A stretch of 64,000 nucleotides of DNA, taken from positions 2,480,001 to 2,544,000 of the forward strand of contig CM030338.1 of NCBI GenBank assembly GCA_017654855.1. Reading direction: 5' to 3'. The number at the start of each line of letters is the position of its first letter. The first letter of the stretch is position 1. Origin of the DNA: Podospora anserina (lineage: Eukaryota). Below the pieces are notes generated by a model that saw only the letters and a program-made list of their open reading frames with translations, was not told the DNA's origin and searched no databases. The position numbers and the translations under genes are program-made. Positions 1 through 64,000 of this stretch are shown piece by piece.

Positions 1-1971
1 TGTGACTGAAGGTAACCATGAGTTGTATGCCTCCGAAGTGGCCTACCAGACATTCAACAATTTTAGCAGGGCCTGGGGTGACAAGTATTTGACTTCCAAT
101 GTAGAAATCATGAACCCTGACACTCAGGAGTGGGAGCACATTGGAAAGACGCACAAGTACTTTACTACAAAACATGGTATGTCGCTCCGCCCATTTTCGG
201 CTGGATAAGCGTAACTGATAGTCTTTCTCAGGCCTTCGCATCATGGCTTTCGGTGTTCTCTTTGACTTCACTGGTACGTGTCAGCCTTCACATCCGGAAC
301 GAGCATATCTAACCTGAGCAGCCAATACAAATGCCTCACGGATCACCAAGGCGGCGGATATGATCAAGCAGGACTGGTTCCAGCAAGCGGTTCATCATCC
401 CAAACCTATTGATGTCTTCCTTGTTCTTGGTCACAACTCAGCACGTCCTGGACGCCAGGCCAGTACCCTGAAGACTGTCTACTCTGCCATTCGGGAGGCC
501 CATCCTGACACTCCGATTCAGATATTTGGTACGTATTGTCTGTTCGCATAGAGTGAGAGAAACCAACGTATCACAGGTGGGCATAGTCACATGCGGGACT
601 TTGTTGTCTATGACCAAAGCTCTACCGCTTCTGAATCTGGTCGATACTGCGAATCTCTTGGTTGGTTTTCCATGTCGGGCTTCAACTCTTCCAACAGCGG
701 TTTTACTGGCCCTCTCAACCCCAAAGGCGTCCCCAACCCCAACCGAACGGCCGTTGTCGCCAACCCAGTGAACCCTACCCCCATCGACAAGAGGAGTAAG
801 CAAAAAACCTCTCCCTTCCTCTACTCCCGTCGGTATCTCGACTGGAACCGTCTTACCTTTGACTATCACGCCCCCGGCTCGCAGTTCCTCCACAACGACA
901 TTCTCTCCCGCCCCAACTTCATCTCCTCCCCCTCTAGCTCATCTAACAGCTCATCCCAGCTGAAACAACTCGGTGCTCAAATCTCGTCTAGTATCACATC
1001 CTACCGCCATCAATTGGGCTTGGGAAAGGTATATGGGTGCACGCCACAGACGTTTTGGGTGACCGGGGCGCCGTTCATGGCGCCGAACTCGATGTACACC
1101 TTTTTGGCGGACGCAATGGCCCATCAGATTCTGAACCCAAAGAGGGCAAAGGTTCCGAGGGTTCATATCAGCAATACGGGAATGGCGAGATTTGACTTGC
1201 ACAAAGGACCGTTCACGATGGATGATAGTTATATCACTTCGCCGTTTCCCAGCTTGGTGGTGTATATTCCCGAGGTGCCATGGGAAATGGCGAAAGGGGT
1301 GCTGGAGCGGATGAATAAGAAGGGCGCGGGGCAGGGGAGGAGGGTTGAGTATAATACCACGTCTGTCGGTGATCCCAAGGGAAAGAGAGAATTTGGGGTC
1401 TGGCAAGGAGAGGAGTGTGTCAACCCACCGATTGAACAGTTTGGGGCTATGGGGAAGAGAAAGGTCTTGGGGAAGAGAAAGGTCTTGGGGAAGAGGGAAG
1501 AAATTATGGGGGTGCCGGTGGGTAATGGTGGTGGGGGGAGGCAAGAGGTGTTGGAGGTGGGGTATACGACTGAGGATGACTTTGGGGTGGACGGGGATGA
1601 TACGATTCATGCGAGAATCGCCAACTATGAGATTCCGGCCTATTTTGGGACTACCGCTGGGTTTCCGGAGTGGAAGAAGGGGGGGAGGAAGGGACGGAGG
1701 CAGGAGCCAAGGGTGGTGGATTTGGTTTTTAATGATTTGTAAGTTTTCCTTCCCTGGGAAATGAATGTGTGGATATGGGCCGACAATGGACAGTATCAAC
1801 GATGATCTACTTGCCGCACTTGGGGGGAACTACACGGCGGACGACATCAAGTTTTACATGGAACCATCAAACTACACGCTGAGAGACTTCTTGGTGCCAT
1901 ATGTGGAACAAAACTGGCAGGCGGGGATGCCGATGTGTGAGATTTCAGGGAGAAGGCCTCACGTTGGGTGA
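1..1971 (+). CDS. Calcineurin-like metallophosphoesterase / 5'-nucleotidase family protein (5' end outside window)
   Basis: Spliced exons ~12-176, 232-~272, 322-528, 577-1738, 1794-1971 give GNHELY, GLRIMAFGVLFDFT, LGHN and GGHSHMRD metallophosphoesterase motifs, plus a C-terminal region with RFDLHKGPFT and GYTTEDDFG. Introns are GT..AG. Confidence 0.85.
1451..1497 (+). repeat. 18-bp coding tandem repeat (GGGAAGAGAAAGGTCTTG), encodes GKRKVL x2 + GKRE
   Basis: Directly visible repeat within the ORF. Confidence 0.8.
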
Positions 1972-4900
1972 ACGGGGGGGGCAGAGTTCTATTAAGTTTT
2001 TGTGTTCTTTTCATTTTTTGGGTGGCGTTGATGGGAGTGAAAAAGTAGGTACAGAAAAGCTGTGCGAGATATGACTTTGAGTTGTGTTAATTTATGGATG
2101 GGAAAATCGAAGGAGGACGGCGATCCGGGTGATTATAGACATGAGTTTTTTGAACGAAATTTTAGAGCATTGACTTGGACTGTGATGTGGTGGGGAAATA
2201 CAATAATGTTTAATGATCATTTGAACAGTGAATGCACGGATTTTATCATGTCATGTGTCTCTGATGACCTAGAGGGCCCATCCCTAGCCAGTTCAAAAGC
2301 CTTGTTTTATCGGATATTGGTCATTTCTATCAGCATGGTGAAGAGACCTTGGCAACAATCCATCAATGATTTGCCTCCGGACCTTGGTTTTCATCCTCAT
2401 ACAAGTCAGCTACATTTCCTCGGCCATGTCTTGTGTGTCTTCTGACACGGTATCAGACCAGGACTTCTGCCTTGCATCTCGATACATATGTAGCACTTCA
2501 TCTCTTCGCGGTGGGATTCTGGTACTGTGGTTGAGATGGAGTCTGCGGTTGTCGACCTTGTCTATTTGATGTGTGTTGGGAATCGCAGGGTTTTCCTAAC
2601 ATGAAGCTCGGGGTTAGTTAGGTTTTGTTTGTGGTATAGGTAGATAGTCTTCGGGCTGTTTGAGTGTGGAGGGGATTATGCTAGGTAGAGGAAGGATACA
2701 CAGGTAGTTATTTGCAAGCTTTGAATGGTGTCCGTTTTATTATTCGTGTTATTCTTTTCTCTTGTTTTGGGGAGTGTCTATTTTTCTATACATAGTGTTG
2801 CTTTTTTCCTTCACGAGGGTGGGGGGTTGTCTTTCTATGAGTGTTTTTGTGTTCAGAAGCCGTGAGTGGTATTTATGTTTATGTTTGACCTTGGCTACTG
2901 CATCAGGGATGGTGGTCCTCGGCAAGGCTCGAAGTGAGATGAAGAAACATCAGAGCTTGATATCTGGATAACTTTACTGTAAGTTCTATGTGACTATACC
3001 CGTACTCTGATAACGGATAATGTTCAACTGTGGAATCTCATCATGTATATAGAGATCTTCCACCCACTTTAGGCAGGTGCCTGCCGAGTGTTGAACAGTG
3101 GAAGGTGCACCTAATGTCCATCTAATCTGTATGTTGCCTGCCTGCCCAGGTACAATGAGAATTTCGACTGAGGCAGTTGCGATGTAGCTAGGCTGGGAAG
3201 GAACAGGACAGGGGCTGCCTTCCATCTCTGGCTGAGTAAAGGCGATGGTCAGGCTGCCAGTCTGGATGGACGCTTCCTCTCTTGCCGGTGTGCCCCGCAT
3301 GACCTTTTCTTTCCCAAGCATCTTCACCATCAATGTACGATCCCTGCCACCGCGCAATACACCATCAAGCGGCCTATTTACTGACAGTATAACAGAAATT
3401 TTACTTCCAACCACGTCTCTAAACTGAAGCGGAAGCGGGCGTTTCATCCGAGGCAGTCGCCGACAAGCAGAGAACCAGTTTTCCAATTTCCCCAGCACAA
3501 GAGCATATCACTTGTTCCTTATCCCGACGCATGGCTGGTCGAATCAACAAAACAGACTGTCCAGACGATCTGCTGCCGTCGAACCGCCATCGTCATCTTC
3601 AATGTGTTGATCAATTCATGTCCTTGGATCAACAACTTGCTCCCCATATGTTCATCCCAACTTTTGACAACACTCCAACTCCATGAGCATCGAAACATGT
3701 GAACGGCGTGGCGAGTCGGGCTATCCAAACTGTCATCTAGCTGGCAATGCAGGTCTCGGCGACCGGCAACGGAAAGTGTCAGACATCTGAAAGGATGACA
3801 CTGAGCGCTCGACGGTAAGGCGTGAATGTACAGTACATACCTGTTCAAACCTTACTCCAGACCGACAGACACTGACATAGCTGCTAGCCCCTGCCTCGCC
3901 TCCATCACAAGACAAACCCATTCACCGAGATCACGCCAGGCAGACCGTCCCCACCGGACTACTCGCATGTAGGCCGTTTGGCCGTTTGAGCTCTTTGCCG
4001 GAATGACGTCGCGGCGCGGCAACGGCTCAGCGTCCGTTGGCGGTGGCTAGAGAGCGTTTCTTTCGACGGTGCCTTTCGACGTGCCTTTCGATAGTGCGTC
4101 ATTATAGCGATACTGGGTCAAGGCGGCTAGTGACACCTGTCCGGTCTCTGCCTGGGTTTCCCTGGTACCTGTCAAAGCAGCTGTCAAGCGATATCGCATT
4201 CTGAGATGACATTGATGTGTTTTGGGGCAGATTTCCGGCAACTGCCTAACCCCCTAACAGCCTCGACCAGGTCTCGCAGGCAACAAGGCAATACCGGCTC
4301 GCGCTGTTGAATGACACCGGGACATTCGGCCTCTGCCACTTTTGCCCGCCGCGCCGACCGTCTTGTCCCTGTCTGCCGTTGTCACGAACACCTCGCTAGC
4401 GTCAAAAAAGCTTAACTCATGTTAAACCACAAGCTTGCCCCTGAGCTCCTGCTGCGTCCGTATCAGAGGCTAACAAGGGGCATGCATGGGGAGAACAAAG
4501 ATCGTTTCGAACCCGATCATTTGATCGCCACTTTCTCGGCCTTCAATCCCTCTTCCGATATTTGTTCGTTATGCAGTTCAACAGCCAGGTCAGCGGCTAA
4601 TGCCGGACAATGTGCTCACGATCGAGCTGTATCCTCACCTTTAGCAACGTCCAGAGCTACAGCTTCCAAATTGGATCGTCCCGAGTTTGGCTGCCCATGT
4701 TCGCATCGGTTAGGCAGTACAGCTTTTCTTTCTGCTACCATAGTTCCGCGTTGGTCATGAGGCAGATGTGGTGGCGGGGCATGATCCAGGAGGTCCGGCG
4801 GAAACCCGAAGCCTGTTCATTTGGGCGAGACATTTGACGCCTCCCGCTTGCTGACGCTGAAGATGAGAGAATATGTTCCCGGATACTCATTCTACCCCCA

Positions 4901-7859
4901 TAGTGGCCCATCCCACACCGGGACCCGCAAGCGAAACCGACAAGTGTGCGGGTATACAAAGTCGTGACTGGTATTGACTGGTTCGGATGTGTCATTCAGC
5001 AAGACATTCTCATCTTGACAACCCTGTTCGCCAACCTCATTGCCGCCCTTTTCCTTCCCCACCCCTCACAAAACAACAACATGTCGCCGGGACAGGGCCA
5101 GCATTTTCACTAGCACACCCCATGCTTTGCTGCTGTCACCCACCGATCTCGGTAGCACAGATCTCCCTTTAGCTTGCTGTAGTGCTGCTCATCTGTCTAC
5201 CCATCATGCCATTCCGTTTGTCGGTTTCTGCCAACATGTTGTTGTATGTATGTAGGTAGAGACCTGTCGTGTTAGCAGGGATCGGGTGGAGGATGAGTCG
5301 ACTTCCACGCGGAGCAAGTGCCGTCATTCACATGGAAGCCATGTATTCTGGTAAGGTTTTGTATATTTTACTTATTTTTGGTTCTGGTAGTAGCAGACTC
5401 ACCGGGTAGGTGGGTGTGTCACCGAACAAGGACTCTCGGAACCACCCAACGACCGGGCGAGGTCTCTGTTGTGGTTTCTCGGGTTCACTTGGCTTGAGAC
5501 ATTTTGTCAATTTGCTATGTGGTCAACCTCCGTCCCCTTCCCCCAGCCTGCCCGCCAACCCAGTCCAATGTGCTGGCACACACAGTAAGTAGCCACAGGG
5601 CCTATCATCTTGGTATTATTTGCTCCGATTCGATTTCGGGTTGTGACCAACTGGCCTTTTCCATTTATTATCTATACTCCCGAGAGACAAAGAAGAAGAG
5701 TTTGCTGTTGTAAGTTTGGGAATAAGAAAAAAAAGAAGGAAGAGAGTAAGGTTGGTACTGCGGAATAAGCGACAGGCAGGTGGGATGTATCCGCTGTTAC
5801 ACTTACACAAGACGACTCACGCGTTCGTTTTCGGCTGTGGGGCAGAGGGGGGTAGGGGGAATGGTTAGTACCTACCTACCCCAAGTGTGTGTTTTCTTTT
5901 GCTTTCGGTTTATTCAGGTAGTTTCTTCTTCTTGACCGCTTTCTTGGGTATGGGTTAATCATGGGATTAATGTACAGTATCTTTGTGTTTCCTGACGTTT
6001 GGGGGGAGTCAAATGTGTGACCTGTTTTCGTCTTGCAGATTTTTTGGACAGGAAATCTGTAAAAATGGCATGATGGGTAGGTATCGTGATATACTACAGG
6101 TGGTGGAGGTTTTATTTCATGGAGGGAGCATTTTTCGGATAGCAGTGCTCCCTGCTTTTTAGGTCAGGCAGTTAGTTCCCCTGTCCTGTTAAGCAAGGTA
6201 CCTGAGGTAGGTAGCTCAGATTCATTGTGGTTGTATGGTGGCGGTTGTGTGTGTGTGTGTGTGTGGGTGGGGGGGGGGACGACATATGCTTTGCTGTATA
6301 TGCCATCTGAGGGGAAGTGTTGGAATGTACATGTCGTGGGTGGGTTGGGCAACAGTTTGGCCGAGATGGAAAGTAAGGTAGTTATGGGGGTATAAAGTGA
6401 GGCGTTTCTCGTTTCAGGAGTGGCGGTCTGTAAAGAGGTTGGGTCGTACATTTTCTCCTTTTTAGGCATTTCTGAGTGGGAAGATCGTGTGTACTATTAC
6501 TCTGGTTTGTTGTTGTTTATTGGTCTCCAGAGAAGGGGAGAAGGCTGGGTTGACCAGTTATTTTGGGGGTGGGGGGAGGTGTTGATCAACCTGTTCGTAG
6601 GTAGAGCCAGAAATTTGTGTGTATGTGTGTGGGGGGATTTAGGTACTGCTAGACACCACATGCCCAAAAGCAAAAGTATTAGAGCGGAAAAGAAGCAAGC
6701 TTTCCCTAGGTAAGGTCCATGAGAACCCCCCTCCTTTCCCATAACCGGAACCGACGCAACCTCTTGACACGAACCATTGAGATCTCATCTACTACATACT
6801 ACCCGTCTGTAGTAGGTACATAAGTGGACGCCACAAAATGTACGAATGACACGATGAACAACGGGGGAGGGGGACGCTATGCCCCTTCTGTCAGCACTTA
6901 CAGTACAGATATTAGGCCTCATGCAGCAGCAGCTGCTGCTGCTGATGCTGCTGCTGCCTAGGTGGGTGAGTTGAGTGGCGACGGGACTTCTCCTGCTTGT
7001 CTGCAGTATCCGTTGCTTCCGGGTGGTGGGTGAATACCTTGGAGGAAGGAAAACAGAGGCACGTTACATTCCGAGATCCTAGACCTGCCGATGGTTTTCC
7101 CAAAACCCTGCGAGGCATGTCTTGGGTGATCTGAGACAGGAAGAGCTGTCCTCGCTCGATTTATTACCTTCGCTTGGAGGCACAACTAGTGGATGCAGGT
7201 GTCGGCAGCTTGCACGGTAGGAAGGCGATTAGTGGTTTGCCCCTGTTGAGGTGCATGTCCGTGTGGGTGAGGTTGACGAGGTGGTTTTGGCAGGTGATTG
7301 CTTGCCTGGTCCTGAATGCTTTCGTCCATGTGATGAATCTGTTGGTTTGATGTGTTTTCATGATGGTTGGTTTGCAAAGCATTGTCACGATGCAAAAGCA
7401 CAATACTGAGATATACAATTTGTTTTCAATTTTTGAGTATTCTCTTTCTCTCTCTTTCCCACCGCGTCTTTGCAGCGCTCCTTCTTTCTACCCTATATAT
7501 AAAACCCCTTTGGAAGCGTGTAATAACGCCTGTATTCTAGATATTCTAGACCCTTTTTTTCTCCCCCAAAAGTAGTAAAAGAAGTCACCAGAAAATCTTG
7601 CTTCTCCCCTCGCCATCTTCAAAACTTGAGAAAAACGTGTGTGAGAACGGTTGGTATCTCTCTAGAAATACAAGCAACAATGAGGGAAAAACACCAAAAA
7701 GTTCTCAGCCTCGAGTCAAACTCCTTTCTGCGACTTGATACCCCCAAAGCCTAAACAGAGACGCCGGAAAATGACAATGATAAAAATGCTGATGACAAAA
7801 AATGCAAAGCAGAATCCATCATGCTTTCCAGCAGTTAAACGCCTCCCTTCTTGATGGGG

Positions 7860-7870
7860 AAAAAAAAAAG

Positions 7871-7918
<48 letters not shown>

Positions 7919-7938
7919 AAAAAAAAAGAAAAAAAAAA
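7860..7938 (+). repeat. ~79-nt interrupted poly(A) tract (poly-U in the probable homeobox 3' UTR)
   Basis: A-run with a few G interruptions, ~210 nt past the homeobox stop on the minus strand. Confidence 0.95.
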
Positions 7939-8151
7939 GCGCAAGGCCCGGGCTTGTTGTTTGATAAAATACATCTGAAAATAAACCGCGGGCCGGAAAC
8001 AAAAAAAGGTCCAGACCGGTCCAAAAGGTCGAAGAGAAAAAGACGTTGAACAAAGAAAACAAAAAAAGCCGTTGAGATCATTCTCAATTTCGCGGCAAAT
8101 AGGCGACCGGTGGTGCTAGGGTGCTAGCCGAACCGTTGACGTTGTGTTCGG

Positions 8152-9595
8152 TTAAACGCTGCCCCGACTCATGCTGACGGCATGGCGGCGCTTAAGGCTC
8201 TCCAGGTCGTCCTCGTAGGCGCTGCCGTCTCCATCGCTCATGGGGCTGTCCCGCTTTCCAAGGCCCATGTCGTATTCGCCGCGCTCGGTAGAAGTGAGAA
8301 GCTTGCCGTCGGCGTTGCGGCCCGCCGAGGACATGGCATCCGATTCGGCGCGCGCGTTATTAAGCATGACGGGGAGCTGGCGCCGGCGGGCGTTGATGAA
8401 CCAGTTGGAGATTTGATCTGGTTGTCAACGGTTAGTGGTGACCAAGGACAAACGGTGTGGCGTTACTTACTCATTTGGAGGCCCGTTTGGCGCATGAGCT
8501 CCTGCTTCTCATCCTCGGTCGGGTATGGGTGGTGCAAATGAGCGACAAACCAGGCACGAAGCTTATCTGTCGTCTCCTTGGGCAAGTTCCCGCGACGCTT
8601 GCGCTGCTTGTTCTCGCCGTTCATGCCCATGCCTCCCAGCTCACCAACGCGCATGTACTCTGGGTAGCCCGAGCCGTAACCACCGGCCGAGAAAGGGGTG
8701 CGGTCGAAAGGCCCAACAGAGCTCATTGAGAGCGACTGAACGCGCGAGGGATGGTGGTAGCCAAAGTAGGCGCTAGATCGGTGGTGAGGGGGGTAGCCCT
8801 CCCCGGAATTGGAGCTAGAGTGGCCTCCCATGATGTGACGGAAGTTGTCGGGATAATCATCCTCGCTTGAAGGACCACGAATCCGAGGCATCGTCGCCGA
8901 GCGCTGATCAAAGTTCATGGTGGGAAGCCTTGGAAGGGTAGGCCGACTCATGTATCGGTCTGAAGATTCGATGGGTGCTGACTCCCTCATGGATGGGAGA
9001 TTTCGGTGCGAGGCGTAGGGGCTTCTCCGAGATGGGCTCCTCGCCCAGGTCTCGTTCAAGGACCTAGAAGCGATGGCGGGCGACATTCCCCGGCCTCCGT
9101 GATACTCTCGCTGAGGGCTGGGGTACACTCTTGGGATCTGGCTTCCACGCTCATCCCTGTCTTCCCCGACCGACAACCGCCTGCGCTTGTTCTGGTTTGG
9201 TGAATGTGTGTAGGAAGGGGGAGTGATGGCGCCAGCTGGGTATCCTGCAACAGGTGATGCTACCGAGGATGGTACTCTGGTGTTGGCGTCTGAAGGCCTC
9301 GACTGCATCGAAAGCTCAGGAATCATCTGGTTCTCTTGTTAACTGACCACGACCACCGAATAAACACTCCCGGGTCAATTACCTGTCGAATCGAGGGAAG
9401 AGCAACCCTCTCGGGCTCACTCGGCCTTCTCGAGTTGAAGCCATAATCGGCTTGTCTGTGCTCGTCCCAAGCAAACTCACGCTTGAACGCAGAGTGAGGG
9501 GAAGGTTGGGCCATGGCGATCATCGACATGGTGTTGTAGTTTTCGGTTTCTTGTCCGCGAACACGATAAGAGGATGCTGAAGGGCTATATTCCAT
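8152..9595 (-). CDS. TALE-class (KN/TGIF/Cup9-like) homeodomain transcription factor, probably the bek-1/pah5 orthologous group
   Basis: Exons 9595-9383, 9326-8471, 8417-8152 (introns 9382-9327, 8470-8418). The spliced homeodomain reads KQRKRRGNLPKETTDKLRAWFVAHLHHPYPTEDEKQELMRQTGLQM/NQISNWFINARRR, with the TALE HPYP loop and WFINARRR. Start could be the ATG at 9595 or ~9529. Orthology is inferred only. Confidence 0.93.
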
Positions 9596-12500
9596 GTGGA
9601 ACAAATAGAGCAAAATTGTTTCAGATGCCTGCCACACAGCGAGCAACTTTCTATGAGAAAGATCGAAGGCGAAAACTTGGCTGTCTCGGTGATGATATGA
9701 TGTCAGGAGGTTGGAGAGTTCGGCAGAAGCGAAGAAGTGGTGATGTTTCGAGTCCTGCCGAGTTCAGAATGGGATGATGATGATGTATCGATGCAATGAA
9801 GCAGGGAGGTTTGGATGAAAGGGGGCGAGTGATATGAGTCCTTTTGTACAGCGTGCCGGTTGCGTCCCAGGTGCCAGGACCGCCTTCCCAAATCTCGATT
9901 TAAGTTGACGATTGGATACAATGGGTTTTGACGCACAGATGGCGTACCCAAAAAAAAAATAAAAAAATAAAAAAAAGTTGCTAGACAAAGTGTCGACGCA
10001 GTCGCAACGGCGGGAAGCTTAATTTGAAACCGCTACTATCAAGAAGCGAACAGGTCAAGCTATCCAGGCTAGAAAGGTCAGCAAATTCCCTAGTGGTCTC
10101 CGAGAGACATTGGGCGCTGGTTGAGGGAAAACGGTCCGCTCATCGACAGTCGAGGCTTTTGCAGCTTTGGTGAGAGGGCGGAAGCAAGTTTTGAGGAAAG
10201 GCAAGGAAGAGGCTCAACGGGAGTTATATTAAAAGCTGGAGCAGGTTGAGATCGAATGGGGCCACCCTAACGCACAACAAGGCCGGGCATGCGAGCAGGG
10301 GGGCGAGGATGACATCGACACCAGCCAGGGGGGGAACCAGGACAAGCAGCTGCTCCAGAGAGTACGAGTACGTATTGTGGATAGCTGTCTGTACGATACG
10401 CTCTGTACTGTAAGTACAGACGGAGCGAGAAACAGAACAAAGACAGACGGGCAGGTCGGCAGGGCGGGAGGACAGGGTCAAGGGCAGTTCGGCTGTGGCC
10501 CGGTCCTTGGAGCATGGGGTGGGGGAGCGAAGAACCAGTGTGGAGTGTGAGAGCCGGGTTTGCCAGTTGCCAGACGGAGAGCACTGCGTTATTGGGGAAG
10601 TGATAGGATAGCGTTCTGCAAGACCGCGTAAGGTCCCTAGTGTAGGGCCTTTTTCGAACAATGTAAGAAACCCCGGGTCCGAAAGACAGGAAACGGACGG
10701 CAACAGTGCCATGTAACCCTCCCCTCTGACTGCTTGCTGTCTGCTGCTGCGTCGGCGGGTCAGGGCCTGCGGCAGCAATGGGGTGGCGTTGCCTTGGTGT
10801 GGTGGTTGTGGTGGTGGTGGGACAGCGGCGAGATTTTCCAGACGGGATTCCTGAAGCTTTGGGAGGTGCAGTTGTCGTGCCGAGGATGGTGCTTCTCCTC
10901 GTTGTAGCAAGTAGCAAGGCTTGAGAGAGGGAAGACGAGGCCCATGTGAGAAGGTACTCCGTGCTCCGTGCAGGGGGATTGTACTGTACAGTACCGAGAA
11001 ACAGAAGCAGGAGACGGGCCAAGTGCTAGAGAGGTAAGGTAGGTAGGTAGGGAGAGATGCAAGAGACGTTGGCCGACAGGGGTCTTCGCTAAGACCCATG
11101 GACAGCCTACTCCCTCCCCGGCACCCCCCGTCGTGGTTTCGGTGGGCCACCCCCAGTCTCCTTGCACGACGGTTGGCGAAGCTAGATGAAATTGCCCGAT
11201 GGAAGAAGATTCTCTGACAGGGAGATCCCTTCCACGCGTGCCATCGCATCTGCAGACACGCCCTCCCAGCCCAGTGCGTGCACCAATTCACAGTCCACTG
11301 CACCACGCCAAGCCGAGCACACGGGAGTTGTGTCCTGTTCGAGCTGCTCGGAGGAAGCGCCGTAGCTTTCCGCTGGTCCTGCGCACTTTTTGACAACATA
11401 TCACACTCCCACAGCCATCTCAGCCCTGCCTCTTTTGGTGAATGACAACCCGGGAGACGAACACACTCCCATGCCCGTGGCCGGCGAGTCTCCTGAAGGA
11501 GAACAACGACTGATTGATGAGAGCAGAGCAGAGCAGCAGGGCAGCCCGAGGGCGTGGAATGAAACGACAGTCTTAGCTGACTAGGAACAGTGAAACTTGC
11601 CGTTCACGGGCTCACCCACGGCGCTGGGTGCTGTTTGGACTCAACTGTAAGTGATGTGATTAGCTAGGAGCATGGGAATGTGAATCGTGAAATGTGAACC
11701 GCAATTCCGAAAGCCCATGCACCGCGTAGTGTGAGGTCATGGCGTGGTGTTGGTGCTGCGGCTAGCATATTCAGTGGGTGCCTCGGTGCCTGACTGTCAT
11801 TCGGCGACTGCCTGACTGCTGACGTGATGTGGATTTCAAGTGGTTTCTGCATCCCCAGAGGTTGAGTTTGCTTTTGCTGTCATTTCGATCCCGGTTGACA
11901 AAAGTCCGAAAAGCATCGGACTGGAGATAAATTGCTCGCAAAGGGCCGAGTTTGGTGTTGTGAACTGGCCTGGCATTGGTTGGCATCTGGACACTGTCTG
12001 CCACTGCAGCCACACTACACTACTGCTCCCTAGGAGCACAGGGCACCCTCTGCACAGTGACCTGGAATCCCTTCTGACCGGCCAGAGCCAAGCGCCGGCA
12101 GCCGCGACTTTACAACTAGAGCGGGATAATCAAAAGTCAAATGACAGATCAGTAATCTGTTTGCCGCGCCATGATTCAGATCATCGCTCAAATATTAGCA
12201 CGGGCTATCAAGCCACCCGTTCCTGGCGAAACTCGGCGAGCGAGAGCTGTCACTGAGCAAGAGCCGGAAGTGGGGTGGGGGTGGTGGGGTGGGGGAATGC
12301 GATCGTAGCTGCCAGATCTGACTTGATTTTTTGACATTTCAAGTGGGGGGACCACCATCAGGCAGGTGAGGCAGGCGGGCAACCTGGAAGCTCGTCATCG
12401 AAATTCCAAAGTTCCCCCCTCCTTTGCCTCCCACATTTCATAATCATACCTACCTTATTCCTCACCCCATCGATCACGCCAGTCTCGGCCGGGTCAGCAT

Positions 12501-15500
12501 GCCGTACACGTACACTACACTACAGCTACCAACGATCTGCGGGGAGTGCCGTCCCGCCATGGTTTGATAGCAGCAGCCAGGAGGCACATTGTTGGATGGC
12601 TGTTGCTTTTGCTCGGTAACGACAGGTCTAGCAATCCGCCATATCACAAACCCCCAAGCCGAGATTGGCCAACTGACGCTATTTGTAGGCACCGAGACGC
12701 TTCCTGCAGGTCCCAATCCTCTGGGCCTCGAATGAAGATTTCGGGACGAGGTGGTTCAGCTACCATCTGCTTGGGCCGCAGGCAGCTTATCTGGACGAGA
12801 GGGGACCGAGGACAGCCGATCTTCCGCGCCGATCGTCACAAGCCATCAAAGCCCAAAAGCCTATCCATCTTACCAACCCAGCCTGTCGGAACAGCCTCCG
12901 ATGGATGGGAACTGTATTTCCTTCCGCCTTTCCGTCGTGGTGCGACGCAGCGACTCTGTGCGTGCTGCACATCAGACGCGGTCGATGCCTCTGGTCGGAA
13001 AGTCTATGTATGTTCATGAAAAGCGTCGTCGTCGACACATGCCAAGTAGAGGTTTTGTTGATTACAGATTTGGCAAGGCGTTCGGGCACCAGTTCGATCA
13101 ATTAAGGTGAGATTGTGAAACACCCTGGCCATGTATGCCATCGGAACCTGGCGATTGGCTGCTCGGTGAGCCTGTGGGGGTCAGCAACGGTCATGAAACT
13201 AATTGCCGGGCTCTGATCTAGATTGCGATTGGTCCCCTTAGATCTGTCAAACCAAACTGGGAAGTTCTCTGGTCAGGTCCCCGAGTGGAAAGCCCAACAT
13301 CCAGACATCAACACACGGCCCTCCGGATTGCCCATCCGTCCCGGCAACTGCGTGCAGTCCTTCGCCGTCTTCATCGCCGTCTCTCTGGCACCGGATCGAC
13401 GAGCACTTTCATCAACTGGTGACGGACAAACCACGGCAACGGACCTTGCTACCTTGCTCTGCGGAACCATTGCACACCGGCGACGCGCCAGCCTGCTGAC
13501 GTTTCAACGTCTTATTAATATCAACCTTCTGCCAGGCTCGACTAGCTGCATGACTTGGGCGTCGGAGCTACATTCCAGATGTGCACAGTTAGGGAAAGTG
13601 CGTGAAACACATTTAGACCAAGCGCTGTGGAAGAAAAGGCAGAAGGCTGCCGCCTGCCCTTCCATGTCACGGTGGAAGTGTCCTGTACAACCGTCTGTCC
13701 TCCAGCTCGTGGGAAACCTATGTATCCTCGTGTTTTACACGTCAAGCGGTGAGGAGCTCAGCCGACTCACACATGACACCTGGGGGCCAATCAAGACCTG
13801 CGCCAATACTCTGGGCTATCCAGCCATCACACAAGTGTTCAATGGATTGCTGCACAAGACCGGACGGGGAAAGGCAGCGAGTATCCTCATAATATCGACT
13901 GCCTCGGAAACCACAGCACGTCTACCCCCCAAGACTGCCCACAGCTGCTCGGCTCGATTTGCCATTGTGCGGACGATCGATCTCTGTCAAGCAGTGGCAT
14001 CTGTGGCGTCTCTCGCGACCTCAGCTGAGGGGGAGGGCTTGTCATATATATGAAGCAGCAACCGCCCCCAGCTGCACGTCAGTTCCGAAGAGACCGCTGC
14101 GCCGTGGGCAATCCCCCCGCCCACTACCCAACAACGAACCAATATGGGTTGCACACAGATCGGTGTCCCGTCAGGATGTTGGGGACTGACGCGGGGAAGA
14201 TGCGATTCGTAGTGGCACAAGCTGGCTGGGCTCTGGCTGCTGACTCCTAGTGTCCTGTATAGAGGTTTCCGGCTTCATCAGACGCGGAGATCTCGCATCC
14301 AAGACATTTGCTAGGCCGAATGTGCCAGCACATACATGCTGCACGATCAAGACCATCGTCACTTCAAATACCTGACAAAATGTCCTGTACGCCCCGAAGA
14401 ACTACAACTGTTCTGGGCGGAGCGTCGTCCATCCTAGTCGACTGGACCACCAACAACCTTCCCCAACCACCACTACCGCCAACCACCATCCCGATAACAC
14501 CCCGCCATTGCCGCTCCGATCGGCTAGAATCAACCGAGAAGTTGCTCCACCAACATGGTAGCAGGTGTGAATCCAGGATTCCAGTTCATCCCGCCTGAAG
14601 CTGTTCCTCCTGGGCTGCAGGTGAACATTGAAACGGCCTTGATGCTTCACCACTGTCTCTTCACGTACGATGTTTCTGCGCAACAGATGGAGCGCCTACA
14701 TGGGTCGAGATAGTAGACCTGGCCTCCAATTTCTGGCCGACATTGCTTGGTAAATTTCAACGACACCTTACGAGAAACAGGTCAGGAGAGCCACATATTA
14801 CATGCCATGTCGTGCAAGCTGGCGAGTTGATCGAGGCTCCGAACACGAAGGGGTTGAAATTCGACTTGCTGGCCAACATTATTGACAGAGAGGCAACTGG
14901 TGTTTCCTCGTTCGGTGACGTACATATTCGTAGGTGTATGACAGTAAGCCTATTTTCTGCCGGTACCCACAAAGGGCAGCTCAAAGTGTGCGGTTGTCGC
15001 CCAACGCCGAGGCTTACGTTCTCTGTTGGTGAGAGGTCCTTTCGTCTGTCACCTGACAGCACCATGCTCCGCAAGCCGTCTTTGGAACGAACCACACAGC
15101 CAGGGCCCGGCAATCTCGCAAGCGCCATCCCTTCTAGGACAGGAGCGAGGCTATTCCGAACCGTGTCGTCCCCGGGTCACCCCCGGGTCGCGTCCCGCTT
15201 CGTCCCATCTTATGGCCGCTCAGTCAGCATCATGACGGGCAACTGCGGGTGCTGGATTCTTGCGCAACAATTTCTGGAATGGACAGGGGAAAAGACGCGA
15301 TGTCTGACCCAGGGGGGCTCGCCAAGAGGAGTTAGGGAAACAAAAGTCAACTGGGGAGGGCATTGCCCGCACCAGGGGTACCCCTGATTTCGCAGACAGA
15401 CCGGGGTGCCGCTCTGTACGGTACGGTAATTCAAGTGTAATAATACAGATGATGACACTTTGGGCAGGATGGACAACGCGGACACGCGGACAAGCCAGCA

Positions 15501-18500
15501 AGAAACCCCCGCTCGGAAGGTGAGCAAGACCTGACTCTCTTTGCCGGATCATCAACCGCAGCAACCAGTAGTGCTCCGACCCCCGAGCCGGCCAAATCTG
15601 GACATCGATACATAAGGCCCGGCGCCCACATCCCGGCCTGTCAATGCTTGTCATTGACCCTGACCGGGGTTACAGAAAACGATTTACACGGGACAGTCTC
15701 GGCGATCCTCTCATCAGCAAGCTCACTGACATCAGAACCGGTCACGGGGAGGAGCGCATCCGATGGTTTGAGAATCTGGTTGCAGCATATGCATATCTAT
15801 TCCAAAGGCATCAATCGAACAATCGATCTTTTTCAGCTTCCCAAGATCGGGCCACTGCAGCCGTCATTGGCCAGCTGTGTTCGGAGAAACCATAGCAGTT
15901 TATTACCACGCTAAACCGATGACAAGGCGTGGGGAGAGCAAATGCATCCTTGTTTGGGCCGAGTCGTCAACTTTACGGATATTGATGAGAGCAACAAAAT
16001 CAGCAAACAGGCAGGCCCCTATGCTACCGTAAGGATCTCACGGTGTTGCGGGAAATCTTGCCGTCTAGTGCCCCCCGCGGCTCAACCCTGGGGCAAGGCT
16101 CAGACGGCATAGTGCTCCGTCCCCCAGGCTCTTTCCAACCTCACCCAACATATCATGACATCAGCCGTTCGCCGGCCACCGACGGGTAGCTACAGAGGCC
16201 TTCGATAGGACGAGAGAAGCGGTTGTGGGATCAAGTCGCACAAAACATGCGACACTCTCTTCCGCCATGCCACAAATGTCACCGCCGCCGTGGTCACGGC
16301 CAAAAGAAAAAGGAGACAGGAGCTGAGTCCGAAACTCCCATCCCGTACCGTGGCCAAGCAATTTTCGTCGCTGGTCTTGCCGGTACACAATGCGCTTGCT
16401 TGACACGTTGCCCGCGGTGCTGGAACGCGGGACCGAGTCGGTGAAATATTATTCAGGCATTCTCTATCTATCATGCTCTTCTCAGCCGCCCGTTAATAAG
16501 CTCGTCTCCTTTTTTTTTTGCTGCCTTCTTGTCCAACCCCACGAGTCCATACGATGCTACACGACCTTTATTCCGAGCAGGATTCCGCCGCCACCGATGC
16601 CTTTTTGTCTTTCAGCTGGAGGGAAAGCGTCCTAGGTGAAAGGATGACTCGTTGATATCTGGTACCTGGCCAAAGTCTGGAGAAGCGCTGCCTGAGCCAG
16701 TCTGTTGGCTATCCTCGCCCGCCTGCCTTGGAGATGGTTCCTGCAGGAAGCGCAGCGCAGGCAGCGCGGACTGTTAATTAATATATCTGACATGTACAGG
16801 GACTGCCAAGGACTGCCAACCGCCGCACCAGAGCTACGGCCGTGTGGAGGAGAAAGCTATGCCAACCGGTCCAGCCGAGCCTTGCGGGAGGACTCGAGAA
16901 AAACCCGTCGATGCCGTTATTGTTCATGAGGGTGACTTGAACGGGCGGTGAAGCGGTTGTCAACTTGTCTCCGGTGGTAAATATCAACAAGCCAGTATAG
17001 GACGGAGTTTGCCGAGAGTCATCGTTCTGTGTGTCTTCCACAAAAGGATCGTCCCTCGGACGGACACGTGGACTGGTGAGGGCAGCACCACACTTTTCTT
17101 CTTGTCTAACAGGCCCCTGTCAACAGCTTCCTTGCTCCTGATACATGCGGGAACGGGATTCGGGAAGATTTGGAAGGCAAAATAAAATTCGGTGATAACA
17201 CAAGATAGGGGCCCCCTTGATAATGAAATTTGGGTGCGGCATTTGGGAAGACCTGCTCAAAACAGTGCAGCTCCTCCGTCACTGTCGTCTGATGTTCTCC
17301 GCAAAAAGCCCTGACTACATTAGCTCAACCCCGGTCCCCGAAGGGACAGGGTTCTGTGTGTATGATGCCTTGTTCGGAAGGACAAGTGGAGGTCATGGTT
17401 CGATGGCATCCCGAAGATGCAGCATCCTTGGAGGATTTCCTGGGCGGCGAAAAATGGCATACCTGGCTTGCGTCAGCAACAAGGCACCGCTCCTTTTTTC
17501 TTCTGCGTTCGCTGCGGACTGCAGCTTTCCATATTGATGGCCCCGTCTTTTTGTATTAAACTTTCAGGGGGGTTTGGGAAAGGGAAGTAAGAGCCCAAGC
17601 CGGAAGATGCACACGACGACGACGGATCCGGAGCGACGGCGGTACACTCCGGCTGGCCGCCCCATGCCCGTTATACGACCACGAGATAGGCGCGGGAGAC
17701 TGCAACGAAAAGAAAGGTTGTTGTGAGAACACGCCAGTCCGAATACATAGGCAGTTTAGCGAGCGAGGTGGGTTTTCTTTTTTTCTTTTTTTTATCTTAC
17801 TGTACACACAGTAACACATGCTTGACGGTTGGGGGAGGATCAGCAAGATCTCGGCTACGACGCTGGTGGTGACGATAACTTCCTCTTCTTGCTTGGTCTC
17901 TCCTTCCGTTACCCCTTGCTGCTCATCAACCGCGGAACCGAGAGAAGGACCGCCGGGCGGCCGTTGACCGAGGTCCTTCCGAGTGGGAAAGGAAAAGAGA
18001 AAACCCGACGGTGGTAGGTGGTGGCTCGAGTCGTGGCTGGCTCACCACGAGGTAGATAGTAGGTCATCCACCATTCATCATTCCTCCTTCCAAGTCGGGA
18101 CAAGAAAGCATCGATTTGTCAGGCGGGCCTCACGGGGACATGCGGGACCTTTTCTAGTGTCCTATGCTAGAACAAGTTTAAATGCTGGGCCAAGGGAATT
18201 GTTACTCCTCATATCACAAGCTTGTTTGTGGAGAAGGTAGGAATGGGGGGGGGGGGTGTTGACTCCGCAAAAAGTTGAGCATGACACTTTTGACAGCAGC
18301 AAAGAAAGCTGTCAAGTTTGACAGTCGCCAAGCGGTTGGTCCCCGCCGCTGACGCCGCCGCCGGCATGTTTTTAGAGTTGGGGGTGGTTTTTGACCGTTG
18401 GAGCAGCAAAAGAAAAAAAAGAGGGGAAACAGACAGGGCAACTGTCGGCTTTCTTGGTAATTTTTTCTTTTCTTTTTCTCCACACACTTCGGTTGATGGG

Positions 18501-18919
18501 GGAGGGGGGGCTTTCACGTGTGAACGGCAAAATGAGAGAGAGAGAGAGAGAGAGAAGGACTCCACCGAAGCGGGTAGTTTGGCACATGCTCGGCATGTTC
18601 GTTCGTTCGTTCGATCGTTCGCGTGTGCGAGGATGAGATGTGAGCTCGGCTTTTCAACAAATGTATTATTACTGGCTCCAGATTCGAGGATGGATGGCGT
18701 CTGGGTTTGTTGGCGGTGGAATTTTGTTGCTTTCGTCGGGATCACCATGACTCTTTCGCACTTGCCTCTTTCTGCTCTGTCCTCCGCCCCAACCGATTTT
18801 TTGGCGTAAGGTGCTCGAATCATGAGTTGATCGATTTCTCTCTCGCTCGGAGTACGGGGTTTTGACTGGTGAGTTGAATCCCTTTTTCAACGCCGAGGGT
18901 TCCGGGGAGTGGGTTTCCC

Positions 18920-18923
<4 letters not shown>

Positions 18924-18952
<29 letters not shown>
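18924..18952 (+). repeat. poly(T) tract (29 nt)
   Basis: Direct observation. Confidence 0.9.
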
Positions 18953-18957
<5 letters not shown>

Positions 18958-21900
18958 TATCGTCTTATTCGTATGTATATACGGTACAGTATAGTACGGA
19001 TTGGGAGTAGGTTGTCATTCCGAATTTTTGCGCGCGCAGGGGGGGATATGGGGGTAGTAGTTTAGTAGAAGTGTTGCTGCTACGGTTACGCATGACATAT
19101 AATCTCTGTGGTGCACGAAATATAGTGATATTTTGATAGGGATGGTAGCAGCGTCGGGGTTTTTTCTTTAGAGGGGTGGGGGGGGAAGGGACTGTAGTGG
19201 GAGAACTGTTTTGTTACACAGTACGTTGGGAAATGCTACGCTTGGTGGTGATGATGATGAGATGGCATGACGGGTTTGTTGTGGTGGTTATGGTTATGGT
19301 TATGGTTATGATTATGGGACGTATAATGCACAGAAGGGGGTCACAACGGTCTTTTTTGGCGGCGGCGGTGGTGGTTTCGGTGTGGCGAGGCGGGGGTATA
19401 TACACACATACACGGAGGGAAGGTCTGGTTTGGGTAATAAGCTCGCCGTGTCATTTTTTGGGGGTGTGTTTCGACATGCGATCCCCACAACAACCCTGGT
19501 ATGAAACGTGCAATCGTCAGGCTGCCAAACGACGGCTGGACGGGTGATGATGATGATGGCATGGCATGTGTGTATTGTTCCAAGCGAAGGGGACGGAAGG
19601 GATGACATGACGGAGGTGTCTGTGGGTTTTACCGGGGGGTGAGGGGGGTTTATGGGACGGTATGGTACAACGGGTTTTTCGGCGGCGGCGGCGGCTTTGA
19701 CATGTTCGGTTCGGGGGTGTTGATGTTTTAGTGTTGCTTGGTCCATGCGTGTGTGTGCGGAGGAACCGACCTGTCAAAAACACATGCACAAAATTGATGA
19801 ACCAAGATCTATGTAGGGGGTGGGGGGGTGGGGGGGGGGTGTCTGTGGTTTGAGCGGTCCTTGGCTCCAGATTGCCTGCTTGATTTGGGGGTTTTGGTCC
19901 GCTCTCTCTCTCTCCGTTGTTGTCGTTCGTCCGGTTCGCGGGTTTGTTGTATGAATGCCGGTTGGTGGGTTGGGTTGCAGTTGGGGGGGTTCGGTTCGAG
20001 AAAGATGTTGATGCTTGATGGAGGAGAAGGAGTCGAGAAAGGTTCTGAGTGGGGGTTCGGGAGGAAGGGGAGGCGAGGTATGACCTTGATTCGGGGAGGC
20101 TTATCACACCGAGTGATATAGGTACGGTATGCGGGGGAGTTGATGGGTTGGAAGTGTCAAATTCATGGAAGGACCCCTGATCAAAAATATTTGTTCTATG
20201 CATTCTGGGGGCTAGGGCATTATCGTGGCATTGCACACTGTCACTGCCATCGTCGGCAGTGTGGTTTTTGTTTTGTTTTCCTCATTTTTATTGATGCACA
20301 CCAACAAGGCATGAGGGAAACAAGTAAAATGTGACAAGATCACCTTGAGAGTGATTGGATCCTGCGATCGAGAGACAAGAAACGTTCTTCCGGTTGATTT
20401 TCATTGCTTTTTTCTTCTGTTCGCCTTGGTTTCGGCCAATCTTGAATGAGGGGTGGCAGGATTGGCAGGATTGACTGTTTCAGGGTTAGGATGGAGAATT
20501 TGCTCAGGGTTGGAGGATGGGAAAGAAGCAATTCTCGATCATGGAACAGTGCGAACTCCCCTTCCTCGTGTAGTAGGGGGGTGGGAATCGGGAATGCCAA
20601 GACTAGGAAGGAATGCGCTAGTGTGCAGGTTGTAACTTTAACTGGACCGCTGCCAGAAATGTTCACTGTTTCCCACTGGGAATGGGGGAAAGTTTGTGAA
20701 TACCGGTGGGGGAGAGAGTTGCATGACGCCACGATATGCCTGCTGGTTTACATTGGCAGCGGGATGGCGCGCGACCATCCCCCCCGATAGAAGGCGTGGT
20801 GTATGCACCAACCGATCGGGGTTTTGCTCCGGGGTTGTGTGATAGGTTGAAAGGGAAAAGATGAGGCGTGCGAGAGAACGGTCGAGGCTGCGCCAGGTGG
20901 GCTTTTAGGGGCTGGGCAAAAGTACATCACGCAGGGGGTTATTACATATCGATGTGATGGGGAGGCCGGTGGAGGGAACTCTTGGATCGAAAACAATCCA
21001 ATCCAGGGGATAGCGAGTTGGCAACGACAAGAAAGAAGGAAAGGGAGAAGGAGAAAGTGTCGAACCGAACCAGGAAACGGTATATTAAATCCATCCCGCT
21101 CAGTGTTGAGTCTCTCGGCGGCGGCGGCATCATTGCCCTGTGTGGTAAGTGCTTTAGCGAGTAGGGAGTGCCGCCGGTTGTTGATGGCGGTTGGGAAACG
21201 AAATACCGGTACCGGTAAATGCGAGGTGTGTGTGTGTGTGTGTGTGTGTGTAGAACAACAAAAGATGGCAAAAAGACCGATCTCTTTTGGGGGGTATAAC
21301 ACGAGTCGGGATATAGTCCGGGTCTCCCCTCTCTTTATATCGTTACAGTATATCACTGACGGCAAAGCCAAGATTTTGCAAGCATGGTAAAGGCAATATG
21401 TGTCCGGATGGGTTGGTGGCATGGCATGGGAGAAAGAAACCGCTCACTTTGTTCAAGATGCATCGGTTGCTACCGCCGCTTATACACAGCTGACACTGAC
21501 AGCATGTGCCAACATGGCGGTTTGATATTGAGCCGGTTGGACTAGCTGGCGCGCCGGCGGCTTGTCTCTCATATATTGCGGAGTTGACAGCCGAGCACCA
21601 GCACCAAGCGACGTGTGCCCACCGCCCAAGACCTCGAAAACCGGGTTCGCGAGGATAAAACAGCAAGAAGGACCGTTACGTCCGGCTCTTCGGAGCCGCC
21701 AGGGTTGCGTTCTTGGGAGGTGGTTGTCGAGTTGTTATTGTTTGTCCAAGGTAGAGTTGGCCCTTGGCAAGAAAACGCGTACACTGATCTGTGGATGGCA
21801 GTTGAAGTGATAGTACCTTAACCAGCTTGGCTCTCGGCAATACCGTCGTCACTCGCGGAGAATTTATCTTGTCTACGACGGTATCGATATATGAAGGGGT

Positions 21901-23887
21901 TGTATCAGCCATTGGTTCGGGTCGTTTGGGTCTGGCTCGCTTTTTGTTCAGGACCTGCCTGCCTACTTTGGTAGGTATGGGAGCGGTGAAATTGAGGTCC
22001 TTATTTCCCTCGTTTTCCTTGGTTTTGTGAATGGCGGACTTTGGACGAGTGTATTCGTATGCCTCCTCTTGTCAGTGACAAGGCTTTAAGCACAAGTTCA
22101 AAGCCACATTCCTCCCCTACCTACTTTCAGGGCTTGTTCAGGCCGGGGTGGCTAGCGCAACCCACCCCGAAAACCTGCCGGGGAAGGGGTCGGTTGGTGG
22201 ATTGAAGTGATGGAAGAGGTCTGGTTGGACCGGGTTTCTGTCCGTCCCGCCCCCCGGAGGAGGGCATGTTCAAATTCACATTCCCATCATTCACGCCTCT
22301 TTCTCTCACTACGATGTCTGGCCCCTGCCCTGTTCCTTGCTAGCACAATCTCTCCTTCCTGTCAAGTGGCCACTGGCCTGTCAATGTCAATGTGTCAGAA
22401 GACGTGGACAGGTCGCTAGGGGTCCGGGGAAAGGCGTCCAAAGAGTGTGCTTGCAGGATCATCCTGCCTGCCTTAGTTGATGGGTAGTTGCTGCCATGTT
22501 CCCTGTCGTTTCCTGCGAGGAGAAGTGAAAGGGGAAGGAAGCAACGGTGGTGGTGATGGTGGTGGTGGCGAGCCGTGAGCAAGAAAGCTACGATGATCAA
22601 GCAAACAGATTAACCGAGTCATCTGGAAGGGATCGTGGTATGGGTTGGTTCTTTACTGTCACAACAATGAAATATGGGTATTGTACTGTGTTTGTTGTGT
22701 CTCGGCCGGTTCGTCGGTATCATCTCCTGTCTCGGTCTCTCGGGGTCCGGCTCGGGGTAGTAGTAGTGTTCACCTCACCTTTCATCTCACCGGTCGGTGC
22801 AAGGGCGGACCTATATCGCGTGCACTTCCCTGTTTCTGTTTAGATTTCGCTTTTTTACCAAGATGCATTTTTCTTCTTCTTGGTGGAATCTGGTTAGAAC
22901 GATGGGGTTATGTATGTCTTGTATGTGTGTTGTGTGTGCCGAGGGCTCGTTGGTATTTTGTCGACATTGACATCAGCAAGACATCGCTGTCTTTCCTCTT
23001 TGTCGCCGAATAACAGCTGCAGTTCGGACTCGCATCTTGTCATGGTCCCGTCAGCATGCTTTCAAGCTGCAAATGTCAGCTCATGGCGTGTTGCTTTTTC
23101 TTCAGGACCTTGTTCTGTACACTCTTATCATTCCTCGCACTGTCCGTGACGTTGTGGTCTCTTCACGCACGCTTCACAATGAGCTGGCGACTGGAATCTA
23201 CCACTGAGATCATCGTTACGGCCTACGGTAAGTGGGCGACCACGGGCCAGATACATATTCGTCGTATAGTTGTACTCAAAAGCGTGGAATCAATAGTCCT
23301 TCGGGAGTGGCAGGATGAGGCTTGCAGGTTGCAGGTTTGATTGCTCTTCTGTGGCAAGCATTGTGCAGCAACGTTCGGCAGGGTGCTTGCTATTGACTAG
23401 ACCGCGCATACAGCCTACATATAACGTACCCTGGCTTTTTTGGGTTGGCTTTGACACATGCCAAGAAGTTGGGAAAAAGGTCGTGGTTGAGATGTGAGAT
23501 ATCATGGAGGCGTTGGGCTTTGGGTTGGGTGTTTCTGCTGCATAGGATGAAGCATCCGTCAGGGAATTGACTTTTTGAGATTGAATTGCTCGTAAACAAT
23601 TACATTGATCAAGCAGCGGAAAGTAAAAAAGGGTTTGTCAAGTGGGCACAAAAAGGGGTTATTGTGACACAGGCGAAAGTAAACAAACACCACGCGACAC
23701 ATCACCAACTCCCCAAACTAGCATCTGCACCTCCTGCTCAGCCAGATTAAAAGACAGAAATGTATTACCACAAAAATATACAGTCTCGCTATCTTATCTA
23801 ACATGCCCTTCTCCCCACCACCTGTTTTCCCTTTCTCTTGATTTTACTATCCCAACACAAGCAAATAAGTCATGGCGCAAAATATGC

Positions 23888-26800
23888 TCACTCCTCATCA
23901 ACATCACCGGCATCAGCCATGCTGACATCCGCCTTATTCTCACGCTGCTCCTCCTCCTTCTCACCCCCTCCCTCACCAGCACCGCCCTCAACCTCTTCCT
24001 CCTCATCACTATCCACCACCCGTCCAGCCCGCCTGCTCCTCTTCGCCTGCCGTCTCGTAACCGTCTCCTCCTCCTCATCATCACCCCTAATCTGGGGACT
24101 ACTCTCCCGATCAACCGCCATCCTATCTCCCTCATCCTCACTCCCCTCACTCCTCTGCCGCCTAGTATTCGCCCCCCTCCTAAAAGTATCCTCCTCATCC
24201 TCAGTACCCGAAGACCGGTCCTCAGACCTCGACGAGCGCTTCGAATTCCGCTCCATCTTCCTCTCCGTCCTCTCAAGCGGATCCTCCTCCCCGTTATAAC
24301 CCCCCCCTCCCTCATCAGACGAGTCCACCACAATCTCCGCACTCTTATACTTCCCACCCTTCTCCGCCTCCTTCCTACTGGCCAGCCTGACCCTCTTCTT
24401 CGGTGGCGCCCTCCCCCCACCCTCACCAGCATCGCTCTCCTCATCCCCCGTCTCATCCCTCCTCCTCGAACCCTTTTTCTTCTTCTCCGCCCTCCCCTTC
24501 CTGGGCCTCTGCGTCGACGGCTCCCCAGACCTCTCCCTCCTCGCCCTCTCCCCGCCTCCACCGCCAGACCTCTTTTTCCTCTTGACTTTCTCTCCAGTCT
24601 CACTATCAGTAGTCAACTCGGCCTCCATCCTGGCCTTCTCCTCCTCCGCCCTCTGCTCCGCTAAAATCCTATCCCTCGCCGCAATCTCCTCACGCTCCTT
24701 CCTGATCTTCTCCTGCCTAAGCCTCTCCGCTTCCTCGGCCTTCCTCCTCTCCTCCTCCTTGCGACGGAGCTCGGCCTGGCGCTGCTGGATGGCGGCGTCG
24801 CGCTTTTCCTTGTTCTTAGCTTCGTACTCCTTCTGCGCTTGGAGGGCACGGTTGAGCTGGTTGCGCACAGTGTTGCGCGCCATGTTAGCTCTCTGCTCAA
24901 TATCGTGCTTGGGATAAGGGGGGTTAGGTCCGGCAGCGATCTCATCGAGCGTCTTGATCGCTTGCTCCAGACCCTCAGCTGCTTGCTCGAGCTGGAAGGA
25001 GTTGCGGTCTTGGGAGGCGAATTGCCGGAGGGTGTCGGCGAGCATGATCTGAACATAAGCAACGTTGAACTTGAAGTGGGCTTGCTCAGGGGCGACCTTG
25101 AGGGCCTGGTTTTGCGGTCAGCATCCAGTCAACAGACAACAAAAAGGGTAAGCAAACATACCTTCTGAGCGTACTCCAACGCCATGTTGTAATGCTCAAT
25201 AAACTTCTTATCCGTCCTCGCCTTGTTCAACCAAGTCCTTCCCAAGCAGGACAAGACGCCCGCATCGTTCGCCTTGCCCTCCTTGCTAAGCGCAATCTCG
25301 TAGCTCTCAATCGCTTTGCTAAACTGCCCAAGTTCGGTGTAAATGTGCCCGAGATTGACGAAGACGTGGGCATCCTGAACTGTCTCTTTCACCTTGAGGA
25401 ACGCCTGCAACGCAGTCTTGGCATCCTTCTTGTCCTCAACCAACGCGATGGCAACACCCTGAGCTGCGTACGCATTCTTAGGCTCGAGCTGCAGGGCCTT
25501 GTCGAAGAATTCAACCGCGCGGCTGTACATACTGCTGCGCTTCTGCCTGTCCTGTTCGCTCTCGCGGCGCATTTCTCTGGCGGATCCCAACAGCAAGTTG
25601 CCCATTCCAACAAGAGCATAGCGGTCGTGCTTGTCGTAGTTTTGTAGCGTGTGCTTGTAGTGGCGGTGCTCGGGGTCCTCGTTGATGTTGGCGGGTCTCT
25701 TTTTGGCACTGAGCTTGCCGAGGAACCAACCATAGAGGGCGCGGACTTCAAGATCCGACGGGTTGTCCTGGTAGAGCTTCGCAACGGCATCGGGACCATC
25801 CTTGTTGGGGTTCTTGCGAAGCTTGATGTACGCAAGCCTGGCGCGGGCATCCGTGTAGTTGCTGTGCCTGCTCAGAAGGCGCTCGTAAGTTTCGATAGCC
25901 CTATCGACATCCCCTTCATACTCGTAGCTCCTGCCAAGGTTGAAAGAGATGGTGGTAAGAAGAGCATCGGTGTCCACCTCAGTGTCGTTCAGGCTACTGA
26001 TGCGGGCGCAGGAGTCGAGGGCCGCTTGGAAGTACTCGGTGGCGAGCTGGTGCCTGCCATCCTGAGAATAAAAGCAGCCAATGTTATTGAGCAGCTGAGG
26101 AGGAAGGTGCTTGCGGATTGCTGACCGGATCACGGCCTGGTCTTCTGCGTCGGCGGGATACTCGGACTTTGGCACCTGATCAATCTCCAACTGCTCAACC
26201 TGCTGGAGGCACTGTAGGGCACGATCTGGGAACTCAGTCTCGTACAACCTCGCCAAATTGAGCAACACAGCGGCATCCGGGAGCATGCCCTTCTTGGGGT
26301 CTTTCCATGCGGTCCGGACCGCCTCGAGGTAGGTGAGCGCCTTCTTGGTCTCGGCAGTCTTGTCTTCCTTGATGGCCGCTGTTTGGTTAGCAAATACCTC
26401 CTCGGCATACAGAGTGCCGAGAAGAATCATAGCCTCCAGGTTCTTGGACTGTTGAATCATCTTTTCCAGACGCAACTTCGCCTCTCCGAGATCATTTCTG
26501 AGCACGGAAAGCTGGGCGAGGCCAAACTTGGCTGGCAGGTAGCCGCGCTCGACACCACCTCTGGCATCATCAGCACGTCTGTAATAGTCACTCGCCTTAT
26601 CCAGATTCCCCTCATAATGCTCCTTTCGAGCAAGAAGGTACCAACCGTCGCTAGCAATAGCGTTGACATCGGTGTACTGAATAGCCTTGTGAGCAAGGGA
26701 GTCGACATTGGGGAACTGCTTCCGGGCGAGGAAGTAACCGGCGAAAGTGGCGCACGTCAAGGGGAGGTTCTTGTCGCGCTTGAATGAGTCTTGGGTGTAC

Positions 26801-27771
26801 TCGGTCATGGCTTTCTTGTAATATCGGAGGAACTCTGGGCTGTTGGTTGGTACTTGGCTACTCGCATCGAGGTAGTAGAGGCCAAGCAAGATCTTGGCAA
26901 TCTTGGAATCTGGGCTGATCTCCAGTGATCTCTCCCAAGCTCCCTTCGCATCATCCTTGTAGCCTAGCTGCCAAAGACAGCACCCAACACCAATGCGCGG
27001 GTCTGGGTCAACGAGGTCTGGCATCTTGGCCAAGACATCTTGGTAGGCGGCCAGTGATTCCTGATACTTGGCCAGCGAGAAAAGCGCCCGCGCCTTGCCC
27101 ATCGAGGCCAGCATGTTCTTCCCGTGCGACACCCTGATGGCCTCCTCGAATGACTTGAGCGCATTGCGCACATGTTCGCTCTTCTGGACGTCGACACCGT
27201 TGGGGTCCTGACTGGGACTTTGAAGGGAGGCCTTGAGCAGAAGAAGAACACCGCGGGCCAAGAACAGCGGTGGGAAAGCGGGGTTGAGCCTCGAGGCGTC
27301 GTTCAAGCTCTGTGTGGCCTGCTGCAAGTAGTACTCCTTCGTCCTCGCGTCGGTGCCCTCGGGGGCGACTCTTGGGGCCTCTCTGCTCTTCCACAGGTAC
27401 ATCCAGCACAGACAGGTGATAACTGTCAGTTTTTCGCGCTGATTGCTCTGCATGGCAACTACACCGCGGCTGAGTATCTCAATGGCAAAGTCGACCTTTT
27501 TCTGCTTGGCATAGGCAAGAGCCACCGTCATCCAGTAGGTGCGGGCAGCATGCTCCATCTCGAGAAGGGTGCACAGTTCGGTCGGGTCATCGGCGAGCTC
27601 TTCAAGGTTTACTTCGACAGCCTGGGGGTCCTCATCTTGGTCTTGGGCCGAGTCTTGTACGGGAATATCGATCGTTTGAGGGATGTCGGCAAAGCGCCTG
27701 CTTGTAGGGGCATGGGTAGCCAGTCCGTTGGCGGCCCCATTGAGGGAGCCATTGGCGTAGGTTGAAGCCAT
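23888..27771 (-). CDS. CTR9: RNA polymerase II-associated PAF1 complex TPR subunit Ctr9
   Basis: Exons 27771-25162 and 25105-23888 (intron 25161-25106). Features: N-terminal IDIP..VEVNLEEL..ELCTLL, many TPRs (DPDPRIGVG, ALQLEPKNAYAAQGVAIAL, FVNLGHIY), FNVAYVQ, a coiled coil and an acidic/basic tail with KYKSAEIVVDS. Confidence 0.93.
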
Positions 27772-29328
27772 TCTGGCTGTCGTGATGGCGCCGCAGAACT
27801 CGAGTGTTCACTGGTGGACTTCGAATGACAGAAGCCGAGGTGCTGCGGGTCGATTGTTGATGGCCTCGAATCGGCGGCGCGTTTGGTTGATAAAATCGAC
27901 GGGCTAGTTGGGTGTTGGGTTTTGCATCGATTGGTTGTAGAAAATATCGTCAACTGGCTTACGATGGGTCGAATTAAAGTTGGAATATGAAAAATCTCAT
28001 GGTGGAAAGATCCAAGCGGCGCAGGGTCGGTTGCGACAAGGTTTGGTTGAAGGTGGGTGATGGTGGAATTGGAAGCTCGCGGTGGCAGCGCCGATTGTCG
28101 CGTCACGACGAGACGAGCAGCAATTGATGAGGCTGAAAGGCTTGGGGCGGCTGACCCATGCAAAGAATTTGAGATGCTGCAGATCCCGGCACTTTCAAGG
28201 CATTTCTATTGGCTGCTATCTGTGGGTCTTTTGGAGAAAACCACCCCTGAACAACAAGGCTGCCACCAAAAGTACCATCATCGACCCCCTCACCTGTTCC
28301 AAGTCGAGGACAAGAAAAAGGTCTAAATTTGTGTTTTTTATTTTCTTTTTTCGACTTCTATACTCATTCACTATCTTTGACATCTCTGCGGCGCTGTGTC
28401 TGATGAAGAAATCTTTGTTTTGCACCCACACATGCTAGCTTTGTTGACCTCGTTCTAACTCTCATCAGATATTGACCGCACTTTTTCCTACCATCCGTAT
28501 CATAGATGAATTTAATCTTACTCTTATCAAGTCTATCTACCTTCTGACTGCCTCGCTTACTCTGGTGAAATATCTTCAGCCTTCAATCTGCAACAGCACT
28601 GCCTTGCTCCTCAATCCTGCCAATGAGCGCTCTCAAAATTGTTTTGAAGTGAGGAATCGATGGAACCCCTCCCGTCCGATATGTACCGCTGCTATCTCCC
28701 GGGCCAAAGAGAGACGGAGCAAGTCAAAGATTTCCTTCGGCCGATAAAATGCCAGACATGTTCTCACTCCCCTCCCTCTCCACCGAGTCCCCGACCCACG
28801 TGGAGGGCAGGTCACCAGTGAATGGCAGCTCCGCCAGGTGCAGAAAGAACCAGAGTGAATCGAAGGTGCAAGGCTGCCTCTTTTCCCTGCTTTCGCCGAC
28901 CTATTTCAGTCTCCATCCCTCTTCTCACCGTGCAGCCTCTGACTCTCCATCCTGTACACAAAGCCGGAAACACAACTCTGACAAAAGCGACATCACGATG
29001 GACCTCTCCTGTTAATCAGCGCAAGCCGCCCGCTGCACCCCAATTTACGTTGATCGGAACACCCGTTCATTTTCTTGTTCCCTCAGTCGTTCACAATCAA
29101 TCACCTGTCAAGGACTCGATCACTCGCCAAGACAGGGCAAACGACAACAACCAGCTCATTCACTCATTACTTTGTTCTAAGCGACCGTGGTCTGTCTGGT
29201 GTGTACCAAAGCCTTTGAAACTTCACTCACCGAGCTGCTACTTATCTATCTTATCAACAGTTTTTCTCCCTAATCACCATTTTCTGGGGTATCCCCAGCA
29301 TCAACAATCAAGGAAATCAGTCAACAAG

Positions 29329-31200
29329 ATGGCTCCTATAATATACCTGACCAGCCAGGTCCCCAGGTACTCAACCACTCGCCGAGATGTCGACCCCCAC
29401 TGCTATGGGTGGGATTGCCTCAGTGAAGGTGGCCAGGTTGGGGTAGTTCTGGTGATCATATTCTCTTTTGGTCTGGGGTGGTATATGTGGCGCAAACTTG
29501 GCCAGCCTGAGACTGCCTCCTCACGGCGATGGAGTATGACCACCGGCCTAGCGTCTTTGCCTCGCCTCTCCCGCCCTGGCACCCCATCTGGACGTCCTGA
29601 AAGTCGCAGAATGTCTGGGTCTATTTATCGCCAAAGCCACAGATTCTCGGATTCTATTCACCGTCGGTCGCAGTCTCGCCCAATTTCTCTGGAAAGCATC
29701 AGGGAGGAGAGGGATCGCCAGCCTGGGGAGTCAGAAAGCAGTGCAAGTCCCCATTGCCCATCGTCAGTGCATATTGAGATGGTGAAGACTGTAGGCGGGA
29801 ACCACCAGCCTCCGGTCATACCACCTCCTCCAGGCCCTGCGCCTATGCTATGGACCGCCGGTCCAACGCCAGTATTTCTTCACCCTCCTGCTTACCCGCT
29901 CAGCTTTTCGAACAGTGGTCGTGTGAACGAGATTCGTTTCTCGTCTGCTGTAGGACAGCCAGTCCCCTTCCAACCCTACCCCTTTCCATATCAATACGGT
30001 CCAGGCCCATTACCCCCGTTCCCCAAAGGCATGGGCATACCTCCGAACGGGCCTGTTCCACCACCAAATCAGGGAAATGGACCTCAGGCCACCGATAACA
30101 ACCCAACCGGCCCATCACAACCAAGTGCACCCAGCCGACCAGCTGAGAACCGCCGCAGATCTTGGTTCCCCTTCTTCCACCACAAACGCCCCACCCCCGG
30201 TCACGCAAGATCAATCTCGGAGTCAGCCATTTCCACCCTCCAACCTGAGCTCTCCTCCTTGCACCTCCCACCCATCGAAGAACCTGATATCAACCGTCTT
30301 CGACACCAGCCGTCAATCCGACTAATCGATCGCTCTCCCTCTCCACGGCAGCACTCCCCCCGTCCGTATCCCCGGATTGGATATCGCAACCAATCGCCAA
30401 GTCACAATCTCGACTCTGACAGCGAGGGGATCCACCCCTCTGAGCTTAGTCTAACCTCTATCGGGACTAGCATGAGGGTCCACGATGGGATACCGCCCTC
30501 TGAGGTGTCTGATTTTGGCAGGGATCCTCACTTGGAGGAGTATAGTCCTGAGAGGAGGAGACAGAGGAGCTTGAAGAGATCTGGGGACCCGAAGAGGGGG
30601 GATGAGAGCGATGCTGATGATGAGGAGGATAGGGGTAGGTTTCAGGGGAGGAGGGAGAGAAGGAGGGGGAGGAGGAGGAGGGGCCCACCAAGTGAGGATA
30701 TTCAGTTTCCTAGTCCGGAGGTGCAGAGAGTGACGTTTGCTGAGCCGAGGAGGGAGAGCGGTGGTGGGAGGGAGAGGGGGAGAAGAAGACGGAAGATGAC
30801 ACCTGCGCCGAAGGGGAACAGAGAAAGATCTGGGGAGCGGTCTCCTGAACGTCGGTGTAGAGATCGCTCTTGTGAACGGACTCGTGAGGGATCTTTGGAG
30901 CGGGCTCGGAGGCGTAGGGAGAGGTCACCTACTCGTCAGCGCAGGGAGCAGTCTCGTGAAGGCGGCGCATCTTTGCGTCGATACAGAGGCCGATCTCGTG
31001 AACATTCCCCTAGGACTCGCCACAGAAACATATCTCCTGACTCGTCTGACGAGAGGACACGCACACCTCCTCCCCGCCGCAGAACCCAGCCCCGCGAGAG
31101 AGACGGTGTCCACCATTCGAGGGAGAATCACAGGAGCAGGAACAATCTTTTGGGAAGGTTACGGGCTTATCGGATGGAGATGAGGGGGGAGCGGTACTAG
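29329..31200 (+). CDS. Hypothetical single-pass membrane protein with Pro-rich and Arg/Ser/Glu-rich cytoplasmic tail
   Basis: Long ORF. The likely start is MAPIIYL in good context (CAAGATGG), followed by CYGWDCLS, the hydrophobic segment VGVVLVIIFSFGLGWYMW and RK, then a low-complexity tail. The ORF is also open upstream to 28822, but that part looks UTR-like. Confidence 0.7.
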   Translation: MAPIIYLTSQVPRYSTTRRDVDPHCYGWDCLSEGGQVGVVLVIIFSFGLGWYMWRKLGQPETASSRRWSMTTGLASLPRLSRPGTPSGRPESRRMSGSIYRQSHRFSDSIHRRSQSRPISLESIREERDRQPGESESSASPHCPSSVHIEMVKTVGGNHQPPVIPPPPGPAPMLWTAGPTPVFLHPPAYPLSFSNSGRVNEIRFSSAVGQPVPFQPYPFPYQYGPGPLPPFPKGMGIPPNGPVPPPNQGNGPQATDNNPTGPSQPSAPSRPAENRRRSWFPFFHHKRPTPGHARSISESAISTLQPELSSLHLPPIEEPDINRLRHQPSIRLIDRSPSPRQHSPRPYPRIGYRNQSPSHNLDSDSEGIHPSELSLTSIGTSMRVHDGIPPSEVSDFGRDPHLEEYSPERRRQRSLKRSGDPKRGDESDADDEEDRGRFQGRRERRRGRRRRGPPSEDIQFPSPEVQRVTFAEPRRESGGGRERGRRRRKMTPAPKGNRERSGERSPERRCRDRSCERTREGSLERARRRRERSPTRQRREQSREGGASLRRYRGRSREHSPRTRHRNISPDSSDERTRTPPPRRRTQPRERDGVHHSRENHRSRNNLLGRLRAYRMEMRGERY

Positions 31201-32034
31201 TCTCCGTCTCTTCCACCGCCGACACGCATTTTTCTTTCTCGATGATACCCATTCTTTCTTTTTTTTTCATGCCTAGGGAGGCTCCTCTTACAACTTCAGG
31301 AGCTATTTATTTTATCAGGGGTTTCAAATTTGCGGTACAGGTATATATACCTAGCGTTCTGTACAATAAAAACACACCACACAAACCACCAGCAATCTAT
31401 CAATGATGCACAGCGAGGAACAGAAATCAATTTTCAGTGAAGGCATGAGGGGTGATGGCCTCTTTTTCTCAGATTTTTAACCTCGTTTTATGGACATCTC
31501 TGAAAGGTAGACTTGGGTGGAGGACGACAAAATGGCGTTTTTGCGGGCATTGGGCATTAGGCATTGGAGATGGTGATTTGGATGATATCATGGGGGCTGG
31601 TTGGTCATTTTTGGGCGTTGATGGTTGGGGCAATTCATGGCCAGCAATGCAGAAGGCCAAAAGGACAAGGGGGTGTTTCATGTGAGGATTGCTTTCTTAT
31701 TGTTATTACTACAACAGGTTAACAGTGGTTCTTTGTTTTTTGGCGGTGCGACAAAGTCCTGGGGTCATTGGGGACTGGATGGTGAGAGTGTTCTCAGGGC
31801 AGGTAATTTTTTAACTTACCAGTACACTATGATTTCTAGGCATTAAAGCCTGAGAGCTGGGTGGAAGGAGAGACACTCCAATACTCCAGAACCAACATTC
31901 CTCTAGGTTTAATAGGCTCCTATAAAGGAATCACATCATGAAAATCACATCAGTGTTCGATGCTTGTGATTTCGTCTCTTTCTAACAATACAGCAAAGAG
32001 GTCTGATAACCTTTCGTTCTGTCTCTTCATACTC

Positions 32035-33013
32035 TCACTTACACCCTCCCGGAGTAGCATTACTACACTTCGCCTTCCTCATCTCGGCCCTCAATCCAAA
32101 GATAATCTCTGGTGCCTGCGGGTTGATACACTTATTCCTCATCTCCTTGACACACTTCCCACCTGTGCAACAGCTTCCAATCACACACTTGTGCCCAGAG
32201 TCGCACTCCCTGTTTTTAGTGCAGTCCTTTTCTGCGCTGCAGTAATCATTCAGGAAACAAAACGACTTTCCATTGGAGTCGATTCCGCAGAGGCAGGAGC
32301 CTAGGGGACTTCCGCCACAGGGGAACGGAGTGTAGGCGCCACATATTTGGCCGGAGCAAGGGGTGGTGGAGTTATCGAAGGGGATTGTGCTGGTAATAGT
32401 GAATGTGGATGTAGAGGTGGTGGTTACGGGAGCGGCAGTGACGATGATCGTTGTCACGGGACAGGTTTTGGAGGTTGATGGAAGGGTGGTTAGCGTTCGG
32501 GAGATGGAGGAGAGGGTCGATAAGGTACTGGTTGTGGTGATGGATGAGGGTGGGCTGGCGGTCTTAGACGACGGTGGGTTGGTTGTGGCAGAAGTGGTAC
32601 TGGAGAGTATGGTAGCGGACTTTGTAGATGCGATCGACGTGGTGATGGAGGCGGAGGAGTTGATTAGGGCTCGAGGGAGAAGTGGGTGGTATGGTTGGAA
32701 CGGGTAGCGGGCTCGGGGTTCAGGAGGCGATGGCTTCTCGGGCGTTGGGATTGAACTGATAATTGTCGCGGTGGCAGTCACCGTGACAATCTCACTATGG
32801 GCTTGTTAGCTATTGAAGATATGAACCAGGTATTTGGGGAGGTGCTTACGTCTCTGCGGGTGTGACAGTCCTGCTCAAAGTATACAGGCATGCTGCTGTC
32901 GATGCATTGGTAGCAATAACAGCACGAGGTTCAAGACGAGGTTGATTTCCACTTTCAAGGGCAGCTGTATGGCCAAAGGCAGCGAAGACAAAAATTAACG
33001 GGAGAATTCCCAT
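32035..33013 (-). CDS. Secreted Ser/Thr-rich protein with C-terminal cysteine-rich domain
   Basis: Exon 1 33013-32850 encodes signal peptide MGILPLIFVFAAFGHTAA. Intron 32849-32795 (GTAAGC..GCTAAC..TAG). Exon 2 has a Thr/Ser stalk and a domain with many Cys (CGAYTPFPCGG..CLCG..CFLNDYC..CC). Confidence 0.8.
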
Positions 33014-36000
33014 GGCTGTGGGTATATAACGAGTGAACCGGTGATATCTCCTATGACGGCCATGTCACGGCATGGGGCTCGAGGCAGAGTATTTAAACAG
33101 TTTCGACGTGTGTGGTTACTTTGTCTGGCTGACGGTATGCTCCATGATGTCTCTGTGTAGCCACGGTGTATAAGAACTTTAGAGCCTCGGTCACAGACTA
33201 TTGTATCACAACAAATAGGATGTAGGTTGAACATGGAAGTGGTAGTATGCAGGAACATCTTCGAAGAAGAAAAGGTCTCGGCCGCAATAAGTCTGGGACA
33301 AGTTAGCAGACGCGAAGACCTCCAAAGACACAACTTCAAGACAGTTTTGATTGAGCGAACGCCTGGTTCTAGGTCCTGGTATCATTTCTACTGGTACCAC
33401 CACAAGTGAACACAGTTCCTTTCTTGTGTCTTCAGTTGGCCTCTGGAACACAAAACACAAAGCTCTGGTTCCCTCCATGTTTCGGTCGAGTGGCTATGTT
33501 CTTTCGGCGATCCCTTGGACACACAAGGCATACGAGATATCAACAAGGTAACGATATTGAAGACATATGCAAGGGAGTATACGCGTGGGCAACGTGACGA
33601 ACACGAAGAACGGATGGTCGGTCATGATCCCCCAAAGGCTTCTCGTTCGAGTGGAGCCAGCGGGGTCGATGGGTGGTCGGTTGTCGGGAATTTGGAATGT
33701 CGAGAGCGGCGGTCGGTGTTCGTGAGGGAGCTATAAACATATCCGGTCGGGGGTAATTGAGATCAGGTCGGTCGTCCTCTGAAAGGGATATCTAGCGAAG
33801 GAAGATGGCCTTCTCGAATCGATTTAGCTGGCACAGGAATGCCTCCATGACCAAAATGTGTTGCTCAAGGCGAAGATGCTTTGGCTCGGTTCAAGGGTTC
33901 AAGGGCTCAGGGGTTGTATCACTCGAACTGTCTGTTCGCCGTCGGCTGAGCCCGTCCGTGATCCGTAGCGGTTCGCCCCTTCCCTTGACTGGTCTGCTTG
34001 CCCCAACCTAGAAGGCTAACTGGCAGGAGGCAGACACGACTGGAGATGGCTGGAGGGAGCTTCACCGTGTCTTTCCCATCTTTGGCTCAAACGGAGAACC
34101 GGAATGTTCTCCTTCTTAGTCAAACAACACATCGAAAATCACGGAATCATTCGACACCAGCAATCATCTAATTGTCATTCATCATCATCTGCCCTTTGGC
34201 CGAGGGCCCTAAGCCGCTTCTTTCCATATTGATGAACTATCGACTACCTGCTCCGTATTCAGATGTATTTTGCATTTTGTGGCCTCCAATCCCAGTGTGA
34301 GCTGGTGGTGACAGCCGAGCCGCCTGGCCGAGGTAGACGTCAGCCAGTCTCCTGACACTCACCCTTTTACCTTTCAGGGGTCATCAGTTGACCACCATCA
34401 CCGGTTTTTTATTCAATAGTGACAGTATCTATAACATTGAACCCTCTAGACCCTTCTTTTTGATGATTCACCTCACAATTGGATTCCCCCATACATTGAG
34501 CCTCTATTCGCCAAGTCTTCGATCCGGTTGTGGCAAGGCTGATGCGGTCTATGCAGTTCTGGAATTTCGCTCTTTGGCAATCGCAACAGCATGTTCGCAG
34601 CTGTCAATCTCATGATGTCTCAAGTCAATGCACCTGCACCTTATTCTCAATGATGTCGAGATCAACAATGGCATCGATTAGTACCGCAGCGCAACCCGTG
34701 TGCTTGCCCACTCCACAAACGTGAAATCTCCACTCCTGTTTGAAGGATCGGTCTACTGCGTCTTATCCAGAGTGGATTTGTGCAGGGGTCGTTTCCCGTA
34801 TTCGCGCACCGGATGTGGGATGTGGGCAGCACTAAGCCGACAGTTGAGAGATGGTGTTCGCAAGATCCCCGAGAGATCCATCCTCGTTCGAGAATGACGA
34901 GCAGGACTTTCCCACTCCCAAACAGCTTCATCGGCCGGGAGATCGCCATAGTCCTACACGATCGGCTCCTCCAAGTTTCCCACCACCAAGGAACGAGCAT
35001 ATCAGCGTTGCACAGGACGCTTGGCTATGCTGCGAGTCCACGTTTATCAAGGTCCGGCAGCCATTATGGCCGTCCCGACTGGTTCTATGCCATGCAAAAG
35101 CAACGAAAATTGCAGCCTTCTCAGGCAGGGAGCTCATAAACTTCCCCAGGAGCGGCTTAGGCCAATGGTGATGTAGGATCCAAGACTACATTGCAGTCTG
35201 TCATACTCGAACTAAGGCCAGTCTGGCTAGCCATTGTCACCTCCCGTCTGCGGGCTCTGCCGCCGAAACCGCCGCCGAGTAGGGGGTCACTGCCGTTCCG
35301 GCTCGAGGTTGGGGGACAAAAAGAGAAACACCGCCCCGAGAACATATCGAAAGGGACTAGCGAGCTTGACCGTCGTGCAGCACATGCAAAGATCGACATG
35401 TTGAATGGGGCGGCTACTCAGCAGGAGCGGCACAGCAGGTGACAGGTATACCAGATGTGATTTGCCTCGAGATGTGCCAAGGGCATCTCTGGGGTTTCGC
35501 TACCTCATCTTGCAGATGTCGCCGACCAGTTGCAGCCTTGGATCACAGAGCCAGGGAGGTACGGGAATGCGCTGTAAGTCGACGGCTCTGCTCACGACCT
35601 ATTCCAGCTGTGCTCGCCTATGGGTGTGGCCCCCTCAAGCGGAATCTAAGCATCTTGGTGCAGTAGCTCATGCCGACACCCCCTGTCAAGGACGAGGAAG
35701 CAATGTCCATGTACCAGGAACACGATAGGAAAGAGGCGCTGTGCCTGGGGCTGGCTGTGCGGAACCATCTCAGTCGCTGGACTGCGCGGTATATAATACT
35801 ACCGCTGGACCCAACAGCATCAAAAGGAGACACCCGATCAGCCCTCCCATGCATCGGCTTTCCGTTGATGAGCACCCCCTCTCGATCAAGCACCCCGGCC
35901 ATTCCACACGGGCAGGCAGCACACTCTCTGTGCCATCCAAACACCTAGCGGCTTGGTGCGGGATTCATCGAAGCCTCCCTTGTCCTGAACTCTGGGCGAC

Positions 36001-37023
36001 AGCGCGGGACACCCACAGCGCCTGGTCAGCCGCTGATTTCCTCCATACGACAGCGGGATCCAATACTCGGTCCCTCGGCCGCTTCCCGCATGATACCACC
36101 CGGAGTGGCGGAAGCTGTTCACCGGTTGGCTCTTGGGAGACCTTGTTTCCCAAGCTACTGGTCTCAGTAGCATCGGAGCTGCAGCATTCATGCCACAAGT
36201 CTGAAAGCAGTTGACACTCTCGCCTACTAGGGCAGGAATAGGAGAATTGCCCGGCACACGGGACAAAGCCTGCGAAAGACAGCTACTCGGTGCATCCGAT
36301 ACTTCGGCGACAGCTTTGTAGACGGCTCTGGGGAACAATCCAGCTTGAGACGCGGCCAAAGAAACATATATAACACAGCAGGCACTGGACTGGGGTTTTG
36401 AAATGAGTTCCCATCGAGATCCCAGATTCACTCAAAACAAGCCCCGACGGAATCATCTACATGCACCGACAAACCAGGGCATGATACAACATAATAGCGA
36501 AGCTTTCTTCATCGATTACACCCCTGGTAACCCCGAGGTACGACTGAAATTTCCTTGCCCGTTCAGTGGAGTTGGCCGTCCCTGGCAGGAGCCAGATGCC
36601 ATTGCTCCGCCCATTCTAAGTGTGCAGACAAGGGGTAGTGGATTGACGAAATGGGGAGCATGAGGATATATGGTGATGGGGTGGTCCGCCAGAAACTGAA
36701 AACCCGCCTTTGGAGAACAAAAGGGGGAAATGGAGAAGATGACAAGTCAGAAAAATGCCCCGAAGAAAGACAGACAGCTTGATTGACGATACTTGGCACA
36801 AGCATGTGCGTGATCAACAGCGAACCGGTTGGAAGGGTTCAGAGAAAAAGGGGGCGAAGGGAGGGCAATGCACCATCAGGAGCTTCTTATGCCATTGGGG
36901 TCTAGACCCTCCTGAGGTAGGGGCGGGGCGGGAAATGATAGCATGCGGCGTGGCGTGCTGAATGTGCCTGACGATGGCCTCATTTTTTGGATCCGAATGC
37001 AAGAATGCGCTGACTTTTTGTAG

Positions 37024-38262
37024 CACCTAGTTGCCGGCGGCTATCACTCAACGTTCGGAGCCGGGGGCCTAGCCCGGCTTGGCCCGGAGTATCACCCCAC
37101 AAACACGCCATCGGCCGCTAGCTCCTCAGCGTTTGGCCAACCGGACTATTCCTTCGCAACGGCCGGTAGCACCACCCTTTCTGCGGCACGTGTCCGGTCA
37201 CGAGAGCACCCCAACGTCTACCCCCTGAATACCAGCCAGCCGGCTTTTCCACCTGCTGCGACTCTGGTTGACTGGCGACTATCACCTTATACGACTGATG
37301 CCGTCTCTCCTAATGTTCCGGTCTCGATTGCGGCACACTCGCTTTCCACCACCGCTGGAGTAATTGGATATGCATCACAGCCGAATGTGACCGATCCGTA
37401 CATGGGCGATTATGTATCGCCCACCGCTCCTCTTCCTCCTCCGCAACAGCCAGGCTTTGATTTTCAGCCGTGGCCAGCCGCCGTTGACGATGGCACCATG
37501 AGCCTCGGTACAGCATCGCCGAGCTCGCTCATGTCACCTGTGATGCAGAGCTACGAGATGGTTGCCAGCCCGACGGGATCTGGAATTGATGAGTCGAGCA
37601 TGGGGATGTATGGAGGTGCGTCGGTGGAAAACTGGCAGTTGCCACCGCAACCGCCGTCTAGAACCGACAGCATGGAGATGGGAACCAGCAGCCCAGGCGG
37701 TGGTGGAAAGCGGGCGAAACAGTACGCCGAGCAGAGCGGCGCATCACCGGTTACTGTAGCACCTAAGTCTGGTGCCGGTAACAGTACCACCACCGCTGCA
37801 AAGACGAAGCTACGCAGCGCCTCGAGAACGTCGAAGAATATGCAAACTCGTACCGAGGAAACCCCTCAGGAGCGCAAGTCTAGGAACTCGCACAATCTGG
37901 TTGAGAAGCAGTATCGGAACAGGCTGAACATGCAGTTTGAGATATTGATGAACACGCTCCCTGAATCGATGCGCTCGCCGACCACGACTGCTTCGGGGGC
38001 GGATTCGGATGTCGGACAGGCTGGTGGTGGTCAAGGGGGGGCCGGGTTGGACTTGGGGGAGAGGAGGTTGAGTAAAGCGCAGGTGTTGGACATGTCGACG
38101 AGGTATATACGGTCGTTGGAGAAGGAGAGGGAGAAGCTGGAGAGGGAGAGGGAGGAGCTGCTGTTGGGGATGGCCAAGATGAGGGAGGCGTATGAGAAGG
38201 ACGGGACGTCCGGGCCCGGTTCGGGGACGGGAGGTGGGAAGGGGAAGGGCGCTGCTGGTTGA
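37024..38262 (+). CDS. bHLH(-ZIP) transcription factor, SREBP-type basic region (5' end uncertain)
   Basis: RNSHNLVEKQYRNRLNMQFEILMNTLP...LSKAQVLDMSTRYIRSLE followed by a zipper. The frame is open from an acceptor at 37023 (CTGAC..TAG). The first internal ATG is 37402; a possible upstream exon is 36403/36481-36537 or 36755-36916. Confidence 0.85.
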   Translation, partial: HLVAGGYHSTFGAGGLARLGPEYHPTNTPSAASSSAFGQPDYSFATAGSTTLSAARVRSREHPNVYPLNTSQPAFPPAATLVDWRLSPYTTDAVSPNVPVSIAAHSLSTTAGVIGYASQPNVTDPYMGDYVSPTAPLPPPQQPGFDFQPWPAAVDDGTMSLGTASPSSLMSPVMQSYEMVASPTGSGIDESSMGMYGGASVENWQLPPQPPSRTDSMEMGTSSPGGGGKRAKQYAEQSGASPVTVAPKSGAGNSTTTAAKTKLRSASRTSKNMQTRTEETPQERKSRNSHNLVEKQYRNRLNMQFEILMNTLPESMRSPTTTASGADSDVGQAGGGQGGAGLDLGERRLSKAQVLDMSTRYIRSLEKEREKLEREREELLLGMAKMREAYEKDGTSGPGSGTGGGKGKGAAG

Positions 38263-39361
38263 TGATGGTCTGGGGCAGATGTGGTGGTACATGAGAGAAC
38301 AAAAGTAATGATTTACGATATACACGACAAGTTTTAAAAGTTAGAAGAGGAAGAAGGGCGGGGGTTGACATTCCACCTGCCTACCTGCTGTCTTTTGTGC
38401 ACCCGTCGTGGTGTGGTGGTGGTGGACGGAGTAGGAAGGTCGCACATAGATGTGATGCGTACACATTTGGAGGGATGGGCCTCCCTCCTTATTTGCATAA
38501 TACATCTAGACGATTTGACGACCAACTTTGAGACTGGGTATTTTTTTGGTTGAATTTGTGCGTGACTGATATTATACCCCTCTCCTTCTCTTACAAAGAC
38601 AACAAAACAGAAGAGGCCGTAACCTGTCTTCTTGCTAATTCTACCCGACAACCAGCCAGCCAGCCCAACCGACCAGAGACCAGGTCCCAAGACGCCGCCA
38701 CATGATAGAATACACCTAGTGGTATCGCACACGCTTTCTCTTCTCTCTCTCGCTGGTTTCCCTATATAGTCGTGGGAAAAACATGATGAAAAATGCAACT
38801 CTGACAAGCAAACCAAAAACTCCAAAGAACGCCGTTTAACCCTTGGCTCGGGTGTTTTGTTGCAAGCAGCATATCCGTCTCCAGATATAATAACCCCCTA
38901 ATTCCACCTTCCTTTTTGTACAGCTCTTCCCCCCCGAGACACGAAAACAGTTTCCGTGAACAAGATGTGACCATCATTTTGCTCTTTCGTCCAGCTGCAA
39001 ACCCTTATGCTCATGACCCTTTCTCCCTGTGTGCTGCTAAAAGGTTACCTACCCGAAAACTGGGTGGCTTCGAGTTGACGGGAAATGCTCAAAAAATGAC
39101 AGAGCAAGTAAGTATCGGGTATGCGGTCGTCCAAAGAAAAAAAAGCGATGGCATGCAGCCCAAAAAAGAACCGCAAAGTCGTCCGGGAGCTTGGGTGAAA
39201 TCCGCAATCCAAGATAGTCTGAGAGAAGACTGGGTCCCCCAAAGGATGGTGGTGGGCTAACTCCCCCTTTTCTCAAACTCAACCCAGCTCACTCCAGCAC
39301 CGGCCGATAATCGAAAGTGTGAAATCGCCAAAATAGAATATCGTAACAGAAGACTGATGAT

Positions 39362-39917
39362 TTACACCCACCCCGCCCCGCCCCAAACACCTCTTATCCT
39401 CCTCGCAAGCTGCAGGTCCTTTTGCATAATGGTTACCCGCTTGGCGTGGATGGCGAGGAGGTTGGTGTCTTCAAAGAGGTGGACAAGGAAAGCCTCGGAG
39501 GCTTCTTGGAGGGCTTGAATGGCTTGGGATTGCCAGCGGAGTTCGTCGTTCATGGGGCGGCAGGTGATGGCTATTTCGCGGACCTTTTTTTTTGTGTCAA
39601 AAACGATACTCATCTTCTTCTTCTCCCTTGATTGTTCCTCGGATATATATATATATATACGTACCAATCGCGCAAATGGAAGCTTGAGCAGGAGGAGATC
39701 GGTGTTTGATTGATATCTGCGGATTTCCTTCAGGGCGAGGGTGCCTGGGCGGTAGCGGCGCTTGCGGCCTTGGGGGACTGGATCGCCTGCTTTAGGGGGT
39801 TTAGTATAGGGCAATGGGGGAGGAGGAGGAGGAGGAGGAAAACATACGCTGAACATTGGATTGTCTTCCTGCTCCTGAAGGGCGACCGGGGCGACGGCCA
39901 GCCTGTTTAGGTGGCAT
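39362..39917 (-). CDS. CSE4: Centromere-specific histone H3 variant (CENP-A/Cse4)
   Basis: Exons 39917-39848, 39789-39665, 39583-39362. Divergent short N-tail [13 protein letters not shown]; histone fold [64 protein letters not shown]. The W in LRWQS and the longer loop 1 are CenH3-diagnostic. Confidence 0.93.
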
Positions 39918-41402
39918 TTTTTCTTTTTCGGCGGGAGGGTATTAACGATTAAACCCGACGGGAAGGCCGCGAGTCGGTTGGTTTTGCGCAAAAGCTAGCG
40001 AATGGCTCTTTGCGATTCAAGCTGGAGATGGTTTTGCGCGACGAGGGAATTGGCTCCGAGAATTGAGTTTGCGCGATGCAAAAAAAGGGCGGAGGAAGGA
40101 ACCGGCGATTGGGTGTTGTAGATGTATTATGCGTAACCTGCAGGAAGGGGGTGGGTGGGCAATGGTGGTTGTTGACGGATAGAGCAGAAAGGAGGGTGTC
40201 ACAGGAATGCAAGGAGAGAGAGTATGTACAAATCCGGGAAGTTGGCTGGGTGTTTAATGGGGGAAAAGAAGAAAGATTGCCCTCCCCTCGACGCGAGCAG
40301 AAAATGGAGCTGTCGCGACGGAACGCGCTACGGTTGACAGGGGGTTAAATGGGGTGGCTGGGGAGATGTGGGGAGCTCTGTTTCTCTCTCGAAGAAGGGG
40401 AGAACAATGTGTGGCTTGTGCGTTGCTGTCAAACCAGCCACAAGACATTTGACAGCTGCGGGTTAGGGTTGAGCTCGATACGAAGGCTGGGGCCATAAGC
40501 CTTTGGACTCCCACGTTAGCAGGGGTTTAAACATCACAGTGCTCATCTTGCACACTTACCGCTCACAACCCTAACCCTCGTACTTTCCTAATTCTCGCAT
40601 CTCTTTAACCACCTAAAAAGACATTATAAAAAAAGATGTAATGCGTTCAAAAGTAGCTTTTGTATATATTAGTACTTGAAATTGTTATAGAGTGACTCTC
40701 TGGTGCATTTATACTTAGATGTAATTGATGCTTTTGTAGTGTGAACTGCTTATCGCACTGTCTTAGCCCTTCTTGGCAAAACTGCTGCTAACGCGGGAGT
40801 CCAAAGACTTGTGGCCCAAGCCTTCGTAGACAAAAAATATGCAGATAGTGAAACGGCAAGCTGGCAGCAGCGTCATTGTGGACCCCGCCGCAGCAGCGGC
40901 TCAGCTTCCCGACAAGGGTCCGAGATAAACGACACGCCGCTGTTGCTGATTGTCCCGCGGTCTTGTGTCCTGATGCTTGATGAGCAACCAAGAAGCTTCG
41001 TTTCCTAAAAGGCCACCTCAACATCTTGAGAATTAATCAATCCTTTTCGCTCACCTGCCAACACACATTTACTGCGACAGATTGCGCCATCTTCCTCAGA
41101 GGCACAAATTGTTCTACAGCAATGGCTTTTTGAACGCAATCCCATTTACGCTTGATTTCAAAGCCAACAAGACACCCTTTGAAGACTTACACTGAACGAG
41201 ACCAAATCATAAATCCGCCGAGCTATATCCACCAGCTAGAAGCACGGGAACTACCACTACAAAAGTGGCAATTGCATCAACCCCTACGAGCGAGCGCCCG
41301 CCCCACTTTCCCCGGATTCTGGGCTTGCGCATCACTGGCGTCGTCAACCCTAACCACACCTATTTTCCATTTCGATCGCAGTAGGCATATAGGCTGCGCA
41401 CA

Positions 41403-42279
41403 ATGGACGGACTCATGGACAACAACGGGCGCTTCCCACTCGAGACGTGGTTCTGGGAAATGCCTGTATGCACAAGATGGTGGACAACAGCAACAGTGTT
41501 ATGCGCCGGCCTGGTGCAATGTCACCTCTTAACACCCTTCCAGCTCTTCTACAGCTACAGAGCGGTATTCGTAAAAGCTCAAGTCAGTACTCTCTCCCTC
41601 CCCTTTCCCACTTGATGTATCGCTAACCTTTTCACCCCTTAAAAGTACTGGCGCCTCCTCACAACCTTCCTCTACTTTGGCCCCTTCTCCATGGACCTCC
41701 TCTTCCACGTCTATTTCCAACAGCGCTACTCCCGCCTCCTCGAAGAGTCCTCCGGCCGATCACCGGCGCACTTTAGCTGGCTGCTGTTTTACGCGATGAG
41801 CAGTTTGCTGTTACTATCACCTTTTATAGGGATGCCCTTTCTCGGTCACCCGCTCTCGTCGACGCTGGTGTACATCTGGTCGAGAAGAAACCCGGACACG
41901 CTGATGAGCTTTCTGGGGGTGCTGGTGTTTAGGGCGCCGTATCTGCCTTGGGTGTTGATTGCCGTGAGCTATGTGTTGCACGGCTTGATCCCGAAGGATG
42001 AGATTTTGGGGGTGGTGATTGGGCATATTTGGTACTTTTTTAATGACGTGTACCCACCGCTGCATAATGGGAGCAAGCCGTTGGATCCGCCGATGTGGTG
42101 GAGGAGGTTGATTGGTAGGTTTTCTTGATTTGGGGGCTGAGAGATGAGCAGTGCTGACATTGGCCACAGAGGGCCGCCCAAGAGAAGAAGAGACCAACGA
42201 CGAGACTGCTAATGGCGTGGATAACGAGTTTGCTGTTGCTGGGGCTGGTCCGGAGGTGCCGGCGCCAGATATGCGATGA
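41403..42279 (+). CDS. DER1: Derlin (Der1-like) ERAD membrane protein
   Basis: Exons 41403-41582, 41646-42114, 42170-42279. Motifs: MPVCTRWW, QYWRLLTTFLYFGP, RYSRLLEE, VYIWSRRNP, FRAPYLPWV, GHIWYFF. Confidence 0.9.
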
Positions 42280-42699
42280 GATTGACAAGAAGGATTTGGG
42301 GGAAGAGTTGTATTTGCATGACAGTACATAGTGGTGGTCGGTTTACTTTGCGTCTAGTTCTTTACTAGCATATTTGAAACTGGCCACAGATGCTTAGCAT
42401 GGCACATTTTATGGCGTTGGAGGTTACGGCATCGGGACAACAGGTTGGAACCTGACGAATCCACAGTCTGGAAGCAAGTAGCGCTGATATAATGAAATGT
42501 TATTCGAGCGTTGCTATCAAATGCGTCTTTCACCAGTTCTACCAATCTGATCCGTATGGATCGGGTACGAAACCCGAGCGACGGGCGTTTTGTGAGGAGC
42601 ACCGAAAGTGTATAGACCAGGCCAAGAATGATCAATTCTCACTAGCTTGCTAACTTGCTTGCTTGCTTTGCTTCCACCAGTTCCATAACATCATCATGC

Positions 42700-43294
42700 T
42701 CAAGCAGCCAAGAACTGCTGAACATACTCCTTGCGATAAGCGTTCTCATCCAACCCCTCCGTCCTGTTCAGAGGCGTCCACTTGGGCTCGTCCTTGAACA
42801 ACCTCAAAGCCTTGATGTACTATTATTTTCCCCGTTAGCCATCACTCCCTCACCACCACCAACCGCCATTTCCAATAGTCAGTGAAACTTACATTATCAT
42901 CATCAGTAGTAAACCTGTGGTAAATCCCCGCCGGCAGGATGATCAGATCGTTCTTCTCGAGGAAGATCCTCACCCACCTCTCGTCCTTGTCCCTGACGTC
43001 AAAGTACCCCTTGCCGTCCTTGACGTACCTGATCTCTTCGTCTTCGTGGAGGTGCTCGTCGAAGAAGGACCTGACTTTGGTCTCGTAGATGTCGCCCATG
43101 GCCTCGGGGGAGACGGTGATCTCGTCGCGGTTCTTGTACCCCCGCTCGGCGGCGAGGGCGTCGACGTCGGAGAGGGAGGGGATGTGGTGGTAGAGGACGC
43201 CGAGGGAGAGGAGCTCCGAGGGGGAGATGGGGGTGCCTGAGTTGTGGGGGAGGCGTTGGTCGCCGGGGAGGTCGTCGTAGATGTAGGCTTTCAT
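42700..43294 (-). CDS. ADI1: Acireductone dioxygenase (methionine salvage, ARD)
   Basis: Exons 43294-42893 and 42819-42700. Cupin motifs [47 protein letters not shown]. Confidence 0.95.
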
Positions 43295-44915
43295 TTTGGG
43301 CTACTTTTGAGTATAAGGGTGTGAGATTGATGTTTGGGGTGTGAGATTTGGAGTTGTGAATGTGAGAGCTGAGAGGTGAGAGGTGAGGTGAGAAATGGGT
43401 GGAATTGATGATGGAAAGGGCAGGGGGATGGTGGGGCTATAAATTATTTTGGTGATGAGGGGCGGGCGCTGCCTTTTTCCAGAAACACAACGAACACTTG
43501 CGCCTTCAAAAGGCACACCTCACGCAGCACGCACGGCAAATTTTCTATAAGATATCGGGCGGATTACGCCAGAAGTGGCATGTCAAACGGACCAGATGAA
43601 CCACACACCTTTTTGCGTGACAAGATCGGAGGATGTGCGTGACGTCGTCAAAAATGTCCCGCAATTGCGCAATCGGAACTGTTACCGTTTTGATAGCGTA
43701 TTGTTACGGGATGACGTGGGTAAGGGTTGTGGGTGTGCTGCATACACAACCCTGGTTTTTGGTGAATAGGGGTAGTGATGCACAAATCAGGGGTAATGAG
43801 GAAAAAAAGGTAAACTGGTGTCATGCTGCTTTATAGGTAAGTCGTGGCTTACTGCGTGCGGGTCGAGTGTTCATCACGATGTCTAAAAGAGGTTGCGTAT
43901 CTTTTGGTCGAGGCCGATGAGAAGACGATGACTGCTCTTGCTGCTCCGAGATTACGAAGTCTCGTATAATGAATGGCCCAGCAATTAGATTTCAGATACC
44001 TGTATCCCGATAGTTTCTAGACATCTTCAACCAATGCATTGGCCCCGGAGCATGGCCAACAAGCTGGGATTGCAAAGAAGCTATAAAACATACTTACTAT
44101 GTGCTCAAAAGTAATTGAATATCGTTTGGCTACCTATATCATTCATTATATCTTTAGGACGGAACATCAGCTCTCCAAAGACATCTTAGCAGCTTCGAAA
44201 AGACCATCCCAACCCGCAACACACCGTCTCCCTAGCTTAATAGACACACAGTTAATAACAGATTGCGTACATCGTGATAAGTACGAATCAAAGTTCGAGA
44301 CGTATTCGCAAGACATAAGACGCCTACGTTTGTATCAGCGTATCCAGATAAATGACGTCCTCACGCCAGCTCCATACGCCCGCACAAGTACACCACCAGT
44401 CGCCCAAGACTCGCTCGCTTTTCTTGAACCATCCCAGCAACTGGTTAACTGCCCAAAACGGGCATGGCATCAGGTAACACCCATGCAATACATCCCCCAA
44501 AAGTCTTCCCAGCAGCTCCAAAGACCGGCGACTGGGCTGTTCCGAGCATCATTTCAGCCCTCGCCCAACTTCCGCCCCGGTGATGTACAGCACATCAGAT
44601 TGGCTGCGTTCGCGATATTCGTGCCCAGATCCAAGACATCATGGGACTCCTCGACAACTTCCCAAACTCGCAGACCCGTGAGATGGCCTCGACCTAAGCA
44701 GGCGTGAGTCTGGCCGCGGGCGCAAGCGCAAAAGACACTGGCTCAGCAGCGCTCGCGAGCGCTCTAACATTCATCCCAGCCAATCAATCTGGCTGCGGTA
44801 CAGCATTTTGCATGGAGGATAGGCAGAGATATGGACATATGGCAGAGGTGTAGTGTTCAACCTGCACTTACATGACTATTTATTCTATGATTTGGGTCGA
44901 ATCCTGCTTAGACCG

Positions 44916-45099
44916 GTAGGTAAGTAGGTAGGTAGGTAAGTAGGTAGGTAGGTAAGTAGGTAGGTAGGTAAGTAGGTAGGTAGGTAAGTAGGTAGGTAGG
45001 TAAGTAGGTAGGTAGGTAAGTAGGTAGGTAGGTAAGTAGGTAGGTAGGTAAGTAGGTAGGTAGGTAAGTAGGTAGGTAGGTAAGTAGGTAGGTAAGTAG
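44916..45099 (+). repeat. Minisatellite, ~11 copies of 16-mer TAAGTAGGTAGGTAGG
   Basis: Near-perfect tandem array read directly. Confidence 0.95.
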
Positions 45100-45279
45100 C
45101 TGGATTTTGAGAGATGATTTGTTTTGGAAGATCCGTTAATACATGCCTATCACAAAGAGATATGCATGCACATTTGATGAGTCACTGTATTGTAGATCTC
45201 AAACTCAATGCTATCTAGAGGCTTACGCCACCCAGTCTACCACTTTGACCCGCCCCTCAAGACATTCCCCAAGAGTTGT

Positions 45280-46709
45280 CTACTCCGCCTGACCAACAAA
45301 TGCCGGCAGCCTCTTTGAAACCTCCTCCCAAGTCTCCATGCCGTTCACCATATTCTTGATAGCCTGAACGACCCCGTCCTCCGAAGCCCTGACTTGAGAC
45401 GTGGAGTCCCTGTCCCTCAATGTTACCGACCCATCCTTCACGGTGTCAAAGTTGATCGTGATACCGAGGGGCGTGCCCAATTCGTCATTCCGGGCATATC
45501 TCTTGCCAATAGAGGCACTCGACGAGTCCGCAATATTGGAAATCCCCAGAGAATGAAGGCGGGCGGATAACTTGTGCACGAGGGGCGTGAACTAAGGCTG
45601 GGCGGAGAGGGGGACGATGAGAACCTTGTTGGGGGCTACACCAAAGGGAAGAGACAAGACCTAATCAAAACATTAGTAAAGAAATGCCAATGGATGATGA
45701 TACCTTCCACTTACTGCGCGGGCCTCATCACCAGGCCTATGCCAATACGTCTGTTTCAAGACACAATAGAGGATTCTCCCAATGCCAAACGACGGCTCAA
45801 TAACGTTGGGGGTGTACACCCGTGTGTTCTGGGCGCGGGTAACCTTGGCGATGGTCAAGAGTTCCTTCGACAACTCCACAGATGTCCGTCCATCACCAAG
45901 CGCCGGAGTGTCGATAGACACAATACCCTTCTCCGCAACCTCTAAAGCCAGACGCTCCAGAGTAGGCTGATCCAGAGCTTCCACTACACTCTGGATGACC
46001 TTGGCATCCTTCTTCAACCGCGGGCCGATGAGCTTCTTGTCAAGGGTAGCCTGCCACTCTTCCACCTTAACTGGCTTTGAGAGAGCCTCCTTGACGATCA
46101 AAGGGGACCCAGTGTAGGCCGAGTGGACAGTCAAATCGTAGGCACTACGATCAGCGCAACCGACACACGGAGAAATCGAAATTTCCACAGAAAAAAGCTC
46201 ACCTGCGCAAGAATATTCTCATACTCCGCGGCAGTCCCTCCGTCCAATTTGGCGGAGTTTTTGGTCAGTCCCTTGGTGCCACGCTCAATCCGCGCCTTCA
46301 GCACATTCTCAACCAAGTGATCCGCACGCAGGTAATCCCCTATCAAACGGCGGAAAAATTAGCTCAAATTCTCACAAAGATAGGTCGGGCAATGACAAAC
46401 CTCTCCTTGCACATCCAATCCGCAAACTTGTCCACATGTCCGCTCGTCTTGAGGACCAACTCCGGCGTAATCACCGTGCAGTCCAACTCGAGCATATTCT
46501 CCTCCATGACGAAATGTTTCCGCCAAGCATCGACGATGTTGGCCTGGAGGGCGCATCCTGGGGGCCATAGTCGAACAGTCCGCGATTATCGCCCTTGAAG
46601 TTGGCGGAGAGTCGATAGATTACAAATGACTCGGTGAAAAAGAAGCGTCTCTTCAAGACGGATTCAAAGGGTGGTCGATCGAAGGGTCCGCGGTTGTCAT
46701 GGGAGCCAT
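45280..46709 (-). pseudogene. Glycyl-tRNA synthetase (eukaryotic class IIa) paralog, disabled
   Basis: Recognisable GlyRS blocks: [99 protein letters not shown]. Lesions: frameshifts near 46690 and 46562, loss of the central catalytic region, and an in-frame TAG at 45594-45592. Confidence 0.88.
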
Positions 46710-46914
46710 GGTTGGCGGTTGAGGCTAACCCAGTGCGGTTTGACAGGTGGGGATGGTGGAGGGAGGTGCCAAGGGGACCGTTCGTGGGGGAGGATTTATT
46801 TTTGGAGGGATGACCCTGCGTAAATCAACGGGCATGGTCATAGCTCCTGTGGGGCCTCTCCTATCGATAAGATATTGAAGAGGTCAGGGGATTCATGGTG
46901 TTTTCTTTGTCCTC

Positions 46915-47760
46915 GCAGCAATAGGCAGTGGCAGCAATAGACTAGTGGCAGGAGCACATTGGCACGAGTAGAAGAGAGTGAGTGGTATTAAAAGAGGAGT
47001 CACGTACTAGGTAGCAAAGTAGTGGCAGCAACAGGGTAGAGGTGGAAAATATCTTAATGGAAGCAACAGCAACAGCTTTCTAGGTCGTCAACAACATTCT
47101 AGGCCATCAACAGCAGTCTAAGTCATCAACAGCAGTCTCACCGGATAACTGTCACGGCAAGAACTAGAGCAGTGCCTTAGGCAAGCAGGGCAACCTGAAA
47201 GATACGTTGGTAACATCAGAGCAAATTGCAAAACCAACAGAGTAGCTATATTGGCAGAAGCAAAGATATCAGCAACAGCAGCAGATATAATAGTACTTGA
47301 GCCGAGCAGGGTATCGCAGCATGACAGCAGAATATATCAGTAAGACCAGCAAAAGATGTAAGCACCAACAGTAGAATACCTGTATTGGATAACAGGCTCC
47401 ACAGATTATATTAGCAGCCACAGCAAACTGCATGGGTGGCAGGAGCAAAAGCACCATCGGAGGGTTGTAGTAAAATCTCTCACTATGTAGCAATGGTAGG
47501 AGAGCTCATCAGCAGGAGTGAAGGCTGTTCTCATGGGGTAGAAAACAGACTCGCGGTAATTGGTAGGGACAGGGTGTCTCAGCACCAACAGCACCTGAAG
47601 AATGGCTATAACAAGCTGGAGCTGGTAATAATGGAGAGATAAGCCGTGTGCTGCGGGAGAAACAGAGTGGCAGCAGCAGTTGCAAATTAAGTATCTTTAA
47701 TTACAACAACAGAAAGGAATAACCATGACCGAAGCAGGAGTGACAGCCTATGTATATAGA
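46915..47760. mobile_element. Possible degenerate repeat/transposon relic
   Basis: Strand-skewed A/G-rich sequence, by eye CpG-poor and CA/TA-rich, with degenerate 19-mer tandem copies at ~47082-47138 and no credible ORF. No TE domain or terminal repeat recognised. Confidence 0.3.
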
Positions 47761-48633
47761 GAAAAATGTAAGAGACTGGGAAATCACATCTTTTAGCCAC
47801 AGCGTCTACAGTCTCCCCATGATCTTTTTCCAGCATCTGATCCCAACACCAACATGTCACTACCATCCGATCTTCTACAGTTCCGCCTAAGCATCTGTAT
47901 ATCTATGTAATTACTGTGCCATGTTCAGCAGCACCGAGTGCGATTGGGCTTTTGTCCACAAGCACCCAGACAAGGTCTGGCTTTCATAGAAACTGTAAAC
48001 AAGTCAATCCGATAATGTAGAGACGAAGTGGTTAAGTAATTAAACCAAAGATGTAAGTGTAAAGATGAAACGTTTCCAGACGAAGATGAAGACAGCACCT
48101 TAAGGGAGATCCTTCCATTGTCAATCCCCCCCCATCGTGAACTTCACAGATCAAAACGTGTCTACAACACGGACTCTGTGACTTGACATCATAACAACAC
48201 CCACATCATCACGTCACCACATCACCACATCACTACATCAACACAATCCAGTACAGAACAAACGTAATTATAGAACCCCTATATACGCAAGAAAACCACA
48301 ACTATAGCTTGCCCCAGGCTGACTCCCGCCCTCCCAGTCACCAAGCAAAGTAACGAAGAAAGCACAATTGCCACTCCACCCAGAAACCTCTTGGTCTATT
48401 CCCCCTTGCTTTCCAGGTTTCGAAAAAAAAAAACCCCCGATTTGCCTCCCTCCTTGCTTTTCTCTATAGAGCTCAAATTCTCCAAGATTACCCACCGCCC
48501 AGACCCCATTATTCGTGTATAGAAAAAGATGCTCGTCTCCCTCTCGTTCTAGCCATGGGAGAAGCGCAAGAATCGAAGCAAAGAGATAACCTCCCCCCAA
48601 TATAGGTTGGTAGCGAGAGGCAATACCACAGCT

Positions 48634-50556
48634 CTAAAACATGCGATAATGCCTCGCCAGCCAAAAGCCCAGAATGCAAAAAGTCAAGAGACTGCCCAGA
48701 ATCCCAAAGAAAGGCGCGAGAGTGGCCCCGTCCCCATCCGCAAACGGCACCCTGACGTTCATTCCAAACAGGCCCGTCACCACATTGAGCGGGACAATGA
48801 TGGACGCGAGCAGAGTCACCTTGCCCAACATACGGTTGGTGTTTGTCCCTTGGGCAATACCATCAATCGAGATCTGAGCGAGATAATTGCTGTGCGCGCG
48901 AGACAGCATCTTTTCGCAGTGGCCGAGGTTGTTCATCATGGTGACAACGTGATCCTGGATATCGCCAAGGTACATGCCTATGTCCATACGTGGCGTGACC
49001 TTGTAGTTCTCGTTGCACCTCTTGGTGAAGCCTCGGAGGACGTCGGCCTTGCCGCCAAGTAGTCTCATCAGAGCCATCGTGTTCTTGCGTGCTGTGCCGA
49101 TCTTGCGGAGGAACTGTGCCATGTCATCTGTACGGGCAATGAAGACCTCATCCTCAATCTGGTCCGTTTCGTCCTCAAGCGAGCGGATATCAGGAGCGAA
49201 TGAATCAACGATATCGTCGCTGCGAGCTGGTCAGCTTTGAAACTGATTAAAAGATACCAAATACACTTACATCAAGGCGTAGCAAATCCAGTCGCTACTG
49301 AGCGAGACATAATCCTTGAGCATTGCGATTCTCTTCCGCACGTGAGAGGCATGAGAATTTTTGGCATAGCTGAAACTCAGCGTGCCCTCGCGGAAGACAA
49401 CCGCATAGATGTTGAAAGGCTTGAACTCCTTCTCCCCATCCTCGTCATTCTCGATAAAGAATGACCGGAAGCAGGCAAAGTAGTACGACGGGAAGAGTTC
49501 AATCTTCTCGCGAGATTCCTGCGTCGTGATATCTTCAATTGTCAGGGGATGGATACCAAAGGCCCTGCAAACGGCGCGCACCTCCTCTTCAGAAGGGTTC
49601 TTCATATCCAGCCACCACACACCATCCGTCTCGCCCTTGGGGAAGCTGAAGAGACCACGGATATCCTCACCCTCCACGAGCAATCCTTCGAGATCGGGGG
49701 CATTGATTGTCGATTCCCAGGCCGAAGAGAAGAAACTGACCCGGTTTGGATCTGGCTGAGGCACCGGGAGTTGGACCTGCTTGACCTGTTCCTCGTCTTG
49801 ACCTTTTTCGGACTTTTCTTGGTGGCTCTCTGCGTCAAAGGCTGGCGACAGAAAGTCACCATCCAAAGTGATCATGGGCGTTGGAACATTAGATGGGTTG
49901 GTAGAGGGCCGGACATCAGGGAATGTGCGAAGCACAGAAGGACGACGGGCTGCTTCACGGGCCTCACTTTCGGCTTTCATAAAATTCTCCAGATAGTCAA
50001 AGTCAATGTGCAGGGTGGCACCACTCCGCTCGTCCTGAAGCGGAAAGCAGACATCCTCCTCGGCTGACTTGTTGGTCGCAAGACTGGCGGCATCATCACT
50101 CGCCGCCACAGTGACCTGCTTGCTGCGGTAACTATGCCGACTGACAATGGATGCAGTCCTCTGAAGCGGTGGCTCCTCCTGCTCACTCTGCTCCGGCTTC
50201 GGTTCCGAGAACGACATGTCGCGCTCCCGCCGGCGGGCCTCGGCAAAGGCCTTGACCGAATTAGGAGGCGACGAAGAGCGATCCGAAATCGACTCGATGG
50301 TTGGCCGACGGGCGCGTCTCATGGTGGGCGAGTTCTCAGGCCCCTCATCGTCGATGATGGCCTCTTCAAAATCGCGAACAACAGGTTGTCCGGCTGCAAC
50401 AGCTGCAACTTGGCGTGCCCCGTAAAGAGAGTCAAATGTTCCTCGTCGAGCGCGATCAGGGCGATGCACCGACGCCGTCTGGTTTCGGTGGTCGTCCAAC
50501 TCTGGAACAGGGGTCGAGTACCCCGAGTTTCCGCCCATCTCCTCCTGGTCGGACAT
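48634..50556 (-). CDS. CorA-family Mg2+ transporter (Alr1/Mnr2-like)
   Basis: Exons 50556-49271 and 49219-48634 (intron 49270-49220). Motifs: EEDVCFP, WWLD, AFGIHPLTIEDI..REKIELF, DWICYALIDDIVDSFAP, YLGDIQDH, two C-terminal TMs with the GLFGMNV signature. Confidence 0.93.
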
Positions 50557-52235
50557 TTTCGTGGTGTGTCTGCTTGTCGTCTTGCGGTGATCCAGTGGTA
50601 TTGATAGTTCCGTCCCCTTTCTCAGTCTCTTTCCTTAGCTTCCTTACTTTTTCCCGATGCAATGGGTCCTAACCCAGCCCAAGAGCCCCTAGTGAGGACT
50701 CAGTCGCAGCGCATATTGCCGTGGGTGTCGTCGCAAGAAAGCACCAGCGGGGGGCAGCGAACGGCCGGGAGCCGTCCGCAACGACGCTCTTGTAAAACAC
50801 CTGAATTGAGAAGAGGGCCGCGGTACCGGGACTCTGGTAAAGCGACGCTGGTGAAGGTGGCGGGTGATCTTCGTTTCTGTGATGTCAAGTTAAACTCGTA
50901 GGTTACTGAAGGCCAGTTAAGGCGGCTTCTTGTTCACTCCACTGTAGACCAACTCAGGCCCCAGGAGTGAACGAGGAGTAGAAAACGTTGAATCGATGGT
51001 GCCCGCCAGTTTGTGATGACGAAGCAGTCGAGACAGCCTGTGCGACTCGGGACCCGTATATATGTCGCAAATTCGGCGCGCTATCGTGATGGTCTGATCA
51101 AACCAGCTTCTGGGGTCGAAATTATCGGCGCTGACTTCTATGAAACAATATTGATGCAAGCTGGCTAATGGCGGTAGTTGCTAAGGAGAACAGTCGGCAG
51201 GCATGGCCTGTTCCTAGGTAGCTAGGTTGCGGATGTTGGTGATGAGTGATAATTAGGTAGTGCAAGGAGAAAAAGAGCAAAGCAGGTTGACCGCGTTTTG
51301 AAGCTGACAGTCAGATATGCCGAGCATATGACGTTCCTGATTCACTCAAGGATAAGGGGCTGCGCCACAGGTGAATTTCTTAAATAAACCCCTGTAGGAA
51401 TGCGAATTCACTCCGCTTGACAGGGAGAGGTGACTTCTCAACGGTCACCAGGTTTGTCGAGGAAGATGTTGTAGGATGGGATGGAAGGGGGAGGGATGGA
51501 GGGATAGTGCTCTGGGCCCGGCGATGGATTTTCACTTTTTGGCCTCTGCTCAAAGAAATTCCAAGTTGTTGGTCAGGAGGGCTTTCCTTGACATTGACTT
51601 TGCACGGGATGGAAAAAGTTTGGCCACTTAGCGCCGCCGGCGTTAGTCATCGCTAACCAAAAGCCCGCAATTCGGGTATCAAAGGGCCAAGAGACTCTTG
51701 TCATAGAATTGCGTACGTAAACAGGGCAGAACGCCTCCATCGTCAGGAGAGCAGCTAGAAAGCTCGATGACGCTCCATCCGAGAGATAAGCTCACATTCC
51801 CAATTCCTCCCTTCCACTGCCAGTGAGGAGAGATGTCAACCCCATCCCGTCAATAATACAGCAGCACATGCACTGCACAGGTGCATGATAGGGGAGTTGT
51901 GTTCAGCCTCAACAGGGGCTGTTGGGCTTCGACGCAGTAGCGACCTCCCCAAATGCACTAAATCTTCCGGGAAGTGGGGCTTATATGTACATTCTGATTG
52001 GCCAGTCGCATACAGGCACACGGTGCCCTGTCCTGTGCGCTGCCGGAGGGCAAGTGCAAGCGGCACGTCCCCCAGAAGACACGTTGAAACCAATTGCAGA
52101 TCCACTCTTTTGACATCAATCACTGTGGACCAGACCACGGCGCATCACAGACAATTCATATCAATCGCGATAGCAACGACGACCTCAATCGCCAGTTCCC
52201 TGTCCAAAGTCCAGACTCATCCTTGATAACTCAAG

Positions 52236-52660
52236 ATGGCGGAACAACTCCTCGAGCAAGCCCGCGACATCTTTGAAGGCCAGATTGTACTTCCCTCCAT
52301 CTTCCACAACAATCACCTGTCCCCCCCAAGCTAACTTATACATCCCAGGACTTCGAAGGCCAAAAGCTAGTAGAGAATCTCGTCAACATCTCGCTCTCGA
52401 TAGTAGGGGTACGATTCTACCACAATCCCCTTTTCCAGCAGACAGCACTAACTTCACCCCAGGCAATCGCCTTCCTTGTCGGCTACTTCCTCCAAGACAT
52501 CAAGCTCGCCGTCTACATCGGTCTCGCCGGCACCGCCGCCACTTTTCTTCTTACCGTCCCTCCCTGGCCAATCTACAACAAGAATCCCGTCAAGTGGTTG
52601 CCGGTAGCGGGAGCCGCACCACCAACGAATATAGTTATCGATGAAAAGATGCTGCGGTGA
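52236..52660 (+). CDS. SPC1: Signal peptidase complex subunit Spc1/SPC12
   Basis: Not in the ORF track. Exons 52236-52286, 52349-52408, 52463-52660 give MAEQLLEQARDIFEGQI-DFEGQKL...AFLVGYFLQD...VPPWPIYNKNPVKWL. Confidence 0.9.
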
Positions 52661-53164
52661 GGGAATCGGACGAGGCTATGTGTATTTCTGAGAGCAGTTC
52701 AATTTATGGTTTTAGTGAAATGCGGTTAGCATTCGGGACATTATCTTTTGCATTCTCCAGGGCTTGATTTACATGGGGAGGGACATCAGCGTCCGTTGGT
52801 GGCTTTGGCAGCATAGATGTGGGAACACTTCATGGCCGGACTTTAAACACAGATGTTGGTGTCTGTCTTTCTGCTAACTAGCACCAAAGTTCTGGATGAC
52901 CACCAAATCGGTGTCTTGATACTGGCACACCAAGTGTGATCGTGAACGTCGTTGAATTCCTCTAAGCAGGGGAATTCCCATATCGTGAACTCCTCTTACG
53001 AGGCAAGACTCAAGTACATGTGCTCGTGTTGTAAACCCAGTCCCAAACTCCCAAATTATCACCAGTCGTCTGTGTCCCTTCGCTTGTGCCATATTCCAAC
53101 ATTGTGACAGCTGTGTTGTTCGGGCAATATCCCTTCCAAGCTCCGCCTTTCAATTTCAGAAACT

Positions 53165-53660
<496 letters not shown>

Positions 53661-55213
53661 GGTTGTTTGTCGTCGTTTTGCGAAACGGGGTCGAAGTGGT
53701 GGACAAGTTGGTGTTTTGTTTTCTGAAATCTGCGATGCGGGGGGAAAGTTTGGTCTGCCTTCGCTGGTTGTGCTGAAATCGCAGCTACCAGGCAGCGTTG
53801 GTCAGTCTCCGCTTTGGCTTGTTATTGGTGCAGGAGAGGCGGCAGAAAGGTGTTGGGCTTATTATGACATCAACCACGAACCAGAGGCAAGTAATCTCCT
53901 TGAGAATATCTTATCAAAAACTAACAACCTCTTTCCCCACGATCTAGTGAAAGACTCGTTCTTCCAAGAGCGCCTGGTAAATCCAAATCCACCAGGCAAC
54001 TGCAAGTCGCAGCCGCCGTCGGGCTGAGTTGACGGCCCCGCCACAACCCCGCGCCGACTGATGTGTCAGGCTGGATAAATGCATACCAACCAGGATCATT
54101 GCATAGAGGCCCCGTATGATGCAAATCATGCAGTGCGCTAGAAACCGGGACTTTCTCTTGCCGTCTTGCAACGATGGACCCTGGCGGATACCACCCTAAT
54201 AAATACATTGATCGCTTCACTGGCAGAGACGTCATGATCCAGATCATCTATCTACATTGGGCTTGAAGCAGAGGAGAATCATAACGACTTGTCATGTTGG
54301 TTTGGGCTGTTGGGCTGCCTGAACAAACACCTGAAGTGAGGCCTACCAAGCAATGCCGGGCAGAGCGAGCTTGGCAGCTGGGACAAAGACGGGAGCAAAA
54401 GTGGGCAGTTGGGGGCAGTCACAGCCACTCTCTCTGCGTTCAGCATTCCATCAGCCAAGAAATGGTCCCTCTTGGGTGGTCATCCTGTTAACCGTCGCAA
54501 TGAATGATAAGGGTTTCAAGGTCTTGAGAGTTAATCTAAGCCATGTGAGCCGGGGCAGTTTGAGTTTCAACGTTTTTTTTTTGTTGTTTTTTTTTTTTGC
54601 GAGAGCCTCAAGGGAGTCTAGTAGACAATTAAACGCACAAAATGAAGGGTTTGATGGCGAGTAAGTTGGCAAGGAGCAATGCTGCTCCCTCATTGGACCT
54701 CTTGCAAGAGTGAATGCGGTTCGCGGTTACAGGAAAGGGTGCGCGGGCCAAGGGCCCGATGGAATTCAGGCCTGGCTGCCAGGTCAGCCTGCCCGATCGG
54801 CGACAGCATTAAATATGCGGTATCCTAGGGAAGCCCCAGCTGCTTGACTCCTCCCGCCTCCATCGCGATTCTCTTTCCTACCACAATAAACAAACCCCTC
54901 AAAAAACACCCCAAAAACAACATGCGCAGAGAAGCGACCGCCGAAAAATTCATCATTGCCAATTCCAGTAGTCTTACCGAGTCATCAACAAGGACCAGCG
55001 CTCCATTTGCCCTCCGATCAACCGTCACGTCGACGTTGTCGAGCAGAGTCGTTCCCCGCCCGCCCATCCCATAAATCGTCACTTGGAGCACACAAGTCAC
55101 AGACCCTCTGCTCGCCGCCCGCAAACGGTCTATCTAACCTTGAGGTTATCGCTTTCTGATCGACTATAAATCCCTCTTTCCCATCTCTACCCGCGGGACT
55201 TTCTCTTACCACT

Positions 55214-56479
55214 ATGCTGCAGCAGCAACAACGACAACCGCACGAACAACTGCGTGCTAAGCACACTCCAGGGAGACGGCGACCAAAGCGCCCGGGGAAC
55301 TCTCCCGCCCTCAAAAACTATGCTTCGGAAAACGATGTGCCTAGCGATGCGTGCGCACCGGTTGACCTCGGCATTCCGCTGACGCCACAGAAATCTGTGT
55401 CAAACAGCCCTGCACCCGTCTCGTCGTCGCAAGCGCAACCCAATCAATCCGGCAAGCCCAAAGGTCGCACTGCGAACAACAAGCCGCGCCCAAAGTCAGG
55501 CCCTTCGACATCGCCTGTTCCAGCCAGGCATGGTCGCAACTCTCCTCCCGAATCGGCTCCCGCAAAGGCCGCGGGCCTCCCTGCTGCGTATGCTGGTGCA
55601 ACATTTCATGCGTCGCCGGCTCCTGCTTCCCTCCCGATTCCCAGTTTTCTCGCTGCCAAGGCCTTGGATTCGCCCGGTATTAAGGACACCGGCCGCGTCA
55701 GTTCAGAGCCTTCGCCTCCTGCCACCGATACCGAGGCTTCTACCCCTCGGCAGAGGATCATGAGCGCTGAAATCACACGAGAAGAATCGCCGCTTGATTT
55801 CTTTTTTAAGGCTCACAGAGCTGAAAAGGAGAGCGAGGCCCGCAGGGCGAGCACGGCAAATATCTCGATTCCTCCATCTAGCATGTATTCGCCACCAGCC
55901 CAGCCGCAATCTCCTTTGGCCCCTAGGACAGTCCCGAACGGCATTGATGCCCGTCGTCACCAGCGACCAGTATATCAGCGGAATGGATCAAGCGGAATTT
56001 CAACTTCGGAGTTGGACGGCAACCCAAGAGCCCCCATTGGACCAGCCTTCTCGACACCTTATAACGACAGGCTTCGGGCAGCAGGACGCATCAATGAAAA
56101 GCAGGCCAACTCTCCACAGAGCACCTTTCATCAGCAGCAACAGTTCGCCCCTCCCCAACAGTCATCGCCGGCAGATGCCACAGAGAGGCTCAAACAGTAT
56201 CTTGCCATTGGTTCTCAACCACCGATCAAGTTGGATTTCACCAAAGCATCATCCCAACCCAAAAATCAGGCTCCTCCCAAGCCAATCACTTTGGAGTACA
56301 CCCGCTCGGGCCCGGCACCCGACATTCCCAGGCAGTACCCCGTTGCCGGGCATGCTAGACCTGAGTACAGCCGACCGGCAGACCTTGTGGACGCAGAAGA
56401 TCATCTTCGTCGTGTGTTGAAGATTGACGGACTGAATCTAGGAGGAGCGCGCCTTCCAACAAATTATCAGAGCTCCTAA
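55214..56479 (+). CDS. Disordered Pro/Ser-rich protein with PNRC/Edc1-type YAGxxF..LPxP motif (putative mRNA decapping activator)
   Basis: 421-aa intronless ORF with YAGATFHASPAPASLPIPSF at ~55589-55648 and short Leu-rich helices (LKQYLAI, LRRVLKI). Confidence 0.75.
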   Translation: MLQQQQRQPHEQLRAKHTPGRRRPKRPGNSPALKNYASENDVPSDACAPVDLGIPLTPQKSVSNSPAPVSSSQAQPNQSGKPKGRTANNKPRPKSGPSTSPVPARHGRNSPPESAPAKAAGLPAAYAGATFHASPAPASLPIPSFLAAKALDSPGIKDTGRVSSEPSPPATDTEASTPRQRIMSAEITREESPLDFFFKAHRAEKESEARRASTANISIPPSSMYSPPAQPQSPLAPRTVPNGIDARRHQRPVYQRNGSSGISTSELDGNPRAPIGPAFSTPYNDRLRAAGRINEKQANSPQSTFHQQQQFAPPQQSSPADATERLKQYLAIGSQPPIKLDFTKASSQPKNQAPPKPITLEYTRSGPAPDIPRQYPVAGHARPEYSRPADLVDAEDHLRRVLKIDGLNLGGARLPTNYQSS

Positions 56480-57306
56480 GTTCTGGTGCAAATCTGCAAC
56501 GGAACGCCATTTCTTGGCAAGATCCTGCATTAGGGCAGGGCATCTCATCTGTTTCATTTACCTTTTCCATGTTATTGGTTTTGTTACCTCTCTCCATTCT
56601 GGGCGTTTAGGGTATTTGTTTTTCTACGACACCAGGCACGGCATGGCGATCACGATTATTTCAGGGCTTTCAGTGCGATACGGTGGCGGACTTGGTCTCC
56701 TGGGCGAAGGGGTTACGGCGGCTCGTCACAGGGTTCTGGGGTTCTTTTTACTATCATGATTCGGATATGGTCGGTCCCTTGGGAGTTGATTTTTCATTCA
56801 TTTTCAGGAGCAATCGTCTGGATTTTTGGCATCATTATCTTTGATCAGAAGGAGTCACTTTGACTTTCCTTTTCCTCACCCCTTTTGATGCCGAGTTTTT
56901 GAGGCGAACAACAAACGGGTGGCTTATCAGTTGAAGAAGAAAGACGTTATAGATTTCTTTCCTATCTACGGCTAACTTCTACTACGATACACCGAGGGCG
57001 GCGAGGATGGCATTGGGACTTTCTCTTTTTAGCGATGGGTTTCTCCGGGTTTTTCTCAAACCACATTGGCAGGCGAGCATGGCGGGCATCTTTCGATTTA
57101 AGACGAGGGGTTGGGATTTGGAAAACGGATGGTTTCCCGAATGGGAACAAACGAGGCTTTGTTTGCGCCTCTTCCAAGTTCCTACCCCGCGCTTCTCGAA
57201 TCTATCACGATCAACGACGACAATGTCATCATCATCATCATCATTCGCTTCTTTTGCTGTTCATCGACATACATCACCAACCCACGACGATACCACGTTG
57301 CATCCA

Positions 57307-57415
57307 GCCAGCAAAGCCAGCAAAGCCAGCAAAGCCAGCAAAGCCAGCAAAGCCAGCAAGCCAGCAAAGCCAGCAAAGCCAGCAAAGCCAGCAAAGCCAG
57401 CAAAGCCAGCAAAGC
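57307..57415 (+). repeat. 9-bp tandem repeat (GCCAGCAAA)x~12, one 8-nt unit
   Basis: Direct observation. It explains the spurious ASK/PAK/SQQ ORFs. Confidence 0.95.
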
Positions 57416-58912
57416 GAACCATCATTCAATCTTTTTTATATCTCTCTTTCCTCCTCTTCGGTTCATCGTTGTTTCATTCGAAACATGGGAGTTCACGAAA
57501 AGGGGGGCAGACGGGACCTGCCTTACCACCTGACCTCATCAGTTTTTTTTTGAGGTGAAGCACTTGGGTTGTTGTTTTTTCATCAAAATGATACCCCATT
57601 ACTGCACTCAACCAACCCGGGAAATTTTTCACTGGCTTTTTTTTCTTCTTCTCTTTTTGGTCAAATGTTGGGTGGGAAACTTTGTACTTATTTTGCTGAC
57701 TCTTTTTTTTTTTTGCTTTTGTGGTTAAAGGGAGTTTTGCTTGGGGGGAGATTAGGTTTCTCTGTCCTGTTTACTACTAATACAGGTGGTGGTTGGCGGC
57801 GAGGGTGGGAATTGCTGCTGTTGTTTTTTTCCAGGAGTGTGTAGGGGAGGGGGGTGTTTAAGGCACCAAGCGGCGGGGTGTCTTTCAAATTAGGGTTGAG
57901 GGTGGGAATGAACGATGACTGGGAGGAATGGGACAGGAACTCGATGGGGAAGATGGTATGGATGGTTGAGTGGATAGGTGGTGGGTGTAGGGTGGAGGAG
58001 TTGCGGTGGTGATGATGATGATGATTTTGGATGGCACTTTTGCTCTCTGCCGAGGGTGAGAAGACTTGGCGGGCCTTATGGGTGAGGATAGTTGAACGAT
58101 GGACGATGGCCAGATGTGGGATATGGTGTAGCTTTATGGGGAGGGGTTATAGGGGTCTGCACAAGAGTAGGTGGTGGAGATGATGAAGAAGTGGGTGAGT
58201 GAACGAGCAAGAAGAGGCAGAAGAAGGGGAATGGCCAGGGAGGTGTGCAGAGATGGGGAGTGAAGAAGATCCGCAAGATGACGGGGGGGCAGGATGGCAA
58301 GGGGTACGGACACACACAAAAAACGAACGACTAACCGATCTCTCTCGAATATGGTTATTCTATCACACGATTACCTCGCGCTTTTCATGGGCAAATGCAA
58401 CGTCCTCGCTGATCAAGCGGAAACTCTTGGGGGAGGGTGGGTGGGGGAGAAGAGAAAACAAAAGAAAGAAAAAACTTTTTGGGAGGGAAATATATGGTGG
58501 GAGGATAACGCATGGACAAGAGAACCAGTTATTAGCAGACATAGTTTCGTGAAATGTCAGCAGCCATCATATTTTTTCCGCTATTTTTGGTGTTTTCCGA
58601 AGGGGAGGAGGAACTGTGATGTGATTTGTGAGACTGAAGTTATCTTGTGTAATTGGGTCATGAACACAGCGCGCGAACACGGCATTAGATTACATGAGGG
58701 TTTGTTACTCAATCTGGATGGTTCTGAGAGAATGAATGGCTATGAAGCAAAGATTTTGGATGTTGTAGCCGGGGGAGCCGGTCCCTATGACCTGGTAAGT
58801 ACCCGACCTTGCCCCACGGGGGTACGAGCTTTGCGGCCCGCAGCCAGGGGACGGGTGATACTCCTCTGGAGGTTTTTGGGATGGGATACAAGGCAGCTAG
58901 AATTTTTTCAAG

Positions 58913-58913
<1 letters not shown>

Positions 58914-58978
<65 letters not shown>
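58914..58978 (+). repeat. (GT)n microsatellite (~32 units)
   Basis: Direct observation. Confidence 0.97.
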
Positions 58979-58979
<1 letters not shown>

Positions 58980-59022
58980 TCACTCATTATATCCGAGGTG
59001 CTTGCCTTTTGGAGTCTCATGG

Positions 59023-59145
59023 CCGGAAGCGGACCCTGTTTGATTCACATCTTGACCCCCCTCCCTGAGAGAAGAAATGGCCCGCGTTGCCCCGAAGGTT
59101 GTGCTGGCCGCCGAACAGCGGTACAATTCCACCCGCCGACTTCGG
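59023..59145 (+). promoter_or_regulatory. Candidate Leu3/LeuB Zn2Cys6 sites (CCG-N4-CGG) upstream of LEU2
   Basis: CCGGAAGCGG at 59023-59032 and CCGACTTCGG at 59136-59145, plus CCG-N5-CGG at 59111-59121, all 280-400 nt upstream of the ATG. Confidence 0.65.
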
Positions 59146-59425
59146 AAGGCGGGGTCGGGGGATTGGAATTGGCGATCAAGCTTTGGGGAGTTCCAAGTCA
59201 AAAGGGGGCTGCTCGAACATCAGCCTGCTTTGGGATGATTTTTCCTCTGAAAGTTTTATTTTATCTATTTTTGTTGTTTGGGTCTGTTGACAGTTGATTC
59301 AACCCAATCTACGTCATAGCTGTTCTTGGCCTCTCTATACACCTTTTTTTTGCTGCGCCCAAACCCCCGACGTTATCCGACCCCGCTTCTTTTTCCCAGC
59401 TTTGAAAGTTTAAGGAAGAGTAAAA

Positions 59426-60918
59426 ATGGCGACTCACAATATTGTTGTTTTTGGGGGTGATCACTGCGGTCCGGAGGTATGGTTTTGATTTTGGAAGGGA
59501 GAAGGGAGTGGATGACTTGCTGACGAGGGGAAATAGGTTGTTGCCGAGGCTGTCAAGGTCCTCAAGGCGATTGAGACAAATGTGCCGAGCGCGGGCAAGT
59601 TTAACTTGCAGGAGCACTTGTTGGGTGGTGTAAGTTATTTTTCTCTTGCTTCTTGAGGCTAAAGGGGGGTTGGAAAGGGGAGTAGTGCGGTGTAAGGGAG
59701 AGCTCCGCGGTGAGTTCAAGTGAAGTTGTCAAGAGCTCGAGGCTTGAGGTTGAAGCTGGCGGAAAGATAGGGTGGGGAGTTGTTATGCGTTCAAACGCTG
59801 TGCCAGGAGGATGACCCAGGAGCGCAATCCTGGGAGCTTTCAAGCTATCACCATTGCGAGAGTCATAGCTCCAGCCAGCTAATCCACTTCCCTCCAGGCC
59901 TCCATCACCGCCCACAACAGCGCCCTGACCGACGAAGCCCTCGCCGCCGCCAAGGCCGCCGATGCCATCCTCCTCGGCGCCATCGGTGGTCCCGAATGGG
60001 GCCCTTCCTCCCCCGTCCGTCCCGAAGAGGGTATCCTCAAGCTCCGCAAGGAGCTCGGCACCTACGGCAACCTCCGCCCATGCAACTTCGCCTCCGAGTC
60101 CCTCGTCGATTCCTCCCCTCTCAAAGCCGAGGTCTGCCGCGGCACTGACTTCATCGTCGTCCGTGAGTTGACCGGCGGTATCTACTTTGGTGACCGCAAG
60201 GAGGACGACGGTTCCGGTTTCGCCATGGACACCGAGCCCTACTCCCGCCCCGAGATTGAGCGCATCGCCCGTCTGGCTGGTTTCTTGGCTCTGGGCCAGA
60301 ACCCCCCGGCCAAGGTCTGGAGTTTGGACAAGGCCAACGTTTTGGCCACGAGCAGACTGTGGAGAAAGGTTGTGACGGAGGTGTTTGAGAAGGAGTTCCC
60401 TCAGCTGTCGGTGAACCACCAGCTGATTGACTCTGCGGCTATGTTGATGGTCAAGAACCCGAGGGCGCTGAACGGTGTGGTGATCACCAGCAACTTGTTT
60501 GGTGATATTATTAGCGATGAGGCGTCGGTTATTCCGGGGTCGATTGGGCTTTTGCCTAGTGCTTCGTTGGGTGGTATTCCTGATGGGAAGGGCAAGTGCA
60601 ATGGTATTTATGAGCCTATTCACGGTAAGTTCTCTTCGTTCCTCCTTTTTATGTCGCTGCTTGCTGACGAGTGCCTTGTTAGGCTCTGCTCCCGACATCT
60701 CTGGCAAGGGCATTGTCAACCCCGTTGGCACCATCCTCTCCGTTGCCATGATGCTCAAGTACTCTCTCAACCTGCCCAAGGAGGCTGCTGCTGTTGAGGC
60801 TGCTGTTAAGCTGGCTATCGACAACGGTGTCCGCACCAAGGATCTGGGTGGCTCGGCTAGCACAACTGACATGGGTGATGCCGTTGTTGCTGAGCTCGTC
60901 AAACTCCTCAAGGCTTAG
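59426..60918 (+). CDS. LEU2: 3-isopropylmalate dehydrogenase (leucine biosynthesis)
   Basis: Exons 59426-59476, 59537-59629, 59898-60624, 60683-60918. Motifs: [83 protein letters not shown]. Confidence 0.97.
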
Positions 60919-61642
60919 AGAGCTCATAGGATAAAAATGAAGTAAAATAATGAAAATCCATCCTCAGAAACCAGTCAGCAGTCCATCGGTCGTGTATGCT
61001 GCCATTGTATATCTGGCTAACAAAAGGGGCTCTCAACAGCCAGGTATGCCCCCAATATCGGGAAACCAGCCTACCTCTCGAGTACACTCACTCCAAGTTT
61101 CCATGGAAGCATGCCCCACGTCGATCCCGAAGTTTGGAGCGCCCCACACTTGTCAAAAACCTAAAGTGGAACTCCCGAAATGCGGGCCGGACTCGGGAAG
61201 CCAAGGGCAGCCAAGAAGGGCTTGGCGCTTGCTCCCAAGTCCCCGTCATCGGCAGCCTTACCGAGCCGACGGCAACGTCTCATCAGGGGCAAGTGCTTCT
61301 CCATTCATGCGGGCGTTCGATGACTGAATTGAATGAACGTTGTATATATAGCAGCTGTCATTCACTGCAGTCAGTGTCATCAAACTAGGTATTCTCCAAT
61401 TCGAGAAGCAGTCTCAAGGCCATATACTCTAAACCAATCCCATTGACGTGTGATCCCCGCACAATGAGTGAGCCAAGGCAGAACAGCTGACCACTTACAA
61501 ACATCCATTTACGTGGCTCTGCATTTTTTGGAAAGTGGGAAATCACGCATCCATCTTCACTCACTGTCAAGTAGGTAGATATCAATCCATTAATGTTTTC
61601 CATCCACTGTGAACCCTCAACATCGCAATCCAATTCGGCATC

Positions 61643-62728
61643 ATGCCAGAAAACTTCTTCACCCGCAACTCCCTCCCCGAAACTACAGAACGCCTCCTCT
61701 TTGGCACAGCCCTCGCTCGGTTCCCTACCTCTGTGCTCATCGAGCCCGCTGTTCAAGGGTACTGCTCTTACACACTTCTCAACACCACCCAGCAGCTCGT
61801 TTTGCAGTTCCGGCCCGAGAAACATGCCATTGATCTTGAGGTTGCAGCTTTGGCGAGGGGGGTCCATGGGGCTTGGGCGCCGGAGACGGAATTTCTTGGG
61901 TTTGTTGGGGGGAAGGAGGGCGGGAGGATGGGGTTTTATCGTCATGGGTTGATTCCTGGGAGGATTTTGGCGGGTTTTAGGACAGGGGAGGGAGGGGTTG
62001 AGGTGGGTGGGTTGGTGAGGGAGTTGGCGGAGTTTTATGCGCAGGCGTATCGTTATGGTGGGTGTGGTGGTGAACGGAGAGGGAAGGTTGGGGGGAGTTT
62101 GGAGGGGCGGTTGGTGATGTTGAGCGAGGGACTCCCTGCTCGTTTCCGACCGTTTGTGTCTCCTGTTCTTGGAGAGCTTTCTGGGATTGTTGAGCTTCCT
62201 TGGGTGCTTACACATGGGGATTTTAGCGCGGATAATGTTATGGTGAGGTTGGAGAGCGCTGAGAAACGGAAGGAAAGGGGTAAAGGGAGGTCGAGGGGTG
62301 GTGAGAAGTCGAAGCGGGAGTTGAGGTTGAAGGCTGTGATTGACTGGGCCGAGGCTGAGTTTTTGCCGTTTGGGACGGGGTTGTATGGGTTGGAGAGTAT
62401 ACTGGGACATCTTGATCGGCTGAACACGTCTAATGTAGAAGAAGTAGGAGGGAGGTCTCGATTAAGAGAGATATTCTGGTCTGAGTTAGCAAGTCTGATA
62501 CCCCAACTGAAGGCAGATGAGAAATTCTACGAGAGGGTGAAATTGGCCGGTTTGATGGGCGTGCTATTTTGGCATGGGATAGCATTCGACAACGGGGCAC
62601 TTGACCGGGTTGTTGAGGAGGGGAGGGATGATGAGGAGATTGGGCTGTTGGATGAGATTTTGTTTGGTGAGGGGAGTGAAGACTTTGCCGAGTTAAAAAG
62701 CAAAAGAGTCGAAAACTCCAAAAAATGA
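61643..62728 (+). CDS. Aminoglycoside phosphotransferase / choline kinase-like (APH) family protein
   Basis: 361-aa ORF with QGYCSYT, VLQFR, WVLTHGDFSADNVMV and AVIDWAEAEFLPFG. Confidence 0.8.
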   Translation: MPENFFTRNSLPETTERLLFGTALARFPTSVLIEPAVQGYCSYTLLNTTQQLVLQFRPEKHAIDLEVAALARGVHGAWAPETEFLGFVGGKEGGRMGFYRHGLIPGRILAGFRTGEGGVEVGGLVRELAEFYAQAYRYGGCGGERRGKVGGSLEGRLVMLSEGLPARFRPFVSPVLGELSGIVELPWVLTHGDFSADNVMVRLESAEKRKERGKGRSRGGEKSKRELRLKAVIDWAEAEFLPFGTGLYGLESILGHLDRLNTSNVEEVGGRSRLREIFWSELASLIPQLKADEKFYERVKLAGLMGVLFWHGIAFDNGALDRVVEEGRDDEEIGLLDEILFGEGSEDFAELKSKRVENSKK

Positions 62729-63110
62729 ACCCGCAACCTCAGTCCTCAGAGCAGGGAGGTACAGCACGAGCCACATTATATTGTGGTTAAAACCACTGCG
62801 CCAACTCACATCCTATTGAATGTTGCGATACTTGGAGGGGCAGAAAGGGAGCCTATATGCTACTGATGAGAGTGATGGGTTGCTCTTGCCGATTTAGGGG
62901 AGGCATGTGAAATGGGAAGGAGCGACCTGGGTGCTCCTCCCTTGACGGGACACAGGGTCACGCGGCTACCGAGGAATCCCCTCTTTTCCACCACCCCATC
63001 AGTTCTGTTTTTGTGGTAGTGGCCTCACCTCCTTCTATGCTTACTAGTACTTCAACATCCCTATACACCTAAAACCGACCGTTCTACCTAACTCTTTATG
63101 ATAATAGGCC

Positions 63111-64000
63111 ATGTCACCCGCTTCCCAACCAATTCAAATCACCAAAAAACGCCTGGTCATCTGCTGTGATGGCACGTGGATGAACAGTGACACGGGCTAC
63201 AGGAAATCATCCTACCGGAACCCTATTGGAAAAACGGCTGTTCCGTCCAATGTCACCCGTCTCTCCCGGTCTTTACGTCGGTCATGTACAGATGGAACTC
63301 TTCAGGTCATTGATTATCACTCCGGAATTGGCTTAAGTGGCAGTTTCGCAGATGTTTTATCCGGCGGTGCTTTTGGCTTGAGCATCTTTGAGGTGTGCCT
63401 CAGTCAAAGTACTGAAGCAGTCCGCACATGCTTACAGAGTTTCAGAATATCCGGTCAGCCTACTCCTTCATATGTGCCAACTATACCGATGGTGATGAGA
63501 TCATCCTTGTGGGCTTCTCACGGGGAGCCTTTACCGCAAGGTCAGCTGCGGCAATGGTCTCGGATCTAGGGCTCCTGACCCGCGAAGGCATGGAGTATTT
63601 CTACCCCATCTACAAGGACAGGCGGCATTGGCGGGATACCAAATATAAGGATCCTTTTCCGGATACACCGTTTAGTGATAAGCCCAAAGGGGATGATGCT
63701 TCACGGAAGTATCGAGAGATGCTTGTCGAGGTAGGCTTGTTCTCTCTATTTTTGTTCATGAGTGCTAAGTTACAATGATTAGAAGGGTCTCACACGCATC
63801 CATCAGAACCATGAGAACAGGTCACTGATCAAAGTGAGGGCTGTTGGTATGTATACTTGTCCCAATCATCAAAGGGTATAGTTTGTTGCGGTGGACGTGA
63901 TACTCACGCTCAAATAGCCGTGTAGGACACTATTGGAAGCTTGGGAATACCCCATTCAACCGCCGAATTTCGCTTACTTGACACTGACTTGTCAGATCGT
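63111..64000 (+). CDS. DUF2235 / Tle1-like alpha/beta hydrolase (3' truncated), carries an in-frame TAG
   Basis: Exons 63111-63392, 63446-63730, 63783-63846, 63918-end. Motifs: KRLVICCDGTW, SNVTRL, YHSGIG, NIRSAYSFICANY..IILVGFSRGAFTAR, then KVRAVAV*DTIGSLGIP. Confidence 0.85.

Follow-up and report, generated by a model that had tools for sequence, protein, structure and literature searches.

At the end of the window, by which we mean the whole 64,000-nucleotide stretch of DNA analysed, lies a plus-strand gene that starts with an ATG at position 63111 and displays four exons and three short GT..AG introns. The layout was obtained by reading the sequence and by a scripted join of the exons. 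The features, in order of position, are as follows.

63111-63392, plus strand: exon 1, 94 codons from the ATG to the donor; N-terminal part of the PF09994 domain (PF09994, 3.9e-14).
63393-63445, plus strand: intron 1, 53 nt, GTGTGC..TTTCAG; the exon junction agrees with homologous proteins.
63446-63730, plus strand: exon 2, 95 codons; GFSRG nucleophile motif (PF09994, 1.4e-24); 99% identity to Podospora pseudocomata QC762_708780.
63731-63782, plus strand: intron 2, 52 nt, GTAGGC..GATTAG; tandem TAG/AAG acceptor with the second AG at 63784-63785.
63783-63846, plus strand: exon 3, ending ..KGLTRIHQNHENRSLIKVRAV plus the first base of an Ala codon.
63843-63925, plus strand: alternative in-frame intron, 83 nt, with a weak donor GTTGGT and the TAG as acceptor.
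63847-63917, plus strand: intron 3, 71 nt, GTATGT..AAATAG.
63918-64000, plus strand: start of exon 4, which continues past the window end; reads (A)V-stop-DTIGSLGIPHSTAEFRLLDTDLSDR.
63923-63925, plus strand: in-frame TAG, codon 213; the candidate edited adenosine is 63924.
63926-63928, plus strand: Asp codon GAC, by motif (FXGXXD) the putative counterpart of the catalytic Asp of Tle1-family lipases.

The joined frame comprises 714 nt, or 238 codons, with exactly one stop, the TAG at codon 213 (63923-63925). Reading across it gives ..KVRAVAV-stop-DTIGSLGIPHSTAEFRLLDTDLSDR, and the frame is then open up to base 64000. An earlier note on this DNA had located a TAG at 63923-63925 after removal of the intron 63847-63917, and the scripted join finds it there. 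Homology is present on either side of the TAG and this is, therefore, a real in-frame stop and not the consequence of a wrong frame. The gene is otherwise intact within the window, with its three GT..AG introns and a PF09994 domain that scores well over the cutoff. The gene model and Pfam scores agree with the prior description of undamaged upstream exons, splice sites and GFSRG motif, and of a frame that stays open to the window end. At the tandem acceptor of intron 2, use of the first AG retains a lysine, and homologues have Lys or Arg at that place.

Exons 1 and 2 score 53.1 and 87.4 bits, respectively, against PF09994, for which the cutoff is 27. The assignment to DUF2235 made in the earlier note is thereby upheld, PF09994 being DUF2235, the 'T6SS phospholipase effector Tle1-like catalytic domain'. 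Tle1-family enzymes are described as having a GXSXG motif, an FXGXXD motif whose Asp is catalytic (D279 in P. aeruginosa Tle1) and a His motif of the PGxHxDIG type (PMC10395195). The first of these, the nucleophile motif, is GFSRG at 63512-63526 in the window gene. The stretch of the second motif reads A-V-A-V-stop-D, with the Asp codon at 63926-63928 kept and the TAG directly before it, and we infer that the fungal pattern A-V-[AG]-V-[WFY]-D corresponds to FXGXXD of Tle1. The place of the His motif would be past base 64000; in the full-length P. pseudocomata model this motif is FPGNHGNVGG, which is of the PGxHxxxGG type.

In an AlphaFold2 model of an intact homologue (P0019, pLDDT 71, pTM 0.78), a core strand modelled with confidence (E184-192, block pLDDT 92) carries W190 and D191 at its end. 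The best matches of this model among PDB structures are 4o5p_A, which we take to be Tle1 (E 7.4e-4, prob 0.99), 9j3f (TleB) and 4m0m. The TM scores are only 0.16-0.19, and despite this the match probabilities are 0.96-1.0. Searches of PDB sequences, with one homologue and with a 26-sequence profile, gave no match. That the gene encodes a Tle1-like alpha/beta hydrolase appears the best explanation of the domain and motifs.

A protein search with exon 2 produced 290 matches at E<=0.001 among 414 candidates, and the best 120 of the 290 were listed. The top matches are P. pseudocomata QC762_708780 (610 aa, 99% identity, in a cluster of 16 sequences), Apiosordaria backusii (84%) and Cercophora samala (79%). 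The window gene differs from that of P. pseudocomata at four of 233 comparable residues, and an ORF at 55160-56479, two genes upstream, is 99% identical to P. pseudopauciseta QC763_708760. On these identities the window belongs to the P. anserina species complex, though the four differences show that it is not P. pseudocomata itself, and orthology with QC762_708780 is the best explanation of the gene's match. It is probably also P. anserina Pa_7_8780. The last link is made through the parallel locus tags only (QC762_708780, QC763_708760) because the P. anserina coordinates in Table S1 of PMC9801653 do not transfer to the window base for base, the start and stop codons failing to line up.

Some information on expression can be attached to Pa_7_8780. 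Table S1 of PMC9801653 holds StringTie transcripts selected from 37 libraries. It gives one selected transcript for the gene, in life-cycle dataset A (library ERR2224049, one of six life-cycle samples), and zero in datasets B (19 carbon-source libraries) and C (12 response-to-bacteria libraries), 31 libraries in all, which may fit the editing hypothesis discussed below. The samples of dataset A are ascospores, germinating ascospores, 1- and 4-day mycelium and 2- and 4-day perithecia (PMC6709928). The gene name was not found in main-text literature and does not occur in those supplements of PMC6709928 that were searched.

What do relatives have in place of the stop? Among the best 120 of 290 models listed, 74 have the anchor GSLGIP after the site and at the TAG column these read W (48), F (21) or Y (2), with the codon skipped in three. 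The column, directly before the Asp of the FXGXXD motif, is aromatic and not strictly Trp. The description of it as a conserved Trp consequently holds in so far as 71 of the 74 are aromatic and most have W, but Trp is not invariant. The 46 of the 120 listed models without the anchor are missing the segment that follows VWDT. They were considered and rejected as evidence of stops, this being annotation noise in a different stretch and a sign that gene models in the region are generally noisy. Truncated models of about 236 aa from Fusarium, Cordyceps and Xylaria, considered as ending at the same codon, were also rejected; they have W there and end later.

The codon before the motif Asp has turned into TAG, and a single G-to-A change in a TGG would be the simplest route. 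With the TAG directly before the Asp, the product is deprived of two of the three catalytic motifs; if splicing is normal and editing does not occur, translation would end after 212 residues, in a fragment that keeps the Ser and loses the Asp and His motifs.

Can splicing circumvent the stop? Enumeration of GT/GC..AG introns near the site identifies one in-frame bypass, the 83 nt intron 63843-63925, which drops V-A-V-stop to leave KVRA/DTIGSLGIP. The earlier note had stated that use of the TAG itself as acceptor shifts the frame. That is correct for the GTATGT donor, but with the GTTGGT donor at 63843, four bases upstream, the frame is maintained. The deposited P. pseudocomata protein has exactly the bypass reading, without V-A-V-stop. 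At the intron 2 acceptor this model also splices to the second AG, and so loses the Lys that homologues keep as Lys or Arg. The P. pseudocomata annotation was made, according to PMC10936905, by MAKER with SNAP and GeneMark, guided by proteins and transcripts of P. anserina and P. comata, and its model may therefore copy theirs. As judged from this reading, a reference annotation within the complex had to avoid the TAG codon, which is not proof of a TAG in each species.

A functional mRNA might use intron 63843-63925, with a protein that simply lacks V-A-V-W in the manner of the P. pseudocomata model. The intron is in frame, GT..AG and 83 nt in length, it reproduces the deposited model exactly, and alternative 3' splice sites are given as the commonest type of alternative splicing in P. 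anserina (PMC9801653). In addition, AlphaFold2 still draws a strand, albeit shorter, in the shortened protein (E206-211, block pLDDT 82). We nevertheless regard the bypass as unlikely. It deletes four of the nine residues of the core strand seen in the intact homologue P0019 (E184-192, pLDDT 92), and the residues lost include the aromatic that is kept in 71 of 74 anchored models listed. Graded by splice-site consensus, the donor it requires, GTTGGT, is weak and lies 4 nt upstream of a consensus GTATGT; it requires also the second AG, 8 nt beyond the first AG that follows a branch-point-like ACTCAC. Gene predictors make such introns simply to dodge stops. Pa_7_8780 occurs once in three supplementary files, in the transcript table, with the caveat that these files may not list splicing events. 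AlphaFold2 modelling, applied to both the intact homologue and the shortened protein from Podospora, does not tell the explanations apart.

Two ways of accounting for the stop, or for its tolerance, can be dealt with briefly. The earlier note offered RIP as an alternative and it would have to have acted on a duplicated gene, which we judge very improbable. The change of TGG to TAG is CpA-to-TpA on the other strand, and this is the preferred RIP context. However, the gene region has TpA/ApT of 0.66, (CpA+TpG)/(ApC+GpT) of 1.23 and a composite index of -0.57, values in line with the remainder of the window, only one such change is present, and a repeat search of the window finds no other copy of the gene. 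With negative indices and no second copy in the window, the suggestion loses its footing. It is similarly far-fetched that translational readthrough of the UAG, or a suppressor tRNA, lets a certain amount of full-length protein be made in the absence of editing. Upstream, on the minus strand at approximately 62729-62812, is a stretch that resembles a tRNA, and there is nothing specific besides. ARAGORN finds zero tRNAs in the whole window and an Rfam search around 62729-62812 returns nothing at gathering or E<=1 thresholds; the stretch, recognised by neither program, was rejected as a suppressor tRNA. Moreover UAG followed by G, as here, terminates efficiently. RIP, readthrough and a suppressor tRNA are all unlikely.

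The leading hypothesis, which we advance tentatively, is that the gene depends on editing, with the TAG repaired by A-to-I editing in the sexual stage. During sexual development the ADAT (Tad2/Tad3) machinery would deaminate A63924 to convert UAG to UIG, which would be read as Trp, and the full-length enzyme of about 610 residues would be made only then. Editing in Podospora, editing at A63924 and stage-limited expression are each inferred. The precedent is F. graminearum, for which 71 'PSC pseudogenes' (PSC, premature-stop correction) are reported, with an in-frame UAG that is edited to UGG in perithecia (PMC10776026). According to the same source the stops are TAG, mainly derived from TGG by G-to-A, and their origins fall on different nodes of the Sordariomycetes tree, with one site in some cases hit repeatedly. 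Closer to Podospora, two members of its own order, Sordariales, are documented to carry out A-to-I editing, N. crassa and S. macrospora (PMC11156358). Of the stop codons TAG is the only one editable to sense.

The surroundings of A63924 can be compared with published preferences, which are C or U at -2, U at -1, A or G at +1, G at +2 and A or G at +3 and +4, with importance decreasing in the order -1, +1, +3, +2 and with -2 and +4 far behind at approximately 0.5% each (PMC9600606). The neighbours here are G at -2, T at -1, G at +1, G at +2, A at +3 and C at +4. Preferred bases are thereby present at four of the six positions (-1 U, +1 G, +2 G and +3 A), the four most important, with depleted bases at -2 (G) and +4 (C). 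Little weight attaches to this context, since any TAG codon brings the U at -1 and the G at +1 with it.

Structure is less favourable. The edited adenosine is preferentially in a hairpin loop, though about a third of known sites are in stems. When 500 structures of the spliced sequence (+/-30 nt) were sampled, 13% had A63924 in a hairpin loop, 56% had it in a stem and 30% had it in an interior loop. The hairpin share was equalled or exceeded at 15 of 27 control UA sites of this mRNA, and the control median is 18%. Minimum free energy folds around A63924 flip with the length of flank. In these predicted folds the adenosine does not take up the preferred hairpin-loop position. The editing proposal of the earlier note finds partial support, in a TAG where most relatives have W, an intact gene, the neighbours U at -1 and G G A at +1 to +3, and an order in which editing occurs; the predicted folds do not add to it.

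Literature on Podospora and RNA editing yielded no published map of A-to-I sites in the genus; there, editing is mentioned as background or in reference lists, and one paper just lists ADAT genes. We found none that combines DUF2235 with A-to-I editing. Among 120 of 174 short matches listed, there are no short, possibly transcript-derived Podospora fragments with the edited or spliced reading, the best identity being 72%.

A plain nonsense mutation in a decaying gene is a serious rival to editing. The gene would then be a young unitary pseudogene, in which a spontaneous G-to-A nonsense mutation struck a dispensable accessory hydrolase too recently, in a complex of low divergence, for further lesions to have accumulated, and any transcripts would give just a dead 212-residue fragment or be degraded. 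We consider this quite possible, if not the reading we would put first. The loss of two of three catalytic motifs is as expected of such a gene, and the low share of hairpin loops at A63924 also favours it. The proteins of the complex are described as 'largely uninformative', with low divergence (PMC10936905), and for this reason an intact downstream ORF is weak evidence of selection.

Several observations suggest relaxed constraint. In 92 background models, each 480 aa or longer, 180 columns reach 90% conservation or more, and these were taken as the conserved columns. The window protein deviates at 8 of 96 of them; among the background models the median is 1.2% and the 90th percentile 5%. 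Three of its four differences from P. pseudocomata (233 residues compared) are derived in the window lineage, including one change of Q to R where Q is kept in 88 of the 92 background models. In a tree of 22 chosen sequences, from Sordariales plus outgroups, Podospora, A. backusii and C. samala form a clade with 100% support and a stem of 0.27, in which the Podospora tip branch is 0.13 as against 0.074 for each of the two sisters. An 11-residue in-frame deletion after GIP is evident relative to A. backusii and C. samala, so that the short stretch already remarked upon at this point is genuine, and the DNA shows that it preserves the frame. Triangularia setosa (89% identity) and T. verruculosa (87%) have an annotated neighbouring gene, but no ortholog of the hydrolase gene from either appears among the matches listed in two protein searches.

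Other observations do not sit well with decay. The P. pseudocomata model (P0004) deviates at 3 of 86 conserved columns downstream of the site versus 7 of 94 upstream, and is open and conserved for approximately 390 codons past the site. Over conserved columns, deviations number 10/179 in P. pseudocomata, 11/179 in A. backusii and 10/179 in C. samala. The last of these has a sense codon (Y) at the site and yet is as divergent as Podospora, which indicates that the fast rate predates the stop or is independent of it. From these alignments, faster evolution is a trait of the whole three-species clade that is no worse after the stop. The post-GIP deletion preserves the frame, there is no second lesion in the 238 codons here or in the 610-residue relative, and the stop is TAG, the only one editable to sense, rather than TGA.

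Has the stop arisen more than once? The A. backusii and Diplogelasinospora grovesii models read KVRAV/GSLGIP, where six residues that span the aromatic codon are skipped and the following part is kept, and among the 74 anchored models listed only these two show the six-residue skip. With the P. pseudocomata model there are three codon-skipping models of 74 (P0004, P0005 and P0017), the other 71 reading W, F or Y. The C. samala Tyr codon is one base from TAG. A skipped codon fits a stop at the same place in other lineages and may be taken as a lead, in a region where the models are noisy. In an extended version of the editing hypothesis, the codon ahead of the catalytic Asp would be an 'editing gate' that is under selection and has recurred, with stops that arose independently in Podospora, Triangularia/Apiosordaria backusii and D. 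grovesii, and it would confine to sexual tissue a membrane-active lipase that does harm in vegetative hyphae. We think this improbable; were it true it would represent the first PSC editing site described in Podospora.

If the editing hypothesis is correct the gene would add to the well-described class of PSC editing genes. Confirmation would provide a concrete, testable restorative-editing site in Podospora anserina, a genetically tractable and non-pathogenic model fungus with staged sexual development, and the location of the stop one codon before the motif Asp offers an obvious on/off enzyme readout. The DUF2235 family would join the genes gated by editing and the idea of a 'survival versus reproduction trade-off' could be tested outside Fusarium. 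If editing is not confirmed then this is an ordinary young pseudogene, and an example of how predictors hide stops behind invented introns.

We now compare the gene with known systems. With the Tle1-family T6SS phospholipases (P. aeruginosa Tle1, V. cholerae Tle1Vc and Xanthomonas TleB) it shares the PF09994 domain with GXSXG, and the relative's full-length model has an Asp motif (FXGXXD) and a His motif of the PGxHxxxGG type. The fungal protein differs in that it is cytosolic-looking, has a long conserved C-terminal extension and lacks the context of a secretion system; structure gives a weak match (TM 0.16-0.19) and sequence gives no PDB match. The F. graminearum PSC pseudogenes, for example PUK1 and AMD1, are similar in having an in-frame TAG in an otherwise intact gene, with U at -1. 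In that species most of the stops go back to TGG, and the protein is recovered when the codon is edited to UGG in perithecia (PMC10776026). One supplement of that paper contains two alpha/beta-hydrolase PSC genes, PSC26 and PSC36, and no DUF2235/PF09994 gene, and the Fusarium DUF2235 orthologs have W at the column of the stop. The differences are that the host here is Podospora and that editing is a candidate mechanism. A further parallel is rfk-1 of the Neurospora Sk-2 spore killer, in which an early UAG is described as removed by sexual-stage A-to-I editing, so that a longer, different protein is made only then. However, rfk-1 is a meiotic-drive toxin gene, whereas the Podospora gene would specify a conserved enzyme.

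Two public DUF2235 homologue models, one from Apiosordaria backusii and one from Diplogelasinospora grovesii, bear on the in-frame TAG (63923-63925) of the hydrolase gene. Both read KVRAV/GSLGIP and omit precisely six residues around the aromatic codon, the W/F/Y family column matching the TAG, as if these genomes likewise had a lesion there. The VGSLGIP.. segment following VWDT is absent from 46 of 120 fungal DUF2235 models among the matches listed, and this conserved stretch seems frequently to be called as an intron or to be variably spliced.

A tandem acceptor, TAG/AAG, closes intron 2 of the same gene (63780-63785). Use of the first AG retains a lysine, a position occupied by K/R in homologues; the public P. 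pseudocomata model (QC762_708780) takes the second and is without that residue.

Elsewhere in the window the following features were recorded.

7865-7939, long poly-A run
40479-40528 and 40779-40828, inverted repeat with 50-nt arms
44867-45138, long microsatellite, an imperfect (GGTAGGTA/AGTAGGTA)n repeat for which 24 copies of 88 nt, overlapping one another, were reported
55160-56479, plus strand, open reading frame carrying a PNRC motif (UniRef names give 'proteophosphoglycan 5')
57274-57433, 9-nt repeat (CAGCAAAGC)n
58891-58979, long (GT)n run
61385-62461, minus strand, 358-codon open frame, antisense to and overlapping the next
61613-62728, plus strand, 371-codon open frame with a weak APH match, upstream neighbour of the hydrolase gene
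about 62729-62812, minus strand, tRNA-like stretch seen by inspection (GGCGCAGTGG.., ..GGGTTCA)

The highest local value of the RIP index (0.35) is due to the microsatellite alone, and four other 1-kb windows, scattered elsewhere, give just 0.00-0.08. The arms of the inverted repeat are 88% complementary and separated by 250 nt, and may represent a small foldback or MITE-like element.

The match of the 371-codon frame to the APH phosphotransferase family is weak and sub-threshold (20.5 bits, cutoff 23.2), and its antisense partner is probably a composition effect. The tRNA-like stretch, positioned between the APH-like frame and the hydrolase gene, was called neither by ARAGORN nor by Rfam at gathering and E<=1 thresholds. 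The PNRC-motif frame shares 99% identity with P. pseudopauciseta QC763_708760 and 87-90% with three Triangularia/Apiosordaria species.
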